In this document: one piece after another, positions 1 through 64,000 of the stretch
Numbering within the stretch: position 1 is the stretch's first letter
How the letters are laid out: every line of letters starts with the position of its first letter
DNA from: an uncultured virus (IMG/VR IMGVR_UViG_3300028888_000118)
Lineage: Duplodnaviria > Heunggongvirae > Uroviricota > Caudoviricetes
IMG/VR virus record: IMGVR_UViG_3300028888_000118
Reading direction: 5' to 3' (one strand)
DNA: 64,000 nucleotides
Program-made: the position numbers and the translations under genes
Notes under the pieces: generated by a model
The model's input: the letters and a program-made list of their open reading frames with translations, nothing else
Database searches by the model: none
What the model was told of the DNA's origin: nothing

Positions 1-544
1 TGTTCCAAAATATTCGTCTTTCATATAACAAATTCCGCACAGCTTTCCGGAGAACGCTTCAAGTTTTTCAATCAGAGTTGCATTTTCAATACTTAATTCT
101 TCATAAATATCTACAGTGTATCCAATCATTGTACAGTCCATATAATAATCCTCCTTAAATTGGTACAAATAGTTCTGATATATAACCAATAGACCAATAT
201 ACTAAAATGTATGATAATATTGCCGCAATAATGCAATAAGTAACTAACTCTATGACACTATCAGACCTGCGGCGAAATTTATTATCATTATACCACTTAT
301 ATATAAACCAGATAACGACAATTAGTGCAATAAATAGTGCTGATAGTATTGCTTCAGTATATCCGTTCAAATTGATACACCCCTATCGTTACTATCGTTT
401 GAATGAAAATATTGATACAGTTCATTGTCAGCGTCAAGATATTTCTCAGATACCCTTCTGCATAGATCGAATAGTTCCCGTTCATCAAGTGCTTCTAGCA
501 TTTTTTCATATATCGCTTCATCTATATTAATATCTTTAGTATCT

Positions 545-814
545 TTACTCATCTGTAACCACCTCAAATCTGTATCGTTGCGTAGATTCAGGATATTTAG
601 ATTTATCAACCTCTGAAATAAACTCTGACACAGACCTCGTAAACATTGTGAATTCACATGGATACAACGGCTTGTACACGACACAATCTGAATGATTTGT
701 TGTGTCGTGTGCAAGTCCTACTATTTCATATATGAATTGCTCTGACTTAAAATGCTTTACAATGTCACCGATCTTAAATCTTTCGTTAAACTTTTCAATA
801 TTATTTTTAATCAT
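545..814 (-). CDS. DUF1653-family small protein
   Basis: KHFK...YEIVGLAHDT...VVYKPLY...FTRSVSEFISEVDK.KYP...Q.YRFE signature; start moved to MIKNN (814). Confidence 0.8.
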   Translation of the reverse strand: MIKNNIEKFNERFKIGDIVKHFKSEQFIYEIVGLAHDTTNHSDCVVYKPLYPCEFTMFTRSVSEFISEVDKSKYPESTQRYRFEVVTDE

Positions 815-1618
815 TATGCCACCCATACGCAATTCCATTAACGGTTCTTGTCCCACCGGAGTTAGGAATCTTCTCAGCATGATAACCGACACCACTTCTT
901 GCATAGTCAAGTTGTGTGATATAATTAATATAATTTTGATAACAAGCATCTACATCAGCGTACTCATAGATTTCTTTGTCGTTATCTTCTACATACTTAC
1001 TGTAGAATTCTTCCGGAGTTATCTTGTGTGTCTTGAAATACTTTACGAATTCTTCTTTTGTAAATTTCATTTAACATCTTTCTCCCTAGAATCCATCAGC
1101 TTTCTAAGATCATCAATAATCTTTTCTCTCTCAGAACTAACACCTGCTTCATATCCTGCCATAAATCCTCTCTCATATTGCTGTCTTGCACCTCTAAGTG
1201 CATCCTTGAGTGCTTCCGGAGATATATCAATCTTGTATGTTGTTTTCAATGTTGTAATTGCATCATTCATAATAGAATCATCAATTGCTTTCTCATACTC
1301 ACTTATCATGTCATCATAAAAACGTACATTGATTGGAGAATCGTAGAGATCATAATTATATGCGATTTTCGGTTTATGGAACTTAGGATTCATATCAAAT
1401 CGCACATCAATCACTCCTTATTTTCATTTAATTCGTGGCATTCTTTTTTATCAAACTGGAATAAACAATCTTCACATTCACCGCTATTCAAATAGCAGTC
1501 TTTGCATTTAATACGCTCATATCCTGCTTCTTCTGCCGGAAGATCGTAATAATCTTCAAATGCTTCAATAGCCGCATTCGGACAATCATAGCAACAATGC
1601 CCATTAACAAAACAAGTC

Positions 1619-1990
1619 TTACGTTTCATTGTCTTCTACCTCATAAAGATGCTTAAAATCGGCATTAGGAACATTCAGCGATCCACATGTACTGCAATAT
1701 TTATCAGGATAATAATTCCCTGTTTTCATACTAAAATTGAACCTGAATAGACTTTGACAGTTTGAACACCTATGAAGAAGATGATCCCCTCGCTGTTCAG
1801 GAGTCCATATACCATGTTTACAATTACCTTTAGTATCTGTATTCACTTCTGCTGAACAAGAAAGAAACTCACATAACGCCACATTGCAGAGCGTATTACA
1901 AAACTTGCATACATATCCAAACTCACAATTCCACTTACTGAATAAGCATTCTTTCGGATCAGTTGGCAAAGCATCAACAATAATCTTCAT
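1619..1990 (-). CDS. Cys-rich zinc-ribbon phage protein (HGxW...CSxC...YCxxCG family)
   Basis: KHGIW...CSNC...YCSTCGS. Confidence 0.6.
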   Translation of the reverse strand: MKIIVDALPTDPKECLFSKWNCEFGYVCKFCNTLCNVALCEFLSCSAEVNTDTKGNCKHGIWTPEQRGDHLLHRCSNCQSLFRFNFSMKTGNYYPDKYCSTCGSLNVPNADFKHLYEVEDNET

Positions 1991-2271
1991 TATAATTCAC
2001 TCACTTACAGTTATTTTCAGTATCATCAAACATCCGCTTATCTATCTCCAACGGAGCGACCATAAGATTATTCAATTCTTCCGCAGTATGTACACCACAC
2101 CAAAAGTATTCTCCTGTTTCAATTATAAAGCAGTCAGGCGTGTATGTTTTATTCTCTCCGATATATCTTCCGTATTCTGTTTTAAGTGCAAGCGTTCCTT
2201 TGTACATGAACATACCAACGGGCGCATCAATCAATTTAACCTCATACATACCTAACTACCTCACTTCTATA

Positions 2272-2913
2272 TTACTTAAAATCATTTACCTTGATCTTGA
2301 CAATAATTCTTCTATGCATCCTGTCATACAGTTCACATTCAGGTCTTACAACAACACCTTCCATCGGTGCTTTGTCACTAATTACAGACTTCGGATGACT
2401 CTTTACAAATTCAACCGCTTCCATAATTGTACCATTTCCGACAATAGGAACAACATCAATATTAAACGCCTTTGCAATATCTTCCACAGAATCACGCTTT
2501 AGCCATACATCACCAATGCATACATCAAACAGAATGAAAGACACACCGTCCGGAATATAAAGTGCTCCTACCTTTTGAATCTTTCTTCCGTAACCCTCTC
2601 CGAACAAAATAACATCACTTTCACCAAACTTCTGTTCAAACAGTTCTTCTGTTTCTTCATTGCAGAATTTTTCTGTAAGGAAATTAACAAGATCAGATGG
2701 AATCTGTGCTTTGTCAGTTCTTCCACCAAACTCAATTTTGTGTCCATCCCAGTGAATACGCAGTGAGGTCCCGTCCACTTTTTCAGTCCATAAAAAGTTA
2801 ATATCTTTTAACATTTCAACTGTTTCATTTCTGAATGAACCCTCAATCAGCTTTTTAGTACCATCAATATCTCTATTGAATACTGTTTCAATCTTATGAT
2901 ATTCTTTCATCAT
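2272..2913 (-). CDS. ATP-dependent RNA ligase, Rnl2-like adenylation domain
   Basis: YHKIET N-terminus, motif I EKVDGTS, FGEGYG, FILFDV, EGVVVRP, KIK. Confidence 0.85.
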   Translation of the reverse strand: MMKEYHKIETVFNRDIDGTKKLIEGSFRNETVEMLKDINFLWTEKVDGTSLRIHWDGHKIEFGGRTDKAQIPSDLVNFLTEKFCNEETEELFEQKFGESDVILFGEGYGRKIQKVGALYIPDGVSFILFDVCIGDVWLKRDSVEDIAKAFNIDVVPIVGNGTIMEAVEFVKSHPKSVISDKAPMEGVVVRPECELYDRMHRRIIVKIKVNDFK

Positions 2914-2975
2914 AATTTCTTCCTTTCTATAAATCGTATGTTTCGTATAAAATTATGCTAATCACTTTTGGTAAA

Positions 2976-3782
2976 TCATTCTACATCGTCTTCACATTCA
3001 ACAAACTCGCCATTTTCAAGTCTATACCATGTGTCAGGTTTTAATGTCTTTCCGTCAATTACTCCGGCTTTCCACTCTGAAATGTTATAACTGTTATCAT
3101 GCTCATTTGCAATCAAGATAACCGTACCAATTCCACCTTTTACCTTACATTTGCTTCCACGTAATGCAATCAAGCTGTTATTACCAGAAATTGCCTTACC
3201 ATTACAGGAAACAGATGATTCATCACCAACCGAAACAGATGCACCATAGCCCGCTGAGACATAGGATCTACTTCCCGCTGAAACAATTGAGCCAATACCT
3301 GATGAGACAAGTGAGTAATCTCCAGTTGAAACGGATGAATTCCATCCAGTAGAAATATATGACACACTTCCCGCTGAAACAAATGATCCATCTCCCGCTG
3401 AAACATAGGATGCGCCGTCTACAGAAACAAGCGATCTCACACCAACAGAAACAGATGACGCACTGCCTGATGAAACGGATGACTTATCTCCGGCTGATAC
3501 AAGTGATTTACTAAGACACATAACAGATGATTTTTTGCCAACCGTAACAGCGGATGCAGTGCCTCCAGAAACAGATGATTCACTACCAGAAGAAATACGT
3601 GAGTAATCTCCGATCGAAACAGATGACTTATTTCCTGTTGAGACATGTGATTCATCTCCTACAAGAACAAGTGATTCATCTCCTACAGAAACATATGATT
3701 CATTTCTCTCTATCTGAGTATTAGATGTATTTGATTTTACAAATTCAAAATGTGCTTTGCACAATCCATGAACATCTAGCAT
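2976..3782 (-). CDS. C-terminal part of a DUF7666-type protein with 11-aa Ser/Gly repeats (probable beta-solenoid)
   Basis: Tandem S-x-V-S-x-G-x-x-S repeats; C-terminal IDGKTLKPDTWYRLENGEF. Confidence 0.7.
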   Translation of the reverse strand: MLDVHGLCKAHFEFVKSNTSNTQIERNESYVSVGDESLVLVGDESHVSTGNKSSVSIGDYSRISSGSESSVSGGTASAVTVGKKSSVMCLSKSLVSAGDKSSVSSGSASSVSVGVRSLVSVDGASYVSAGDGSFVSAGSVSYISTGWNSSVSTGDYSLVSSGIGSIVSAGSRSYVSAGYGASVSVGDESSVSCNGKAISGNNSLIALRGSKCKVKGGIGTVILIANEHDNSYNISEWKAGVIDGKTLKPDTWYRLENGEFVECEDDVE

Positions 3783-4036
3783 ATCACCGATCTTGATTTT
3801 CTTTCACAGACCTTCGTATCAAATTCACGCTCATCTGAAAGTTCGTCAAGCCAAACCTCATGAAATTCACTTATTGAAGGCGAGTAGTAGTTTATACAAT
3901 CCAGTGGATTCAAACACGCATGAAATCCAGATTCACACAGCCGTGCTTCCGGTTCTTCATAACTTTCTCCTTCTTTGAAGTGAAAGCCACGACATGTCAT
4001 ATCTTTATTAAATCCCTTATATGCTTTAATTGACAT
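3776..4036 (-). CDS. N-terminal DUF7666-type domain, out of frame with the downstream repeat ORF
   Basis: MSIKAYKGFNKDMTCRGF...CESGFHAC..PLDC..YY. Confidence 0.7.
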   Translation of the reverse strand: MSIKAYKGFNKDMTCRGFHFKEGESYEEPEARLCESGFHACLNPLDCINYYSPSISEFHEVWLDELSDEREFDTKVCERKSRSVIC

Positions 4037-4308
4037 AATATCACTCCTTTTATTTAATTTAATTATTAGTTTTACTCATATTCGCACTGACGTACATCAT
4101 ACAGCATCATTCCAATATATGCACTTTTCACATGGATTGTAATCATCAGTATACCAAGATTCAGTTTCCATCACTATCACCACCATCATCACTTACATCA
4201 TCAACATAAAGTACCTTTGATTCAAGATTACCGCTGTAGTCACACATATCATATTTACATCCTACACATTCTCCAATTGCACCACGATAACAATGATAAC
4301 ATGGATTT

Positions 4309-4638
4309 TCAATTATCATTGTCAGCACCTACCTTGTTGCCAACGTCAGCAACATAGTCATTCATCTTCGCGCCGCAGTTAGGGCAATAATTTTCTGCAC
4401 CGATGCTTTGTCCATATTCGCACTCACTGCAACATTTAATTCCGTATGGGTTATTCATTACCCACCACCCGTGCCGCACGGGTTCTGCTTCGATTTGAAT
4501 TGTAGGTGTATCTCTAAGTCCCTGATACACCATACAATCATCTTCCTTACAATACGCAGTAGATGCACAATATTTACAAATATTTTTACCTGCTTGTTCA
4601 CGGTTAATAAGTTCCTGCAAATTCTTCACTTCTTTCAT
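4309..4638 (-). CDS. zinc-ribbon phage protein
   Basis: VRHGWW...CSEC...NYCPNCGAKM. Confidence 0.7.
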   Translation of the reverse strand: MKEVKNLQELINREQAGKNICKYCASTAYCKEDDCMVYQGLRDTPTIQIEAEPVRHGWWVMNNPYGIKCCSECEYGQSIGAENYCPNCGAKMNDYVADVGNKVGADNDN

Positions 4639-4961
4639 TTTTCATTATTATCGCCTACCTTTTTGCTATAGTCAGCAAAAAGGTCTTTTTCATCTATTTC
4701 ATTTTTCGACCCACAGTTAGGACAGAAATCGGGCATTTCAAACCAATATCCTCTCCATATACCGTTACCACAAGATGAACAGATATATTTTCCATGTTCA
4801 TCATCATTAATCCACGTACCGTGTTTCTGTGTTTCTATTGTTGGCATATCTCTGATCATCTTTTTAACATCGTCATAGGTAAAAAGACGGTCATCATCTT
4901 CAAATCTTTCAATGTTTGAAATATGTCTTATAAAAGCATCTGCATCAATCGGGCGCATCAT
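4635..4961 (-). CDS. zinc-ribbon phage protein
   Basis: MRPIDADA...KHGTW...CSSC...FCPNCGSK; start moved to 4961. Confidence 0.7.
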   Translation of the reverse strand: MMRPIDADAFIRHISNIERFEDDDRLFTYDDVKKMIRDMPTIETQKHGTWINDDEHGKYICSSCGNGIWRGYWFEMPDFCPNCGSKNEIDEKDLFADYSKKVGDNNEK

Positions 4962-5440
4962 CGTCACACTCCTTATACAACCAATCAAGGCGGCATTCTC
5001 TGCATGATCTAAGACAGTTGCATTCAATTCCGTCACTTTCTCCCGGACACACACGAATGATTTCTGCAAGTTCATCTGCACTCATTTCTCTCACTCTGTC
5101 AATATTCAGCATTTTCATACACCCCACAACTTAAAAATAATACGTGATTTCCTCATTTGCACGAATTCCGTACCTTGCGTATATGTAATCTACAAAATCA
5201 CTTTTATTTATACTGTTAAACAGTTCCTCATCGTTTGGATATTTCTCTAGGTAGTCGCGTTCGTATTTACATTCAATGATATCCATCACATCATGTACTA
5301 GAACACCTCTATTGTCATTAATAATATCTGTAAGATCAATCGTGTCAAGATAATCAAATTCTTGCGCCGCTAGCATATCATGTTCTTTTAACCACTCACG
5401 GTATTTATCAAAACTTTCCATAATACAGTTCTCCAATCAT

Positions 5441-6082
5441 TTACTGTGTGTCCTTATTCACAGATTCACATAACAATGCAAGTCTTTTTACAATTTCATC
5501 ACGGATATCTTTCTCAAAGTTATTACAAATATCATCAATATCCTCACCGCAAAGTGGCATACCTTGTGCGAATCCGAAATAATTAGTTATATCAGAATCC
5601 TCACTAATCGGAGTAAACCCAATTCCAAATTGAACATTCGCATAATATTCAGCATACATATCAACTGCATATCCTCCGTACAGATCACGACCATTGATTT
5701 GTTTTGGAATAATAGACTTCATTAGATTTTTGACTATATCATCCAGTCTCTTCCTTACATCATCATTATTCATCATAGCACAATACTCCCCTCTATAGCA
5801 CGGTGAATCTGCCCACATCTCACAATCATCACAAAGATTAAAATTATAATCTAAACATTTTCCGCGCCTAGATTCAACTACTTTGGTAGTGTTATCTTCA
5901 TCATTGCACTCATTGTTATAAAATGGAGCATTCTTCAAATCATCCTTTAGTTCAAAGTTCTGACATTGCCTTGATCCACTATACATGTAATCTTTGTGTA
6001 GAGTGCAATAATAATTTCCACATCCGGCAAAGTATCTATATTCTATATATCTACAGCATGAACACGTATATCCATTATTCAT
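5441..6082 (-). CDS. Cys-rich hypothetical protein
   Basis: 213-aa ORF in the co-directional gene string. Confidence 0.6.
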   Translation of the reverse strand: MNNGYTCSCCRYIEYRYFAGCGNYYCTLHKDYMYSGSRQCQNFELKDDLKNAPFYNNECNDEDNTTKVVESRRGKCLDYNFNLCDDCEMWADSPCYRGEYCAMMNNDDVRKRLDDIVKNLMKSIIPKQINGRDLYGGYAVDMYAEYYANVQFGIGFTPISEDSDITNYFGFAQGMPLCGEDIDDICNNFEKDIRDEIVKRLALLCESVNKDTQ

Positions 6083-6482
6083 CTCTCCATTTACGATCTA
6101 CGTCAATCATTTTCAACGCAACCACCTTCATCATATAGTTTATCAAGTTCCTGTAGTTCAGATAGCTTATCAGGATTCTCAATAATACTCCGTGCTATAT
6201 GTCTGATAATAAATATATACTCCCGCAACGCATAATAGTGTGTGAAGTCAAAGTAAATAGAGTCACCGCGTATCTTCCAAAAATCAATATCTTTTAATTC
6301 TTTCATATTGTTATATGATTGAAATTCTTTATTGAGTGTGTCACATATTAATTCAAGTGTTGCTATTGATGATGCACCATCTGGCACTTCAAATACTCTT
6401 GAAGATGTCTCTTTTGTGTTATTTGGTAGTTCACGATACCACATAGAGTCAGAATCAGTAATAACACTGTACATCAAAACTT

Positions 6483-6605
6483 TCATTTTATTTCCTCTTG
6501 TAGCCATTCGTACAATTCCTTCGGACCTACTTTCTCGCAGTGTTGCCCGTTAAGCGGACAATGAGTACAATCATCATCAAATATATCACAGACCAAATTC
6601 AACAT
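6483..6605 (-). CDS. 40-aa Cys-rich ORF duplicating the C-terminus of 7026..7382 (absent from ORF track)
   Basis: Translates MLNLVCDIFDDDCTHCPLNGQHCEKVGPKELYEWLQEEIK*. Confidence 0.55.
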   Translation of the reverse strand: MLNLVCDIFDDDCTHCPLNGQHCEKVGPKELYEWLQEEIK

Positions 6606-7066
6606 CTCCAATGTGATATATCAAACTTTATACCATAACAACGTAGCAACTCCATCTCTAAGAAATGAAACGCATAGTAAAGGCATTTTGCGGAATCTTT
6701 TCCGATACCTGAAACATCTGTAAGGCGTTGTATATTCTTATATAAATCTCCGATTGTCAGATTGTTGAACAAACTACATCTTAGTCTATCTTCGTGCAAC
6801 ACTTCACACAAATAAATTACTATATTTGTATATACTTGTTTCGGTATCTGGATTACTATATTGTCGTTTCTACATTTAATAAGTCTGCGTCTACCACCGA
6901 AAGTAATAAGAGTGTGCATGTCTCTACTAATCTTATCATAATCAGCGCACATCTCATCTAGTGCAATGTCACGGTATGCATATATTGGAAGATAGCATTT
7001 TGAAAGTTTAATGTTCATTACATCATCAAATGTCATTTCCACTGACCTCTTCCTGTAACCATTCAT
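6599..7066 (-). CDS. hypothetical protein, possible C-terminal helix-hairpin-helix (VSGIGKDSA)
   Basis: 155-aa ORF; GIG motif. Confidence 0.5.
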   Translation of the reverse strand: MNGYRKRSVEMTFDDVMNIKLSKCYLPIYAYRDIALDEMCADYDKISRDMHTLITFGGRRRLIKCRNDNIVIQIPKQVYTNIVIYLCEVLHEDRLRCSLFNNLTIGDLYKNIQRLTDVSGIGKDSAKCLYYAFHFLEMELLRCYGIKFDISHWRC

Positions 7067-7382
7067 ACAGCACCTTTGGACTTACCTTTTCACAGTGCTG
7101 TCCATTAAGCGGACAATGCTGACAATCATCATCAAATATATCACAGAAATTAAACATATATGCTAGTGTTCGATCACAAACATTTCTTAGTGCTTCTCGC
7201 ACCTTATCGCCATTTGTTACAGGCTTCATGTCTTCAAGTTCTGCAATTGCCTGTGAAAGTCCTACAACTTCCTGAGACAGTACCCAAGCGACATTATCAG
7301 ATGTACTTACGTTATCTGAAATACATGTAGCTTTTCTCTCTATCTCATTACACAACTGTATGATCTTTTTATTATTATTCAT
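7026..7382 (-). CDS. Cys-rich hypothetical protein
   Basis: TNGDKVR...CDIFDDDCQHCPLNGQHC...EWLQEE. Confidence 0.6.
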   Translation of the reverse strand: MNNNKKIIQLCNEIERKATCISDNVSTSDNVAWVLSQEVVGLSQAIAELEDMKPVTNGDKVREALRNVCDRTLAYMFNFCDIFDDDCQHCPLNGQHCEKVSPKVLYEWLQEEVSGNDI

Positions 7383-7803
7383 TTTGACTTACCTCATTAT
7401 CAGTTGATTCAGTATCAACTTCATGGATTTCAACTAACGCAGATTTTAATGTATATCTATCAGCAAATGCGCTATCTTTAAGTTCCTTGATAGCCAAAGC
7501 TACATAAAGTTCATTAGGATATACGCGAGCATTGGTAATAGCACGGTCAAATGAATTAGTATCACCGCAATAGTACAGCCCTGTATTAGACTTTATAACA
7601 TATCCGTAACACTGTTCATACTCTCCGTTCATCTTTACACCGCACTTCGGGCAAAATTTGAACCATAAAATTTGATTTTCATCTGCATAGCATTCATTGC
7701 CCGGAGTAATCTTTTTACAATTTGAACAGTAGTAGTGCTTCATTCCACCAATTGTTTCATCGTATATCCATTTACCGTATCTCAGCATCACTATCTCTCC
7801 CAT
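7375..7803 (-). CDS. zinc-ribbon phage protein
   Basis: YGKW...CSNC...FCPKCGVKM. Confidence 0.65.
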   Translation of the reverse strand: MGEIVMLRYGKWIYDETIGGMKHYYCSNCKKITPGNECYADENQILWFKFCPKCGVKMNGEYEQCYGYVIKSNTGLYYCGDTNSFDRAITNARVYPNELYVALAIKELKDSAFADRYTLKSALVEIHEVDTESTDNEVSQNE

Positions 7804-8113
7804 TAATCATCCTTGATCCGCAGAACATACAATACGGCGGTGGATCAAATGTCTTTAGTGAGTGTGCTTGACATAGATGATTACATATACTGCACTTGTA
7901 TGATCGTATTCCAAACTCTAGTTTAATGTCAAGCCACTCACCACATGTGTTATCTTCTTCAATACTAGGCATCTCTGAAATAAGTTTATATACACGGCAC
8001 TTCATAGCGTTGTATAATGGATGTGTTGAACGCATTGCATTTTCTTCATGAGCGCATTGTCCACACTCATCACATAGCTTGTTTAACAAATTCTGCTTAT
8101 ATATAGCTTCCAT
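7772..8113 (-). CDS. zinc-ribbon phage protein
   Basis: CGEW...CSIC...YCMFCGSRM. Confidence 0.65.
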   Translation of the reverse strand: MEAIYKQNLLNKLCDECGQCAHEENAMRSTHPLYNAMKCRVYKLISEMPSIEEDNTCGEWLDIKLEFGIRSYKCSICNHLCQAHSLKTFDPPPYCMFCGSRMINGRDSDAEIR

Positions 8114-8339
8114 GCTTAGGCATCTCCATATAACATTCTATATATTTCAGGATCAGCAATTGCTCTCTTCCTATCAATATACCATGCATCATGTAGTCTA
8201 ATATCACACATAGGTGTATCTGTCTTTAGTGTTGGCGGGTTCTTGCTAACTTCATGAGGATGGTATGATTTTAAGTTGATAGGTTCAACATAAATTGGTT
8301 TATTAGTGGAGTCTTTCATACACACCTCACCTCAAATAT

Positions 8340-8368
8340 AGTATAACACTATTTTAATAAAATGTCAA
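8340..8368 (-). promoter_or_regulatory. sigmaA-type early promoter
   Basis: TTGACA-17nt-TATACT with extended TG. Confidence 0.8.
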
Positions 8369-8392
8369 TATGTTTTTATAAAAGATTATTAT

Positions 8393-9082
8393 TTAATCAT
8401 CATGTTCTTCCGGATAGAACTCTTTGTGAATTTCTTCTGTATCAATATTAACAAATTTATATTTTCTAAGATCATTGAGTCCAAAATCTCTCTCTAGTGT
8501 TTCATCATCTCTATAGCTAGTCTGATATGCAAGTTCCGGAACACACTTAAATACAGGAACACCGCCAAGCCAATATCCACGCATCATATTTCTATAAGTT
8601 AAATCTTCTCTGCAAACTTCATATGTAACCGAATCGTGCAATTCTCCGTCCATAAGTCTACAAGTCCTTCGGAGATATCCTGCTTGAATTCCTCCGAACC
8701 GCTTAATGAATGATTGATACCCTTTACGCGCCGGATTATCCGCAAAGCACCAAAATTCAACTCTATCTAGCTTGAATTTGAAAAAGATATCTGCAATTAC
8801 TTGTAAAACATCCTTTGCAAATATATAACTAGATTCTCCAAAATTGATAATTCCGAATCGTGATGCCGTTCTAGTTGTATCATCATAAAAATAACTTATA
8901 AATCCAATGACATTCCCGTTTTCGTCAAGCGATACAAAATCTCTACGATCATAACAGTTATCTGCAAGTTGCGGAATTCTATCGCCGGAGGTATCACGGT
9001 AATATTGATATCTCTTATCATACCATGTTTCTAAGTATTTATCCTGAAATTCTTTTTCATACTTCTTTGCAATTGCTAACAT
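8393..9082 (-). CDS. GNAT (RimJ/RimL-like) N-acetyltransferase
   Basis: FFKFKLDRVEFWCFADNPA.K.Y...GG...GYLR....DGELHD. Confidence 0.75.
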   Translation of the reverse strand: MLAIAKKYEKEFQDKYLETWYDKRYQYYRDTSGDRIPQLADNCYDRRDFVSLDENGNVIGFISYFYDDTTRTASRFGIINFGESSYIFAKDVLQVIADIFFKFKLDRVEFWCFADNPARKGYQSFIKRFGGIQAGYLRRTCRLMDGELHDSVTYEVCREDLTYRNMMRGYWLGGVPVFKCVPELAYQTSYRDDETLERDFGLNDLRKYKFVNIDTEEIHKEFYPEEHDD

Positions 9083-9483
9083 TATTTTACCCCCAACACT
9101 CTAAACTTGAATCCTTTATATTGTGGTTTTCTACAGTGTTCACACGGAAATGTTGCTTTCTCGATCACAATTCTATCATCTTGAATATTCTGCTCAATAA
9201 ACGGAAACTGCGCTGTAATATCACGATTACATTCTGTACATCCTGTATGAAGAACTATATAAAATAAATCATTTGATATGATATCAATAGATGTATAGTC
9301 CCCATCTTCTACATATATAGCTACCTTTAATCCGTTTGGAAGTTCACATTCCATGTCCTCAATATACTCAGTTGTATACAATGTGAAATTTGTATATCCA
9401 ACAGGCTCAAATTCATCCATCCTGACATCACGAAATACGCCATCAAATTTTAACGGCTTACTCATATTATCTAGTCACCTCAT

Positions 9484-9897
9484 TCATACTTCTTCAAACA
9501 TAAATGTTTGATTCTTTGTTGTATAGTATATCTTATGTATGCCAAAATCTTTTATAGCTGACATACAAACTTTACAAGGTCTTGCCAATCTAAACTTTCC
9601 GTCTTTTTGTTTAGATATAATGACAAGTTCAACTTTGTGCCACTTTACATCTCCGTCAAATCTCCGGAGACAGTTTATCTCAGAATGCTCCATGTCTATG
9701 AAATTTTCAACGTCTTTTAGATCAGTACGTGATCTATAGTATTTCTGCAATGGTGAAGTCTTAGCAGAGTTTACCCCGAAACTTATAACTTTTCCATTAT
9801 ATACAAGAAATGACACTGTTTTATTATTCTTGTAAGGTTTATCTGTGTAAATGCTATCATACATTCTGCACAGACTATTTAACAATTTATTCGTCAT
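9484..9897 (-). CDS. Zn-dependent cytidine/dCMP deaminase-fold protein
   Basis: HSEINCL...ARPCKVC...IKDFGIHKIYYT. Confidence 0.8.
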   Translation of the reverse strand: MTNKLLNSLCRMYDSIYTDKPYKNNKTVSFLVYNGKVISFGVNSAKTSPLQKYYRSRTDLKDVENFIDMEHSEINCLRRFDGDVKWHKVELVIISKQKDGKFRLARPCKVCMSAIKDFGIHKIYYTTKNQTFMFEEV

Positions 9898-10499
9898 TAC
9901 AATTACCAGTAGACTTACTCAAAACTGCCTTGAAAGATTCATGCCAAATATCACGACCAGAATCAAGATATGCATCAGAGATCACATCCTCAATCGGTCT
10001 ATTTTCATACTCAGCAACTTTCTTTGCAAGCTGTTCGCACATAGCTGTAACAGTTTTCATATAACTGTCTCTTTCCATAGGATTCATAAATATCATGGTT
10101 TACCTCACTTTCAAACTGATTGATATTCAAGTGACTCCATTACTGCAATATTTTCCTCTGTAGGCTCTATGCCTAATCGCTTACACAACTTAATTCGCAA
10201 ATAGTGCTTACATATTGTAAACACATAATTTGACAGAGCACCACAAACAGAGTTAATCACTAAAATAACTGCGATCTTTATTGTTTCATTCATCTTCAAT
10301 TTTGCAATAACTACAGATGCAAGGATCATAAAGCATCCGAGTATTGCATTATATGGAACAGATTCTATCATATTTATTTTCGCACTTCTTAATTCACAGA
10401 AAACCGGAGTTTTACCTCTTTCAATATTAGCTTTAACTCTGTCAAAGTCTTGCTTATATCTCAGTAAATCCTCCGGCTTTCTAATCAGCAAATAATACT

Positions 10500-11102
10500 T
10501 CATACAGTTTCCACGACTCGGAAGTCTTTCGGAATCCGGCTCTTTGCAAAATAGCAATTCTTGCCGACTACAAGATACCATGCGGTTTTGAACTGAAAGT
10601 TAGGTGCCATCTTCTTGACACGCTTTGTTTCTTCTCCCCACTCAAACTCAATTACTGTACCTACCGGAAGTTTTGCAAGTGTATTAGTGGATGTAGCTTC
10701 CATACACCGCTTGCGCCATGCAAGGGCGTATTCATTATCAGTAGGAGACAGTTTTTTAATGATTCGCTTCGGACACTTGCTTTCGTAAGGACCCATATCC
10801 TCACTCATCTCCTTATAACAGAAGTTGTAATAATCTTTGCTGTCAACATGTGTAAGGATTACGCATCCCCACACTTCCTGTTCATTCTCCGGGATGTTTT
10901 CATATCCTACAATCTTGTCACCATCCCAAATTGTTTTACGAATGCGTTTTACAGCACCATACCATACGTTTCCTTTGAGAGCGCAGTCAACGATCTCATA
11001 ATTTCCTGCATTCAGACCGCCCATGAAATAGGAAATGCATTCTGCCATGATATCAACCTTACCGTTCTTGTAAGCACTTGCGTGATAAGATGTCCAACCC
11101 AT
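10500..11102 (-). CDS. DUF6927-like early protein
   Basis: MGWT...YKEMSEDMGPYESKCP.RI...LSPT.NEYA..WR..C; first gene after a promoter. Confidence 0.65.
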   Translation of the reverse strand: MGWTSYHASAYKNGKVDIMAECISYFMGGLNAGNYEIVDCALKGNVWYGAVKRIRKTIWDGDKIVGYENIPENEQEVWGCVILTHVDSKDYYNFCYKEMSEDMGPYESKCPKRIIKKLSPTDNEYALAWRKRCMEATSTNTLAKLPVGTVIEFEWGEETKRVKKMAPNFQFKTAWYLVVGKNCYFAKSRIPKDFRVVETV

Positions 11103-11147
11103 AATTTACCTCACTTTCACGTTCTCAATCATCCCTCTTACAAATAT

Positions 11148-11176
11148 AGTATATCATATTTTCGTGGAAATGTCAA
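11148..11176 (-). promoter_or_regulatory. early promoter (terminator hairpin at ~11203-11239 just upstream)
   Basis: TTGACA-17-TGaTATACT. Confidence 0.85.
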
Positions 11177-11830
11177 GCGTTTTCTGAAAATATGATACAG
11201 AAAAGTTGCACAAAGAAATTATAAATCCTTGTGCAACTTAACTATATCAAATAAGTTCACTATAGTTTGGAAAGTGGTAAAGATCACCGAGCGTAACATG
11301 CGTATTGTTATCAATGTTTTCAACATACACGTTTTCACACTCAGCATGTAATACAGCGCGTCCTACGTTCTCTGCAAATTCATTGTAAACTTCTTCTGTA
11401 AAAAATTCACTTTCAATAAATATACATGGTGGATTCATTTTATACGCCGTTTTGATAGAGAATGCAATTCCATCTGTATTCAACAAGTAACCAACAATCT
11501 TTTCAATATCATAGGCAGAACATACAATTTTGAACATATTAATCACTCCTTAAAACACGTATATTAAAAGAACATATCATACCTTTTTAATATAGCCACA
11601 TCCGTATCCGGGTGTAGTTGTAACCGAATCACCGTTCTGGTGGTAAAATCCGCCGTTATCCAGTCGAATCCTTCCAGTCTTTGTAATGCGAATAATCTTG
11701 TGCTTTCAAAGATATTCACCGTATGCGTTGTACTCCTGTACAATATCACCAACAGCAAATTCATACTTCATGATCATTTCCTCCTCACCAAACATATCTA
11801 ACCAGTACATCTTACCCATCTCACAAATAT

Positions 11831-11859
11831 AGTATAACATATTTATGAAGAAAAGTCAA
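11831..11859 (-). promoter_or_regulatory. early promoter
   Basis: TTGACT-17-TGtTATACT. Confidence 0.8.
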
Positions 11860-11883
11860 GTGATTTCTGAAAAATGTAATAAA

Positions 11884-11914
11884 AAAATCAGCACAAGATT
11901 ATGTGCTGATTTTT
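11884..11914 (-). terminator. intrinsic terminator
   Basis: aaaatcagcaca/tgtgctgatttt stem with U-tract on the minus strand. Confidence 0.8.
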
Positions 11915-11929
11915 GTACATTGTGACTAA

Positions 11930-12502
11930 TCAATATTCATCATCGTAATTCAAGTATTCATCAAATTCACGTATAATTTCTTTACGGCGATCATCATACT
12001 CTCCATTGAAATCATTGTCAATAGCATCACACCGAATCTCTTCAAGCGTGTCACCATAATCAGTTCTCACATCAGTGATATATTCATAAATATCCTGATA
12101 ACCGATATCATCAACAGTGTACCAATCTTTTTCATCATACTCACGATTCATATTGTCAAGAACTTCTTGCTTTAGCTGATCAAGCGGAATCCCAAGTGCG
12201 TCAGCAATTTCATATTCATTTGTGAAATAATGACTCCAACCAGTTTCATATCTCTGTCTATCTGTCCACAGCACATAATGATCATCGTCAAGCCAACTGT
12301 TTCCGCCTACATTTGTAAAGTCATACAGTTCACCAACCATGTTATCATCTACATAAAGATATACGTCAGTATCATACTGATTTTCATCTTTATCAAACTG
12401 CTTTAATTTGTCAATAATTTCATCGTACAACTCATCAGCATTTCTCAAATCCCAAAAACTTGTAAGTTTTCCATGTGCATCTTCTCTTATCAATTTAACC
12501 AT
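11930..12502 (-). CDS. very acidic protein, candidate virion internal protein
   Basis: Starts MVKLIRE; D/E-rich; distinct leader. Confidence 0.55.
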   Translation of the reverse strand: MVKLIREDAHGKLTSFWDLRNADELYDEIIDKLKQFDKDENQYDTDVYLYVDDNMVGELYDFTNVGGNSWLDDDHYVLWTDRQRYETGWSHYFTNEYEIADALGIPLDQLKQEVLDNMNREYDEKDWYTVDDIGYQDIYEYITDVRTDYGDTLEEIRCDAIDNDFNGEYDDRRKEIIREFDEYLNYDDEY

Positions 12503-13140
12503 ATTAAAACATCCTTTCATGCATTAAATCAAAGTGTGATATACTGCTCACACACATTATAGTTAGAATTTGTTGTTTTTTTAATGATTATTTATAATTT
12601 TCCGAAAAGGTTACGTCCGGTACAATCTGCAAGAAATGTCGCATCGTCACCATCTACAATAAGAGGTCTGCTCCACCCCTCACATGAAACCTTTAGTCTT
12701 CTCTCAGACACACTCAAAACTGAAAAGCTAACAACCTTGTCGGCATTTACATAGAAATCGGCGGACTTAATATCTCCATTACATTCAGTATACACCCCGC
12801 TTATGTGAATAAATTTCATAGCACCAACACCTCATTTCTTATTCTTACGTTTCTTTGCATATTCTTCATATTCCTTATAATTGATATTATACAGCGTAAG
12901 TCTATTATTGTCTACACGCTGATCAAGAAAGCATTCTTCAAATGTAAACTTCGGATTTTGAATACCGAGATCATAAATAAATGAACACATATCTACCATA
13001 GTAACGCCGAGTTTTATATATTTCTTTACATTGAAATAAAATTGTGCGGACGGATGCATTCCCTTTTTCACAAGGCTTTCATACAGTTTAATAAGTTCTT
13101 CCTGAAATGCTTTACAATACTCCATATGAATTCTCCTTTC

Positions 13141-13764
13141 TTACGAATAATGCCATTTACTTACTAGCATTGCAAGTTTTTTCTTACGGTCAAGTTCCTC
13201 TTGAAATACCACATCTACAACACTCTCCCATGTTGAACATCTTGCACAATTGTTAAGATTTTTAGCATTCGTTACCCAAGCGTCTGTGTCAATGTGTCTG
13301 TTCCACGGAGCATCAAATAAAATGAATTTACATCCAAAATTTACATTTGTCAAATTTTTTGGATAATCATCAACAACTACATCTGCCCACAGATTATGTT
13401 TATCTCTCGTAAGAATAAGACTATCATTTACATCAAGATACGGAAAATATCTTTTAATGAAATCTACTCTTGACTTTACAATGCTGTAATCCGCCGCGCT
13501 TACAAATTTAACATTATGTCCGTTATCTACAAGACATTCAATCTGTTCCACAGAATCTTGAATCGGCTCAAGTTCCTCATAGAAATGATCATTCTTGAAG
13601 AATAACTCTTCCAGACATTCAAATGGAATCTTGCTAAGTTGAAGAAAGTCATAGCTTGTAACATCTTCATAGGAAACGGAGTCGTTATAAAGTTTGTTGT
13701 AGGTATCTATAACTTTTCGTGCAAAGTTATTAACTGTATTATCAATATCAATATTAATTATCAT
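13141..13764 (-). CDS. 5'(3')-deoxyribonucleotidase (HAD, NT5C family)
   Basis: IDIDNTV...K...ADVVVDD.PKNL...LFDAPWN. Confidence 0.85.
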   Translation of the reverse strand: MIINIDIDNTVNNFARKVIDTYNKLYNDSVSYEDVTSYDFLQLSKIPFECLEELFFKNDHFYEELEPIQDSVEQIECLVDNGHNVKFVSAADYSIVKSRVDFIKRYFPYLDVNDSLILTRDKHNLWADVVVDDYPKNLTNVNFGCKFILFDAPWNRHIDTDAWVTNAKNLNNCARCSTWESVVDVVFQEELDRKKKLAMLVSKWHYS

Positions 13765-14651
13765 CGTAAATCTATCTCCTGTACCATTGCTTGTTTCGGC
13801 TTAAACTCTTCAAATGTATCTATTGTAAATCCATCTAAGAATTCATCAAAGTAATCAATAACCATATCAACATCCTGCGATATGCACGGATACGGAGATT
13901 GAAACATTCTCTCTTTAGCATCTTTTCCATACATATCACAGACAGATATTGTTATGATACCGCTTAGATATAGTACATTTATGTTAAAATATTTATTATC
14001 AGTAACAACCGCTACACTGATACACCCATGCTTTTCTGATTTACACAGACCACGCTCTCTGAATTCTTTCTCAGATTCAGTAAGACTATCGAGAATGTTT
14101 TCCGGAATCATATTACTACATTCGATCATATGTTTCTTGATACTGTCTAATCTACCACGAACAAACCCGTCATTGTTATTATTCATCAATTTATCCCTCT
14201 CTCTTAAATAGGCGGAATTCCTCTACCGTTCGGAAACTCATTAGGTAAGCGGCTTATAAAATCATAATATGCATATCTAATTGCATGATCACTAGCACCA
14301 CTATTAATGAGTTCAGATTTTATGTTATTCCATTTTTTACTGTTTTTAGAAACTTTCTTATTATACGCATATTTAAGGTATGCAAGTAGTGCTGTATATC
14401 CAACTACCCAAACAATAATAAGTGCTATGCAGAATACTTCAAGCGAATCAATACAGATCACCAGTCATTTCCGCCGCAGTTTCCGCATTCCGGATAATCT
14501 TCTTCATCCATAAACTTATACTTCTCAGCATCATCATACTTCGTAATGCATTCAATAATATACTGTTCAATCACATTATATTCAGGAGTCTTTTTCATAA
14601 TGCACCTCACGTTTCATCAATGATAGTCTTAAAACTCTTTCTTACAAATAT

Positions 14652-14680
14652 AGTATATCATATTTTATAGTGTTTGTCAA
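14652..14680 (-). promoter_or_regulatory. early promoter (terminator aaaagcggca/tgccgctttt at ~14709-14736)
   Basis: TTGACA-17-TGaTATACT. Confidence 0.85.
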
Positions 14681-14740
14681 TAGGTTTTTGAAATATTTAT
14701 TATTAAACAAAAAGCGGCATTGATACTGCCGCTTTTAATG

Positions 14741-15928
14741 TTATACAATTTTGTACTGAACAGTTTGGTATGTACTTCCTCCAACCTTATTGCGGAATAC
14801 TACCTTACAAGTTCTATATGTATTAGGTGCATCAACTGTACTAGGATCAAATTCTTCAATTATGAAATCAACATCTCGTGTGACTGATTCTGTTCCATCG
14901 TCATTAGTAGTTGTCATTGTAGCTGTAATATATGATCTTAGTTCTGCAAGTGCAGAGTTATAAGTCTGCGGTGTATAGGTTGTTGCAGAACTTCCTGATT
15001 CTAGCTGAACACTGTTGAACGTACTCTCACTAACATCTGACTGTCCGTCACCATAAGATAACGCAAACTTAATATAACAATCATGTGGTACAGTAAATGT
15101 AAACGGAATATTCTGCCATGTTCCGAAACTTATTTCTTTAAGTAATTGTAATTGATTATCATAGATGTATACTAGACATATACATGATCCTAGTGATGAT
15201 TGTGCTGATAGCGTGTATGTTCCGGAGGATAATTTTACAAATTGTTGTGATAAAGATGCATGACTATTAGCTGATACTTCACCATTATCACAATTGATAA
15301 AATATCCAGTGATCAAATCACCATCAGTAAGATTTTTGGTAACATCAACTTCTATAGGCTGTTCTGTGCTGACAGATACATTAAACGTATAAGGATAATA
15401 GCTTATGTTTATATCATCCGCAATAAATGTTGTATTATACATTTTACTATCAATTGGTATTTTTAGATTCTGTATTCCTGATTTGTAGAACGTGTGCATT
15501 CCAAATTCATTAACTATTATTGGAATATTAACTGTTGTTAGATTCTCTGTATATGCGAATGTGCCACTTGCCGTTGTTCCACATCTAGGATGCACAATAC
15601 CTGCTAAAAAGTCGCTGTCTGTATTCCACATCATATATATTTTATTGAGATCATATGGAATTGAATATGTTGACGGGTATGGATACCCGTACATTTTTTG
15701 TTGTGTGCTATCAAGTTTCCAGATACCGTATATGTAATCTAAATCCCATGATTCTACACTCATTGCATATGTTGGTACAGCATATCCATCTAGTACATCA
15801 GGATCGGATGAAAAAATAACATAATAATTATTAAGATTCCATGCATACTCAGAACACGCTTCTGGAATTGGAAAACCGTCTAATATGTTTGAATCGGATT
15901 TCCAACCACCCCTTGTCCAATCACTCAT
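14741..15928 (-). CDS. probable virion/tail-associated protein with BspA-type LRR fragment and carbohydrate-binding-like module
   Basis: FAYTENLTTVNIP..V..FG..TFYKSGI..LKIP; KNL...GTYTLS...VQLE.GS.AT.Y.P. Confidence 0.5.
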   Translation of the reverse strand: MSDWTRGGWKSDSNILDGFPIPEACSEYAWNLNNYYVIFSSDPDVLDGYAVPTYAMSVESWDLDYIYGIWKLDSTQQKMYGYPYPSTYSIPYDLNKIYMMWNTDSDFLAGIVHPRCGTTASGTFAYTENLTTVNIPIIVNEFGMHTFYKSGIQNLKIPIDSKMYNTTFIADDINISYYPYTFNVSVSTEQPIEVDVTKNLTDGDLITGYFINCDNGEVSANSHASLSQQFVKLSSGTYTLSAQSSLGSCICLVYIYDNQLQLLKEISFGTWQNIPFTFTVPHDCYIKFALSYGDGQSDVSESTFNSVQLESGSSATTYTPQTYNSALAELRSYITATMTTTNDDGTESVTRDVDFIIEEFDPSTVDAPNTYRTCKVVFRNKVGGSTYQTVQYKIV

Positions 15929-15945
15929 ATAATATCACCACGCAA

Positions 15946-17088
15946 TCATGGTATGAATCCACATTCAACTAATTTATTAACATCTTTAAGATCATCAGGT
16001 GTATATGCTCCTACATCACCACTTGCAAAATCTGTAATTGTAGAATCGTAATACTTACCCCATAGTGACGAATCTAATGTATTTCCATCTAAATCAGTAA
16101 CAGCGACAACACTTGATGGCGATAGACAAGTAAACACAATTTTGATTGAAAGTCCTACTGTTCTACTAATTTTCGCAATTATGACATTTCCAGATACACC
16201 GGAAGCAGGTTGTCCAAACAATGTACAAAATAATCCATTGAAGTTCTCATAACCCGTACCTCCACTGTCTTTATACTCATTAAATACAAGTTTATTAAAG
16301 TAGAAAGTTGAATCTGAACAATCAGGCATTTCCAAACATCCACCACATTTAAGAGAGGTAACTACAACACAACATCTATGCATATTGCTGAATGGCGACC
16401 ATGATCCAGTTGTATTGTTTGATGATTGGTTATCAGATACGAGATAAGAACCATTTGGCTGTTGAAAAGTTAAATACACTGAACAATCATCATATTGTAC
16501 AGACTTGAACGCCGAACCTGCTATTGCAAAATAATTTGTACGTAATTTTACAATTCCGCTAAATGCACAATTTGAAAAATTCTGTGAAGTAGCATACCCT
16601 TCAGCACCTTTAACTCCAAACAGTCTGAGGTATCCGTCACTCGCTGATCCAGAATAACCATAATTACTAACTAAGAAATTAACAAATTTAATTCCATGTA
16701 TATTTATTTCTTCATAATCATAGGTATTGCTTGAACTATTGTAATGATTTTGAAATCCAAACATACATGATTTATGAAATGCATCTGCTTCGTTTGTTTT
16801 GAATATTAGTCCTGAAACGCCGTACTGTGGAAGTCCGTTAGCATCTAAATCCGCTGTAAGGGAGATACACTTAAAATCAATAGGCTCTGTAAATCCCGTT
16901 TTATATACTGGATGTGTTGAAAAATCTATCATAGAGGTTAATTTAACATATTTGCCTACTTCTGCAATAGCATTTAGAAATCCCTGACATTTTTCTTCAT
17001 TCGTACCAGTAGGGATGTACGGGTCATATCTATCCGGATGGTCAGCATCAGGACCTAATCCTGAACCGGTGCAATACGGAATAGCCAT
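15946..17088 (-). CDS. probable virion/receptor-binding protein (beta-rich)
   Basis: GSG....DPY.P N-terminus, beta-helix-like composition, LVECGF C-terminus. Confidence 0.45.
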   Translation of the reverse strand: MAIPYCTGSGLGPDADHPDRYDPYIPTGTNEEKCQGFLNAIAEVGKYVKLTSMIDFSTHPVYKTGFTEPIDFKCISLTADLDANGLPQYGVSGLIFKTNEADAFHKSCMFGFQNHYNSSSNTYDYEEINIHGIKFVNFLVSNYGYSGSASDGYLRLFGVKGAEGYATSQNFSNCAFSGIVKLRTNYFAIAGSAFKSVQYDDCSVYLTFQQPNGSYLVSDNQSSNNTTGSWSPFSNMHRCCVVVTSLKCGGCLEMPDCSDSTFYFNKLVFNEYKDSGGTGYENFNGLFCTLFGQPASGVSGNVIIAKISRTVGLSIKIVFTCLSPSSVVAVTDLDGNTLDSSLWGKYYDSTITDFASGDVGAYTPDDLKDVNKLVECGFIP

Positions 17089-17855
17089 AACTATCAACTC
17101 CTTAAAAATAAAGAATACATAAATAATGTATTCTTTTTATATTTGCGTAAATAGCTTTTATTTTATTTTCAGTAAAAACAGATTGTTTGCTTATAGCAAA
17201 ATCCTAATGTTGGTATTTTATAATATTTTAACGATTCTATTAGATTATCATCAGATGATTTACTGAAATACTCCGGCTCATATGAATCTACAATTACAAA
17301 TATATCTTTTTTAGGAAGTATGAACAAATCAGTCGGTTTTTGTATCTTACACTCAGCATTAAAATGTGTAACTTCACTATTAGATACAACATAAACATTT
17401 TTCTGATATTCGATCTGCAACTGTAACGCGATATCATTAAGAAAATCGGTTGTCTTTTCGCTATGCATAACATCTTGATATTTGTAAACATCTTCCAATA
17501 ACATAAAATCAAAATACATATTATCTATTAGATAATTTGCTACAGTTTTGAATAGATCAAATGTCATCCACATCATCTTCTTTCAAAATAGCATTGCTAA
17601 TAACGTCATAAATGCTGTTTCCACGCACTGTATGCCCTGTCTCATTAATCGTTGCACACCACATACCATCATCATATATACGCCAATCAGATAGCGTTAT
17701 ATTGCGTTCTGATAGCTGTTTTTCAATAAGTCCATTTGCAAATTCGTCAAAATTAACTTCTCTATACCCCTTATCTGTTGGAGTGAAGTGCATCTGAGAT
17801 GCAAAGAAATTCTTGATTATATTTTCTCTTACATGACTTTTCATTTATTATCACC

Positions 17856-18065
17856 TCAATCACTTGTTGCTTCGGTATACTCGTATGCATACTCTTTACA
17901 ACACGGGCATTCTGCATAGACTCCATCAAATTGATCACTCTTATAATACTTGTTAGTTGCATCAAATTCACAAGTACAGTGATAGCACTTAAACCGTTTA
18001 ATATTTAATTTTTTACGTTTATATAATTCCAAGTCTCCATTTTTAATGATCTTAACATCTTCCAT
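17856..18065 (-). CDS. small Zn-finger protein (paralogue of 26840 and 55026)
   Basis: KIIKNG...FKCYHCTCEF.A....CPCC. Confidence 0.6.
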   Translation of the reverse strand: MEDVKIIKNGDLELYKRKKLNIKRFKCYHCTCEFDATNKYYKSDQFDGVYAECPCCKEYAYEYTEATSD

Positions 18066-18104
18066 AATTTACACCTCACGTATTGTCATGATATTTATAT
18101 TTAT

Positions 18105-18133
18105 AGTATATCACATTTCTTATTAAAAGTCAA
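18105..18133 (-). promoter_or_regulatory. early promoter (terminator at ~18151-18187)
   Basis: TTGACT-17-TGaTATACT. Confidence 0.8.
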
Positions 18134-18203
18134 GTAGTTTTAGAAAAAAAAATAACAGCGGATGATTAAATATCACCCGCTGTTTTATAATTAATTAAAC
18201 ACA

Positions 18204-18683
18204 TCAATCAAAATAAAATTCTCCGTCATCATTATATCCGAGAACACCATGATTGATAAGGTACTCACCGATAGAATCATACATACCAGAACCAAGAGTT
18301 GTTTCATATACTCCGCGCATATCTGCGGTTGCAGGTCTGTTCCGTGCATCAACTACAGCCTGTACAATTTCATTGTCACTTGAAATATCATAAACATCCC
18401 AATTATATAGATCGCCGTTGTAGATATCCACACGGATTTTAGCAACAATGTCACCGTAATTGTCTGTAGAGATTACATCAGTTTCAAGCCAAACCTTTCC
18501 ATTGAATTCATCTTCTTTTTCAACATCAGTCACAGAAAGTTCGTGTGATCCGATCATATCAAGATATGATTCAATTTCATTTACACAATCATAAAGTGTT
18601 TTCTTATCATAATCTTCAAAACGCTCTCTCAACTTTCTGCTGATTCTCTTATTTCTGTTATTCTCATAAATTCTTTTTACCAT
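18204..18683 (-). CDS. acidic protein with basic N-terminal leader, candidate internal virion protein
   Basis: MVKRIYE...RKLRE then acidic body. Confidence 0.55.
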   Translation of the reverse strand: MVKRIYENNRNKRISRKLRERFEDYDKKTLYDCVNEIESYLDMIGSHELSVTDVEKEDEFNGKVWLETDVISTDNYGDIVAKIRVDIYNGDLYNWDVYDISSDNEIVQAVVDARNRPATADMRGVYETTLGSGMYDSIGEYLINHGVLGYNDDGEFYFD

Positions 18684-19854
18684 ATAAAACAATCCTTTCC
18701 ACACTAAATAAATAAATCAAAGTTAATAGATCGCACATCGGTACGATCTATTATTTAATGTAAATCATACGTTTTTTTTTGGATGTTTCCTATTATTATT
18801 TATATATCAGGTTATCATCGCCAAACATTCATAATTTCTTCAGGAATAAGACCGTTGTTACACTCTTCAAAAGTTTCTGCATCAACAGCAGAGCTAAGGT
18901 CAATAGCGAAACTTCCGGAGTAAGATTCATCATAAAGTGCGAACCAATTTTCCTTATTAACGACTTTGCTAACCAGAATTGCATCTTCCATAGTAAGTTT
19001 TACATATCCGTTACTTGTTGCTTCACCAGATGTGAAAACATTAAACCAGAATTTCTTTGAACTGTCAACATCACTAACAGTAATCTCTGCAACACCATCA
19101 GAATATTCAATATTTGTAACTGTGCGATAGCGATATTCACAAGGAATATCTGCAAACGCTCCTTCCCAAATAACCATATTCACAGATGGTTCAACGATCT
19201 TAACATAATCAAAAACTCCGAAATCCTTTACAAGTTTCATCATTTAACATACTCCTTTCAGATAACTTCAAAGTGGATATGCTCGAAAATTGTTTCTGTT
19301 CCTTTGCTATAATCTCCGGTCAACACAGATTCAAATGCAATGTGGTCAATTCCTGCGCGACATGTTTTTCCGTTAAATGTGTGGTTCAGAACTGCTTTTG
19401 TGATATAGTCCGGATTCTGCTTTTTCAGTTCTTCAAAGCGTTTCTTCTCAATATAAATCATGTTCTCGTACCTCCTAACCAGTTTTTATAACGGTTTAAT
19501 ATTTTTCCTGATCAACAACTGCTTGAAGAATGCTGTATCCTCTAAACCTTCTCTCAATCTGCTTGCCATTCTTATGTACAGGGTACGTGATCCCACCACG
19601 CTTTCCAACAAAAAGGTGCGCCTTATCACGACAAAGAAGTTCAGCTAAAGTTCCCTCATCATTTTTAAGTCCATACACAACATACACAGAAACAAAAGTT
19701 TCATGTTCCTTGATTTCCAACATCTTAATTTCCTGACTGTCACGAAGGTTTGTTTCAACAAGTTTTCTTATTCTCTCAATTGCCTTTTCCTGAGATTTAG
19801 TCATCGTAATCATCCTTTCCGGTCACTCTGTATCACCCATCTCCTTACAAACAT

Positions 19855-19883
19855 AGTATAACATATTTATAGGAAAATGTCAA
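19855..19883 (-). promoter_or_regulatory. early promoter (hairpin at ~19922-19966)
   Basis: TTGACA-17-TGtTATACT. Confidence 0.85.
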
Positions 19884-20506
19884 GTAGTTTCCAGAAAATT
19901 TATTGAAATGATACGTAAAACAAATCGGGTAAAATCACACTGTTTTTGTGCAACATTACCCGATTTATATTAAGGTCTTAGAAGTGTTTTAACCACTTCA
20001 AACCCTCGATCATGTAGAGTTTCACCGACTTTCAGTGACTTGATGTCCTGATTCTCCCACCACTCTTTATTTGATTTAGTGTTTTCATATGTACGTTCTC
20101 CGGCTAGATTATCATAATCTTTTAGAACTTCAAGAGCGTCATCAAAATGTTTAAGAATTGTTCGCTTAGTATTACACGCTGACGTAAACACATCGACTAA
20201 CTCATAATCATTTTCCAAGATTTTGTAAAGTATATAAATTTCCATTCGATGTATCACACCTTTTCAGCATAGTTAGATTCTGTTTCATCTTCATTGAGCC
20301 ATTTCTGTAAACATTCTTTACATGTCATTATTACATCTGATTGGCATACAATGTTTTTTCCAGTAATTGCATCTATTACGCACTGACCGTTATCATGTGC
20401 TTCACTTAAATATTCTTGAAACCTTAACAGGTAGTCATATGGATTTGCATTGATAATATATCTTAAAGAATTTCTCATTTATTCACACCTCACTATCTAT
20501 GATAAT

Positions 20507-21442
20507 TCAATGTGCAGATTGGTCTGCCTTGTGAAGCCATTCAAGCGCAGTCCAAGTTGTATCACTGTAAAGCGCTTTCATTCGTTCCTGATACTTAGCA
20601 TCCTGATAAAAGATCATGTGAAGATTGATCAGAAGTGCAATGATAAGATTATTTCTTCCAGTATCGTCAGCAAGAAAGTCATATGCTCCTACATTTTCAT
20701 GATTGTAGAAATGTGCAACTTCTGAATCTTCTCCCTTTGCATTTTTGAAAACCTTGCAAAACGGCTTTCCAATATCATGAAACACTGCGGCACGTTCAAG
20801 AATAATAAACCATCTATCAGATAATGATTGTCTAATCTCATCAGCGTGTTCAATAATATAATTCATTGCGGCATAGCAATGATCACCTACTGTCATAGTG
20901 TGGTGCGGATTATCCTGTGAAATATTCTCGGATTCATAAAGTTTTGTGTAGAGTTGTGAACCTGTAGTAGTGTCATAATTATGTTCAACAAACACAGCAC
21001 CGAATCCCTCTGCTGTAGACGGTACATTAAACTGACGGTACATCCGATTCATAGCTTCTTCAGGAACTACTCTATCTCTAGCAGAATTACGTTCAAGACA
21101 AATGCTGAAAGGTGCAATTACCACAGTTGCATAAATTTGAAGATCATCAACATCTTTAAGAGAATTTCTAAATTCCTTAATCAAATTCATTCTACGCTTT
21201 CTGCTGACATTAGTAGCGTTATAATAGATCATATTCTTACCGTCACGGACAGCCGCACACGTTCTCTTGAACATCTGCTCAAATACATGCGCTGGATTAT
21301 CCTGACATTCCGCAGAGCCGTAAAGTTCTTCACGGATATCATCAGAAGAAATAATAACATCTGTTTCAGGATTTGCTTTGCTTTTTGCATAGTAATCCTT
21401 ACCCGATCCGGGAAGCCCTACAAGAACATTAATAATACTCAT
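20507..21442 (-). CDS. polynucleotide kinase (AAA_33) fused to an HD phosphoesterase
   Basis: GLPGSGK, SSDDIR, R.R.VPE; QDNPHH..TV.DH, FHDIGKP, HENVGA, LH.AD. Confidence 0.85.
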   Translation of the reverse strand: MSIINVLVGLPGSGKDYYAKSKANPETDVIISSDDIREELYGSAECQDNPAHVFEQMFKRTCAAVRDGKNMIYYNATNVSRKRRMNLIKEFRNSLKDVDDLQIYATVVIAPFSICLERNSARDRVVPEEAMNRMYRQFNVPSTAEGFGAVFVEHNYDTTTGSQLYTKLYESENISQDNPHHTMTVGDHCYAAMNYIIEHADEIRQSLSDRWFIILERAAVFHDIGKPFCKVFKNAKGEDSEVAHFYNHENVGAYDFLADDTGRNNLIIALLINLHMIFYQDAKYQERMKALYSDTTWTALEWLHKADQSAH

Positions 21443-21913
21443 ATACTAAAATCACTCCATAATCCAATTTTCATCATTAAGAATCTGAATAAACTCTTTA
21501 ACAGTTATATTTGAAAAATCTCTATTGAACAGTGAAACAACATCAATGAAATTCGCTCCGTTATCATCATAATCTGCGCGATATCCTGTAGTATCATACT
21601 CATACGATTTACTGAATTTATATACAGTTTTCTCATATGTGGAATTTACACATTTGTAAATTTTAATACACAACTCATGAATAGTTTCAAGTCCGGCAGT
21701 GCAAGTGTTGCACGGCTTTAATGTAAAATAATCAGTATGAATCTCTGTAATTTTTCCGTCTTTGAGTTTAATAATGTTCATGATCTACTCCTATAAAAAT
21801 TATTCAATCCATTCCCACTCCGGTTCTGGAATATAATCAGAACATTTATATTTATCAAATGGAAATGGGGTAAATGATGGATAGTTACTAAAAACATAAT
21901 AAAATATCTATGT

Positions 21914-23134
21914 TTAGAGTTTTACGGTAAAGACCGATGGCGTACTACACACCTCTACACAGTCTGAGAATATTTCCTCATTCCATGCTTCTTGTTTTGT
22001 TAGGTATTTTCTAAGTATATTCAGAGAACCGTTTATGTCAGCATTTATGTTTCCGAATTTCTTAGATTTATACATCCCACGACTTTCTCTATATCCAGAT
22101 GGACTAAACAAGTCATCGTCAATAGAATATGTTGGAATATAATCTTGATCTAAGAAACTGCACTTTGATGTATATGATTCTTCTTGAATGATAACTTTAA
22201 TACCAACTAACGCGCATTTGTATTGTAGCATACTAATAAACATATTAAACGGAATTTGAACAAAGTTCTGCGTAGTGTCTTTTCTCATATGCGTGTCTTG
22301 TTTCCAACCATTGCTGTGTCCGATAACTAATGTATCGACACGGTTTTCAACTAATTGATTCACAACATAAGTTGAGGACTTGTGCATATAGTCTTTTATC
22401 TTATTATTCCGTTTTCTGTTTATTGCGTACATTCTGTTTGTCCATCTTTGATGTCGTGACATATTATTCGCAATTGTTTTATTGTAATACTGGTTTATAG
22501 ATTTTAGCGGTCTACCATTTATTATAATTGGTCTGAAAACATTTGATGTAACGGAAGCTAGGTTATTAACGCCAATATCAATAGAAGCAAATCGTTCATT
22601 CCTCTGTGATTCAGAAAATTCACTACGCTCATACCCAAGTTCTACTACAATATAATTCTTACGAGGAACTATTCTTGCAAAAGAGACACGTTCAACCTTT
22701 GTTTTTATTTTGAAACTAACACCAGATAACTTAATGTATCCTTTTTCAACATTTCTATTATTTTGTGATATTGCCTGATCTGTATATGTTAAGACTTGTC
22801 TGCCGTATGTTTTGTCAAGGTAATCTGGTATGTTTATTCGTTCTCCACTCTTCTTAACTTTAAGATGTGCGAAGAATGATTTGAAATTATGATCTACAAG
22901 TTTTTGTACTTGTTGTGCAACTTTTCTAGGCAATGCTTGATAATCGTTTGGAAACAAATCATTGGACATCTTATTTATATCAGTATATTTAAGGTATTCT
23001 TTTGTATCAAAGTAATGCTTCCTAACATGATACAGAGTTACATTATATAAGTTCTTTGCTAGAAAACATAGATTATCAAGTTCTTTATAATATTTAGAGT
23101 TCTTTGAATATTGATGCTGTTCAACCAGAATCAT
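21914..23134 (-). CDS. tnpB: TnpB RNA-guided endonuclease (RuvC)
   Basis: AKNLYN, SIDIGVNN, YMHK.S, VIG...GWKQ, EESYTSKC, NADINGSLNI. Confidence 0.92.
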   Translation of the reverse strand: MILVEQHQYSKNSKYYKELDNLCFLAKNLYNVTLYHVRKHYFDTKEYLKYTDINKMSNDLFPNDYQALPRKVAQQVQKLVDHNFKSFFAHLKVKKSGERINIPDYLDKTYGRQVLTYTDQAISQNNRNVEKGYIKLSGVSFKIKTKVERVSFARIVPRKNYIVVELGYERSEFSESQRNERFASIDIGVNNLASVTSNVFRPIIINGRPLKSINQYYNKTIANNMSRHQRWTNRMYAINRKRNNKIKDYMHKSSTYVVNQLVENRVDTLVIGHSNGWKQDTHMRKDTTQNFVQIPFNMFISMLQYKCALVGIKVIIQEESYTSKCSFLDQDYIPTYSIDDDLFSPSGYRESRGMYKSKKFGNINADINGSLNILRKYLTKQEAWNEEIFSDCVEVCSTPSVFTVKL

Positions 23135-23699
23135 CTATCTCACCTTCTTCCAATGCATGAATTATTTGCTCTGTTTTTCGTTTAGTTCTTCGTTTACCAT
23201 AAATTCTAGCACAAAAACTTGTAACAAGTGAAACAAAGTCCTCAAATAAATCCTGATCTGTTTCACATTCATTTACAACTACAATGTCACAATCATCTAA
23301 TAGTAGTTTAATGTAATTGAATCCAAATCTTGTGAGTCTGTCTTTGTATTCAATAACAAGTCTTGTTGCTTTTCTCTCAGTTAATATTTTTGAGAGTTTA
23401 GGTCTGTTATCGTTCAATCCACTAGCACATTCCTTAACAACCTCATTCACTACCCATCCTTTAGCAGTACAGTATTTAGATAGTCTTTCAGCTTGCGTTT
23501 CAAGGTTTGAACGATTCTCAGAAGAACTGACACGAGCATATACAACTGTATATTCTGGTTTTGTAGATTCCTTAATCTCATCAACAACTACAGTTCCACT
23601 AGGTAACTGACGAGCATTTGGAATCAAACCTTCCTTAAAATGATGCCAAGCAGTTTGATAGGATATGGAATTTCTACGAGCATATTCACTAAGTTTCAT
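23121..23699 (-). CDS. tnpA: IS607 transposase (MerR-like HTH + serine recombinase)
   Basis: YARVSS, ASGLND.RP, YKDRLTRFGF, SFCARIYGKR. Confidence 0.95.
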   Translation of the reverse strand: MKLSEYARRNSISYQTAWHHFKEGLIPNARQLPSGTVVVDEIKESTKPEYTVVYARVSSSENRSNLETQAERLSKYCTAKGWVVNEVVKECASGLNDNRPKLSKILTERKATRLVIEYKDRLTRFGFNYIKLLLDDCDIVVVNECETDQDLFEDFVSLVTSFCARIYGKRRTKRKTEQIIHALEEGEIDDSG

Positions 23700-23789
23700 A
23701 TAGATAACAACCTCCTTAAATCGTTGTTATCTTTAATGTTGATAAAGAAGGCGTTTTATGCTAAAGATTCAAATATATTTTATAATATA

Positions 23790-24242
23790 TCAATATATTT
23801 TATGTATTTGATTAATATACTCATGTTTCAGACCATATTTTCTTTTCAACTTATGACAGTAATCACTATTACACTTAAAATAGATAGATGCCTTTGTATT
23901 TTGCCAAACTATACCCTCATAAAGATACCCGCTATCATAAACATAAAAATCATCTGTGTGACACTCACTAATGATGTCTGCTTGCCACAAACCGTTTCTT
24001 TCAACAAATACAGGCTTAGCTGACGGAAAATACTTATCGTAGAAACGTGACATTTCTTTCATTTCATCCTCAGACAACCTACCAACTCTGAATTTTATAA
24101 ATGCATTTGCATGAATACAATCATTTACAATCAGTTTTAGTTTATCTGATTGGTATGTCATTATATCAATCACTTTAACAGCGACTTCACTTAAACTTAC
24201 TGTATTAGGGCGATATTTACTCATTTTGAACGGTTGTTTCAT
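23790..24242 (-). CDS. hypothetical protein whose 3' end reads into the IS607 left end
   Basis: Last ~9 codons lie in the AT-rich IS end. Confidence 0.55.
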   Translation of the reverse strand: MKQPFKMSKYRPNTVSLSEVAVKVIDIMTYQSDKLKLIVNDCIHANAFIKFRVGRLSEDEMKEMSRFYDKYFPSAKPVFVERNGLWQADIISECHTDDFYVYDSGYLYEGIVWQNTKASIYFKCNSDYCHKLKRKYGLKHEYINQIHKIY

Positions 24243-24631
24243 ACATTCACCTCATCATCACTCATCTCTGCACCACAAGACGGGCAGAAGTTTTCCTTAA
24301 TAACTGTCTTTCTTCTGCAATTTGAACACACATAGAATATGTGTTCTTTGTACTCAGGATCACCATATTCGTTCTCTCTGCCCGTCCAATGTGTGCCTGT
24401 GTATGATAACCATTTACCCGTCTGACCGCGCTTACAGCTTAATTCTGTAACGTAGAAACCGCTCATATTGCCAATTTCAGTAAGCAGATCCGACTTGATG
24501 TTGAACAGTTCATTAGGAAATACTTTACTTTCATTCAAACGTCTGTCAAGTGAAAGTGTAACTGTTTTAATAACATCATCTTTGAACACAATCTGCCGCA
24601 AGCCAATTGGAAGTTCTGTGTCTTGCATCAC
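24239..24631 (-). CDS. zinc-ribbon phage protein
   Basis: TGKW...CSNC...NFCPSCGAEM. Confidence 0.65.
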   Translation of the reverse strand: MMQDTELPIGLRQIVFKDDVIKTVTLSLDRRLNESKVFPNELFNIKSDLLTEIGNMSGFYVTELSCKRGQTGKWLSYTGTHWTGRENEYGDPEYKEHIFYVCSNCRRKTVIKENFCPSCGAEMSDDEVNV

Positions 24632-24639
24632 GTTTCACC

Positions 24640-25761
24640 TCAAACAATATTGAACATCTTAATGAATCTATTATTTGTCAATTCATCTACAAATGTTTTA
24701 GTATTTCCGCCATCATATGCCTTGTAATACAACACAGGAAGTTGACTCTGTGTCTTAACCCACATAGCAAAAGCCTTACGATTTTCACGGATATCACTAA
24801 CCGGATTGTTCAGTTTCCAGTTTTCAACATCATTAGAAACAATTTCAACTGTTTTATAAACAGCATCTACTTGTTTCTGAACACGGTCAACAGCATCACG
24901 GTATTGAGAAAAGTATGCCAAGAATTCTTCTGTTTCATTAGTTCGCACAAGATCAACAATAGTTTCAAGAGGTACATTTCCATTATGTGCAATCTTATGA
25001 AGTTCAAAATAATGAAGTGTTTTAATCTTCACACGATTTAACATATCGTCACATACAACAATACCTTCATGACTATCATCCATAGATGCTACAAGTTCTT
25101 CATAATCCTTTTGATTATTCAGTTCATACACCTTTGGACGTTCTACATGCAGTGTTGAAGCAATTTCATAAAGTGTATGCTGATCAGTGATTTCTTCAAG
25201 AGTATCCATTCTCCGTACAGAAAGAAGATACAGTTTCGTATCCGGATATTCAATAACAACGCGGTTAAATGGAGAAACAAGTTCAAATGTAAAACAAAGA
25301 TTTTCCCACCGATTACCTTTGAAAACACACAGCGGAAGAACGGATTCAAATAATTCGCCGAATGTATTATATGGCGTTACACCGTGCAACTCCGCTGTAA
25401 ATGCATTGATCGTACCGTTAGTGGAAAGATGCCAGTCTCCGTTAGCGTACCAAACAGACATCAAACTTCCGTCTATTTTTTCAGAAGATGTGGCTTTATT
25501 CCAGTTAATGTCGGCGGCGTACTTCTCTCCAAGATTAAAGAATTTATAGAATGCCAACCGCACAACCTTGAAATTATTAGTTGAATCAAGAATCAGCCCA
25601 CGCGCTTCACGGCAGATTTCCTGACCGAAATCAGATTCAATCTGATTATACTTGAAAAGATAGAAACCGTTTTCCTCTGAAATTTTAAGATTATACGGTT
25701 CTGCGGAAAGCAATTCCTGCCAATTCTCGTGATCATTGATAAATTCTTGAATTTTCAGCAT
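24640..25761 (-). CDS. RNA ligase 1 (T4 Rnl1-like)
   Basis: REARGLI, AFYKFFN.GE, EKIDGSL, FELVSP.NRVV, EGIVV, RVKIK. Confidence 0.9.
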   Translation of the reverse strand: MLKIQEFINDHENWQELLSAEPYNLKISEENGFYLFKYNQIESDFGQEICREARGLILDSTNNFKVVRLAFYKFFNLGEKYAADINWNKATSSEKIDGSLMSVWYANGDWHLSTNGTINAFTAELHGVTPYNTFGELFESVLPLCVFKGNRWENLCFTFELVSPFNRVVIEYPDTKLYLLSVRRMDTLEEITDQHTLYEIASTLHVERPKVYELNNQKDYEELVASMDDSHEGIVVCDDMLNRVKIKTLHYFELHKIAHNGNVPLETIVDLVRTNETEEFLAYFSQYRDAVDRVQKQVDAVYKTVEIVSNDVENWKLNNPVSDIRENRKAFAMWVKTQSQLPVLYYKAYDGGNTKTFVDELTNNRFIKMFNIV

Positions 25762-26299
25762 CTTTACTTAACTCACCTCTCTCAAAATCTAAACAAATTT
25801 TCATAAGATTCTTACTTCTAATAGGCTGTGGAATACCGGCACATATAGTCGGCTTTATGTTATTAAACTCCATAAGGTAGTAAGAAATCCACTCTGTAGG
25901 ATCATCAAAGTAGTATGATGTAGCAACTTGTTTATCTCTAAAAAAGTGGATACCGCTTCCACAGACCTCATGTACATTAGTATCAATGTCGTTCAATAAA
26001 ATTTCTCTGCCGATTTTATATACAATTGTAACAATACCTTCTGAACAAACCCAATATTCAATCAATTCCCAAATTGAGAATGCATTTCCATCCCAATCTT
26101 CATATACTTGATGTTCGTCAATAAGTTTATACACACTGACAACTTTACATTTATTTGTTCTATACTTATCTGTTGCACATATTGGATTAATTATAATCGC
26201 ATCATCCGGTATTTCTAATTCTACCATAACAGGAAAGAATCCGTGCTTCTCACTTACTCCTATAGCAATTTTATATCCACGCATAATAACCTCACTCAA
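25733..26299 (-). CDS. DUF5758-like protein
   Basis: GYK...VELEIPDDA...KYRTN.CKV...CGSGIHFF. Confidence 0.7.
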   Translation of the reverse strand: MSEVIMRGYKIAIGVSEKHGFFPVMVELEIPDDAIIINPICATDKYRTNKCKVVSVYKLIDEHQVYEDWDGNAFSIWELIEYWVCSEGIVTIVYKIGREILLNDIDTNVHEVCGSGIHFFRDKQVATSYYFDDPTEWISYYLMEFNNIKPTICAGIPQPIRSKNLMKICLDFERGELSKDAENSRIYQ

Positions 26300-26822
26300 A
26301 GGATAGACAGCGTTTCTTTATATGCTCTCTACGTATATATGTTCCACAAAATGAAGTAACTTTTCCATTAAGGCTCAAAAGCGTACTGTATACCCATGAC
26401 GTTGCATCACCGTTATAAAATTTTTCTGCGTCCTCAGCACTTCCGAAAAAATGTATTCCATCGCCGCAATCATGCTTGATATCTTCATCAACGTATCTTA
26501 AGGTAATAGTATTACCTACTTTGTATACAGTTCGTATATCCATATAACAATTTGCCAATTCGTATATAGAGAATGCATTTCCATTCCAATCATCGTATGA
26601 CTTGTTATCGAATGGATGCACATCAAGTGGGGATACTTTAACAACTTTACAAGTGTTAGTTCTATATTTTGTAACTAATTCAAGTTCACCGTTTTTGCCA
26701 AATAGAGGGATTCCTAAAAGTGGTGTAATGATAGTTGCATCATCCGGTATTTCAAGTTCAACAATTACTGGAAAGAATCCATGTGCTTCACTAACACCTA
26801 TTGTGATCTTATATCCAATCAT
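26292..26822 (-). CDS. DUF5758-like protein (tandem paralogue)
   Basis: GYK...VELEIPDDA...KYRTN.CKV...CGDGIHFF. Confidence 0.7.
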   Translation of the reverse strand: MIGYKITIGVSEAHGFFPVIVELEIPDDATIITPLLGIPLFGKNGELELVTKYRTNTCKVVKVSPLDVHPFDNKSYDDWNGNAFSIYELANCYMDIRTVYKVGNTITLRYVDEDIKHDCGDGIHFFGSAEDAEKFYNGDATSWVYSTLLSLNGKVTSFCGTYIRREHIKKRCLSFE

Positions 26823-27828
26823 AGCTTAGTCCTCAACAATCACATATTAATAAATTTTGTTACATTGTCATCAGTAAGGATTCCGAGAGCATCTAATGTT
26901 TCATCGGATGATGTTGTGACTTTATTATCATTTGCACAACTTTCTTTTACACAATCACCAAGAACCTTACTACAATTACCTACACAGCATACAACACATC
27001 TCACTTCAAGACACGGAATTCCTCCACTGTATACAAGCCTGTCACATTCATCTGTACATGCTCTGAACACTGAACCACATACAGGACATGTGAATTCATA
27101 CGTATCAATCTTACCTTTTTTAATGATCTCCATTACTAGTTACCTCCAATTTTATATTAACTGTTAGCATACATACAACCACTACAGGTTCTTCTTTCAC
27201 AGTCATAACAAGGTGAATCTTTTGGTTCTGATTCTTTAAGCGGACACCAAGTCATTCTTGTATCAGTATCATCATCAAATGATGAGTTTGTCGCAGAACA
27301 CTTATATACAGGATAATCACCATATTCCACAATAGAATAGAACGGACACTCATCACATCGTTTAATCTCAGGAGATTCAAATGTTAATGTATATTTCATA
27401 AATCAATCACCTACAATTACTCAGGAAGTGGAAGAAACATTGATTCGTGTGTCCATAGATCATGACCATCTTCAAACATACTTGTAGATGTTTCATCAAC
27501 ATGAACATAAAAGTATCCATCGCCATCATCTTTTGTGATCATAGCTTTTCTACCACAATCACTTAGCCAATTATCTTTAAGCAAAACAGTATCGCCAACT
27601 TTATAATCTCTCATATAACTAATCACACCTTCTATCAAACTTCAAACATATTATCTCGTACACACAGACCTAAGTTTTCTTCTGCATAATTGATAAGTTC
27701 TTCTATAACGTCAAGTTTTGCACCTATGATCATACGTGCGTCATCACTTGCGTTAAAGTAGTCACGTTTCAAATCTTGTTCAAATGCGCTGATATACTCT
27801 AACAGACAATCTAATGCGTTAAAATCCA

Positions 27829-28179
27829 TCAGAAAACCTCCCAATACTTTCCCACAGCGTTCCGCATATTCTCTACGCCTACAGGATTCATGGAATGAAA
27901 GTGGAACTTAAATGTTACGCTATTATCATCATGAAACTCTTCAATAAGCCAATCAATCAGCTTAATAGCATCTCCGCCGTTATTAGCATACTCACCTAAG
28001 TCGTGATCTAAGTCAAACCATATTTCGTCTACGCCCAAATCAATGTAGTTATTGATCACACTAATTGCATCACTTACCGATTTAACAGGTACATAAAAAT
28101 TGATACATTTAGGTATTGTTGATTCGTCAAACTTTCTAATATCATCAAGATATAAGTACAGTGAGTAGTGCCGTGCCAT
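27829..28179 (-). CDS. cyclic-phosphate-processing receiver-domain protein
   Basis: LYLDDIR...FDLDHDLG...HSMNPVG.ENM. Confidence 0.8.
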   Translation of the reverse strand: MARHYSLYLYLDDIRKFDESTIPKCINFYVPVKSVSDAISVINNYIDLGVDEIWFDLDHDLGEYANNGGDAIKLIDWLIEEFHDDNSVTFKFHFHSMNPVGVENMRNAVGKYWEVF

Positions 28180-28593
28180 ATTATCGCTCCTTTGTAATTT
28201 TAACATAGTTTGCCGAACTTATTTCAATGTCTAGGTACACTGGATACGGAACATCACAACTATAATACTCAATCATCCACTTTCTGTCAATATCGACATC
28301 AATTATTGTCACAGTTCCGAAGAAACCGATCTTCGTTAAACTTGTCTTCATTCCACGTATAGCATATTTTGCTCTTCCGTATGAATGCCAATCGGAATTG
28401 TCTTTCACATACTTGATTATTTCAGGATCAAAAGATACCTCGTCTTTTATAAGTGATCCCCAATCAATACCACGCTGTGCAAGATATTCCTTAAATTCTT
28501 TTGTTGGCACAAAGAATGTATCAAAAACAGCACACTCTTGAACATTCATACCTACATCTCCAATCTGTATCTGGAATCGTTTCTTACAAATAT

Positions 28594-28622
28594 AGTATAA
28601 CACATTTATAGTGAAATGTCAA
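28594..28622 (-). promoter_or_regulatory. early promoter (terminator at ~28647-28677)
   Basis: TTGACA-17-TGtTATACT. Confidence 0.85.
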
Positions 28623-28726
28623 TAGTGAATTGCAAAAATAAAAATAAAAATCTCCACAAATAGTATGTGGAGATTTTGTATATATTGTATAATTGTTGAA
28701 TTACATAATATTAGAGAAAATAGTTT

Positions 28727-29395
28727 TCAATCTTCTGTCGGAACGTAGTCTTTATTAGGAACTCGTCTAAAAATAACACGATATCGTGCAGATGGATCGT
28801 TCTCTTTGTATGATTTAAGGTCGGCTCTGCATTCACCGTTATCATATTTGTCATATTCACACAGGTCATCCCAACCATATCCCCAATTACCTTGAAGAAC
28901 CTTTACTTCTTTTGTTCTTCCGATTCTAGCTTCTTTCATTCTTCTCTTATTATGTTTAATAGATTCATCAAATTCTTCATCCTCAATCGGATCTGTAATT
29001 CCATACCAGTCTTTATAACAATCAATAATTTTGGAAGCTGTAACTGTTACATAGCTATAAAGTTCATCCCAACCTTCATGGAAATCATCTGTTGCCCATC
29101 TGTAGAAATCTTTGCCACAGAACCTCTCTGCTTCTTTTGATAAGTCAAAATGAACTACAACTTTATCAAATTTTCCATCTTCACCATAATATCTAACTTC
29201 TAACTTACCCAATTCAAGTTGACGATCATTTACATAAAGTCGCATTTCAAATTTTCCGAAATCACCGTCAGAATCGAGGAAGAAATTAAAATATTCTGAT
29301 TCAATTCCAAAATCAGAAAAGATATCTTCTAATTTCCAGATGACCTCATGTAGAAAATCTGTGTTCCAAGAACCCTCTTTAATCAATCTAACCAT
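28727..29395 (-). CDS. acidic multi-segment protein, candidate internal virion protein
   Basis: MVRLIKE start; internal KRRMKE segment; distinct leader. Confidence 0.55.
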   Translation of the reverse strand: MVRLIKEGSWNTDFLHEVIWKLEDIFSDFGIESEYFNFFLDSDGDFGKFEMRLYVNDRQLELGKLEVRYYGEDGKFDKVVVHFDLSKEAERFCGKDFYRWATDDFHEGWDELYSYVTVTASKIIDCYKDWYGITDPIEDEEFDESIKHNKRRMKEARIGRTKEVKVLQGNWGYGWDDLCEYDKYDNGECRADLKSYKENDPSARYRVIFRRVPNKDYVPTED

Positions 29396-30331
29396 TATAA
29401 AACATTCCTTTCAAAAAATATTAAAATTCAAATAATTATCCTATGCAACCAGAAAAGGTTTACATAGGATAATGTAGACTGTTGTTTTTTTTGATGGTTA
29501 TTATGTTTTTTATTTATGTATGTTCAATTTTCTGTAAATATGATCGAATCAGTTATAGCATGTCATACTACAATCTCAAATTATTCCTTTCTGATACTGA
29601 ATCCCATATCAGGAATAGTAAAATCAAAAACAACTCTTGAAATAGGATCACATTTAGTGACTATTACAGAGATTCCATCGTCAGTTGCACTAAATTCAAT
29701 ACTATCTCTATCTGGATCATAAACACCGGATTCAGTAGCCCTGTTCCGAATAAGGCTTTTAATAGAGTCTGTCAGCATCATCTCACAAAATTGCTTATTA
29801 GTCATGGTTAATTCTCCTTCAAAAATAATCTTACAATGCATCAATATAGAATAACATCATATTCATGCTTCTCCGATATGCATAAGTTTCCGAAGTGCTT
29901 TGCAATTTCTTTCATAGAATTCGATAAATCTTACATGTCCAGTCAGTGCAATCAAGAACGTAGTCGCCGCACAACAACGATCATCAATGTCATCACTAAC
30001 ATCGTCATCATCAATATCTTCTGGAAACGTAAACGGAAATGCATCAACTACAAGCTGTTTCAGGTTAGGAATTTTATATGTGTTAGAAAGATCATCAACT
30101 GAAGAACGGTTAATGCAGATATACTTAGCAATATCGCGCATGATTTTTCCGGTAGGATTCCAGTTATGTTCAATCATTTCACAACATTCTTCATATTGCT
30201 TATTAAAAATCTTAGATGCTACGTATGAATAAATATCATAATTATTATCTGTGATAATATCTGCAAGTTCAAACAACTTGGCATTTGCCTTAGTCATCAT
30301 GATCTTATCATCGTTTTTCATATTATTTACC

Positions 30332-31441
30332 TCACTTTACAATTTTAACTCCGCTGAAATCAAGTTCAGGCTTATTCTTCAACACATCGTTGCACTCATT
30401 GACTGCTTCCGCAAGTGTCTTACCTTCCGCATTCCGACAAGCGATAAGAGAATTTCCGCAAGTGATCCGGTCAGAATCTTCTTCCTTTGACGGAACAAAC
30501 ACAATTACATCCCATCCGGCATCAACCAACGGCTTTTCAAACTGTTCGTATACATCAAAATCTGTTACAATTTCATATCCGTTATCTACAGCTTCTACAG
30601 TTTCGTGAATTGGTGTGATCTTTACAATGCATCTATCTTTGTCAAAATATTTATTCATAATTTCAGGATTCAAGTCACTCTTAGATGTAACTGCGAAATT
30701 AAGAGTGAACTTTCTCTTTTTCGGCGCGGGAAGTTGCTTGATAATGTCACTAATCTCTGCAAGAGAAAGAGACTTATTTCTAAACATTCTATTTCTATCT
30801 TCTTCATTCAGTGTATTGATAGAGAATTGAAGTCCGAAACCATCATCACCGCCGAATAGATATCCCGCACTAACCCAATCTTTAAGGAACTTTACAAGAT
30901 TCTTATTGCCTTTTGGCATCATAGTAGATACTACAGGATGATATTCTTCAAACATAGGTGTGCTATCAGAGTCTACCAAGTCGAAATCACTTTTACAATT
31001 ATTAATATAATAACAATTGATTGCAGAAAGAATCACGTTCGGATTAAACGTAGGCTCTCCCATTCGTGCATAATGGATATTTAATCTCTTTCCATGTTTT
31101 ACGCCTGACATTGCAATAGCAGTTGTGATCTCAGACATGATCTCAGGAAGTGTTGCATTCCCATGAAAACCAAGTTTAGGACAATCACAGAAATCACACT
31201 GCATCGGGCATCCCTTTTGAGAAGATACAGTAACTACAAGTTTCTCAGCAAGGTCAACATCTTTATGCTCAACTTTATCAATTCTCTTATCATACCCCAA
31301 GAAAGATGCTTTGATATTATTCTCCTTGCCGTAATCACCGACATAGAGGTATTCCAGACACATATCAGAATCACTTACAATCTTTCCGGTATGTGTTGTT
31401 GTAATAAATCTACTCATATCAATCATTCTCCATTCTTTCAA
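30332..31441 (-). CDS. RlmN/Cfr-like radical SAM enzyme
   Basis: TVSSQKGCPMQCDFC, RMGEP, QFSIN, C-terminal ITCG. Confidence 0.8.
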   Translation of the reverse strand: MKEWRMIDMSRFITTTHTGKIVSDSDMCLEYLYVGDYGKENNIKASFLGYDKRIDKVEHKDVDLAEKLVVTVSSQKGCPMQCDFCDCPKLGFHGNATLPEIMSEITTAIAMSGVKHGKRLNIHYARMGEPTFNPNVILSAINCYYINNCKSDFDLVDSDSTPMFEEYHPVVSTMMPKGNKNLVKFLKDWVSAGYLFGGDDGFGLQFSINTLNEEDRNRMFRNKSLSLAEISDIIKQLPAPKKRKFTLNFAVTSKSDLNPEIMNKYFDKDRCIVKITPIHETVEAVDNGYEIVTDFDVYEQFEKPLVDAGWDVIVFVPSKEEDSDRITCGNSLIACRNAEGKTLAEAVNECNDVLKNKPELDFSGVKIVK

Positions 31442-32295
31442 TTTCTTTCATTTTACTTAGAACAGAATCAACCTCATGATTTGTTGTATCATTATCTGAC
31501 TTACCTAACTCAATAAGTTTGCCTACAAGACTTTTCCAAGCACATTGATAAGTTGTCGGATAGCTTGTCAGTTCTATCATTAATGTCATGCATAATAATC
31601 ACACCCACCTAAACATCCGGAACATACATTCTTTCCTTTCGTACAGACAAAGCCGTATGGACCGGAATAGTCAAGGTAAATATCTGTACAATTATCACAT
31701 GTTGCACACGATCTCTCTGGCATCAGCCAAATAGAACCATCACTGCACACATAGCCGATGAGTGGTTCTGGAACAGATTCATCCGAATACAGTCTTACAA
31801 ATTGACATCCTTCCGGAAGTAGCTGAATACATTTAATTGCGGAATCTTCTGCACATTCAGAATCACATGCATCATCGGTATCTTCGTCTGACTCTTCCTT
31901 TAATCTACTTGCAAAATCTTTCCAAAGACCTGAAAGTTCTTCATGCGTTCTAGGTTTTCTATGTTCTTCAAAACGATCTTTCAATAGTGAACCATGTTCA
32001 AGTCTCCACTCTTCTAGGTATTCATTAAGTTCGTTGAACATTTTAGTCATTCTATCAGATAGTCTAAAACTGTCAAAATCCTTTAATAATTCTTGAAAAT
32101 CTTCATTTGTAATCATACTAAACCTCTTACAATATTTACAACTCCACCTGTCATAGTACACCTCATTCGTCTGTAAAGTGAAGTTTCCCGTCATCTCGAA
32201 CCTCTAAGATATCACGATAATACTCTTCCCAATGTGCTTGCGATTCATTGAACGCAATACCTTTGTACTTACTAACACGCCATCCACCAACATAA

Positions 32296-32547
32296 TTAAA
32301 TTCTTCTGCAATAGAATCCATCTGTGAGGACACTATCCTGTAAACTACTTTTAGTAATATCACACATTCTAAAGTAGCAATTGCCAATCCTGCTATGTCG
32401 TAGATTACGTGAACTTAAATCTAGTCTATCAAACATATAACCTGACAACACTGCACGTTCTCCATCAGGATCACCAGATAACCACTTTTCGTGCTTCACA
32501 ATAATACTGTCAAGTTCTTCTTGTGACATCTTAATATAATCTGGCAT
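32296..32547 (-). CDS. short pentapeptide-repeat-type protein (possibly truncated)
   Basis: SQEELD.I...HEKWL...GERAVLSG...LDLS..NLR.S. Confidence 0.5.
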   Translation of the reverse strand: MPDYIKMSQEELDSIIVKHEKWLSGDPDGERAVLSGYMFDRLDLSSRNLRHSRIGNCYFRMCDITKSSLQDSVLTDGFYCRRI

Positions 32548-32553
32548 TGGTAA

Positions 32554-32844
32554 TTATACACCCTCTCCAACAACAACCCAAAATTTATTCTTTCCCCATT
32601 TAAGCCAAAAACAATCCGTGTCTGTAAGAGGTTCACAAAGTTTTGGTTTATTGCGCCGAACTTCATTTGCAGATTTAACTACTCCGATTTCCTTTAGAAT
32701 CTTTGCTGGAACACGTTCATCTGTGAACAATGTAAAGTCGCGCTCAGTTTTAATTTCTTCGTCTGTAGGATTTTGCGAACAACACAATTCTTGCCAACTT
32801 ACAAGTGGTTTGCCGATCACAATATTAACTACTCCGCCTGTCAT
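32554..32844 (-). CDS. small protein resembling an S4-like RNA-binding domain
   Basis: ILKEIGVVKSANEVRR...WGKNKF. Confidence 0.45.
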   Translation of the reverse strand: MTGGVVNIVIGKPLVSWQELCCSQNPTDEEIKTERDFTLFTDERVPAKILKEIGVVKSANEVRRNKPKLCEPLTDTDCFWLKWGKNKFWVVVGEGV

Positions 32845-34496
32845 TATAACACCTCATTCATCATTTTCTTCCAAGAATCGCGGCTCCTGCCAGAGTACCA
32901 GTTGTTTTGTTATCACTAAAAGAATAACGGTCTTCTGACCAACTAATGACTGCATACTGATTCACACCGCCGAGATGATCAATGAGTGATTTTCTGAAAT
33001 CAATATATGACGTTTCACTGAAATCAACTCCGTAAAAGAATGATAAAAATGTAGTAAGTTCAACATCTCTTGCATACAGATGCAGTCTGTATCCGTTATT
33101 TTCTTTGTCTTTGAAATAGATATAAATATTGTCAAAAAGGTTAATAGTATATCCGTAGTAGTCAGGTTCACGCTCATATTCAGAATCAGTCTCGATCTTA
33201 TAGATGTATGCATCTTTCAACTTAATAACAATATCCATAATTTAACCTCCGACCTTAATATGCGTATACACCGTTAAAAAACAGTTCCAGAACATTCATA
33301 GTTCTAGTGTTAAAAATGTAGAACAGATTATCCAGATCACTCACATCAACACCTACAAGCGACTCTACAAACTCATCATCTGTCATTGTATATCCGTCAC
33401 ACAGTTGCCACTCATAGACAGTATAGCAACCGTCACAAGTGATAGTCAAATAATGTCCATCCGCAATCTTTGCAATCCAGTTCGCATTTACACCGCCAAT
33501 TCCGTAAAGTTCAAATCCTCTCGATCTCATAGCATCTTCAAAATTTTCAGTAGTCTTAACATATGTATTCATAATAAATCCTCCTTATCGTCAGAAAGAT
33601 ATCAAAATGAATGTCTTTCCGTCTTCAAACTTATTAAGCATGTCATTAACACGTTTCTGAACGTCAAAGAAAGTTTCAGGGAATTTATCCCAAGAAATAA
33701 ATGTTTTATGATCATATGTTACAGGAAGATGCTTCCAGTCGATAAGTGTTTTGAACAAGCGGGATGCTTCTTCCTTTGTTACCGCAATAAACTGTTGATA
33801 GCAACTATTATACAGCTTCTTTGTACCAAGCACATCCGTAAAATAATCAATACTACGTACTGGCACACTTGTTGGGTATACATCATATCCATTAGGATTA
33901 AACCACTTAAACCAATCCTCCCATGTTTTATGCAGTTCTTTGAATTTTGCAATATCACTTCTAAGTCTATTTGAACGCCGTGCATAACTTATCTGAACAG
34001 CATCATTCATTGAAATTGGGTGGAAAAATCCTCTATTATCATGATCCTTTGTAATTTCAAACATTTCTACAAACATGCTCACTGCAATTACCTCACTTTC
34101 AAATTAATCAAAACGGCTTGAAACCGTTTCGATACAAATACCTATCAAGATCCATTACATTCATCTTCTTGATCTTATTCATGAACTTGCGTAACTTACG
34201 GTACATCTTAATACATTCCTCAAATGTACGTACTTCAATTCTCTTTTCCACTCCATAATCGTCATTTCCCCAAAAACTGAGAACAACTTCATACTTTGCG
34301 AACGGATTATCCATGAATTCAACTGTATCACACACATACAAATTTGCGTCTACGTACTTCCTGTTTCTGATCACATAGGACGGATACCAATCATCCCTGA
34401 CTTCAATAAAAGTTTCGCAATCCGGACAAACAGACTTAATATTTGTCATTTTAATTACCTCACTTTCGGCACACTCTCAACCTCTCTTACAAATAT

Positions 34497-34525
34497 AGTA
34501 TAACATATTTGCAAGAAAATGTCAA
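34497..34525 (-). promoter_or_regulatory. early promoter
   Basis: TTGACA-17-TGtTATACT. Confidence 0.85.
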
Positions 34526-35242
34526 GCGATTTTGAGAAAATATTCATGAAAACTTAGTACAATTATTATGTACTATTTTGTATAATGTGTACAAAACACT
34601 ATTTATATTCTTTCTTCAAACAACTCACATGCGGCAGTGTTAAATCCAATAGAATCTCCGGATCGTCTGCACCAACCAGTTCCATCACAATGAGCACATC
34701 TGTCACAGCATACGATAGCTTCCATCGCAGTTCCCGGAGTGAAAACTGCTGTAGTTTCAGTATGCTCGGATGGCTTATTGATGTGAAGCATACCATTATA
34801 GTCAACAGTAACGATTGTATAGATTTTATCATCATATACAACCTTTGTGCCGATCCATGTCTCCTTAAGTGTTTCGATATATCTTGCATAATCCATAATA
34901 TACCTCCTAATCAGAGAATTGTAATAACCATCATATCATCATTATCAAACGTAGTAACTCGACACATCACAGAAGTAAGATCACAATATCCCTTCATAGC
35001 AAGTGCTGTTGCAATGTTTCCAAAACTAATGTCAGACATTCTTACACTGCAAATTCTTTTTACAGACCCACCCACACCGATACCCACTTCTACATAGAAC
35101 TTAATCTCACGGTCAGATTTATAGTGGTTAAGCATATTTGTCATTAAGTCGATAAGACCAATAACCTTAATATTGTTGTTGATGATTTTCTCAGGCTTCA
35201 TGATTTACTCCTTTCGCATTCATCCCGTTTCCTTACAAATAT

Positions 35243-35271
35243 AGTATAACATATTTTTTATGATTTGTCAA
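35243..35271 (-). promoter_or_regulatory. early promoter (terminator at ~35298-35326)
   Basis: TTGACA-17-TGtTATACT. Confidence 0.85.
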
Positions 35272-35348
35272 GTGGTTTTTGAAAATTTCTCAAAAAAAAT
35301 TGACGGATTATTGTAAACCCGTCAATTCATGTATATATTTGTTATAGA

Positions 35349-36086
35349 TTATTCTTCCTCATCTTCGTCATAGAAGTCATTGTCTTCGCCGCCAAGTTCA
35401 AATTCCTTTTCGCCATCCACGAAATCCAAATCTCCATCAAGCGTTTCACGATACCAGTCATGATAGCATACAAGACTATCATATTCACCGCTATTGAAAA
35501 GTCCCTCTGCGGCTTCTCTTGCAGAAGTATCAGTTGGATATGTTTCAATTGTATAACTGCCTGACATAAGGCGGTATTCATCAATAATTGTGTCTCCACT
35601 AACTGATCTATCAATATAATCAATGATATTCTCATCAGTTATCTTTGCAGTAATTCCGCCGCCATAGCTCTTGCGCTCAGATGCATTTGCAATAGTTCCA
35701 TCATATGTAGAATGACTATAGCCGCCACCATAATTGTACTTATTATCATCTCTCAGGAAGTCACCAATAATTGTTTCAATCAGTTCATCGTCAAACATAT
35801 ATTCACTGATCTCCGGTTCATCTTCATCATATTCATCAAGATAATAACTTAGATCACCCTCATCAATGATAATTTGAGATATTTCAATCGGTGCTTTTCT
35901 GATATTACCAGTTCCATAGTAATAAGAATTTGCTTCGACATCGAAAATAAGTCCAGTAGCAACTACATCAATGTATACCAAATCATCTCCGCTTATATCA
36001 ACAGAAAAATCTGTAACAGTGATATCATCATAATCTTTCCACTCTATTGTATATCCTGCACCCGGACCTTCAGTTAGTTTAATCAT
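35349..36086 (-). CDS. very acidic protein, candidate internal virion protein
   Basis: MIKLTEG start; D/E-rich. Confidence 0.55.
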   Translation of the reverse strand: MIKLTEGPGAGYTIEWKDYDDITVTDFSVDISGDDLVYIDVVATGLIFDVEANSYYYGTGNIRKAPIEISQIIIDEGDLSYYLDEYDEDEPEISEYMFDDELIETIIGDFLRDDNKYNYGGGYSHSTYDGTIANASERKSYGGGITAKITDENIIDYIDRSVSGDTIIDEYRLMSGSYTIETYPTDTSAREAAEGLFNSGEYDSLVCYHDWYRETLDGDLDFVDGEKEFELGGEDNDFYDEDEEE

Positions 36087-36113
36087 AATAAATCAAATCC
36101 TTTACAGTGTATA

Positions 36114-37133
36114 TTAGTATCCGATCTCGCGGAGAACATATCCTTTAATATTAGAAACGCTCTGCCCAATTCCATACTCATTGAAGTCATATTCTCCATT
36201 TTCATCTACAATGAATCTTACGTATAGTGTTACATCTTCTGTATCACTGTAAACTTCCTCATCCTCATCAAGTTCTACAAGATTGTCCTGTCTCTCTGCA
36301 ATTTTATAATCATTGATACTAATCTTACGTGCATTGTTTGATCTGATTGCTTCCTCGATAATGTACTCAACAATATAATTTGTTTTCTTCGTGAATACCG
36401 ATACAGGAATGTAAATAGCAGATTCCATGTAATCTGCATGATCTTCGGTCAAATAACCCTGTGAGTCTCTGTAATCATCCTCAAATTCTTCTCTAATTGT
36501 TAGCTTTTTAGCCATAGTGGACATCTCCTTACATTCATCTAAATCTTCTTCATCATCAAAATAGTCATCATCATCTAGGACTTTGCTTACAAATTCTTCA
36601 TCTGCAAGTAAATGCTCTTTAACCTCTTCTGTAATATCCTCGATAATCTTTTTTCCGCTTGCATCCGTTATATAAAATTTTGCAAATTCTGCGTCTGCCA
36701 GTTCATCAGCATCTTCCAAATCATACATTTCATCTTCATCATAAAACGCATACTCTGGAAGTTTCGCAATAACCTGATACAGCTTCTTAATAGCTGATTC
36801 TTTCTTTGCAAAATAATTTACATAACTGCTATCTGGATTCCAGAACTTCTTCTGTTCTGTAGCACTCTTTACAAGATATCCTGTAAAGTTCTTACTCTCT
36901 GTTTTAAGCTGTATTGCATTTGAATTGTCAACCTCTTTAATTAAACTCTCATTAGTGCAACATTGTTTACACAGTAACCTGAATCTTGCTTTAGCTTTTG
37001 ATACGTCACCATAAGTTTTCTTATTTAATATCTTTCCGTTCTCGGATGCAGTGACTTTATAACTTCCGCCATTATCAAGTGCTATCTCAATATAGACGTT
37101 TCCACATTCTTTGGAATCAATCACATTAGTCAT
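36114..37133 (-). CDS. acidic multi-segment protein, candidate internal virion polyprotein
   Basis: Internal SLIKE and KKLTIRE motifs; distinct leader. Confidence 0.5.
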   Translation of the reverse strand: MTNVIDSKECGNVYIEIALDNGGSYKVTASENGKILNKKTYGDVSKAKARFRLLCKQCCTNESLIKEVDNSNAIQLKTESKNFTGYLVKSATEQKKFWNPDSSYVNYFAKKESAIKKLYQVIAKLPEYAFYDEDEMYDLEDADELADAEFAKFYITDASGKKIIEDITEEVKEHLLADEEFVSKVLDDDDYFDDEEDLDECKEMSTMAKKLTIREEFEDDYRDSQGYLTEDHADYMESAIYIPVSVFTKKTNYIVEYIIEEAIRSNNARKISINDYKIAERQDNLVELDEDEEVYSDTEDVTLYVRFIVDENGEYDFNEYGIGQSVSNIKGYVLREIGY

Positions 37134-37240
37134 TCTCACACCGCCCATCTAGTATAATAATGCAGAATTAATTTCTACATTATTTAATGTGAATCGCTGT
37201 AAATTTTTTCGATGCATGGTTATATTTTTATTGGCATTCA

Positions 37241-38455
37241 TTAAAATAACTTCCTTTTTGATATACTATTTACAACCGATTCAACTCTCATTTTCCCAAC
37301 ATCACAATATGGATTCTCTGCATCATTGCATAGTTCAATATCTACATACGTCAGATTATAATTATCTTCTTTGTTTAGTTCTTCACACGCTACGGCATGA
37401 GTACAACTTCCGGCAGTAATATCAATTGTTATTCCGTTTATTGGAGTCATTAGTTTTATTAACCACTTGATCAATTCTTTTGGTTTTAGTGTTACATGTG
37501 GATTACGTTCACCGTTTGGTAGCAATCTTTCTTGCGGACTAACTTTAGGACAATAATGAAAAACATTAAACATTCTCGACCTACCGCCCTGATCTTTATA
37601 TCCACCTAGAGAATCATTTTGATAATTAGCATTTGTTTCTTGGTTATATGCTCCATAGATATTTCTCGCTCTATTCTTAGTAGATGCTTCGCCGCTACCA
37701 CCAGACGAATAAGATTCTCCGGCTTCATCATCAAAAACCTTTGCCGCAAATTCATCAAATACAATATTAGACGGAAATCTGCCACCTTCATTAGCACCTA
37801 CAGCAACGTCCTGTGCATACGCACCATACACTTTATCTGACTTATCACTATAATTTGTTGTTGGATTCTTAGACGCTTTTGCATTTATCATGTCAATATC
37901 GTCCTTAGATATTGGAACTCTACAAGCACCGATATTAAATGCACCGACTCCGTATTTTTCTATATTTTCTACATATGTTCCTTCTAGCGGTTTCTGAAAT
38001 ATTGTTATTGTTTCATGTGATGGTTTCAGTCCTGCTGTTTTCCAATCATCATACTTTTCAGATAAATCTTCATTATCACTAAACATCTTTCCAATGTCTT
38101 GATTGTGCGGCATTCCTGTACAGTATATATAATCAATTTCTTCAACAATGATAAATCCAGAATCTTCAAATGCACACTTCATTCTATGATTTGTTTTCGG
38201 ACTGCCGAAAATTGCTGTATAACTTCCCGGTTTCATTATTTCAAAAAGTGCTTGTGCTCTCAGTACGCACCAATCATAAAAATCGTGCTTTGATTTAGCA
38301 TCCCACTCTTTTCCCATAAATGAAATAGCATATGGAAAATCTGAAATACAACTATCTACTGAATTATATGGAAAAAGATCAATATCATCCATTACCTCTA
38401 AGTTATCTGCATGTATGATCTTTGATCCTTTATGTTCATATATAATACTTGACAT
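37241..38455 (-). CDS. DNA N6-A/N4-C methyltransferase (beta class)
   Basis: ISDFPY (DPPY variant), LKPSHE.I...QKP, GRFPSN, HVTLKP..LI.WLI, DITAGS. Confidence 0.85.
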   Translation of the reverse strand: MSSIIYEHKGSKIIHADNLEVMDDIDLFPYNSVDSCISDFPYAISFMGKEWDAKSKHDFYDWCVLRAQALFEIMKPGSYTAIFGSPKTNHRMKCAFEDSGFIIVEEIDYIYCTGMPHNQDIGKMFSDNEDLSEKYDDWKTAGLKPSHETITIFQKPLEGTYVENIEKYGVGAFNIGACRVPISKDDIDMINAKASKNPTTNYSDKSDKVYGAYAQDVAVGANEGGRFPSNIVFDEFAAKVFDDEAGESYSSGGSGEASTKNRARNIYGAYNQETNANYQNDSLGGYKDQGGRSRMFNVFHYCPKVSPQERLLPNGERNPHVTLKPKELIKWLIKLMTPINGITIDITAGSCTHAVACEELNKEDNYNLTYVDIELCNDAENPYCDVGKMRVESVVNSISKRKLF

Positions 38456-38540
38456 ATATAATCTCCTTAGAATAAACTCTAGTTATTGTGATCACTGTAA
38501 AAACAACTCCATTCAAAACAACGATTTTACCGTTTTTTTA

Positions 38541-39479
38541 TTATTCTCCCCTATTCTTTGGATATGGATATAGTTTATTCATAGACTCAAATTTCTTCCT
38601 AAGTCTCTTTGTTTCAAGTTTAGATGCTCCTAAAACATACACGTATTTATGCTTTGGCGGAATATCTATCTTTTCTGACTGATTTCTCATTTTTCTACTA
38701 TATTCACGTAATCTTAATTCAATATCATCTGGAATGTTCTCAAATATAACCTTATCACCTTTAGACCAACTTGAATCCCACGTAATGCCTAGATCGTTGG
38801 CGTATCGCTTATAATAACTTCTACTTCTGAATGTCCTATCTGATATAAGTTTTCCGCTGTACGGTGATATGTATTTTGCCGAAGCACCAAAATTATTTCC
38901 AAGATAATAAAAGTTTAATGATTGATAGATTGTACCTAACTCTTTAGCGGCGGGATCGGAATAAGCAGAAAATATACGGTATTGAGTATTCTTAACCATC
39001 CATTTAATACACCAACTAACAAACGCACTACCTAAACACTTAGGCGACCATGATATACACGCTCCACGCGATATCAATCTTTCAATATCTTTTGTATCAC
39101 TACCAAGCATGTTTGAATACGCCGTTGGATTACCCATCGTGACAACACCTGCAAGTATATCTTTGTAATACGCTCCAAAATAATGTGTCGTGTTTAGAGC
39201 GACATCACCTAACCATTCATGCCTTCGTATGAACAGTATTGCCCTATGCCTTTCTACATCATCACAAATGGGCTTGAATTCAAAATCATGCACTGTCAGT
39301 GTTGTATAATCAAATCCGTCTGGAAGTTGCTTTACATCATCTGACAGATTATTTAACCTTATATCATATTGCCAACAATAATCCTTATCGTAATTTTTAA
39401 TCCTATACAGTTGTATATCTTTTGGTGTATCTAATGACGTACAATCGAATAGTTTCTTTGGCATGTTGCCCTTTTTCAT
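38541..39479 (-). CDS. Mom-like (GNAT-fold) DNA modification protein
   Basis: FI.RHEW.G, LISRGA, YSDP...ELGTIYQSLNFYYLG, PKHKYVY.L, YPYPK. Confidence 0.75.
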   Translation of the reverse strand: MKKGNMPKKLFDCTSLDTPKDIQLYRIKNYDKDYCWQYDIRLNNLSDDVKQLPDGFDYTTLTVHDFEFKPICDDVERHRAILFIRRHEWLGDVALNTTHYFGAYYKDILAGVVTMGNPTAYSNMLGSDTKDIERLISRGACISWSPKCLGSAFVSWCIKWMVKNTQYRIFSAYSDPAAKELGTIYQSLNFYYLGNNFGASAKYISPYSGKLISDRTFRSRSYYKRYANDLGITWDSSWSKGDKVIFENIPDDIELRLREYSRKMRNQSEKIDIPPKHKYVYVLGASKLETKRLRKKFESMNKLYPYPKNRGE

Positions 39480-39509
39480 AATACAATAAACTCCTATAAT
39501 AGATAAGAA

Positions 39510-40400
39510 TTAAAAAAGACTCCTTTTAATAGGTTTCACAAAAGCTGAATTGTCACACTCATAATTAGTGACAAGAACCTCTCGCGTGATACCTTCATTC
39601 CCGTGTGATTGATAATTACAACCATCATAATCAATATCTATATCATAGACATATAGATTTTCTCTGTCTATCCAATTTTTTAATATATCGTTTGATAATC
39701 CTTTATGGTCTGTTACATTTGATAAAGCAAACTTAATATCTCTTGAAGATAGATTTGATAATAGATCATATAGTTCTATGTCATGTTGTTCTGTCCAACC
39801 GTCAAACCCACGCTTACCATCATTATATGTTCCGGTTGTGATAATGTACGGCGGATCGGCATATACGAAATCACCATATTGTAAATTAGTCAAATCAACA
39901 TTTCTAAAATCATTAACCGTGAATTTAATATCTTTTATACGTTTTACAAAATTTTTAAGATTAAAAAGTGTGTGATCATTAAATCGCCTAAACCCGAATG
40001 AACAGTTGAATTCTTTTTTACTATTAAACCTTATCATATTGCTGAAACTAAAACAGCTAAGAATAAACAAATCTATCGGATGCTGTGTTTTATTATAGTG
40101 ATCTCTGAATGTATTAAAACTGTCCGGATTATCTTCTGATAGATTGAATTCTGAAATAGTGTGATGAATATAGTTTAATATTTGCTGTATATCGTATTCC
40201 TGAAAACTTCTCACCGCATCTATCAGACAATCGTTTATATCATTTGCTATGCGTTTATTTGCACGTACATTTGCAACAACGTCACAGCCGCCGCAAAACA
40301 AATCTACAAAAGTATTGATATTATTAGGAAATCTAGGAATTATCTGATCTAGTATTCTATATTTATTTCCTATATAATTAAATGGAGATTTTATATACAT
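39510..40400 (-). CDS. Dam-family (D12 class) adenine methyltransferase
   Basis: SPFNYIGNK, FVDLFCGG, YADPPY, FALSN, EVLVTNY. Confidence 0.92.
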   Translation of the reverse strand: MYIKSPFNYIGNKYRILDQIIPRFPNNINTFVDLFCGGCDVVANVRANKRIANDINDCLIDAVRSFQEYDIQQILNYIHHTISEFNLSEDNPDSFNTFRDHYNKTQHPIDLFILSCFSFSNMIRFNSKKEFNCSFGFRRFNDHTLFNLKNFVKRIKDIKFTVNDFRNVDLTNLQYGDFVYADPPYIITTGTYNDGKRGFDGWTEQHDIELYDLLSNLSSRDIKFALSNVTDHKGLSNDILKNWIDRENLYVYDIDIDYDGCNYQSHGNEGITREVLVTNYECDNSAFVKPIKRSLF

Positions 40401-41155
40401 TAGAATAGTCTCTTCCTTTTTATTATATAATTTTTATTACTTTCATGAATAAACATCTTTTCAATTGCCGTGAACTTATCACATGCGTTTATATTTCGAC
40501 TAACCGGCATTTTCCAGATTTCAATGAAATCATCAGGCGCAGATAATTCTGAAATTATTACTATATTGTTTTGTGACAACTTTCTTGCAAATTCAAAGAA
40601 TTTCTCTGAATCAAAAGACGTTGCATACTCCTTTGTATCTGCATATGGCGGATCACAGTAAAATAGGCAATTCTTATAATCAGCGTATTCGTGATAATCA
40701 CAATGCCGGAAATCTATTCCTTTTAGATTCTGTGACATTAGATTAGTATAGTGCTCTTTGTAATAATCCCTGAATTTGCCATTATCAAATCCACTCTTAG
40801 CATATCCGCCGTCAAAAAATCTTCCGTTAAAAGATGCTAAGAAACCAACTTCACCAACAAACCAGTCTGCGTAGTTATTATCTGATTTTCCGTTATAGAA
40901 ATCTCTCACTTCATCATATAACTCTTTATTGCAATAACCTAATAGCTTTTCTCCATTTGATACGTGATCAAGTAATGCAATAAGGTATTTGTTTATATCA
41001 GAACCAATTTTAACATTTGCATCAATCCGGTCAATTACATTCGCTCCGCCCACAAACGGCTCTATGTATGTATCTATTTTATATTTATTTATATATTGCT
41101 GTATAATCGGAAGTATATATTTAGCTATTGCTGATTTACTGCCCATATAATTCAT
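40400..41155 (-). CDS. Dam-family (D12 class) adenine methyltransferase
   Basis: YMGSK, YIEPFVGG, YCDPPY, IISE..APDDF. Confidence 0.92.
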   Translation of the reverse strand: MNYMGSKSAIAKYILPIIQQYINKYKIDTYIEPFVGGANVIDRIDANVKIGSDINKYLIALLDHVSNGEKLLGYCNKELYDEVRDFYNGKSDNNYADWFVGEVGFLASFNGRFFDGGYAKSGFDNGKFRDYYKEHYTNLMSQNLKGIDFRHCDYHEYADYKNCLFYCDPPYADTKEYATSFDSEKFFEFARKLSQNNIVIISELSAPDDFIEIWKMPVSRNINACDKFTAIEKMFIHESNKNYIIKRKRLF

Positions 41156-41174
41156 ATTAAAATCACCTATATAT

Positions 41175-41203
41175 AGTATAGCACATTTATATTAAAAAGT
41201 CAA
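41175..41203 (-). promoter_or_regulatory. early promoter driving the DNA-modification cluster (terminator at ~41217-41255)
   Basis: TTGACT-17-TGcTATACT. Confidence 0.8.
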
Positions 41204-41274
41204 TAGGTTATTACAAAAAATATTCAGCAATAGAATATCTACTGCTGAATATTTTTGTTATTATGTTTATATTA

Positions 41275-41577
41275 TTAACCGTTGTACATCTTTGCAATTT
41301 GTTGCTTGCTTCCTGCTTTGAACCCGTGCTGTTGCAAGAATTCTTTAACGTGTCTAAGCGTTGTCTGTGAAGAATCCCATAGATCAAGAAGCGTTACCTC
41401 ATTTGTATTTGCATCAATTTCACAAACCGGAGTATTATAAGAATACAGCGTAATCTTTCCGCCACCAACTACAACTTTAGCTTTTCCGTAAAAAGACTTT
41501 CTGCTATCATACTGCGGAGAAAGTTCAGATACCTCTCCATTTACAAGTCTGCCAGATTCTTTAATTGTAAGTTTCAT
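41275..41577 (-). CDS. conserved small phage protein with MKLTIKE leader
   Basis: DSRKSFYGKA.V...LYSYNT.V...SQTTLRHVKEFL.Q. Confidence 0.6.
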   Translation of the reverse strand: MKLTIKESGRLVNGEVSELSPQYDSRKSFYGKAKVVVGGGKITLYSYNTPVCEIDANTNEVTLLDLWDSSQTTLRHVKEFLQQHGFKAGSKQQIAKMYNG

Positions 41578-41599
41578 AATACACAATCTCCTTTACTTA

Positions 41600-42415
41600 T
41601 TAGTGATTTCTGTACATCCAATAATACTTATCATCGAATTGGAATTCAATCTCATTTCCGTCATATCCTGCAAGAGCCTGTCCGCAACCGTCTGTATCTA
41701 CTACAAACTTTGCAAACGCTTCCTTGTTATAAAGACCATAATGTTCACATGCTTCTACGAAACCATCTTCTCCAAAGTGTTCAAGATACCATTGAATACC
41801 GTTGCTGTACCAACCGCACATATGGTCAGAAAGTCTGTCCACAAGTTCATACTCATCAACAATACAGTTATTATAGTCTGGGTCGCCAAATTCATCTTCT
41901 TCAAAATCAGTGTCATCAATAAGACCTGCATCCATACATTCTTCAACAAGACGGTTTTCATATTCTCTGGAACCCTCACTTGCATAGTCTTCACAAACAG
42001 ATTCCCAACCTTCTTTCATAGCATCATTGAACCAGTCAACGTCTACGAAATCTTCATCTTTGCGGTAATTTTCTGGAATTCCGATATCATCAATCAGAGA
42101 TTCCTCGTACTCAATTGCTTCAGCTTCTGCATCATCATAGTCATCAAATACAAAGTAGTCTCCTACATTGGACTCAAACTCGTGGTTGCTGTAAGAACAT
42201 TTAACCTCAAATTCATCATAAATTTCTTCGTAGGCTTCTTCTCTTGAATCTGCATCTGCCATTGCCTGTTCAAACGCTTCTCTAAAACTGCCGTACTCTT
42301 CTTCGATAAGATACATAAGCAGTGCGGAAAAACAATCAAAATCTCCAGTTTCAATATTCTCATTATAACAATAATCATACAGCCAATCAATAAATTCTAT
42401 TACGCCATTTTCCAT
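41600..42415 (-). CDS. very acidic protein, candidate internal virion protein or DNA mimic
   Basis: D/E-rich, DG.G..LA.YDG.E motif; distinct leader. Confidence 0.5.
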   Translation of the reverse strand: MENGVIEFIDWLYDYCYNENIETGDFDCFSALLMYLIEEEYGSFREAFEQAMADADSREEAYEEIYDEFEVKCSYSNHEFESNVGDYFVFDDYDDAEAEAIEYEESLIDDIGIPENYRKDEDFVDVDWFNDAMKEGWESVCEDYASEGSREYENRLVEECMDAGLIDDTDFEEDEFGDPDYNNCIVDEYELVDRLSDHMCGWYSNGIQWYLEHFGEDGFVEACEHYGLYNKEAFAKFVVDTDGCGQALAGYDGNEIEFQFDDKYYWMYRNH

Positions 42416-42912
42416 ATAAAACAATCCTTTCAATCGTAATAAACATATTTGTATTGTAGTGAATTTAATCACCACAATACATAATGTTGTACATAGCTTT
42501 TATTTACCACGAAACAGTTGTTTTTTTTTAATTCCTGTATTAATTGTATTCAAAGGAATACGCATACAGGATTCTACCGGATACTCGTGCAATCGTGAAA
42601 AAGAATTCATTGTCAGCGGCAAGATACCACTTGTCTTTCTTACCATACCTCTCTGCACGGTTATTCTCGATATAGGACTTAATGATCTTTTCCTTGTCAG
42701 TTCTGTCAACGAACATATAATCCATCTGCTTTACATTCCATCCGGTAAACTCTTTCAGCTTCTTTGTTTCAAGTGTTTCCATAAGCAACCTCACTTTCAA
42801 ACAATGATGATCACAGCAACATTCAAGGCTATTGCCAAGAACTCAGTTCTTACTGAAACCTTCGCTACTCCTGAACCGTCTGTGTCATCTTTCATCTCCC
42901 TCTTACATATAT

Positions 42913-42941
42913 AGTATAACACATTTCACAGCAAATGTCAA
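42913..42941 (-). promoter_or_regulatory. early promoter (hairpin at ~43009-43043)
   Basis: TTGACA-17-TGtTATACT. Confidence 0.85.
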
Positions 42942-43054
42942 GTAGTTTCAAGAAAAAAGTACGTAAAATTAGTTTTGGTATTTGAAAACCTTTTTATGCA
43001 ATATAGACAAAATCCGCCAACCATATTACAGGCTGACGGATTTGTGTGTTATGA

Positions 43055-43489
43055 TCATTTGAATGTAATAGTGCTATTATTTTTAAGGTATTCAACGACT
43101 TTTTCTGGTGTTCCGATAATTTCACCGTCAAAATTTATATCTCCTGTTTTTCTGTCGAAGTAGAACGTGAAATACGTCTTTTCCTTCGCAGAAACTTTTC
43201 CAGATTTAGTTAATTCATAGAATCCAACTCGAACACTGTCAACAGTTGCTTTATCGAATATAAAGACACCGTCAATTCCAAAATATTTAACAGCAACACC
43301 CTTATAAAGATCAACTTCTCCCACAGTAACCTCTTCAAGAATTGCTGTAACAATGTCACGGAGAGAGAACTGTGCTGCTATGTCTGCGGATATCCGCTTA
43401 TACATTATAGCGTTATATTCCTTATCAATCGCATCGTATGTCGTTCTATCATCATCATACTTCTTTCTGAGTTCTTCAAATTTACCCAT
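43055..43489 (-). CDS. early hypothetical protein (tandem paralogue)
   Basis: M.KFEEL...LTKSGKVS...G.I.FDGE..GTPE.VV..LKN. Confidence 0.65.
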   Translation of the reverse strand: MGKFEELRKKYDDDRTTYDAIDKEYNAIMYKRISADIAAQFSLRDIVTAILEEVTVGEVDLYKGVAVKYFGIDGVFIFDKATVDSVRVGFYELTKSGKVSAKEKTYFTFYFDRKTGDINFDGEIIGTPEKVVEYLKNNSTITFK

Positions 43490-43539
43490 ATTAAAATACC
43501 TCACTTTCATGTAACACACAGTCATTCATCTACACAGGC

Positions 43540-43977
43540 TCATTTAATTTTAAGCCAATCACATTCATTTTTAAGGAAATCAACAACTTCTTCAGGAGTT
43601 CCGCAAAATTCTCCGTCAAAGCCGATTTTCCCATCTTTCTCATAGTAATTGAAGTTAAGTGCTGTATCCTTTCTTTCAGAAACTTTTCCGGATTTTGTCA
43701 GCTTGTGAAATTCAAGTTCAATTCCATACCCTGTACGCTTACCAAGTTTAAGTGCTCCTTCAGTGTTTATATAAGACACATTAATACCGAGCGCAATATT
43801 AACATCATACCCTGCTACCTCAGAAAAAACAGCATTAACAATGTCAATAATAACTTCCTTTTTAGCGTTTTCTGCTTTTTCTTTTCTAGTGATGAATTCA
43901 GAATACTCACGTATAAGTTCTTCGCACACAGCCGCCGCTTCGGAATACATCTTAGCAAGTTCTTCAAACTTATTCAT
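43540..43977 (-). CDS. early hypothetical protein (tandem paralogue)
   Basis: Same motifs as 43055. Confidence 0.65.
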   Translation of the reverse strand: MNKFEELAKMYSEAAAVCEELIREYSEFITRKEKAENAKKEVIIDIVNAVFSEVAGYDVNIALGINVSYINTEGALKLGKRTGYGIELEFHKLTKSGKVSERKDTALNFNYYEKDGKIGFDGEFCGTPEEVVDFLKNECDWLKIK

Positions 43978-44022
43978 AAGTTACCTCGCTTTCAGTCTTT
44001 AGCCACTCTTTCTTACATATAT

Positions 44023-44051
44023 AGTATAGCATATTTTATAGCAAATGTCAA
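44023..44051 (-). promoter_or_regulatory. early promoter (terminator at ~44075-44106)
   Basis: TTGACA-17-TGcTATACT. Confidence 0.85.
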
Positions 44052-44114
44052 GTAATTTCCAGAAACTTATAAATAAAAATCTGCATAAGGATTGATGCAG
44101 ATTTTTGTACATAT

Positions 44115-46256
44115 TCACGTAGTAATGTCATTAAATACAATATTCTCAATGTAATCAGAAACTTTCTTCTTTATAAATCTTACACCGTTCTTATCGTCAT
44201 AGCACGTATCTTTCAATGTTTTATAGTCTGCATCAGTAAGTTCTATGTTGAATCCATGATCTTTGTATAGTTCCAGTTTAGCGTTTATTTCTTTTTCAAG
44301 TATCGTTTCAAACACATCATATGATATCTTATTGAACATTATCACATCATCCAGTCTGTTCAGGAATTCCGGTCTAAAGAAATCATTTATTGCATTTGTA
44401 ATAAAATTGTCATTATTTTGACTATTAAACCCGATACTTGTTCTTGTTGTCACTTCTTTACAGCCTAAATTAGATGTCATCACAATAACACAATTACAGA
44501 AATCTATTGTGTCGCCTTTAGAATTTGTCAATCGTCCATCATCCATTATCTGCAATAAAATATTAACAACATCTTTATGTGCCTTTTCTATTTCATCAAA
44601 TAGGATTATTGAGAATGGATTATGCTGAACTTTATCAGTCAGTGCTCCGCCAACATTATACCCAACGTATCCGGGCGGAGAACCTATGATCTTGGATACT
44701 GAATGTGACTCCATAAATTCAGACATATCATACCGTATGAAACATTTAGAATTAAAGAAATTCTTTGCTAGCTGTTTACACAATTCTGTCTTACCGACTC
44801 CGGTAGGACCTACTAACAGCATTTTGCCAATCGGCTTTGTCTTATCATTAACACCTGCATAATACCGATAGAAGCACCGCATAGCAGTTCCTATTGCCTT
44901 ATCCTGTCCTAGTATATCTTTCTTTATATTATTTTCAATTCCTTTTACAAACGCTACATTCTTCGACTTTGGATTGATTCCAGACATCTTATATATTACA
45001 GCATCAACGTCATCATTTGTAATAGCATCTCTATTATCATTTTTACAGACAACACAACTTCGATCAATAACGTCAAATGCCTTATCCGGAAAGTTCAGAT
45101 TCTTTAGGTATATATCACACATATCCGTAACATATTCTACAATATTATCATATATATCAACCTTGTGAAAATTCTTATACATGCTCTTTTTACTGTTTAG
45201 TAGTTTAACAGTTTCTACCTTTTGCAACTCATCAACTCTGACAACTGAAAACCGCCGTTCAAACGCTTTATCGGATTCTATAACCTTATATTCCTTATTT
45301 GTAGTACATCCTATGATATACGAATTCTCAGACATATACGGCTTCAACATATTCTGAATTGAAGTAGGCTTTGATGAACTGCTGTCTGACACATCATTAA
45401 AAATAGAATGTATTTCATCTATAAATAGAATTATATTATTAGACTGTTTCAGGCACTCAAGAAGTGAATCAACTCTCTTTTCAAGATCACCTCTGTATGT
45501 AGTTCCACTTATTAGTTTAGTTACATTTAGCTGAAACACGATCATATCTTTTAGTGAGTCAGGACATTTATCAGATTGGAGATAGTTACATATGCCGTAT
45601 ACAATGCTAGTTTTACCCACTCCGGCTTCACCGACAAGAAGAACATTACTCTTATACATCCTACACAGTATATCAATACTCTCTTGTATCTCTGATTCTC
45701 TGCCGAAACATGAATAATGCTTATACAGCAACGGATCTGTAAGATATTCTCCAAATTCTTCTATATCCGTCATCTTAATTCCGGTAACAGGTTCTAAGCT
45801 AGATACAAGACTTTTACGTACAGTTTCTTTATCCTTTGCATATAAGTGTGATTCAAAGAATTGATGTGATAATAGTGCTTCATTTGTAGCCATCACATAT
45901 GTAATATAATTTGTTATTACTTCGGATGTGACCTTATCGCCATATCTATTCTTAAAATAATTAAAATTATTTATAAGTATTTCACACTCCTGTGACAATT
46001 CAAGATCAGCTATCTCAACTATATTACAATCTTTAGCTTTATTGCGTTTCAGCATTCGTGCAGAATACTTCTCGGCACTATCTTTCAAAGAATCCATTAC
46101 AGATTTCTTAAATAAGGAATGCTGTGCAAACACGCAAGCTAGAATATTAGTATCAACTACTTTATACTTACTAGGAACAACCTGCCGCAGTGTCAGTGTG
46201 GCATAGATTGGTATTAATTCAAAAAATGGAACATATTCTGGTTTCACAGGCAACAC
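44115..46256 (-). CDS. ClpA/ClpC-type Hsp100 ATPase (two AAA+ domains, IGF loop)
   Basis: GEAGVGKT, FIDEIH, AFERRF, GPTGVGKT, DMSEFME, GSPPGYVG, FDEIEKAH, SIGF, FRPEFLNRLD. Confidence 0.93.
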   Translation of the reverse strand: MLPVKPEYVPFFELIPIYATLTLRQVVPSKYKVVDTNILACVFAQHSLFKKSVMDSLKDSAEKYSARMLKRNKAKDCNIVEIADLELSQECEILINNFNYFKNRYGDKVTSEVITNYITYVMATNEALLSHQFFESHLYAKDKETVRKSLVSSLEPVTGIKMTDIEEFGEYLTDPLLYKHYSCFGRESEIQESIDILCRMYKSNVLLVGEAGVGKTSIVYGICNYLQSDKCPDSLKDMIVFQLNVTKLISGTTYRGDLEKRVDSLLECLKQSNNIILFIDEIHSIFNDVSDSSSSKPTSIQNMLKPYMSENSYIIGCTTNKEYKVIESDKAFERRFSVVRVDELQKVETVKLLNSKKSMYKNFHKVDIYDNIVEYVTDMCDIYLKNLNFPDKAFDVIDRSCVVCKNDNRDAITNDDVDAVIYKMSGINPKSKNVAFVKGIENNIKKDILGQDKAIGTAMRCFYRYYAGVNDKTKPIGKMLLVGPTGVGKTELCKQLAKNFFNSKCFIRYDMSEFMESHSVSKIIGSPPGYVGYNVGGALTDKVQHNPFSIILFDEIEKAHKDVVNILLQIMDDGRLTNSKGDTIDFCNCVIVMTSNLGCKEVTTRTSIGFNSQNNDNFITNAINDFFRPEFLNRLDDVIMFNKISYDVFETILEKEINAKLELYKDHGFNIELTDADYKTLKDTCYDDKNGVRFIKKKVSDYIENIVFNDITT

Positions 46257-46280
46257 TTCCAGTATTTAGTTTATATTTAT

Positions 46281-46309
46281 AGTATAGCACATTTTTAATC
46301 ATTTGTCAA
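46281..46309 (-). promoter_or_regulatory. early promoter (terminator at ~46320-46355)
   Basis: TTGACA-17-TGcTATACT. Confidence 0.85.
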
Positions 46310-46365
46310 GTGGGTAAATAAAAAGTCTGTAGATTTTTTACATCTACAGACTTTTAATTAACAAA

Positions 46366-46791
46366 TTATTCTAATGACAGTAATCTTCCAACATCTGTCC
46401 AAGAGTGACCGTCCCAATGTTTTCCGACATCTAGTTCTTCACAATCAAATAAATCCCAATAAGGCTCTGCATAGTGATAGGTGTATTGACCTTCTGGCGT
46501 ATCAATTCCAACAATAAACCAACCACCACCAAAACACGGCTCACCATCCTCATGGTTCCATGATTTCCAACAACTATAATAATCTTTACATAACTTAATA
46601 ATCGTTGCAAACAGAACGGCTCTCTGTAAATACAGTTCCTTAAATGTGTGAACGCCATCATCAATATCATCAATATCTTCCAGAGGTTGACCAAATTGAC
46701 TTGAATACATTTTCACAATTTTATCATAAAAGCTGTCATCCTTAGCTGTAACCTCTTGAAAATTATCATAGTCTGATAGTCTTAATTTCAT
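46366..46791 (-). CDS. WDGH-motif phage protein
   Basis: DG.HTF.ELY..R..LF...WKS..H.DG...WFIVGI.TP.GQ.TYH...WDGH. Confidence 0.7.
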   Translation of the reverse strand: MKLRLSDYDNFQEVTAKDDSFYDKIVKMYSSQFGQPLEDIDDIDDGVHTFKELYLQRAVLFATIIKLCKDYYSCWKSWNHEDGEPCFGGGWFIVGIDTPEGQYTYHYAEPYWDLFDCEELDVGKHWDGHSWTDVGRLLSLE

Positions 46792-46799
46792 TTTATACT

Positions 46800-47519
46800 T
46801 TACTCCATTTCTAACGCATCTGCTGATTGACTGATCCATCCTCTATAGTTCGTAACAAGTGAACATATAGCGACTCTCTTATCATCTAGCGATCTATAGT
46901 AATCAAGATATCTCTCAAATGCGTTTGACCGATCCTCTGTATCACGCTGTTTCCGGTGTCCGATAACAATCACTTTGCAGTTGTCAGCGATTCTAGTTAG
47001 AATCTTCTTCATCTGCTTGAAGTCACAGTTCTGTGCTTCATCAATGATAATAACCTTATTTTCAAAGTTAGTTCCTCTTGTGTATGTATCAGTCATTGCC
47101 TTAACGTATCCAGAACTATTCTTATTCTGCGCTGTCATTGAATCATCATAGATAGCCTGATACGGAACAACCCCGCACTTGATCATTGCCTGATATAGCG
47201 GTTCAAAATATACTTCTGATTTTTCCGTAATATCTCCGGGCAGAAAACCTTGCTTACCTTCTCCGTATGCAGATACAATGTATATAATTCCGTCATACCG
47301 TCCATACTCATATAGAAGATTTGCAACGGCAAATGACATTTGTGTTTTTCCTGATCCCGCTACAGAATCACACATAATAATCAACTTTTCAGGATTCCAA
47401 ATATTGTCTACAAAATTTTTCTGGTAATCATCTAAAATGAATCCATAAAACGGATGTCCATTTAGATTTTCAGGTGCATCTTTTTCGTACTCATTTACTA
47501 CGTTCTTTTTCTTTGGCAT
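46800..47519 (-). CDS. phoH: PhoH-family ATPase
   Basis: AGSGKT, GFLPGD..EK, RGTNF...IIIDEAQN, ILTR, IG...Q.D. Confidence 0.9.
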   Translation of the reverse strand: MPKKKNVVNEYEKDAPENLNGHPFYGFILDDYQKNFVDNIWNPEKLIIMCDSVAGSGKTQMSFAVANLLYEYGRYDGIIYIVSAYGEGKQGFLPGDITEKSEVYFEPLYQAMIKCGVVPYQAIYDDSMTAQNKNSSGYVKAMTDTYTRGTNFENKVIIIDEAQNCDFKQMKKILTRIADNCKVIVIGHRKQRDTEDRSNAFERYLDYYRSLDDKRVAICSLVTNYRGWISQSADALEME

Positions 47520-47542
47520 AAAATCATTCCAATCTTTATAAA

Positions 47543-47908
47543 TTAGAACAAAGATTTTTTACTAGAGAAGTCACGCATAATAATCTCACGATCTGTTGAT
47601 TTTTTGCGCTTCAATGTATTTACATTCTTTCGTTTAGTTGATATTCTAACAACTCTCTTTTTGTCTGCGTCATATGTACTTGTCTGCGATATTATAGGCT
47701 TTACCGCAGACAGTACATAATAATCAAGTCTACCCTCTTTTGTGTCTGTGTATACAATGTCACTTGTTCTATCAGCATCAACAATGCTAAGTAAAAAATC
47801 TTCATCCTTATATAATGAAACATACTGTAATTGATTATCTACAATGTAATAACATGATAGATCATAGTCTTTCGGGATTATTACAGCTTTTTCAAGTAAG
47901 AAGTCCAT
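47543..47908 (-). CDS. hypothetical protein ending in KKSLF
   Basis: 121-aa ORF. Confidence 0.55.
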   Translation of the reverse strand: MDFLLEKAVIIPKDYDLSCYYIVDNQLQYVSLYKDEDFLLSIVDADRTSDIVYTDTKEGRLDYYVLSAVKPIISQTSTYDADKKRVVRISTKRKNVNTLKRKKSTDREIIMRDFSSKKSLF

Positions 47909-48494
47909 TGTCTACATATCCATTTTGAATAATCTCTGAAATATGATAACTTCTATTCGGCAGAACCCAATCAAAATCATCCATAACAAATTGTGGTGAA
48001 TCAGAGATAACTTCTATATCTTTCAGAATAAAATCATTCAGTTCTTTTGGATAATAGATGTGCTCAGATGCAACAATGAATCGCTTCCTATCAGTGTAAG
48101 ATTTTCCGCCCATATCTCTATTTTTATACATTGCATACACATACAGGAATCCACGCGCATCAAGTCCTTTAAGGATTGTGAGAACTTTTTCACTAAGATA
48201 GTACGGCGTTGTCGGAACAATATAGAAACCATATTTACCTAACACATTAATAACATCTGCCTGTTCCATTGCACATGTATCCGGAACAATTGTAGAATTA
48301 TTAATGTAAACAAATGTGCTAAAATATACATCATTTGTATCTGTGTCGTATATGATTAGTTTCTTTCCTTTAATTTCATCACCAGTGTAATTTACAATGT
48401 TGCATTTCAGATTAGGATAATTAGCCGATCTAGCACGTATCACTTGATTCCAATTATTTATTTCTAATATATTATTCATATTAAATTTCATACC

Positions 48495-49136
48495 TCAATC
48501 ACTACTTCCAGTAACAACATAATGATAGATTTGACCTATACCACTTCTATCAGCGTAAGTAGCATCTGTAAATCCGTCATATTTCCAAATTGCTTCAAAT
48601 GAACGCTTTGTATAAAATCTTAAAGTATTTCCGTCACCTGCATCATAAACTTGATCCCGAACTGTATTAAGTGTATTGTTCATTGCATTAATTCTTTGTG
48701 TTTGGGTAGTGATTGCATTCTCAATAGTTCCCGCATCATCAACATAATATCTTCCCCAATTTACTCCTGTAAAATCTGCACTCTTTCCAACAAGATCATA
48801 ATGCTGTTGCCATCCTGCGCGGTCAATGGAGTCCTTAATAGATGTTTGTCTAACAGTTGTATCATTTACATTAACAACACTTTTCTGTAAATCAGTCAAC
48901 CATAATCCGGCTTTGCTAGCAATGATATTTCGTGCCGTGTTTCGTGCTGTGTTGCTTGTTATCCTAACCTCTTCTTCGTATATCGGATTTCCTACGCTTG
49001 ACGCATAAATACGAAATCCTGTAAACGCAAGACCTACAACACACTCAGCACTGAATACGACATTTGATATCATCAAGGATGTTTCACTTATACGCACTGC
49101 AAGTGGATCGAATCTAAGTAATTGTGGATATGCCAC
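48495..49136 (-). CDS. hypothetical protein (possibly structural)
   Basis: 213-aa ORF in core gene string. Confidence 0.5.
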   Translation of the reverse strand: MAYPQLLRFDPLAVRISETSLMISNVVFSAECVVGLAFTGFRIYASSVGNPIYEEEVRITSNTARNTARNIIASKAGLWLTDLQKSVVNVNDTTVRQTSIKDSIDRAGWQQHYDLVGKSADFTGVNWGRYYVDDAGTIENAITTQTQRINAMNNTLNTVRDQVYDAGDGNTLRFYTKRSFEAIWKYDGFTDATYADRSGIGQIYHYVVTGSSD

Positions 49137-49624
49137 AAGATCACCGCCTTAGTTAAATAGTAGGTCGGTCTTTAACAAACCTTACTACCTCTATTGTTTC
49201 CAAATACTGCTTATAAAAGGTAAGAATTCCAATATCTTGCTTACTTGCAACAGTATCATCATTTAGACAACTCTTTTCATCCTGCCAATAATCAGGAACA
49301 ACCACAGGCTTTAGATACCATGAATAAATTGTCTGATTTGACACATTTGTATGCCACCCGTAATTCAGTTCATATTCAGTGACACTTGAAATTGTCAATT
49401 TAACAATATCTCCTTTGACAAGATATCCAATACCATCAATATACAATGACTCTGCCGTATATGTGTACTGACCTTTTTCAAATACATCACCATTCACTGC
49501 CGTAACAGTATCAGGCTTTCCGCTAGAATCAAACGTCATAGAACTAGCGTTGATTAGATTACCACTAAGATCATAAAACATGAACACAGGATCAACAAAA
49601 TTCTGATTTTCAATTTCAACCATA

Positions 49625-50176
49625 TTATTCACCCTCAATATCATCTGACACATCAACATCAATAACTTCTTCACCATTTTCCGCTGATTGCAGAGATGCA
49701 AGCAGACTCGATGCAAAATTTCTAACTGCATCTCTCGAATCTGCATCAATTATAGTTGCTGATTTTCCGTCAGGTGTCACATAACTCGTTGTATTTATAT
49801 TATTTATTACTAATTGTAGTTTATCGTCCTTTAATACTTGTGTTACAATGGTATTCGCGTCATACAACAACTTACTTACGGTTTCCATTGCAACTGTAAG
49901 AACAGATAAATTATCCGGCTCTGTTTCAATTCGTGAATCAACCGCTTCAATGAACTTAGATTCCATCTTTTCTAGGAAATTTGTTAATCTAATTATCCTA
50001 GACAGTGTATACTTTGCTTGTGCGATAAGAAATATTCTTGATCTATCTAACAACTCATCGCTGTTATATGAGATATCAGAAAGTTCTGTATCACCTGCAA
50101 GCTGTTTCATAATATTAAGAGTTCCGGATTCTGGATTTCCTAACATTAGCTTTTCTTTATCTTCCATTAAAATCAA
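49625..50176 (-). CDS. helical hypothetical protein (terminase-small-subunit-like architecture possible)
   Basis: Helical body, INNINT beta tail, acidic end; weak inference. Confidence 0.35.
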   Translation of the reverse strand: MILMEDKEKLMLGNPESGTLNIMKQLAGDTELSDISYNSDELLDRSRIFLIAQAKYTLSRIIRLTNFLEKMESKFIEAVDSRIETEPDNLSVLTVAMETVSKLLYDANTIVTQVLKDDKLQLVINNINTTSYVTPDGKSATIIDADSRDAVRNFASSLLASLQSAENGEEVIDVDVSDDIEGE

Positions 50177-50613
50177 CCCTTCCGGAATTTATCGTACAAT
50201 TCTGTCAGTCTATCACTGTATATCGTTGCAAGCGTATCACCAATACCTGAATCTTTATCGTTGAATGCTTTAGCAACGTCAGTCTTAAATCCGCTAGATG
50301 GCTTAAACTCAAAATCAAAGTGAGTTGATGGAGAATTTGTAATACCATGTCGGCTATGAAATTCACTTGATGTGATTGTGAGATTACCAATAAGAGGAAT
50401 TTCTACGGTCACGCTTCTGCCGCATGTTTCATCATCTTCAATACCACTTTTATCAATTTTGTCAAGTTCTTGTACAATTCTATAACAAATTAGAAGTTCA
50501 ACCAATCTAAGCATGTCAAAATTGTATTTATATTTAGTCCCTAAGATTGATTCAATTTGCTGTGCGATCTCTTTTGCTGTTGCCGAACTTGTACTTCCTT
50601 TTGACCTACTCAT
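50173..50613 (-). CDS. divergent HU/IHF-like DNA-binding protein
   Basis: VEIPLIGNLTI...FEFKPSSGFK..V pattern. Confidence 0.45.
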   Translation of the reverse strand: MSRSKGSTSSATAKEIAQQIESILGTKYKYNFDMLRLVELLICYRIVQELDKIDKSGIEDDETCGRSVTVEIPLIGNLTITSSEFHSRHGITNSPSTHFDFEFKPSSGFKTDVAKAFNDKDSGIGDTLATIYSDRLTELYDKFRKG

Positions 50614-50912
50614 TTAGTGTTTACCTCGCTTCCAAGTTTCTTCACGCACTCAATAAGTCTACTACGTTCTCTACCTGCAAATCTAGCAAGTCTGCTTGTG
50701 TATATCTTCATGCGCTTTATGTCATTATAATCCACACATGCTTCTAGCTTTGTAAGCGAATCATCAAATTCTTTCTCTTGTCTGTTATATACATCCATCA
50801 GTCTATTCTGAACGCACATTGAGAATAAATCTTCCCTATTTATATCACTATTAACAAACTCATCAAGTTCGTTACACACATCTTGTATATTACTATTCAT
50901 ATAAATCACCTA

Positions 50913-51296
50913 TCAATATTTGCGATTTCCATAATTATATGATTCCATGATCTCTTTCAGCTTTTCTAGCTTATTCTTAGCCGCCTTGCCTTTTGACGGA
51001 TCATAACCGGATTCACGAACAGCATCTTTCCACGGCATCTTCTTTACTTCATAGTTGTTAAACAATCTAAGGACTTGCGTAAGTTCTGCAACTTCCTCTT
51101 TTGTTGGGAATCTAACGGTCTGCCCTTCGTAGTAACGCATTAACAAATCCATAGACGGCTTGTCAAGAATATAGTACAACTCAGACAGCGCGGAATATTC
51201 CGGAACATTTTTTAGTTCATACAGAAGTGTACACAGTGCTGAATAAATATCAGGTTTGGTTAAATTTGAAACTAATTCATTTATGTTCTCAGCCAT
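50913..51296 (-). CDS. possible Mor-like transcription regulator
   Basis: LMRYYEGQTVRFP motif followed by HTH-like segment. Confidence 0.4.
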   Translation of the reverse strand: MAENINELVSNLTKPDIYSALCTLLYELKNVPEYSALSELYYILDKPSMDLLMRYYEGQTVRFPTKEEVAELTQVLRLFNNYEVKKMPWKDAVRESGYDPSKGKAAKNKLEKLKEIMESYNYGNRKY

Positions 51297-51300
51297 TTAC

Positions 51301-52014
51301 TCAACCCCTATCTTTATAATCGTCACACAATTCGGTCAGTGATGATAAATCTCTTGTTACACATACATCATCCATAAATCCACCCGCAAAGCCACAACTT
51401 CTGAATGAATTTTTGAAACCCTCAATTGCAACTTTTACATATGGCTTCATTGAGTTATCTAACATGAAATACTTAGCATCCTCTCCGTCTAACTCTCTTA
51501 ACAAATTAAGAGTCATATTCGTGTACACGTCATCCCACTCTTTAGTACCATGCTTAAACTTTCCATGCATCACAGCGTCCCTGATCATATTTGGAATGTT
51601 CTCAAGGATGAACTGACGCTCCATTGTATCAAAGTCAGCTTCACTTGACATTGCAGACGATGTACACATTCGTTTTATATTTTCAACAAATATCGGTTCG
51701 GATTCTGTATAAATTGTTTCGTGCTCGATTTTCTTTTGATGTGGAACATATGACAGCTTGATCATCTTTCCGATATAATACATCCAAGAAGTTATCTTTC
51801 TGCCGCCCCTAACCGCCATCCAGACATCAGAAGCTACATCATGACACACTTCATTGATTCCCTGATATCCATATACGTACTTATTTTGCTGTATATAGAT
51901 ATTTGCCAATTTTACAAGTATATGATAAATATTTTCATTATCTATATCATTCTCAACTAGATCAGTTAATTCAGCTTCCAGTTCTTTTACAGACTTATTC
52001 TCCTTTTTCTTCAT
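51301..52014 (-). CDS. possible phage (late) sigma factor
   Basis: Region-2-like EVCHDVASDVW...SWMYYIGK. Confidence 0.35.
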   Translation of the reverse strand: MKKKENKSVKELEAELTDLVENDIDNENIYHILVKLANIYIQQNKYVYGYQGINEVCHDVASDVWMAVRGGRKITSWMYYIGKMIKLSYVPHQKKIEHETIYTESEPIFVENIKRMCTSSAMSSEADFDTMERQFILENIPNMIRDAVMHGKFKHGTKEWDDVYTNMTLNLLRELDGEDAKYFMLDNSMKPYVKVAIEGFKNSFRSCGFAGGFMDDVCVTRDLSSLTELCDDYKDRG

Positions 52015-52195
52015 TCGCACCACCCGTACTTATGTTAAACAATGTAATTTGCTGATTCTTTTCCAATTTTTGTATTCTGTAGCATTGAGGTCCGTAGCCA
52101 AGTTCCTTGCTATTAACGCCTTTAAGGAGTCTGCCGCATCTCTTACAGAATACTCTAGGTTCTTCCTTACTAACAACATCAAACAATGGACTCAA
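51995..52195 (-). CDS. DUF6011 zinc-finger protein
   Basis: CKRCGRLL...S.ELGYGPQC. Confidence 0.75.
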   Translation of the reverse strand: MSPLFDVVSKEEPRVFCKRCGRLLKGVNSKELGYGPQCYRIQKLEKNQQITLFNISTGGANEEKGE

Positions 52196-52208
52196 TTAGA
52201 TCAACTCC

Positions 52209-53147
52209 TTACAGAACATTAACAAGAATATAGTCGATTACGATATCAATACTCATGCTACCGTTCTTAACACTTTCGTCACAGTATTTAATCAATCTAA
52301 TGAATCTGATCAATTCCTTACAATCATAACGGTTTGCATACCTGAATGCATTTTTAACCTGAAATGGCGTAAGTCCCGTGATCTCTGCCGCATTCTTATT
52401 GTTTCCAAGTGTTTGAATCTGCAATACATTTTTAACATTTGTGTGAAGCAATGACAGTATTAGTAGTGGATTATCATTTCTTCGCTCCGATTCATATTTA
52501 AGTTCATAAACCAGTTTAACATTTCTAGTAAGAATACTATCAATAAGTTCAAACACATCTCCGGACTCTTCCTCGTAAATAGAGCAAGAATTGAGACACA
52601 ACTTCATGGCATCTTCATCAGATAACTTAAAATACTCAGCGACATTTCTAAGTTTATTTAGTTCAAGTTTAATTCTTCCATAGTTACTTCCGCACATGTG
52701 TATAAGTTTATCTGTTTGATCTTTTGTCAGTTTAGCATCTTTACCTATGTACTTTCTTAAAACATCATCTGACAGTGTTTCAAAGTTTGTTATTCTTTCT
52801 TCAAAATGTTTTGCGAATTTCGATCTATTGTCAAGTTTTACATATTTAACGATAAGGCAAATGTTTTTTGTTTTTAGTTTTTCATGAATATCTTTCCAAG
52901 AAATTTCATCGGATATGAAATCTTTATCATCACGTACCACAATCATTCTATGTGAGTCAGCAAACAAGTTCTTCTTGCCTAGTGATTTATAAACACTAAG
53001 AACACTATCTGCAAGAAGATAAGTGCCTAGCTTCTTTGATATATTCTTTATATACGTTTCAAGGATTTCATATTCATCTCCGTGAAATATATAGATACCT
53101 TTAATGTCTCCTGAATCTATTACCTTTTTCAACTCCATAATGTTCAT
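52209..53147 (-). CDS. holA: DNA polymerase III delta-like clamp-loader subunit
   Basis: YIFHGDE, KLDNRSK, I.LELNKL, VFELID; synteny with dnaX and holB. Confidence 0.8.
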   Translation of the reverse strand: MNIMELKKVIDSGDIKGIYIFHGDEYEILETYIKNISKKLGTYLLADSVLSVYKSLGKKNLFADSHRMIVVRDDKDFISDEISWKDIHEKLKTKNICLIVKYVKLDNRSKFAKHFEERITNFETLSDDVLRKYIGKDAKLTKDQTDKLIHMCGSNYGRIKLELNKLRNVAEYFKLSDEDAMKLCLNSCSIYEEESGDVFELIDSILTRNVKLVYELKYESERRNDNPLLILSLLHTNVKNVLQIQTLGNNKNAAEITGLTPFQVKNAFRYANRYDCKELIRFIRLIKYCDESVKNGSMSIDIVIDYILVNVL

Positions 53148-53983
53148 TATAGTTCACCGCCTGTGACTAATAGATGTGAGTTAATAATGCAGTTATCAAT
53201 AATAGACTGCTTATTACAGCCTTTTGTATTCAGGCTATTAATACTCTTTGATACAGTCTTAATAACTGCGTCATACTCTGTTTCTCCGTTTTTTATAACA
53301 CGATTTGCACAGCTTAAAATTATGCATCGTAAGAACATTGTGGGATCAATTCCGTCAGTAGATTCCTTTAGCTTTAACTTAGTCGTAATTTTTAATTCAT
53401 TTGCTAGATTAGCTTTTCCGATGTACTTCACAAAAGATTCTGCAAGATTATATACATCAGAAATTTCCGTTTCTTCCGCAGATATAACATCCTGCGGACA
53501 TGAGCATATCTGAGTTACGATATTATGATCATCTTCTGTAAATGTATAGTTCTTATGATCTGCAAAATCTTCAAGTTCCTGAACAGTGTACGGATCAAGG
53601 TACATTACCATTCCTCTACTTATCAGTGTTCCAAGTACGTTTGATATATCGCAAACTGTCAGTATGAAGTATGCTGAATTAGGTGGTTCTTCTGTAACCT
53701 TTAGCAATGCATTCTTAGCGATAACTGACATATCATCTGCATCTGCGAACATATACACTGTTTTATCTGATACTGTATAAGAATCAACAATTACATCTCT
53801 TACGCTTTCAACGGTTGTTTCGCACGGAACAAAATTTGCATGTAGCTTTCGTGCAATATAATCAGAGATCACACGTTTTCCAAAACCTCTAGGAGCAACA
53901 ATAATAGAAAATCTAGGAAATCTATCATTATCAATTGCATTATCTATAATATTCAGTATTCGCTTCTGCCCACAAACATACAT
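53147..53983 (-). CDS. holB: DNA polymerase III delta-prime-like subunit
   Basis: PRGFGK, ADDMS..AKNALLKVTEEPP, TLISR. Confidence 0.8.
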   Translation of the reverse strand: MYVCGQKRILNIIDNAIDNDRFPRFSIIVAPRGFGKRVISDYIARKLHANFVPCETTVESVRDVIVDSYTVSDKTVYMFADADDMSVIAKNALLKVTEEPPNSAYFILTVCDISNVLGTLISRGMVMYLDPYTVQELEDFADHKNYTFTEDDHNIVTQICSCPQDVISAEETEISDVYNLAESFVKYIGKANLANELKITTKLKLKESTDGIDPTMFLRCIILSCANRVIKNGETEYDAVIKTVSKSINSLNTKGCNKQSIIDNCIINSHLLVTGGEL

Positions 53984-53985
53984 AA

Positions 53986-55011
53986 TTATACCTCTGAACA
54001 CAGTAAGATGAATGTCGATTCAATCAGCGGTTTCGGATTCGTATCCCACTTAATAGACGAATTGATATTGATTACCTCGTTTAGCAACTGTGTGAAGAAT
54101 GTGAAATCATCTCTTGTATATGCCGACACACGTTTCTTATACGTTACAGGAATCTGCAAATAATCGAATGTACCTACTACGTCATACTTGCAAAGGTCTA
54201 GTACAAAATTGTTATACTCCTTAATAAACTGTTTCAGGTCGTGACCACTTCCATGAACCGTTTCTACAATCTCGATCACAGACTTCTTATCCATCTTACA
54301 CAGTGCATCTGTGAGATCGAACATTGTTCCGTATCCAACTGTACCGAGCGATTCTGTAACAGCTTCTACAGTCAGATTCTTAGAGTATCCGAGAACTTTA
54401 TCCATTAACGTGATAGCATCACGCATACCGCCATCAGCTAATTTTGCAATGTAGTCAATTGCTTCATCTTCATAAGTATATTCCATACCTTCTTCATTTT
54501 CTCTTGAAATGATGTATTTAAGTCTTTCTGTAATTCCGGTACGTGAAATTCTCTGGAAATTATATCTTTGCACTCTTGAAAGAATTGTCTTAGGAATCTT
54601 CTGTGGATCAGTTGTGCAGAAAATAAAAACACTGGTAGGTGTAGGTTCTTCAAGTGTAAGTAGCAGTGCTTGCCACCCTTGATCAGTAATAGCGTGTACC
54701 TCATCAAGTAGGAATACTTTGTACTTATAGCCAATTGGCTTAAATCGTGAATCTTCAATCAGCTTTCTAATATCATCAACCTTACCATGAGAAGCGGCAT
54801 CCAGTTCTACAGTAATGCCTTTATTATCATTTATTGCATTTGCGAATAGTCTAGCTGACGTTGTTTTTCCAGTTCCCGCGCCTCCGCAGAACAAGTATGC
54901 ATTCTTAATTTCACCTTTACTAAGCTGATTAAGAAGAGTACCCTTGATTACATTCTGCTCAACAACATCATCAAACTTATTCGGTCTATACTTTGTAGCA
55001 AGTGACTCCAT
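53986..55011 (-). CDS. dnaX: DNA polymerase III gamma/tau clamp-loader ATPase
   Basis: KYRP..F..VV.Q, G.AGTGKTT, ELDAAS, LDEVH, TLEEP, TILSR, GGMRDA. Confidence 0.93.
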   Translation of the reverse strand: MESLATKYRPNKFDDVVEQNVIKGTLLNQLSKGEIKNAYLFCGGAGTGKTTSARLFANAINDNKGITVELDAASHGKVDDIRKLIEDSRFKPIGYKYKVFLLDEVHAITDQGWQALLLTLEEPTPTSVFIFCTTDPQKIPKTILSRVQRYNFQRISRTGITERLKYIISRENEEGMEYTYEDEAIDYIAKLADGGMRDAITLMDKVLGYSKNLTVEAVTESLGTVGYGTMFDLTDALCKMDKKSVIEIVETVHGSGHDLKQFIKEYNNFVLDLCKYDVVGTFDYLQIPVTYKKRVSAYTRDDFTFFTQLLNEVININSSIKWDTNPKPLIESTFILLCSEV

Positions 55012-55279
55012 TTTGTTATATCCTTTCATAAATAGTAAGCAAATATATCTTCATTGTACTCACGTACATTACTTGAACATGTTGGACACACACAATAGTA
55101 TCCAAATTTATACCAAATGTATCTATACTCATGCTTATTCGCATTAAAACGACATCCACACTCAAAACAGTAAAATTTCTTCCATTTAAGCTGATTGTTT
55201 ACAAAATCATCAAACGAACCATCTTTAATTACTTCAGGCATAACTACTACCCCCCACCTTGCCTGTAATCCTTATATAT

Positions 55280-55308
55280 AGTATAACACAAAATCGTAAA
55301 AAAGTCAA
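55280..55308 (-). promoter_or_regulatory. early/middle promoter upstream of the clamp-loader operon (hairpin at ~55324-55353)
   Basis: TTGACT-17-TGtTATACT. Confidence 0.8.
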
Positions 55309-57032
55309 GTGGTTTTATAAAAAATATCCGCAAAAATTAAGTTTTTGCGGATACTTAGTGTAATAGATCAGACAGTGTGCCAATATTCTTCACCATTGAT
55401 ACACGGGAGATACTTTACCTCTGCGTACAGCCTTTCTCCGTACTTGAAAGGACTATACGGAAGTGCGCGGGAACACCGGATGTAGAATTTTCCTTCATGC
55501 TCATAAATAGCACATTTTGCAGTGGCATCCCGACCGATATTTATTGTTGTCAGTGCTCTATACTTTTTCATATAATCAATCTCACTCCCAAATACTCTCA
55601 ATCCACTCTTCGCCGGAACCACACATCAATCTCCAATTGATGCCGTCCGGAATCTCAACTACCTTTAACTTACTGAACTTACTACTGCACCAATTAGAAC
55701 CAAAAGACTCCATCAGTTCAATGAGTTTAGGATCAGTTCTGAAATCCTCATCGTGTCTACCATCTTTCCACTCGTAGTAACTGCCCTCGTCACCGCAGTC
55801 AATGATCTCCGCGCCTAACATCTTAGCACACTCATCAGAAAAGCTAAAACAGCCCTTATACCTCTTGTTAATGACTATTTTCATACGCTACTCCTTTCTT
55901 AATGAAGTATCTGATTGTAACAATCTCACTATCGGTTGTTCCTACAAACACGCATCTGTATGCGGTCTTGCCTCCGTCTGTAGTCACCGTTTCACGGTGT
56001 ATACAACCAACCGGATAATCACAGTTCAGAAAAGTCTCCCAAGACTCACTACCGACTACCGGAATATTATCTGTTTCAACTGCAATATACTTTCTTCCAT
56101 TAATGGAGATCACAGTCATAATCAAACTCCTTTCAGCATTCAACCTCTGCAAGAATTTTCCGCAGTACATCATTCTTCTTGTAAAGTTTCTCGCGGTCAT
56201 CATCTGCAATGCTCCACACTTCCGCCTGTTTCTCGTTCTGTGCGATCATAGCACGTACTCTGTCAGGCTTTACGTTCGGAATATCCTGAACTCTCAATCC
56301 GATAATAGCAAGTTCTTTATCAGTCAGTTTATTCATAACAAACTCCTTTCAATCAATTTCCATGTAGCAGTACGTGTCATATCCTGCTTTCCGCAGTTCT
56401 TCTGTTACGGCTTCTGCAAATGCAGTCCTACGATCACCAATGCCACACGCTCTGCTGAACGTGAAATATCCAGTCTTTCCAAGAAAACGACCATCAAACT
56501 TAATCGCATAGAATCCTGCATCTTCTGCCGCTTTCTTTACCTTGTCTTCTGCACATCTAGGAAGAAACACACCCGCAGTATCAAAGTTCATAGAACCAGT
56601 TTCCGGAACTTCTTCAAGAACATGCTTTGCATTTTCATAAGCTGTGATAAGGTCTTTCGTAAGCTGTTCATATTTAGTCATTTTACTTACCGCCTTTCAT
56701 TAAGCCGCATAGAATCTTTCTTTCAGTCGGGCTTCCTGTTCGCGTGTTTCCGGAATGTAATAATCATATTCATCAGCTTTGTTACCGTACTTAGTAACTT
56801 TGCAGTACCACCAACCATCTGGAAGCGCGATCTGCATCACATAGGCATTCTTGATTGCGTTGAATTCGCAATTCTTCATACCACCGACAATCGTATCATA
56901 AAGTCTCTTTTCGGTGAATTTCTCACCATTGAAATACCCGCCGATAGCCTGATCAAACAATCTCTTAGCAGTTTCTTTAAGAGTCATAAGATACCTCACT
57001 TTCTGATCACTCGTCATCTCTCTTACATATAT

Positions 57033-57061
57033 AGTATAGCATATTTGCAAGAAAATGTCAA
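57033..57061 (-). promoter_or_regulatory. early promoter (terminator at ~57086-57116)
   Basis: TTGACA-17-TGcTATACT. Confidence 0.85.
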
Positions 57062-57135
57062 GTAGTTTGCAGAAAATATATAGAAAAAATCCTCACAAAT
57101 AATATGTGAGGATTTTGTATAATATGTATAAACCA

Positions 57136-57474
57136 TCAATCTATATCTAACCACTCTACGAACTGTTTCATAACCCTATCATTGATAACATAATAATTTT
57201 CGCCGTCACCGAAATCAAACGCAAGAATCGGAAACTGCTTCCCCATTGCAAAACACTGTTCTTCGATCTTATCAAGCCATTCCTTCTTAATAGAAACGGA
57301 CTTCACTTCCGATTCTCGTGTTTTACACTCAATCAGACAATTATTAGATACTACATCACCTTTAAGGAATGCACTTGATCCACTACTTGTTTGAACTTTG
57401 GCATTCAATGCTTTAGCAGTACGTTTTTCATGACGATCACTATAATACCTTGTACTGTTCTTATTGTTTACCAT
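57136..57474 (-). CDS. PD-(D/E)xK nuclease, Holliday-junction-resolvase-like
   Basis: HEK..AK...SG....KGDV....LIECKT....SIKKEWL. Confidence 0.75.
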   Translation of the reverse strand: MVNNKNSTRYYSDRHEKRTAKALNAKVQTSSGSSAFLKGDVVSNNCLIECKTRESEVKSVSIKKEWLDKIEEQCFAMGKQFPILAFDFGDGENYYVINDRVMKQFVEWLDID

Positions 57475-58844
57475 AATTAATCACCACTAATAGCGCAACG
57501 TAATTCCTCAGACTTTTCGTGAATCAGTTTCATCAGTCTAAGTTGCTCTTTTGCATACGGACTTTCCAATATTTGAACAGTGTCATCTTTATTCAACTTA
57601 TCCGTAACCTCGTCAAGTTCATTTTGCAATGCATGAATCTCATTATTAAGATCACTCACACGCGAACTAAGTTCGCTATTTACTGCAACTTTCATAACTA
57701 ATACACCTACAATTAAAACTTTTTCAGGTATTCTGTAATGCTATCAGTTGTGGATTCAAGGAAATCAATATAGTCACAAATATCATTTCGTTCATCTTCA
57801 ATCCGGTGCGCTCTATCAAGTACAATAGATTCAAGATAATTTAGGAATGACCGGATAATCTTCTTACGTACAATAAGTTCTCCGGTACACTCATCATATT
57901 CGTCATCCGGCTTACAGATAGTTTCGGCAGTAATAGTTGTCATAATACTATTCCTATTCAGCGCATCTCTAACCCAATTAGGAAAATATCTGCTATTGCG
58001 AAGTGAGTTTGGAATATTGTCATATCTTACCGCACACTTAGCAACCGTCTTATGAAGACCATCTTTTGTTTCACCGCTGTAAAACTTAATGTCAAGCGGC
58101 GTTCCCTTACCTAGCTTCTTCATTGTTTTTCCTCCTACAATACATTTCACAATCTTCTTTGTTCATATAAAACAGGGGATTCCCTGATTCTATGCAAGTA
58201 TTATCACTAATAGGATTTACAATAATAGTTTTACCATTATCAACGTAGTAAAATACATTGTTTATATTATATGCTGTAACTTCTACTACTCGATATTTCG
58301 GGATATCATAAAAACATTCACAGGCTTTATAATTATCGTCAATACCGTCATTCTCTACTTTTACAAATCCAGTTGATCTGCATTCTTTACAAAATCCAGA
58401 ATGTTTAACAAAATACAATTCAGGTTTATACAAAGTTACAGTACATGCGTTATGCGTGAATTCAGTATCTACAATATAATCATATACTGTATCACTTTGA
58501 TCCGGAGTATTATCAGTATTATCGTTGCTTCGATCATTATTCAATTCTTCATATTCCTGTATGAACTGTTTTGCAAATTCTGCAATCTTATCAAATGTTT
58601 TTATATAATCAGGTTCAGTTGGATTAAACATACTAACAACACCTACCAAAATCAATATAGTTTTTCGGAATCCGGCGCAGATAACGCTCAATATTATCCA
58701 CGCCAGACAGAAGCATTTCGCTTCTTTCACCAAAGGTGTTGTTCCGACAGCTATCTTTTATGTACAAAGGAGGCACACATGTCTATTGTGGCAAGTTAAG
58801 AATAAAAGAAACTACAAAGATAGCAAAGTTTTCTTTTATTTGAG

Positions 58845-58918
58845 TGGGCTTGCCGGGACTCGAACCCGGAATCTGCTGGTTATGAGCCAGTAGCGTTGAC
58901 CGATTGCGCCACAAGCCC
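58845..58918 (-). tRNA. tRNA with CAT anticodon (probably Ile2; Met not excluded)
   Basis: GGGCTTG acceptor, CTCATAA loop, GGTTCGAGTCC. Confidence 0.85.
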
Positions 58919-58921
58919 TTA

Positions 58922-59130
58922 TGATACCCAAAAAGAGAATTGAACTCCTATCAACCGCTTTCTCACATACAATACAAAATCTATTCAGATTGTATTAATG
59001 TCTGCGCGGATTTTGTACGCAGAATTTCATATTTTCATACGAAAATATACCTTACCTGAGTGTGTCTACCGCCTACAGAAGTAGGTCTTATGCATACTTT
59101 CTCGGTCTAATGACGTTGAGCCGCCATATA
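58922..59130 (-). ncRNA. candidate structured RNA with tRNA-like 3' end
   Basis: T-arm AGGAG-TTCAATT-CTCTT then TTTGGGT-A-TCA; three internal hairpins; no standard anticodon arm. Confidence 0.45.
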
Positions 59131-59145
59131 AAATATAATCATTAT

Positions 59146-59220
59146 TGGTGTGGGATAGGAGAGTTGAACTCCCATCTCCTGCTTGGAAGGCAGGAATAAT
59201 AGCCGTTATACCAATCCCAC
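59146..59220 (-). tRNA. tRNA-Gly(TCC)
   Basis: CCTGC-CTTCCAA-GCAGG; encoded CCA. Confidence 0.92.
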
Positions 59221-59429
59221 ATTTATAACTAATGAAATCATGTAATGTAAACCATCATAGATTCTCCTGCAAATTTCTTATAGTGCGAATTATTATAAAG
59301 TTCTTTATGACGGATTTTCTTATTCCATAATCTCTTAAACATTTTTCTGGATGTCTTTTCTCCGTCTTTAATCCACCACTTGTATTTAGAGCCTTTCATA
59401 ATTCACACTCCTTTTGTTATTTAATATGA

Positions 59430-59512
59430 CGGTGTGGGTGGGATTTGAACCCACAACCCTACACGGGCGACTGTTTTCAAGACAGCTTATCTTCCCCACT
59501 GACAACCACACC
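59430..59512 (-). tRNA. tRNA-Ser(TGA)
   Basis: GCTGT-CTTGAAA-ACAGT, long variable arm, G73; atypical D arm. Confidence 0.85.
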
Positions 59513-59523
59513 ATGTTAAATGA

Positions 59524-59607
59524 TGCTACTGACGGGACTTGAACCCGTACTCCGCATCCGGAAGGGGATTTTAAGTCCCCCGCGTCTGCCAATTCCACCA
59601 CAGTAGC
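59524..59607 (-). tRNA. tRNA-Leu(TAA)
   Basis: GGGGA-CTTAAAA-TCCCC, long variable arm. Confidence 0.93.
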
Positions 59608-59611
59608 ATAA

Positions 59612-59684
59612 TCGGAGTGACAGGATTTGAACCTGCGACATTCTGGTCCCAAACCAGACGCGCTACCGACTGCGCTACACCCCG
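59612..59684 (-). tRNA. tRNA-Pro(TGG)
   Basis: CGGGGTG acceptor, TCTGG-TTTGGGA-CCAGA. Confidence 0.93.
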
Positions 59685-59712
59685 ACATATATAATAAATA
59701 TTTGTTAAATGA

Positions 59713-59794
59713 TGCGCCTGACAGGACTTGAACCTGCACGGATTTCTCCACCAGAACCTAAATCTGGCGCGTATGCCAATTTCGCCACAGGCGC
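59713..59794 (-). tRNA. tRNA-Leu(TAG)
   Basis: CCAGA-TTTAGGT-TCTGG, long variable arm. Confidence 0.93.
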
Positions 59795-59884
59795 GTATAA
59801 AATGTTGTGCTTACATGACAGCCTAGAGGTATTCCATACGATCATTAGATCAACCCGACAAACCTTTAATCTAGGATTTTGTAA

Positions 59885-59995
59885 AACTTTATCCTTTGTG
59901 CTTATAATGCTTAATCTTTATATATACCGTTTTCCAACGGTTTTTGAACTGTAAGATTTTAACTTTCAACTTTGAGATTTAATACTTGAACTTTA
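59885..59995 (-). repeat. 7-nt-periodic degenerate (Y)AAAGTT repeats
   Basis: taaagtt caagtat taaatct caaagtt gaaagtt aaaatct tacagtt caaaaac, a hairpin, then about five more units. Confidence 0.75.
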
Positions 59996-59996
59996 T

Positions 59997-60062
59997 ATGT
60001 CATATGTGGAGTCGAACCACACCGCCGGATTTCCAGTCCAGAGTTTTACCGAAATTATAACA
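59997..60062 (-). ncRNA. 66-nt miniature tRNA-like domain (GGA anticodon) inside the large ncRNA
   Basis: TGTTATA/TATGACA acceptor, CTGGA-CTGGAAA-TCCGG, TGTGG-TTCGACT-CCACA; reduced D arm and 3-nt variable loop. Confidence 0.7.
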
Positions 60063-60241
60063 TTCTTTCCTATTAAAGAAAGTTCAAATCTCCGTTACCT
60101 CAATTGTTGGCGAGGTTTCAGTGACTTATTAAATCTCTCTGTTAACGCACAAAGAAAGCGAATCTAAATTTATGGTTTTCGTCATGCAAGCACAATGTAT
60201 TTCAAAAATGCTTTCCTAACATTTCCGACAACTTTATTATA

Positions 60242-60892
60242 TCAGCACTCAAATTCAATTACTGTGGTAGCATTTGAAGTTGAGAGTGCCGCGTCAACTT
60301 TCGTGTTGAAGAAATCATATTCTTCTCTAAGTGCTGTGATTTTGTCCTGAACCTTATTCGGATCAATAAGATCAATTGTGTTTGCTTCGATGTAAGCGTT
60401 TCTTGCGGATTCAATCACATCAGCCTGAATACCTTCCTTGTTTCCAAAAAGTCCGGTAACGTAGCGATCTGCATAATCAGTAATTGCGTCATTAGTCTTC
60501 TTGATTGTGTTCATGCAAACCTTATATTGACTTGCAAGTGTGTTTGCGAGTTTCGCAACAAAGTCAATACCGACATTCCGGTACTCGATCAGTTCAGCAA
60601 CGGTCATTGTAACAGTTTCACCGTTATCTCGTGCAATCGTCACCTCTGTAATTGCATTGCTCTTTGTAATGGCTCTCTTAATGGCATTTCTTCTCCTAAT
60701 GAGGTCTTCCACCTTCTGCATTGCTGACTTCATGGATACACTGTAATCAGCAATACTCATACCATCAATTTTGGTATTTGAGTGCTTAGTAGTGTTTACG
60801 TAGACACTCTGAGACATTTCCTTCTCAATTCTGCTTGCAAGTGTTTTAAGTTCCGCAAGACCCTCGTGAACTGTCATTGTGTACTTCTGCAT
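60242..60892 (-). CDS. 216-aa alpha-helical/coiled-coil protein, ncRNA-associated candidate
   Basis: MTVHEGLAELK.L..RI, LI.RRNAIK.AI..SNA.T.V, TVAELIE, IDP, VDAALS.SNA.T.I; strong AGGAGG RBS. Confidence 0.8.
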   Translation of the reverse strand: MQKYTMTVHEGLAELKTLASRIEKEMSQSVYVNTTKHSNTKIDGMSIADYSVSMKSAMQKVEDLIRRRNAIKRAITKSNAITEVTIARDNGETVTMTVAELIEYRNVGIDFVAKLANTLASQYKVCMNTIKKTNDAITDYADRYVTGLFGNKEGIQADVIESARNAYIEANTIDLIDPNKVQDKITALREEYDFFNTKVDAALSTSNATTVIEFEC

Positions 60893-60942
60893 AATAAATT
60901 CCTCCTAAACTTTAATTCCTTACTAGCTTCTTGCTAGCATAA

Positions 60943-61018
60943 TGGTGGTTAGAGTCCGAGTCGAACGAACTTCTGCCGATTTTCAGTCGGCGGCACCAAC
61001 CGTGTATACCATCTAACC
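60943..61018 (-). tRNA. tRNA-Phe(GAA)
   Basis: GCCGA-CTGAAAA-TCGGC; encoded CCA. Confidence 0.88.
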
Positions 61019-61037
61019 GTTTCTTGATTACAATCAT

Positions 61038-61066
61038 AGTATAACATATTTTCTTAGTTTTGTCAA
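61038..61066 (-). promoter_or_regulatory. promoter for the tRNA-Phe / coiled-coil gene / ncRNA / tRNA operon
   Basis: TTGACA-17-TGtTATACT. Confidence 0.85.
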
Positions 61067-61403
61067 TACCTTTTCGTGCCAAAGTCATTACAAGTTTTCA
61101 TCTTGTTTTTGTGCAACATCACTAGACTGTAATTGATCAATAAGAGATTTAAGCCTTACAATCATTTCCTGCTTGTCATAAACAGAAATATCAAAATTCT
61201 CTGGAATAAAGATCATGTTCGGTTTCTTGTCTGATATACTTTCAATGTGTTTCTTGATAGCGTCACACATAGCATAAATTTCTGATTTGGTATATACTAA
61301 ATCTGTTTTACATGTTACGCACATTACTTCATTGTCTTTTGGTAAAGGTACATTTTTGAATTCAAATTCGTACATAATATCACACCTCTCGTTTATTTTG
61401 ATA

Positions 61404-61474
61404 AGGCAACAGTTGGATTTGAACCAACGATTACGGTGTTGCGGACCGCTGTGTTACCACTTCACTATGTTGCC
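61404..61474 (-). tRNA. tRNA-Cys(GCA)
   Basis: GCGGT-CCGCAAC-ACCGT (C at position 33), U73. Confidence 0.88.
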
Positions 61475-61513
61475 GTGATCACGCCTATTATTAATATCCT
61501 GAATAGGCACAGG

Positions 61514-61636
61514 TGTCTAATGACCTGCCGTTCTGTTTTTCCGTGACATAATACGCTATTAAAACATACTATGCGCCTTGACTATCCTAGACCGGATAGG
61601 TGGGAATCGAACCCACTCACGGGAACATACTAGACA
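61514..61636 (-). ncRNA. circularly permuted tRNA-like RNA (YrlA/Y-RNA-like layout)
   Basis: Closing stems, then T arm GTGGG-TTCGATT-CCCAC, loop-closed stem CTATCC-ggtcta-GGATAG and a 12-bp hairpin. Confidence 0.6.
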
Positions 61637-61638
61637 TT

Positions 61639-61714
61639 TGGTAGCGGATATCTGATTTGAACAGATGACATAATGCGTATGAAGCATTCACTCTACCAAC
61701 TGAGTTAATCCACC
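61639..61714 (-). tRNA. tRNA-Met(CAT), elongator type
   Basis: AATGC-TTCATAC-GCATT; encoded CCA. Confidence 0.88.
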
Positions 61715-61718
61715 AGAA

Positions 61719-61792
61719 CTCCCGCAGAGGGATTTGAACCCCCCGACAAAAAGATTAACAATCTTCTGCGCTACCGACTGCGCTATGCGGGA
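61719..61792 (-). tRNA. tRNA-Asn(GTT)
   Basis: TCCCGCA acceptor, GAAGA-TTGTTAA-TCTTT, G73. Confidence 0.92.
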
Positions 61793-61807
61793 TTATTTAT
61801 TTAATGA

Positions 61808-61880
61808 TGTGCCAAGAGGGGATCGAACCCTCGACCTTCCACTTAAAAGGCGGATGCTCTGCCAACTGAGCTATTGGCAC
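61808..61880 (-). tRNA. tRNA-Lys(TTT)
   Basis: TCCGC-CTTTTAA-GTGGA. Confidence 0.93.
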
Positions 61881-61899
61881 ATCAATTATACCGAATTTT

Positions 61900-62601
61900 T
61901 TACACAAGCATATCTTTAACTTTCTGATCACTGAGCCATGTAGGAAATTCTTTAAGCAAATCCTGATAAGTAATGTTTTCTGCCTTACTTACTGCAAAAA
62001 AGTCAGCATTATCCACGTACCGACCTTCCAGATTATCTAGGCTTTCCAGATAGCTAAACTTTGAATCACCGAGTCCTACAAATTGCCAGAAAATAGGTTT
62101 CTTTGCGGCTTCAATAATTGTTGCTGTTGTATCCGTTTTATCATTGTCGAAATTATCTCCATCTGTAATAAAAATAACATATACAGGCAACTTCTCATTT
62201 TTATAAAATTTAATGATATCTCCCATAACTGGGCTATAGTTTGTTCCGCCCATGCTCTTTCCTTTTGTTTCCCGCTTAATGTATCCGTCCAGATTATTCA
62301 GATTTGCATCTTTAAGTCTACGACAACTATCAGAAAAAAGCCACGTTTCCATACTACCATCATCATCAAAGTTCATTGCAAGCGGTAGCATTTTTTCAAC
62401 AACTCTCTGAACAGTTCCGTTGCTATACAACCAATCCATAGAACCGCTGTAATCAAGAACAAGTGCTACTTTTGCTTTGAGATCAATTAGTGGCTTCTTG
62501 TCAAGACATACTTTATGTACTTCCTCTTTTGCAAGATTCACTTTTTGTACAAGACTTGTTTCATCATTGTCTTTTTTCTTGAACATATCAAAAATTCCCA
62601 T
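61900..62601 (-). CDS. vWA-domain protein (TerF/TerY-type)
   Basis: MIDAS DYSGSM, FDDDG, GGTNY.PVM, FITDG, PIFWQFVG.G, LD.L.GR.VDNA.FF. Confidence 0.88.
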   Translation of the reverse strand: MGIFDMFKKKDNDETSLVQKVNLAKEEVHKVCLDKKPLIDLKAKVALVLDYSGSMDWLYSNGTVQRVVEKMLPLAMNFDDDGSMETWLFSDSCRRLKDANLNNLDGYIKRETKGKSMGGTNYSPVMGDIIKFYKNEKLPVYVIFITDGDNFDNDKTDTTATIIEAAKKPIFWQFVGLGDSKFSYLESLDNLEGRYVDNADFFAVSKAENITYQDLLKEFPTWLSDQKVKDMLV

Positions 62602-62631
62602 TATAAAATTCCTCCGTAGTTATTAAAATAG

Positions 62632-62705
62632 CATGGGAGCGAGGAATCGAACCCACTAATCTTGCAGTTTTGGAGACTGCCGTGCTACCATTACACTACT
62701 CCCCT
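62632..62705 (-). tRNA. tRNA-Trp(CCA), with acceptor and T-stem mismatches
   Basis: GCAGT-CTCCAAA-ACTGC. Confidence 0.8.
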
Positions 62706-63122
62706 ATGTTTAACTAATCGGTCGATCCGTCAGGATGATCTTCAAGCCACTCATAATAAAAATCAGCTTCATAATACCAATTTTCTTCTACTTGAATCCA
62801 ATGCCATTCAGCGTCAGAAAAATCATAGTTTTCAAACTCATAACCATAAATTTGATAATACTGCTCACTTTCGTTCATTGCTTCGATACGTGCAGTGTCC
62901 TTTGCTGTATTTCGGTTGTATGATTTTTTACGGTAATATTTTTTACCATGATTCATAACGCACCTCTTTATTGTTGTATCCGCTGTTCTATATCCAACCA
63001 TCTCCGCAGATATGGCGGCTCTTCATTATCCATATAATGCGAACTTCCGGTGTCCGAATGACACAGCGTAGGCAAGCGGCTTACCTATTTATAGATTATT
63101 ATAAATTATACAGTATGATTAT

Positions 63123-63848
63123 TTAGTATTCTTCATTAACTAAATAACATTTAACTGCAACCACACCAATATTTTGAAACGGGCAGTTATTTGCATTCGT
63201 GTAGAAGAAATCTATTGTTTCGTTTGCATCAATTGTCATGTTTCCAACTGTTACATCTTCCGATGTAGAACAGTCATCTAAATAATAAAGACCGTTCATT
63301 TCCGGAAACTCCGGAATCTCTAAATATACAACTGTTCTATTTCCATGTAGGTTATATCCTAATTCAGTATATAGGAAATAACTTGCAACTGATCCTTTTA
63401 TAATTCCGTCACCGACTGAACAATCAATCAGCGGTCTAAGTGATCCACCTTTAATTCCAGAAGAACCACAATAGTATGTGCCATGCGTAAAAACTTTATA
63501 TACAGCATCATACACCATTCTACACGAAGCACTTTGATCTGATACTACACAACTCTCTGTCACAGTAGTATAAACTGTTGTTTCAATAACAGGAGTTTCA
63601 GTTGTTGTAGTGGTCGTAAATGTAGTTGTTGTGATCGTAGTTGTTTCAGTCGTTGTTGTTTCTGTTGTAGTAGTTGTTGATAGTGTTGTTGTATCACTAG
63701 AACACATTGACGTTGTTTCAATATGCAATACATCTGAATCTGAATCAATTGGCATTTTGAATAATTTTGCAAGTGCTACTGTACACGCAATAGCGATAAA
63801 TATAAGAAAACATATTGCAGTAATATATGATGTATTTTTACTATTCAA
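63123..63848 (-). CDS. membrane-anchored Thr-linker protein with a 3D-like (peptidoglycan-active) C-terminal domain
   Basis: N-terminal TM, poly-Thr/Glu linker, TYY...SVA...VY.E....G.YYLDD...IDFF. Confidence 0.55.
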   Translation of the reverse strand: MNSKNTSYITAICFLIFIAIACTVALAKLFKMPIDSDSDVLHIETTSMCSSDTTTLSTTTTTETTTTETTTITTTTFTTTTTTETPVIETTVYTTVTESCVVSDQSASCRMVYDAVYKVFTHGTYYCGSSGIKGGSLRPLIDCSVGDGIIKGSVASYFLYTELGYNLHGNRTVVYLEIPEFPEMNGLYYLDDCSTSEDVTVGNMTIDANETIDFFYTNANNCPFQNIGVVAVKCYLVNEEY

Positions 63849-64000
63849 CTAATTCAATCCTTTCGATCTAAAACAGACTCAAAAACACGGCATACTCTGC
63901 AAATAACAGCGTATGTGTCCATCCGTGAAACCTATCTGCTATTGGTTTTTTAATAATGAAAGGAGTACCAGAATGGGTACGGAGTTGGTTTTGCTAACAA

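Follow-up and report, generated by a model that had tools for sequence, protein, structure and literature searches.

The window, a stretch of 64,000 nucleotides from an uncultured virus of the Caudoviricetes (IMG/VR IMGVR_UViG_3300028888_000118), carries an array of 12 tRNA genes (ARAGORN). On its minus strand a promoter is followed, in this order, by tRNA-Phe, the gene of a 216-aa protein, a non-coding block and further tRNAs (Table 1). Between the promoter and the block there are no terminator-like sites, and the gap from the end of the open reading frame to the block is 46 nt. An earlier note on this DNA had placed the promoter, tRNA-Phe, the open reading frame, the gap, the stems and the short motifs, and each was found where the note had put it.

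Table 1. Features of the protein gene, the structured RNA and their immediate surroundings in the window
Feature	Position	Strand	Evidence
Sigma-70-type promoter TTGACA-17-TATACT with TG extension (TG-n-TATACT)	61038..61066	-	11/12 consensus matches
tRNA-Phe (GAA)	60943..61018	-	ARAGORN
ORF of the 216-aa partner protein, phrog_1491, T5.085 homologue	60242..60892	-	phrog_1491 E 7.9e-50; fold prediction
Entire structured RNA (391 nt), both strands of the closing stem included	59805..60195	-	Fold, covariation, model R1, metatranscriptome contigs
P1 closing stem, 5' strand	60181..60195	-	Covariation
Joining strand GAAAACC, conserved; AAACC is the proposed 5' half of the pseudoknot	60174..60180	-	Alignment of relatives
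5' hairpin CUUUGU/ACAGAG, loop GCGUUA	60137..60154	-	By-eye covariation in window group
Hairpin ACCUC/GAGGU, conserved loop GCCAAYAAUU, window group only	60097..60116	-	By eye in window, L004, L091
Hairpin CUUUCU/GGAAAG, variable middle region, predicted	60065..60082	-	MFE and centroid
tRNA-like remnant (anticodon-arm-like and T-arm-like hairpins), variable region	59998..60061	-	Rfam tRNA 23.2 bits
Heptad array block 1, 8 heptads: UAUAAAG UUCAAGU AUUAAAU CUCAAAG UUGAAAG UUAAAAU CUUACAG UUCAAAA	59941..59997	-	Repeat analysis
Small hairpin CCGUUGGAAAACGG inserted at the linker position of the array	59927..59940	-	MFE fold
Heptad array block 2, with conserved tail AAAGUUUUACAAAAUCC at its end	59874..59926	-	Alignment, repeat analysis
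3' hairpin domain CCUAG(A)/(U)CUAGG, enclosing the GGUUU loop	59822..59875	-	Covariation
GGUUU, proposed 3' half of the pseudoknot with AAACC	59860..59864	-	Modest covariation support
Inner hairpin CGG...UCG within the 3' domain	59839..59857	-	Covariation
GGCU directly before the P1 3' strand; GCU invariant in 44/44 aligned RNAs	59820..59823	-	
P1 closing stem, 3' strand	59805..59819	-	Covariation; contigs from two studies end at 59806
tRNA-Leu (UAG), 10 nt past the RNA	59713..59794	-	ARAGORN

The block is a genuine structured RNA, read from the minus strand. Its minimum free energy (MFE) of -104.4 kcal/mol compares with -77.2 +/- 5.4 kcal/mol for shuffled sequences (z -5.04), and none of 100 shuffles folded as well. 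In an alignment of 44 distinct relatives of the RNA (A2), 93.3% of the cells pair, against 69.0% after shuffling (0/500), and 29 of the 32 pairs show changes on both sides. The discrete structured RNA that had been proposed from the letters alone is thus borne out. So is its closing stem P1, which in the window has 15 bp with one G-U pair; across the alignment all 18 pairs of P1 have both-sided changes and 97.6% of cells are paired. Five of the six pairs of the 3' hairpin covary (in the window CCUAGA, 59875-59870, with UCUAGG, 59827-59822), the outermost pair being mostly unpaired in the relatives. The inner hairpin of the 3' domain covaries in 3/3 pairs and is 92.1% paired, while the counterpart of the 5' hairpin covaries in 8/8 pairs and is 77.1% paired. 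In the group of RNAs nearest the window the 5' hairpin also covaries by eye, with CUCUA/UAGAG in L004 and CUGCU/AGCGG in L091. As a control the 3' partner was slid by 1-3 columns, and only 30-46% of cells then paired. Only when read on the sense strand do the helices show many G-U pairs (column pair 15/757, for instance, is GU in 27 of the 44 RNAs), so the fold belongs to the RNA of the gene strand and not to the DNA. The MFE structure also shows a long-range helix of GCUUUCUUUGUGC with GCACAAAGGAUAAAG, which competes with the local hairpin covarying in L004 and L091.

A pseudoknot had been suggested between AAACC near the 5' end and GGUUU in the 3' domain. Both motifs are present as described, although covariation lends the pairing modest support: 87.1% of cells pair against 83.7% in shuffles (0/500), and 9 compensatory cells stand against 1.9 (2/500), nearly all of them in one column pair. 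Judging from the alignment, the pseudoknot is probably real and lies at the junction with the GAAAAC strand and the 3' domain. For an alternative pseudoknot through a second AAAC motif (columns 32-36), 188 of 500 shuffles were as good, and the AAACC/GGUUU pairing is preferred.

The most distinctive part of the RNA is its A-rich tract. It consists of 15 in-register heptads, laid out as seven NUNAAAG units, a linker, five more units and then UUUUAYAAAAUCC, all at conserved positions. The same-letter autocorrelation of the tract is 0.49, 0.447 and 0.406 at lags of 7, 14 and 21 against 0.327 for shuffled sequence; by the same test the 5' and middle region of the RNA shows no 7-nt periodicity. The array measures 96-110 nt in 30 of the 44 relatives, and the layout of seven units, linker and five units is retained in cyanobacterial, Brevibacillus, Paenibacillus and Lysinibacillus copies. 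Its consensus is near-identical among phages of Firmicutes, Proteobacteria and Cyanobacteria. Number and register of the units are fixed, and the array cannot pair with itself. The hairpin CCGUUGGAAAACGG of the window copy is inserted at the same site as in other long arrays. The earlier note had mentioned, for Firmicutes, a layout of GAAAAC, AAAG repeats, AAAUCC and GGUUU, and this succession is indeed seen in Firmicutes relatives and elsewhere. It had also described a tRNA-like domain. A tRNA-like stretch is present at that place, where the Rfam tRNA score stays below the gathering score of 29 bits and ARAGORN calls no tRNA, but it is not conserved: the middle region is variable, and true tRNA genes lie within 7 of 82 RNAs.

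Stand-alone contigs equal to the block occur in four metatranscriptome runs from three studies, covering 59806-60211, 59806-60181, 59835-60181 and 59892-60221; as assembled contigs they leave true ends and levels beyond them, and RNA libraries can contain DNA. Contig depth in X2 is 67.1 for the block and 5.4 for the protein-coding sequence, depths that are not a ranking of expression. Over the tRNA stretches and the promoter region contig cover is patchy or absent and not informative.

On sequence evidence the block belongs to a widespread module of two parts, of which the window has one copy; the parts are a helical protein of about 210 aa (phrog_1491; T5.085 in phage T5) and a structured RNA. 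Throughout the family the RNA measures 230-470 nt, is closed by a stem of 10-20 bp and sits on the same transcript, 20-60 nt past the stop codon of the protein gene. In it the GAAAAC strand is separated from the 3' domain by a 5' hairpin or pseudoknot, the variable region and the heptad array. It was found behind this gene in 67 of 67 distinct downstream regions from phages or metagenomes (loci L001-L091), 64 of them by a closing-stem script (298-468 nt) and three (L005, L068, L088) by R1, a model of the 3' 135 positions of the RNA. In L005 and L068 the RNA lies further downstream and was missed by the script. R1 was built from 36 RNAs, including L001, L009 and L029 and excluding the window group, and it matches the window once, at 59812-59955 on the minus strand (89.5 bits, E 1e-10). 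Among bacterial genomes with a homologue of the protein, R1 found the RNA in 75 of 80 loci; the strict closing-stem rule found it in only 38 of 79, which shows the rule to be weak. In two whole bacterial genomes the sole R1 match was the copy behind the protein gene. A search that started from the RNA gave the same picture: a 16-mer of the RNA tail was used to retrieve 80 loci, 18 of which had the array or the protein, and in 17 of these 18 the protein gene lay directly upstream. The association of protein gene and RNA that had been claimed for the window is therefore near-invariable in the family, and as far as these genomes tell, gene and RNA are nearly never apart.

In DT57C/T5, pVp-1, Bc431v3, WRP3, KIL4, VLCpiM5a and phiCD211 the RNA lies inside a gap of 370-500 nt that is free of coding sequences. 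The T5-group phages carry it as an unannotated, conserved structured RNA of about 357 nt in the gap between T5.085 and T5.084, and this version occurs in 444 phage records, with an identity of at least 90% in 426 of these. tRNAs flank most of the scanned loci, and genes of RNA repair recur nearby: the window has RNA ligases and a polynucleotide kinase, Dulem virus 39 has RtcB, and Calothrix has PARG with an RNA ligase. In chromosomes of Lysinibacillus, Calothrix and B. paralicheniformis the pair stands alone amid ordinary cellular genes, and in Lysinibacillus species the protein gene recurs in locus after locus. Relatives are not readily seen with simpler queries. With the block as query, blastn found no match in 50,697 phage records, because the family is too divergent for a DNA search; the structure model R1 does find the element, in phages whose DNA is otherwise dissimilar. 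Likewise, a search of viral contigs with the single protein returned no related loci, while the protein alignment A1 succeeded as query.

The 216-aa protein is predicted to fold into a long bundle of helices that is capped by a small beta element (pLDDT 80, pTM 0.72). In the family the pI is 5.0-7.9 and the net charge -7 to +1, which makes these proteins mildly acidic to neutral. Searches of Pfam and NCBIfam gave nothing above noise for the protein, with no nuclease domain and no HutP or TRAP row, and the same was true of a sequence-profile search of the PDB. With the predicted structure, Foldseek found no PDB match at E <= 0.001, the best score in a wide fold search (VIA) was Z 8.9 for syntaxin-like bundles, where the tool's bar for helical proteins is about 13, and BFVD yielded uncharacterised phage homologues only. 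The domain and fold searches thus gave no recognisable RNA-binding fold or domain and no solved relative. The likeness to DIP1984 and a DUF family that had been suggested for this protein is faint. Of 32 relatives, two match DUF6847 of Pfam (best E 0.012). Foldseek gives E 0.12 for PDB 3kdq, a protein from C. diphtheriae whose function is not known, and an ESM Atlas lead toward DIP1984/DUF6847-like proteins scored 0.87, under its bar of 0.9; the window protein itself, however, has no DUF6847 row at E <= 10. As modelled, the protein is a helical bundle outside any known family.

None of the 4227 models of Rfam 15, run against 58500-63000 at E <= 10, gave a named family within the block. Only chance-level rows fell there: a weak tRNA, snoZ43 (E 2.3) and CRISPR-DR45 (E 9.8). 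Nor did the block yield a tmRNA (ARAGORN, Rfam) or an RNase P RNA (Rfam), and the window copy likewise matches neither ROOL nor GOLLD. In one respect the RNA is less new than the earlier note supposed: no Rfam family matches the window copy, but in a subclade of gut phages (L001, L029) the first ~85 nt, from the 5' strand of P1 through GAAAAC to the 5' hairpin, are RAGATH-27 (RF03100). L001 (Dulem virus 39) scores 77.2 bits and L029 94.7 bits, above the gathering score of 76.1 bits; L009 scores 59.3 bits, under it. The same model had no row at E <= 10 in 58500-63000 and, at E <= 0.1, no match to the copies of T5-like, Vibrio, Bacillus, Lactococcus or Klebsiella phages. It is an orphan model of 86 nt that covers about a quarter of the RNA, with one 7-bp hairpin, and lacks the partner strand of P1, the heptad array and the 3' domain. 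At the 5' end its consensus reads ..UUAcCGAAAACUUuAAACUAuAAu.. where the window has GACGAAAACCAUAAAUUUAGAUU; GAAAAC and its spacing are kept and the remainder differs. The 3' part of the window RNA is homologous to that of the RAGATH-27-bearing RNAs, as R1, a model that includes L001, L009 and L029, matches it. By this homology RAGATH-27 is the same RNA family as the block. The literature that we searched describes neither the full-length RNA nor its array nor the link to the protein, and it gave no paper by name on RAGATH-27, T5.085, T5p083, phrog_1491 or a T5 stable RNA; a published gene association of RAGATH-27 is possible. The accessible main text of PMC5737381 does not contain 'RAGATH', and its supplement presumably describes RAGATH-27. 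There is a precedent for an orphan motif of this kind, since RAGATH-18 proved to be the RNA partner (omega/reRNA) of TnpB/IscB, according to the accessible part of PMC11061315. In both cases a structured RNA comes directly after the protein gene that it accompanies, and one of the orphan RAGATH motifs is involved. Unlike TnpB/IscB, the present protein has no nuclease domain and both ends of the RNA are locked in a stem, and because of this there is no free guide segment.

The explanation that we favour, and to which we would give a little less than an even chance, is that protein and RNA form a ribonucleoprotein, with several copies of the co-encoded protein seated on the heptads. The RNA would be cut from the transcript of the tRNA operon and accumulate as a stable species, RNase P releasing its 3' end by cleavage at the 5' end of tRNA-Leu. 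The heptad array would then serve as a periodic landing pad for one protein copy per heptad or heptad pair, and the seated copies would make a closed particle of fixed stoichiometry. Such a particle may act in tRNA or translation biology during infection; its constant neighbours are tRNA genes and genes of RNA repair. Short motifs at fixed spacing are known from the antitermination proteins HutP and TRAP: HutP recognises UAG triplets at intervals of 7 nt, TRAP a set of 11 triplets, and in each case a single oligomer reads the motifs with its subunits. Arrays of that sort are short parts of leaders, where they control a terminator, whereas here 12 units lie inside a large closed RNA, and among the fold matches listed for the protein there were generic helical bundles only. 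Another parallel is the Y-like RNA of bacterial Ro (Rsr), which is encoded beside the protein gene, has paired ends and a tRNA-like module, and has RNA-repair genes near it. End-to-end pairing, an adjacent protein gene, a tRNA-like module and RNA-repair genes close by are all present in our case, but there is no Rfam Y-RNA match, and the protein is a 216-aa helical bundle instead of a TROVE/vWA ring. Several points tell against a ribonucleoprotein. The protein lacks a basic character, no RNA-binding domain is recognisable in it, and its binding to the RNA is something that we infer. Regulation in cis could also produce the adjacency of the genes, and a conserved host factor could equally sit on the heptads. 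The transcripts, moreover, are assembled contigs, and the pseudoknot depends mainly on one covarying column pair.

A more specific form of the ribonucleoprotein reading is possible but speculative. About 12 small helical proteins, one per UNAAAG heptad, would sit on the end-locked RNA. The assembly, either a closed ring or a short filament and in any case fixed in size, would carry or present tRNAs, and in some copies the tRNAs would be part of the RNA itself. During infection, phages as unlike one another as T5, the Bastille-like phages of Bacillus, phiCD211 of C. difficile and jumbo-type phages of the rumen would use it to manage the supply, repair or protection of tRNAs, and some bacteria, among them Lysinibacillus and filamentous cyanobacteria, would have retained it for purposes of their own.

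It is also conceivable, though doubtful, that the particle is centred on the RNA, as may be the case for ROOL and GOLLD. The RNA would then fold by itself and perhaps multimerise, the protein being a helper in folding, processing or loading only, and the array would bind some universal component of the host, for example the ribosome, an RNase or the S1 protein, or would make RNA-RNA contacts. The accessible part of a preprint (bioRxiv 10.1101/2024.12.08.627333) describes GOLLD and ROOL as phage-encoded RNAs beside tRNA islands, sometimes with tRNAs in their linker region, and names no protein partner or dedicated protein gene. As far as that source goes, the genomic ecology is shared: both are phage or prophage RNAs of function not known with a tRNA island as neighbour and tRNAs sometimes inside, and in both the 3' part is conserved while the 5' part attached to it varies more. 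A near-constant array consensus across host phyla is what a universal target predicts, and a protein that is not basic suits the role of helper. Against this, the block is smaller, has a single-stranded heptad array and is linked almost absolutely to a dedicated protein gene, which the described ROOL and GOLLD lack. Their Rfam models gave no row in the window (E <= 10), in L001-L003 (E <= 1) or in 11 further loci (E <= 0.1). A universal host partner would also leave unexplained why the protein gene travels along, even as a lone chromosomal pair.

We consider it unlikely that the RNA is a cis-acting 3' untranslated region with no separate role, which stabilises or autoregulates the upstream mRNA through binding of the protein to its own 3' tail. 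Its invariable place on the same transcript, shortly past the stop codon, would fit, as would the intrinsic terminator directly after the RNA in several phages (including the KIL4 annotation). However, 230-470 nt with at least five conserved elements and a fixed 12-unit array exceed what known 3' stabilisers need, whole tRNA genes lie within some copies, and the contigs of the block are separate from the coding sequence in all four RNA runs.

Quite unlikely, in our view, is a conflict module, be it a toxin-antitoxin-like pair whose repeat RNA neutralises the protein, or a decoy RNA that, with the protein as partner, titrates a tRNA-directed nuclease of the host. A two-part composition, scattered occurrence in phages, lone islets in bacterial chromosomes and tRNA-repair neighbours (RNA ligases, polynucleotide kinase, RtcB, PARG) would all suit it. 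In type III toxin-antitoxin systems such as ToxIN, RNA repeats of about 36 nt lie upstream of the toxin gene, and RNA and protein form a defined complex. The present pair recalls them in having a repeat RNA and a protein gene side by side, in phages and in bacteria, but its repeats are of 7 nt, lie downstream and are flanked by large conserved folded domains, and the protein matches no toxin or defence family. PADLOC assigned 0 families to the window protein and gave three bacterial homologues a best E of 0.0081 (12.7 bits), not a meaningful score, and Pfam showed no match of ToxN/AbiQ type for the window protein and its relatives. Recurrence in locus after locus of Lysinibacillus is, moreover, untypical of an addictive element.

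That the block is no RNA gene at all is hardly credible: short A+T-rich direct and inverted repeats are typical of origins too (iterons; a packaging site is a variant of this idea) and a tRNA-like remnant might pass for decayed tRNA debris, but G-U pairing on one strand, the many compensatory changes in A2, the matching contigs from RNA libraries, and the R1 matches across phages where blastn of the block is empty contradict both a DNA element and debris.

The model phage T5 thus harbours a conserved RNA gene that has been overlooked. The reach of the pair is very wide, from phages of Gram-positive, Gram-negative and cyanobacterial hosts to lone pairs in bacterial chromosomes. For the orphan motif RAGATH-27 this would supply the full length, a partner gene and a tractable system of phage and host (T5 or BF23 in E. 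coli K-12). With GOLLD and ROOL already described, the RNA may represent a third class of tRNA-island RNA, and it would be the first of the three for which a protein is a candidate partner; such a class could help to explain the large phage RNAs that adjoin tRNA genes. As a sequence feature the fixed 7 + 5 arrangement of heptads is clean and out of the ordinary, and it predicts a defined stoichiometry.

In phrog_1491 and RefSeq the protein family is labelled 'tail fiber protein'. This label looks unfounded. Among the fold matches listed for the protein there was no tail-fibre chain, although absence from such a list is not proof, and its gene lies in tRNA and early-gene regions and not in tail modules, and also in bacterial chromosomes without phage genes. 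The database label probably needs correction.

The window and its relatives firmly establish a structured, conserved RNA whose heptad array is fixed and which is genetically coupled to a single protein family, in very distant phages and in some bacteria. In the window both partners belong to an operon of 12 tRNA genes on the minus strand (ARAGORN), and no terminator-like site was found between the promoter, tRNA-Phe, the ORF, the RNA block and tRNA-Leu. All of the base pairings that the earlier note had described in the block were present on inspection of the sequence, at the positions given there. In the Rfam scan at E ≤ 10 the tRNA-Phe gene gave no minus-strand tRNA row and only a weak plus-strand Plastid-ycf2 row. 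Another ORF of the tRNA array, encoding 233 aa, belongs to phrog_5359 (function unknown) and carries, as judged by eye, a putative DxSxS-type motif resembling that of von Willebrand A domains.

Features of the window and contigs of metatranscriptome runs matching the RNA block
Feature	Position	Strand	Remarks
Promoter	61066-61038	-	near-consensus, 11/12 matches plus TG extension
tRNA-Phe	60943-61018	-	first after promoter; ARAGORN
216-aa ORF	60892-60242	-	after tRNA-Phe; followed by 46-nt gap
Structured RNA block	60195-59805	-	391 nt, without ORF
Hairpin insert in heptad array	59940-59927
tRNA-Leu	10 nt past block	-	next in operon
233-aa ORF	61900-62601	-	phrog_5359
RNA ligase-type and polynucleotide kinase-type genes	2272-2913, 20507-21442, 24640-25761	-	PHROGs
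Transposase ORFs	21914-23699	-	406 aa and 192 aa
Contig of run X21	59806-60211		whole 405-nt contig
Contig of run X22	59806-60181		whole 375-nt contig
Contig of run X2	59835-60181		whole 347-nt contig
Contig of run X20	59892-60221		adapter letters at both ends

The DNA of the block had no match among 50,697 phage records (blastn). The protein has relatives in 710 phage records (tblastn), nearly full length in 705 and below 60% identity in all. They include T5-like phages of Salmonella, Escherichia and Shigella, Vibrio pVp-1-like phages, Pseudomonas syringae phages, Bacillus Bastille-like phages, Klebsiella Mydovirus, Lactococcus 949-like phages and C. difficile phiCD211. In every named phage opened, 370-640 nt without an annotated CDS followed the gene, and by eye this gap held the layout of the window: closing stem, GAAAAC or a variant, A-rich repeats, AAAUCC, a hairpin, GGCU and the closing stem again. 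Relatives in Firmicutes and elsewhere show the tail order given in the earlier note.

The 91 phage and metagenome loci with a homologue comprised 67 distinct downstream regions. A script looking for a helix with its 5' strand at most 160 nt from the stop codon and its 3' strand after G[CT]T found a closing stem of 10-21 bp in 64, delimiting RNAs of 298-468 nt. R1, a covariance model of the 3' 135 positions built without the window and its closest relatives, picked up the remaining three (L005, L068, L088), so that the RNA was located in 67/67 regions. In bacterial genomes R1 placed it just downstream of the gene and on its strand at 75 of 80 loci; the five misses include L217, with only 92 nt of downstream DNA, L279, on a 1355-nt contig, and L282 and L287, which do show the closing stem by script. 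On scanning three whole bacterial genomes, the copy behind the gene was the sole R1 match in two; in the third (12.4 Mb) the known copy fell under the genome-wide threshold. A search from the RNA side, with a 16-mer from the conserved tail, gave 80 loci, 62 of which were chance matches with neither heptads nor protein. In 17 of the remaining 18 the protein was encoded immediately upstream (HMM E ≤ 3.1e-68). The eighteenth, L099 (1-2616), has the array and 3' domain only (R1 match 1245-1376, 122.2 bits) and is the sole RNA copy without the protein. It lies behind an unrelated, zinc-ribbon-rich, endonuclease-like ORF of 406 aa ending at 1221 and before a tyrosine-recombinase-like ORF, and may have been truncated or invaded.

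The protein was assigned to phrog_1491 (E 7.9e-50), and the annotation of DT57C names the gene as the homologue of T5.085. PHROGs and many RefSeq phage records (e.g. NC_029048.2, NC_027341.1) label the family 'tail fiber protein', a label that seems doubtful and is backed neither by genomic place nor by predicted fold. An AlphaFold model from 32 sequences (pLDDT 80, pTM 0.72) predicts six long helices with four short strands forming a small cap. The invariant positions (N35, H37, N39, K41, G44, D174, D177, P178 and two S-N-A motifs) would lie in or beside the strands and at helix ends. Pfam, NCBIfam, PDB profile, Foldseek, VIA, BFVD, ESM Atlas and PADLOC searches yielded neither a family nor a solved relative, nor any fold match that was informative. 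The protein is mildly acidic to neutral, which argues against a non-specific RNA coat, not against specific binding.

The block folds far better than expected by chance (MFE -104.4 vs -77.2 ± 5.4 kcal/mol for shuffles; z -5.04; 0/100 as good), and the MFE and centroid structures both contain the closing stem P1. In an alignment of 44 distinct RNAs, two-sided changes occur in 18/18 pairs of P1 (97.6% of cells paired), 5/6 of the 3' hairpin (87.9%) and 3/3 of the inner hairpin (92.1%). The whole structure including the pseudoknot reached 29/32 and 93.3%, compared with 69.0% in the shuffled control (0/500 reach the observed value) and 30-46% when the 3' partner was slid by 1-3 columns. G-U pairs are abundant on the gene's strand; the structure is therefore an RNA of the gene's sense. 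The proposed AAACC/GGUUU pseudoknot has modest stand-alone support: 87.1% paired vs 83.7% shuffled (0/500), and 9 compensatory cells vs 1.9 (2/500), mostly from one column pair (CG 19, UG 15, UA 7, other 2). An alternative partner for GGUUU had no support on the alignment. Directly after GAAAAC...AAAC lies a 5' hairpin (77.1% paired, 8/8 pairs covarying), whose loop pairs downstream in many members as an H-type pseudoknot (53-69% paired). The middle region varies in length from roughly 0 to 200 nt. The tRNA-like domain noted earlier exists as a stretch but is a sub-threshold remnant, and relative L091 has two plain hairpins there. Whole tRNA genes (Ile, Ser, Gln, Asn, Lys, Thr and one without assignment) do lie within 3/44 phage and 4/38 bacterial-locus RNAs (ARAGORN), including tandems of Ser and Gln in L028 (2141-2608) and of Asn and Ser in L223. 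In Dulem virus 39 (L001, 3642-4099), the 'hypothetical protein' CDS XCD07466.1, XCD07536.1 and XCD07538.1 (36-48 aa) overlap the RNA or the tRNA-Ser after it and are probably spurious.

The most unusual part of the RNA is the A-rich tract. The heptad repeat reported there was borne out by same-letter autocorrelation (0.49, 0.447 and 0.406 at lags 7, 14 and 21 vs 0.327 shuffled, with dips between); the rest of the RNA gave no periodicity in this test. Columns with at least 80% occupancy contain exactly 15 in-register heptads: seven NUNAAAG units, a degenerate UUUAUUa, five more units, UUUUAYA, and AAAUCC running into the 3' hairpin. Longer members, the window copy among them, carry a hairpin insertion at the degenerate unit. 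The A at positions 209, 216 and 223 of the window RNA is invariant (44/44), the array measures 96-110 nt in 30/44 RNAs, and compact RNAs of 229-300 nt from cyanobacteria, Brevibacillus, Paenibacillus and Lysinibacillus keep the plan of seven, linker and five. Since the array is about half A, C-poor, unable to self-pair and conserved in sequence rather than through covarying pairs, it bears the signature of a putative single-stranded platform that a single type of partner reads again and again. We tentatively favour the co-encoded protein as this partner: the heptads of the released RNA would seat several copies of it, giving a closed RNP that might act in tRNA or translation biology. An RNA-centred particle in which the protein is a helper seems to us clearly less likely.

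The RNA is probably released from the transcript of the operon in stable form. Stand-alone contigs equal to the block occur in four metatranscriptome runs from three ruminant-gut studies, and contigs of the CDS are separate from them. Assembled contigs give no levels, and RNA libraries can include DNA. Position 59806, where contigs of two studies stop, is one base from the end of P1, with no loose end listed there, a weak hint at the 3' end of the RNA. That the block is instead a cis-acting 3' UTR we consider improbable.

The earlier note matched the block to no named RNA family. This holds for the window copy, which has no RAGATH-27 (RF03100) match, but not for its relatives: the first ~85 nt of the L001 and L029 RNAs match RAGATH-27 above the cut-off, and L009 matches below it. 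In Rfam scans this model detected no copy in the window group or in the T5-like, Vibrio, Bacillus, Lactococcus and Klebsiella phages. R1, which includes the RAGATH-27 carriers, matches the window (E 1e-10), and the window RNA is thus a diverged member of their family, with RAGATH-27 forming the first quarter of a larger molecule. Our literature search, which did not cover a supplement expected to describe RAGATH-27, turned up nothing written on RAGATH-27, T5.085 or phrog_1491. The RNA region is conserved throughout 444 records of the T5 group, of which 438 have it nearly full length and 426 at ≥90% identity; almost all of the rows listed have no annotation there.

In Lysinibacillus, B. paralicheniformis and Calothrix the pair stands alone amid cellular genes, flanked in Lysinibacillus by genes for a tRNA U5-methyltransferase and a transporter and in B. 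paralicheniformis by rok and a tetR-type gene. Loci L227-L257, from Lysinibacillus (mostly) and Solibacillus, share the same gene-RNA spacing and have GCAGCU in place of GGCU at the junction. In strain RS11 the neighbours of the pair are ordinary chromosomal genes, suggesting that the host has kept it over the long term. In the Calothrix chromosome (L289, 9642-14306) genes for a microbial-type PARG, an RNA ligase (PF09414) and EF-Tu come after the pair on its own strand, a neighbourhood that may be an RNA-repair or conflict island. For the family as a whole, a conflict module is marginally less probable still than a 3' UTR, and a DNA element or debris is very unlikely.

Judged by its genes, the source of the window is a large rumen-type phage, which also encodes clamp-loader subunits, a Lon-like protease, PhoH and several DNA methyltransferases (PHROGs). 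In most loci scanned, tRNA genes flank the module. The window phage also has a tRNA-repair-like set: two proteins of RNA ligase type (phrog_548, phrog_562) and one of polynucleotide kinase type (phrog_505/6931). Its two adjoining transposase ORFs (phrog_506, E 2.7e-40, and phrog_6620, the latter also matching a DNA invertase) look like an IS607-type insertion.

Follow-up and report, generated by a model that had tools for sequence, protein, structure and literature searches.

An exact seven-nucleotide register in a structured non-coding RNA encoded next to a 216-aa protein gene in phage and cyanobacterial tRNA arrays

What keeps a tract of short, degenerate repeats in an exact seven-nucleotide register, and what could such a register serve? 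The question is raised by positions 59885-59995 of a 64,000-nt stretch of DNA from an uncultured phage (IMG/VR record IMGVR_UViG_3300028888_000118), which as a whole is referred to here as the window. The window has ~35% G+C and nearly all of its genes are on the minus strand, with products that include clamp-loader subunits, a ClpB-like ATPase, an Rnl1-type RNA ligase, and TnpB. Its nearest relatives by protein are phages of Firmicutes and of gut samples (35-46% identity). The repeats lie inside a gap of 447 nt without genes (59795-60241), flanked by an open reading frame for a 216-aa protein and by a tRNA-Leu gene, and located within an array of 12 tRNAs called by ARAGORN. In a DNA similarity search against deposited phages, the tRNA-Leu part was the sole match, and an exact 20-nt pattern scan and a single-protein scan of viral contigs gave no match, so that an alignment query was needed to reach relatives. 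A simple promoter and terminator scan returned no minus-strand site in the gap, with counts not above those of shuffled sequences.

Read on the minus strand, the first array (Table 1) consists of the units TAAAGTT CAAGTAT TAAATCT CAAAGTT GAAAGTT AAAATCT TACAGTT CAAAAAC, and the second of the units TAAAGAT TAAGCAT TATAAGCA CAAAGGA TAAAGTT. The initial annotation of this DNA had described these units, the eight-unit register, the hairpin between the arrays and the second array, and all are found in the minus-strand sequence exactly as it gave them. The claim of an exact 7-nt register holds for array 1, while array 2 includes one unit of 8 nt. In the first 56 nt, the autocorrelation z-scores were 3.1 at lag 7, 3.8 at lag 14 and 4.15 at lag 21, and the best lag was reached by none of 2000 dinucleotide shuffles. 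Taken over all 111 nt, the signal was less strong (z = 3.2 at lag 7), and 92 of the 2000 shuffled sequences attained its maximum across lags. By Tandem Repeats Finder, the tract was called with a period of 21 in 2.5 copies.

Homologous loci were collected with an alignment of 32 protein homologues (A1), a query that yielded 240 loci across metagenomes, IMG/VR and GTDB genomes. Among their sources are chromosomes of cyanobacteria (Moorena, Lyngbya, Calothrix, and others), MAGs of Clostridia, and the cultured phages pVp-1 of Vibrio (T5-like) and phiCD211 of C. difficile. The non-coding DNA right downstream of the gene is homologous to the window gap in most of the fetched loci, and a profile of the heptads and the 3' domain matched 230 of the 243 protein-fetched sequences, always on the strand of the gene. 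The periodicity recurs in these homologues as well. A period of 7 was the best among periods 4 to 12 in 175 of 187 distinct downstream regions, and in 172 of them the observed score was unreached by any of 100 dinucleotide shuffles; ten loci, in which more than 5 of 100 shuffles reached the score, were without a significant lag-7 signal. A crude counter of runs with AA at positions 2-3 failed to discriminate (median 7 forward, 5 reverse, ~4 in shuffles) and was replaced by autocorrelation, and profiles were used instead of regex boundaries, which worked in 116 of the 187 loci.

Of 184 distinct homologues, 149 are free of indels in array 1 (49 profile positions) and 127 in array 2, and the register is kept although protein identity drops to 27%. 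The linker between the arrays ranges in length from -9 to +70 nt. In the alignment of 73 sequences (A3), an insertion at the site of the window's hairpin occurs in few rows (the window, L004, L066, and L201), and by this sequence comparison the GNRA hairpin is one lineage-specific linker insertion. The copy number is 8 + 4, with a one-base shift between the blocks; array 2 has four units in the cyanobacterial homologues and five in the clade of the window and its closest phage relatives.

The sequence logo, built from 182 distinct sequences, shows A at position 2 (97-100%), A at position 3 (82-97%) and U at position 7 (85-100%), with C or U at position 1, mostly A at position 4, mostly G at position 5 and a free position 6. 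Positions 4-6 hold little information, several of the variable columns having 0.0-0.3 bits. The conserved element is thus U-Y-A-A every 7 nt, followed by three drifting bases, and not AAAGUU, which had been proposed as the repeat unit. Relative to third codon positions of the neighbouring gene, divergence is 0.65-0.73 times as fast at positions 4-6, ~0.18-0.2 times as fast at the core positions 7, 1, 2 and 3, and ~0.2 times as fast in the 3' domain, values that come from close, non-independent pairs and are descriptive. The earlier proposal that the register is kept while the sequence drifts, as under selection on spacing, is strongly supported by the indels, the linker lengths and these rates. 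Judged by their sequence conservation, the heptads are the deeply conserved core of the non-coding RNA (ncRNA) described below.

The alternation of constant and variable bases also brings to mind a non-contiguous guide, similar to that of VIPR, in which U-Y-A-A would anchor protomers and the variable triplets would jointly specify a nucleic-acid target. In the parts of the VIPR reports covered, the vrRNA follows a like logic, with alternating constant and variable parts along which the protein oligomerises (10.64898/2026.04.26.720920, 10.64898/2026.04.26.720927), and the columns of very low information would agree with it. However, the preference for A at position 4 and for G at position 5 makes the units resemble a degenerate YAAAGYU rather than hypervariable slots, and the variable positions evolve more slowly than third codon positions. 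There is also one array per genome or window instead of many guides, and the neighbouring protein is not recognisably a RAMP. A gapped guide scan with gaps of 0-4, a weak test confined to the 64-kb window itself, gave nothing above permuted controls. We consider a guide function very unlikely.

The arrays are held in a larger structure (Table 1), whose architecture was derived from A3 and from a second alignment of 47 sequences (A2). Folding of the 447-nt gap gave a z-score of -4.96 against shuffles, and the gap is homologous to regions downstream of the gene in more than 200 loci. The order along the RNA is P1, CGAAAAC, a variable insert, array 1, a short linker, array 2, UCGAUAAAAUCC, P3, GGCUG, and the 3' strand of P1. 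P1 corresponds to inverted repeat I12 (15 nt, 93% complementary), a long-range repeat that closes the ncRNA. The homologous helix of 11 bp in the alignment shows double changes in 11 of 11 pairs, with 90.7% of cells paired, and it holds conserved G-U pairs, which make sense only for an RNA of the minus strand. In P3, one pair occurs as AU in 27 sequences, GC in 10 and UA in 8, and the outer helix is paired in 99.6% of cells. For the structure that we specified, 86.6% of cells were paired, compared with 74.5% in shuffles (none of 500 reached it), and the covariation score was 0.368, compared with 0.07-0.12 for slid partners. A helix P2 (AUGG/CCAU) around the insert was considered and is not established, with 56.8% of cells paired in A2.

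Table 1. Positions in the window of the ncRNA, its parts and the flanking genes.
Feature	Position	Strand	Evidence or remark
ncRNA, P1 5' strand to P1 3' strand, 391 nt	59805..60195	-	fold, homology, RNA contigs
P1 5' strand, TTGTGCTTGCATGAC	60181..60195	-	inverted repeat I12
CGAAAAC motif right after P1	60175..60181	-	nearly invariant in alignment A2; inside RAGATH-27 consensus
Degenerate tRNA-like insert, loop CUGGAAA, T arm GGTTCGACTCC	59998..60061	-	Rfam tRNA 23.2 bits
Heptad array 1, 8 in-register units	59940..59995	-	gap-free alignment to array 1 of homologues
6-bp hairpin ACCGTT-GGAA-AACGGT, GNRA loop, inter-array linker	59926..59941	-	lineage-specific
Heptad array 2, 5 units, third of 8 nt	59885..59920	-	sequence; alignment with homologues
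Single-stranded conserved junction ACAAAATCC	59874..59882	-	AAA and TCC invariant or nearly so
P3 hairpin domain CCTAGA ... TCTAGG, then GGCTG	59822..59875	-	covarying pairs
P1 3' strand, GTCATGTAAGCACAA	59805..59819	-	inverted repeat I12; covariation
216-aa partner protein gene	60242..60892	-	without Pfam family; co-occurs with the RNA
tRNA-Leu(tag)	59713..59794	-	first tRNA past the ncRNA; tRNA array context

The variable insert of the homologues consists of hairpins or of a tRNA; in 28 of 187 distinct loci a tRNA called by ARAGORN is nested at this position, with many different anticodons. In the window, the insert scores 23.2 bits as a tRNA (RF00005), below the gathering score of 29, lacks a D arm, is not called by ARAGORN, and was rejected as a tRNA. 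In the Rfam search, this sub-threshold tRNA-like element was the only match of the window ncRNA, and no family was found at any threshold.

Metatranscriptome contigs of three studies (X1, 59835-60181; X2, 59892-60221; X3, 59806-60211; X4, 59806-60181) together span 59806-60221 as separate pieces. X2 has adapter at both ends, and X3 and X4, from two studies, share a stop at 59806, which hints at the 3' end of the ncRNA. The primary transcript may start slightly upstream of 60195, near 60211-60229. The depth of X1 was 67 on the ncRNA and 5.4 on the contig of the upstream ORF, contig depth being a poor measure, and in all four runs the depth was 0 at 59222-59369 and 60924-61200. As contigs are blind to strand, ends and level, what they show is that this stretch occurs in RNA libraries as a piece of its own, along with the hint at a 3' end. 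The designation of the tract as part of an ncRNA, already made in the initial annotation, is borne out by the covariation and by these contigs.

The same evidence bears on whether the repeats act in DNA, as an iteron, a centromere or operator-like 7-bp sites, or are a product of slippage or belong to the genome-wide heptamers that cyanobacteria, among other bacteria, are known to carry. Direct repeats of 7 bp serve some DNA-binding proteins, and many exact heptamer arrays exist in cyanobacterial genomes, some of them just downstream of the loci under study (L186, L194, and L205). Against this, the units are degenerate and not exact copies, the window holds a single array, and the covariance model R1, which comprises the heptads and the 3' domain, finds a single copy in the 64 kb. 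Furthermore, their number and place are fixed between covarying RNA helices with G-U pairs, their strand is constant relative to the gene (230 of 243 sequences) and they are present in the RNA contigs. A DNA-level origin of the register is, in our judgement, highly improbable.

Whether the heptads are paired within the RNA is less easily answered. RNAalifold gave P1 and P3 as paired and the arrays as open, and no covariation was found for 5-bp helices within or between the arrays, for which the best pairing excess was 0.064, compared with 0.228 for P3 (the largest). Single-sequence folding gave a mean pairing probability of 0.57 in the arrays, compared with 0.62 elsewhere (lower in the arrays in 70 of 83 RNAs). 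Invariant A and U columns could pair without a trace of covariation, the pairing of heptad 1 to heptad 7 reaching up to 0.82 of cells. Since single-sequence folding does not keep the arrays open, it is the missing covariation that leads us to regard the heptads as probably single-stranded in vivo.

The pairing probability of the arrays counts in favour of an explanation by RNA only, in which the A-rich heptads would pair mutually or engage in tertiary contacts (A-minor or other) inside one RNA or between several, and the period would reflect RNA geometry, as in self-assembling ornate RNAs. The self-complementary AAGCUU inside the consensus heptads fits such contacts, and so does the precedent of GOLLD and ROOL, large phage- and tRNA-associated RNAs that form RNA-only multimers according to the covered part of PMC12286853. 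However, helices between the arrays lack covariation, and C at position 1 in about half of the units, together with the free position 6, breaks the palindrome in the logo, and the window's own heptads are not self-complementary. An RNA-only origin of the period appears quite unlikely to us.

The 216-aa protein encoded next to the RNA belongs to a large family: of 764 candidates, 531 are homologues at E <= 0.001, and tblastn gave matches in 710 phage genomes on deposit, T5-like phages included. Searches against Pfam (0 families), NCBIfam, PADLOC and PDB profiles found nothing meaningful, and a search of the ESM Atlas returned unnamed clusters only. Its match among the PHROGs, PHROG 1491, carries the label 'tail fiber protein', which because of the genomic context is probably an inherited mislabel. 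Apart from a small sheet, the AF2 model (pLDDT 83.3) is helical. Foldseek gave nothing for this model at E <= 0.001, and the only fold match was 3kdq, of unknown function (Foldseek E = 3.4e-3; VIA Z 10.1, rmsd 7.2, 151 aligned), the other VIA and Foldseek matches being generic helical ones. An internal duplication of the protein, considered as the motifs MTV..E and SNAxT recur, is unsupported (BLASTP of the halves, E = 4.7). The family is mildly acidic, with a median pI of 5.6 and a net charge of -3 in 32 homologues.

A model with four copies of the protein passed our mark for self-association, with a score of 0.54 and a best value of 0.00 among three controls. Of 30 proteins solved as one-chain pairs, 20 reached this mark, as did one of 23 that were solved as single chains, counts that hold only roughly here because our own alignment and four copies were used. 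At least 81% of the contacts were common to the four-copy runs, with a partner pLDDT of at least 80. The protein is thus predicted to self-associate, through an interface modelled as a symmetric dimer and not as a head-to-tail ring or filament.

Telomerase and some defence reverse transcriptases use short tandem repeats as templates, and the initial annotation had named a template role as an alternative, in which a polymerase would copy the repeats into repetitive DNA or RNA. No reverse transcriptase was found among the 21 scanned proteins of the window or among 85 neighbour ORFs of 60 loci, and the conserved partner, a helical protein outside the known families, is not a reverse transcriptase. 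This role has therefore found no support, and we regard it as extremely improbable.

The coupling of the RNA and the protein was followed with R1 over 121 cyanobacterial genomes of one order. The scores were bimodal, with 13 matches of at least 125 bits in 12 of the 121 genomes and many matches of at most 58 bits. A protein profile found the protein in exactly the 12 genomes with a strong RNA and in none of the 109 others. Twelve of the 13 strong copies of the RNA lie directly downstream of the protein gene on the same strand, and the 13th is at a contig break, on the neighbouring contig. The weak matches, in 29 further genomes, were treated as noise from low-complexity sequence or heptamer repeats, given the bimodal scores and the lack of the protein in those genomes. 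The protein match is truncated in two cyanobacterial copies (G001:C83 and G087) and has a stop inside in a third (G007), and the RNA scores are full there.

The surroundings of the pair are rich in tRNAs. A tRNA lies within 2.5 kb in 138 of 187 distinct loci, 104 of the 187 have at least three tRNAs, and the orientation of the tRNAs relative to the gene is co-oriented by 1144 to 1. The RNA is an obligate genomic partner of the 216-aa protein, and both are part of mobile tRNA-gene arrays. The cyanobacterial loci resemble the long tRNA arrays described in PMC8421152, which, in the passages covered, are reported as horizontally spread and induced under translational stress; the same passages mention embedded protein genes, but not this pair. 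The 85 neighbour ORFs include eight PARG-like macrodomains, two NADAR, one Tpt1, and four PhoH proteins, three of them fused to PIN.

This context would also suit an RNA whose heptads dock something other than the adjacent protein, such as an RNA-binding factor or a nuclease of the host, or other RNAs, for example tRNA loops. The RNA would then be a sponge or decoy in 'translation rescue' or counter-defence modules of tRNA arrays, and the adjacent protein would bind P1, P3 or the tRNA-like parts, or act as a chaperone. The location in tRNA arrays, the nearby genes for RNA repair and ADP-ribose removal and the induction of cyanobacterial tRNA arrays by translational stress (PMC8421152, in the passages covered) all agree with this, as do the acidity of the protein and the C or U at heptad position 1, which, read from the logo, would fit pairing to G. 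However, no such partner was identified, and as the same heptad core occurs in phages of Proteobacteria, in phages of Firmicutes and in cyanobacteria, any host factor would need to be universal. A direct partnership is also the simpler explanation for how strictly the RNA is coupled to the protein. We hold docking of another partner to be unlikely, though deserving of serious attention.

We tentatively favour, with a confidence that stays slightly under even, a reading of the heptads as a platform at which a repeated protein module would dock periodically. The module would probably be the adjacent protein, whose binding is proposed from the co-occurrence of the two and from its predicted self-association. 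On the same basis, we infer that each heptad may be the footprint of one subunit of this protein, as the initial annotation had proposed. In the mechanism we envisage, the heptads would form the probably single-stranded core of a stable ncRNA of ~390 nt under selection, each offering the invariant U-Y-A-A and then three drifting bases. Twelve to 13 such sites at an exact pitch of 7 nt, in two blocks (8 + 4 or 5), would act as a molecular ruler along which one protein module would dock in several copies side by side, the adjacent protein being the likeliest candidate. The product would be a ribonucleoprotein of defined size, held between P1, the tRNA or tRNA-like insert and the 3' hairpin domain.

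Several observations speak against such docking. The acidic pI of ~5.6 does so somewhat for the adjacent protein, which also has no match to an RNA-binding family or fold. The predicted interface is a symmetric dimer, single-sequence folding keeps the arrays not open, and the RNA is intact in the two to three cyanobacterial copies in which the protein gene is truncated or interrupted. The loci without a significant lag-7 signal, 10 of 187, belong here as well.

Taken further, the RNA and the protein may constitute a previously unrecognised class of ribonucleoprotein of mobile tRNA arrays, in which a 'UYAA ruler' of 12-13 sites would set the number of protomers. In its boldest version, the free bases would form a non-contiguous code, making the particle a programmable 7-nt counterpart of VIPR on an unrelated fold that would act in phage-host tRNA conflicts. 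We offer this extension as a speculation that is doubtful at present.

If the docking reading is true, a very widespread pair, with more than 500 protein homologues and matches in 710 phage genomes, would gain an identity, and a protein whose present annotation is 'hypothetical' or, in apparent error, 'tail fiber protein' would become part of an RNA-protein particle. A particle with an exact 7-nt ruler would then be embedded in the supernumerary tRNA arrays used by phages and cyanobacteria under translational stress, giving a concrete handle on the role of the non-tRNA components of such arrays. It would also extend the orphan RAGATH-27 to a full-length RNA with a partner, and would add a second, unrelated scaffold of tandem short repeats in RNA beside the TRAP and HutP sites and the VIPR vrRNAs. 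As the pair is present in cultured phages, the idea is directly testable.

Among known RNAs, the closest connection is with RAGATH-27 (Rfam RF03100), an orphan candidate sRNA that represents the 5' domain of this RNA class in some relatives. Right after the homologous gene, it scores above its gathering score of 76.1 bits in 2 of 20 loci (L143, 91.3 bits; L103, 88.0 bits) and is found below threshold in 2 of 8 loci (L015, 62.8 bits; L138, 56.6 bits). Its consensus holds CGAAAAC, as does the RNA studied here, and its model of 86 positions covers an unpaired 5' leader and one hairpin only, with P1, the heptads and the 3' domain outside. In the window, no match to RAGATH-27 was obtained in 59700-60300 even at E <= 10. 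The window RNA is thus a homologue of RAGATH-27 carriers and not itself a scorable member. No function is tied to the name RAGATH-27, which was not found in the literature searched.

Periodic RNA sites are well known from TRAP and HutP, ring proteins that read periodic RNA triplets, (G/U)AG, with UAG every 7 nt in the HutP sites. The resemblance would lie in an oligomer recognising a short conserved motif that recurs at a constant interval, with spacers free to vary. The TRAP and HutP sites, however, are cis-acting attenuation leaders with (G/U)AG, whereas here UYAA recurs every 7 nt in a separate, stable RNA whose partner protein has no Pfam family. Y RNAs (YrlA), partners of Ro60/Rsr, have ends that pair into a stem, a tRNA-like module and a gene next to that of the protein partner, also in phages. 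The RNA studied here is alike in its end-pairing stem, its tRNA-like module and the adjacent protein gene; Y RNAs are without heptad arrays, and neither a TROVE protein among the 21 scanned window proteins nor an Rfam Y-RNA match was found. Type III toxin-antitoxin systems (ToxIN-like) carry RNA repeats of ~34-36 nt upstream of an endoribonuclease toxin gene, and the present repeats are of 7 nt and downstream of the gene, with no PADLOC match for the protein. Genome-wide heptamer repeats (STRR-like) are near-exact tandem copies of a single heptamer, scattered over many sites without a link to any one gene. They also differ, the units here being degenerate, the array present as one copy in the 64 kb and fixed in place after one gene family.

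GOLLD and ROOL are phage-associated and adjoin or contain tRNAs, according to the covered part of PMC5737381. They are, in contrast, much larger RNA-only assemblies without a partner protein or heptads, and neither was matched in Rfam searches of the window or of 28 homologous loci. The system closest in logic is VIPR, which likewise combines a phage-encoded protein with an adjacent RNA of short tandem repeats having constant and variable positions, and whose Vipr protomers oligomerise along the repeats. As far as the source was covered, all seven VIPR types combine pentanucleotide repeats (GGY/NN), in 9-16 copies, with a RAMP protein (10.64898/2026.04.26.720920). No RAMP (Cas7-like) fold is among the Foldseek and VIA matches listed for the 216-aa protein, the best one listed being 3kdq (Z 10.1). 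By its repeats, the RNA described here is not a member of VIPR and is analogous in logic only, with units of 7 nt (UYAA+NNN) in 8 + 4 or 5 copies within a closed, structured RNA and a tRNA-array context. Neither this pair of RNA and protein nor its heptads were described in the literature searched; relative to the known platforms of tandem short repeats in RNA, the unit, the protein, the RNA frame, and the genomic context are new.

Of the 187 homologous loci found via the partner protein, 28 have bona fide tRNAs within the ncRNA (L171, L231, L223, L186 and 24 more). The kinds of tRNA include Gly, Gln, Asp, Phe, Thr, Glu and Asn+Ser, among others, and only the presence of a tRNA shape is conserved in the insert, while tRNA identity varies between loci. 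Within the window, the tRNA-Phe(gaa) called by ARAGORN was not among the Rfam matches of the gathering-threshold scan.

The RNA contigs have their 5' ends at 60181-60221, about 15-40 nt downstream of an extended -10-like box, TGATATAAT, and as judged from the sequence, transcription of the ncRNA may start from a promoter of its own. This box is absent from the output of the consensus promoter scan, which requires a -35 box. In the metatranscriptome run X2, one RNA contig has adapter letters at both ends (window 59892 and 60221), suggesting, from this single contig, a discrete 330-nt fragment whose 3' end (59892) would lie precisely at the boundary between two array 2 heptads.

The protein-RNA pair is present in two copies on some very large phage contigs and in one cyanobacterial genome. 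Three cyanobacterial sites have partner-protein matches that are truncated or contain a stop, beside an RNA that keeps a score of 125-146 bits; either the gene may have decayed while the RNA was kept, or the assemblies may be in error. Just past the ncRNA, three loci carry exact tandem heptamers of the type seen genome-wide in cyanobacteria. These exact arrays are not the same as the ncRNA's own degenerate UYAA heptads and are probably the cause of the weak covariance-model hits in cyanobacterial genomes.

Features of the window, of the homologous loci (L) and of the cyanobacterial genomes (G, with contigs C)
Feature	Location	Strand	Remarks
Extended -10-like box TGATATAAT	window 60236-60244	minus	overlaps stop codon of 216-aa ORF
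tRNA-Phe(gaa)	window 60943-61018	minus	ARAGORN
vWA-TerF-like protein	window 61900-62601	minus	PF10138, E = 5e-64; among tRNA genes
IS605-type TnpB	window 21914-23134	minus	OrfB_IS605 + Cas12f1-like TNB domain; within phage genome
Nested tRNA site	between CGAAAAC motif and array 1		homologous ncRNAs
Exact heptamer array	L186 about 3436-3480		
Exact heptamer arrays	L194, L205		about 330 nt after gene
Two-copy phage contig	L029 + L031		one 349-kb contig
Two-copy phage contig	L039 + L041		one 332-kb contig
Two-copy cyanobacterial genome	G001, C16 + C83		
Defective partner-protein match	G001:C83:377-766		
Defective partner-protein match	G087:C265:41655-42017		
Defective partner-protein match	G007:C1:5949149-5949775		
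RAGATH-36	L169 778-907		Rfam, 135.7 bits
skipping-rope	L117 4565-4644		Rfam, 71.6 bits
Group I intron + HDV-like ribozyme	L138 3630-3837 and 4514-4570		Rfam; group I intron sub-threshold
int-alpA	L012 4122-4189		Rfam
PARG-like macrodomain	L179, L235, L213, L080, L207, L222, L224, L209		neighbour gene
NADAR	L186, L215		cyanobacterial; 2/85 ORFs
Tpt1/KptA	L217		cyanobacterial; 1/85 ORFs

The neighbourhoods of the homologous loci also hold other Rfam motifs, and the phage genome of the window encodes a TnpB and a vWA-TerF-like protein. A VWA protein follows the ncRNA in L035 as well. PhoH accounts for 4 of the 85 neighbour ORFs, in gut-phage loci, and is fused to PIN in three of these four. A gene for a microbial PARG-like macrodomain often adjoins the cyanobacterial ncRNA (8/85 neighbour ORFs), and this family, NADAR and Tpt1/KptA are enzymes of RNA repair or of ADP-ribose on nucleic acids.
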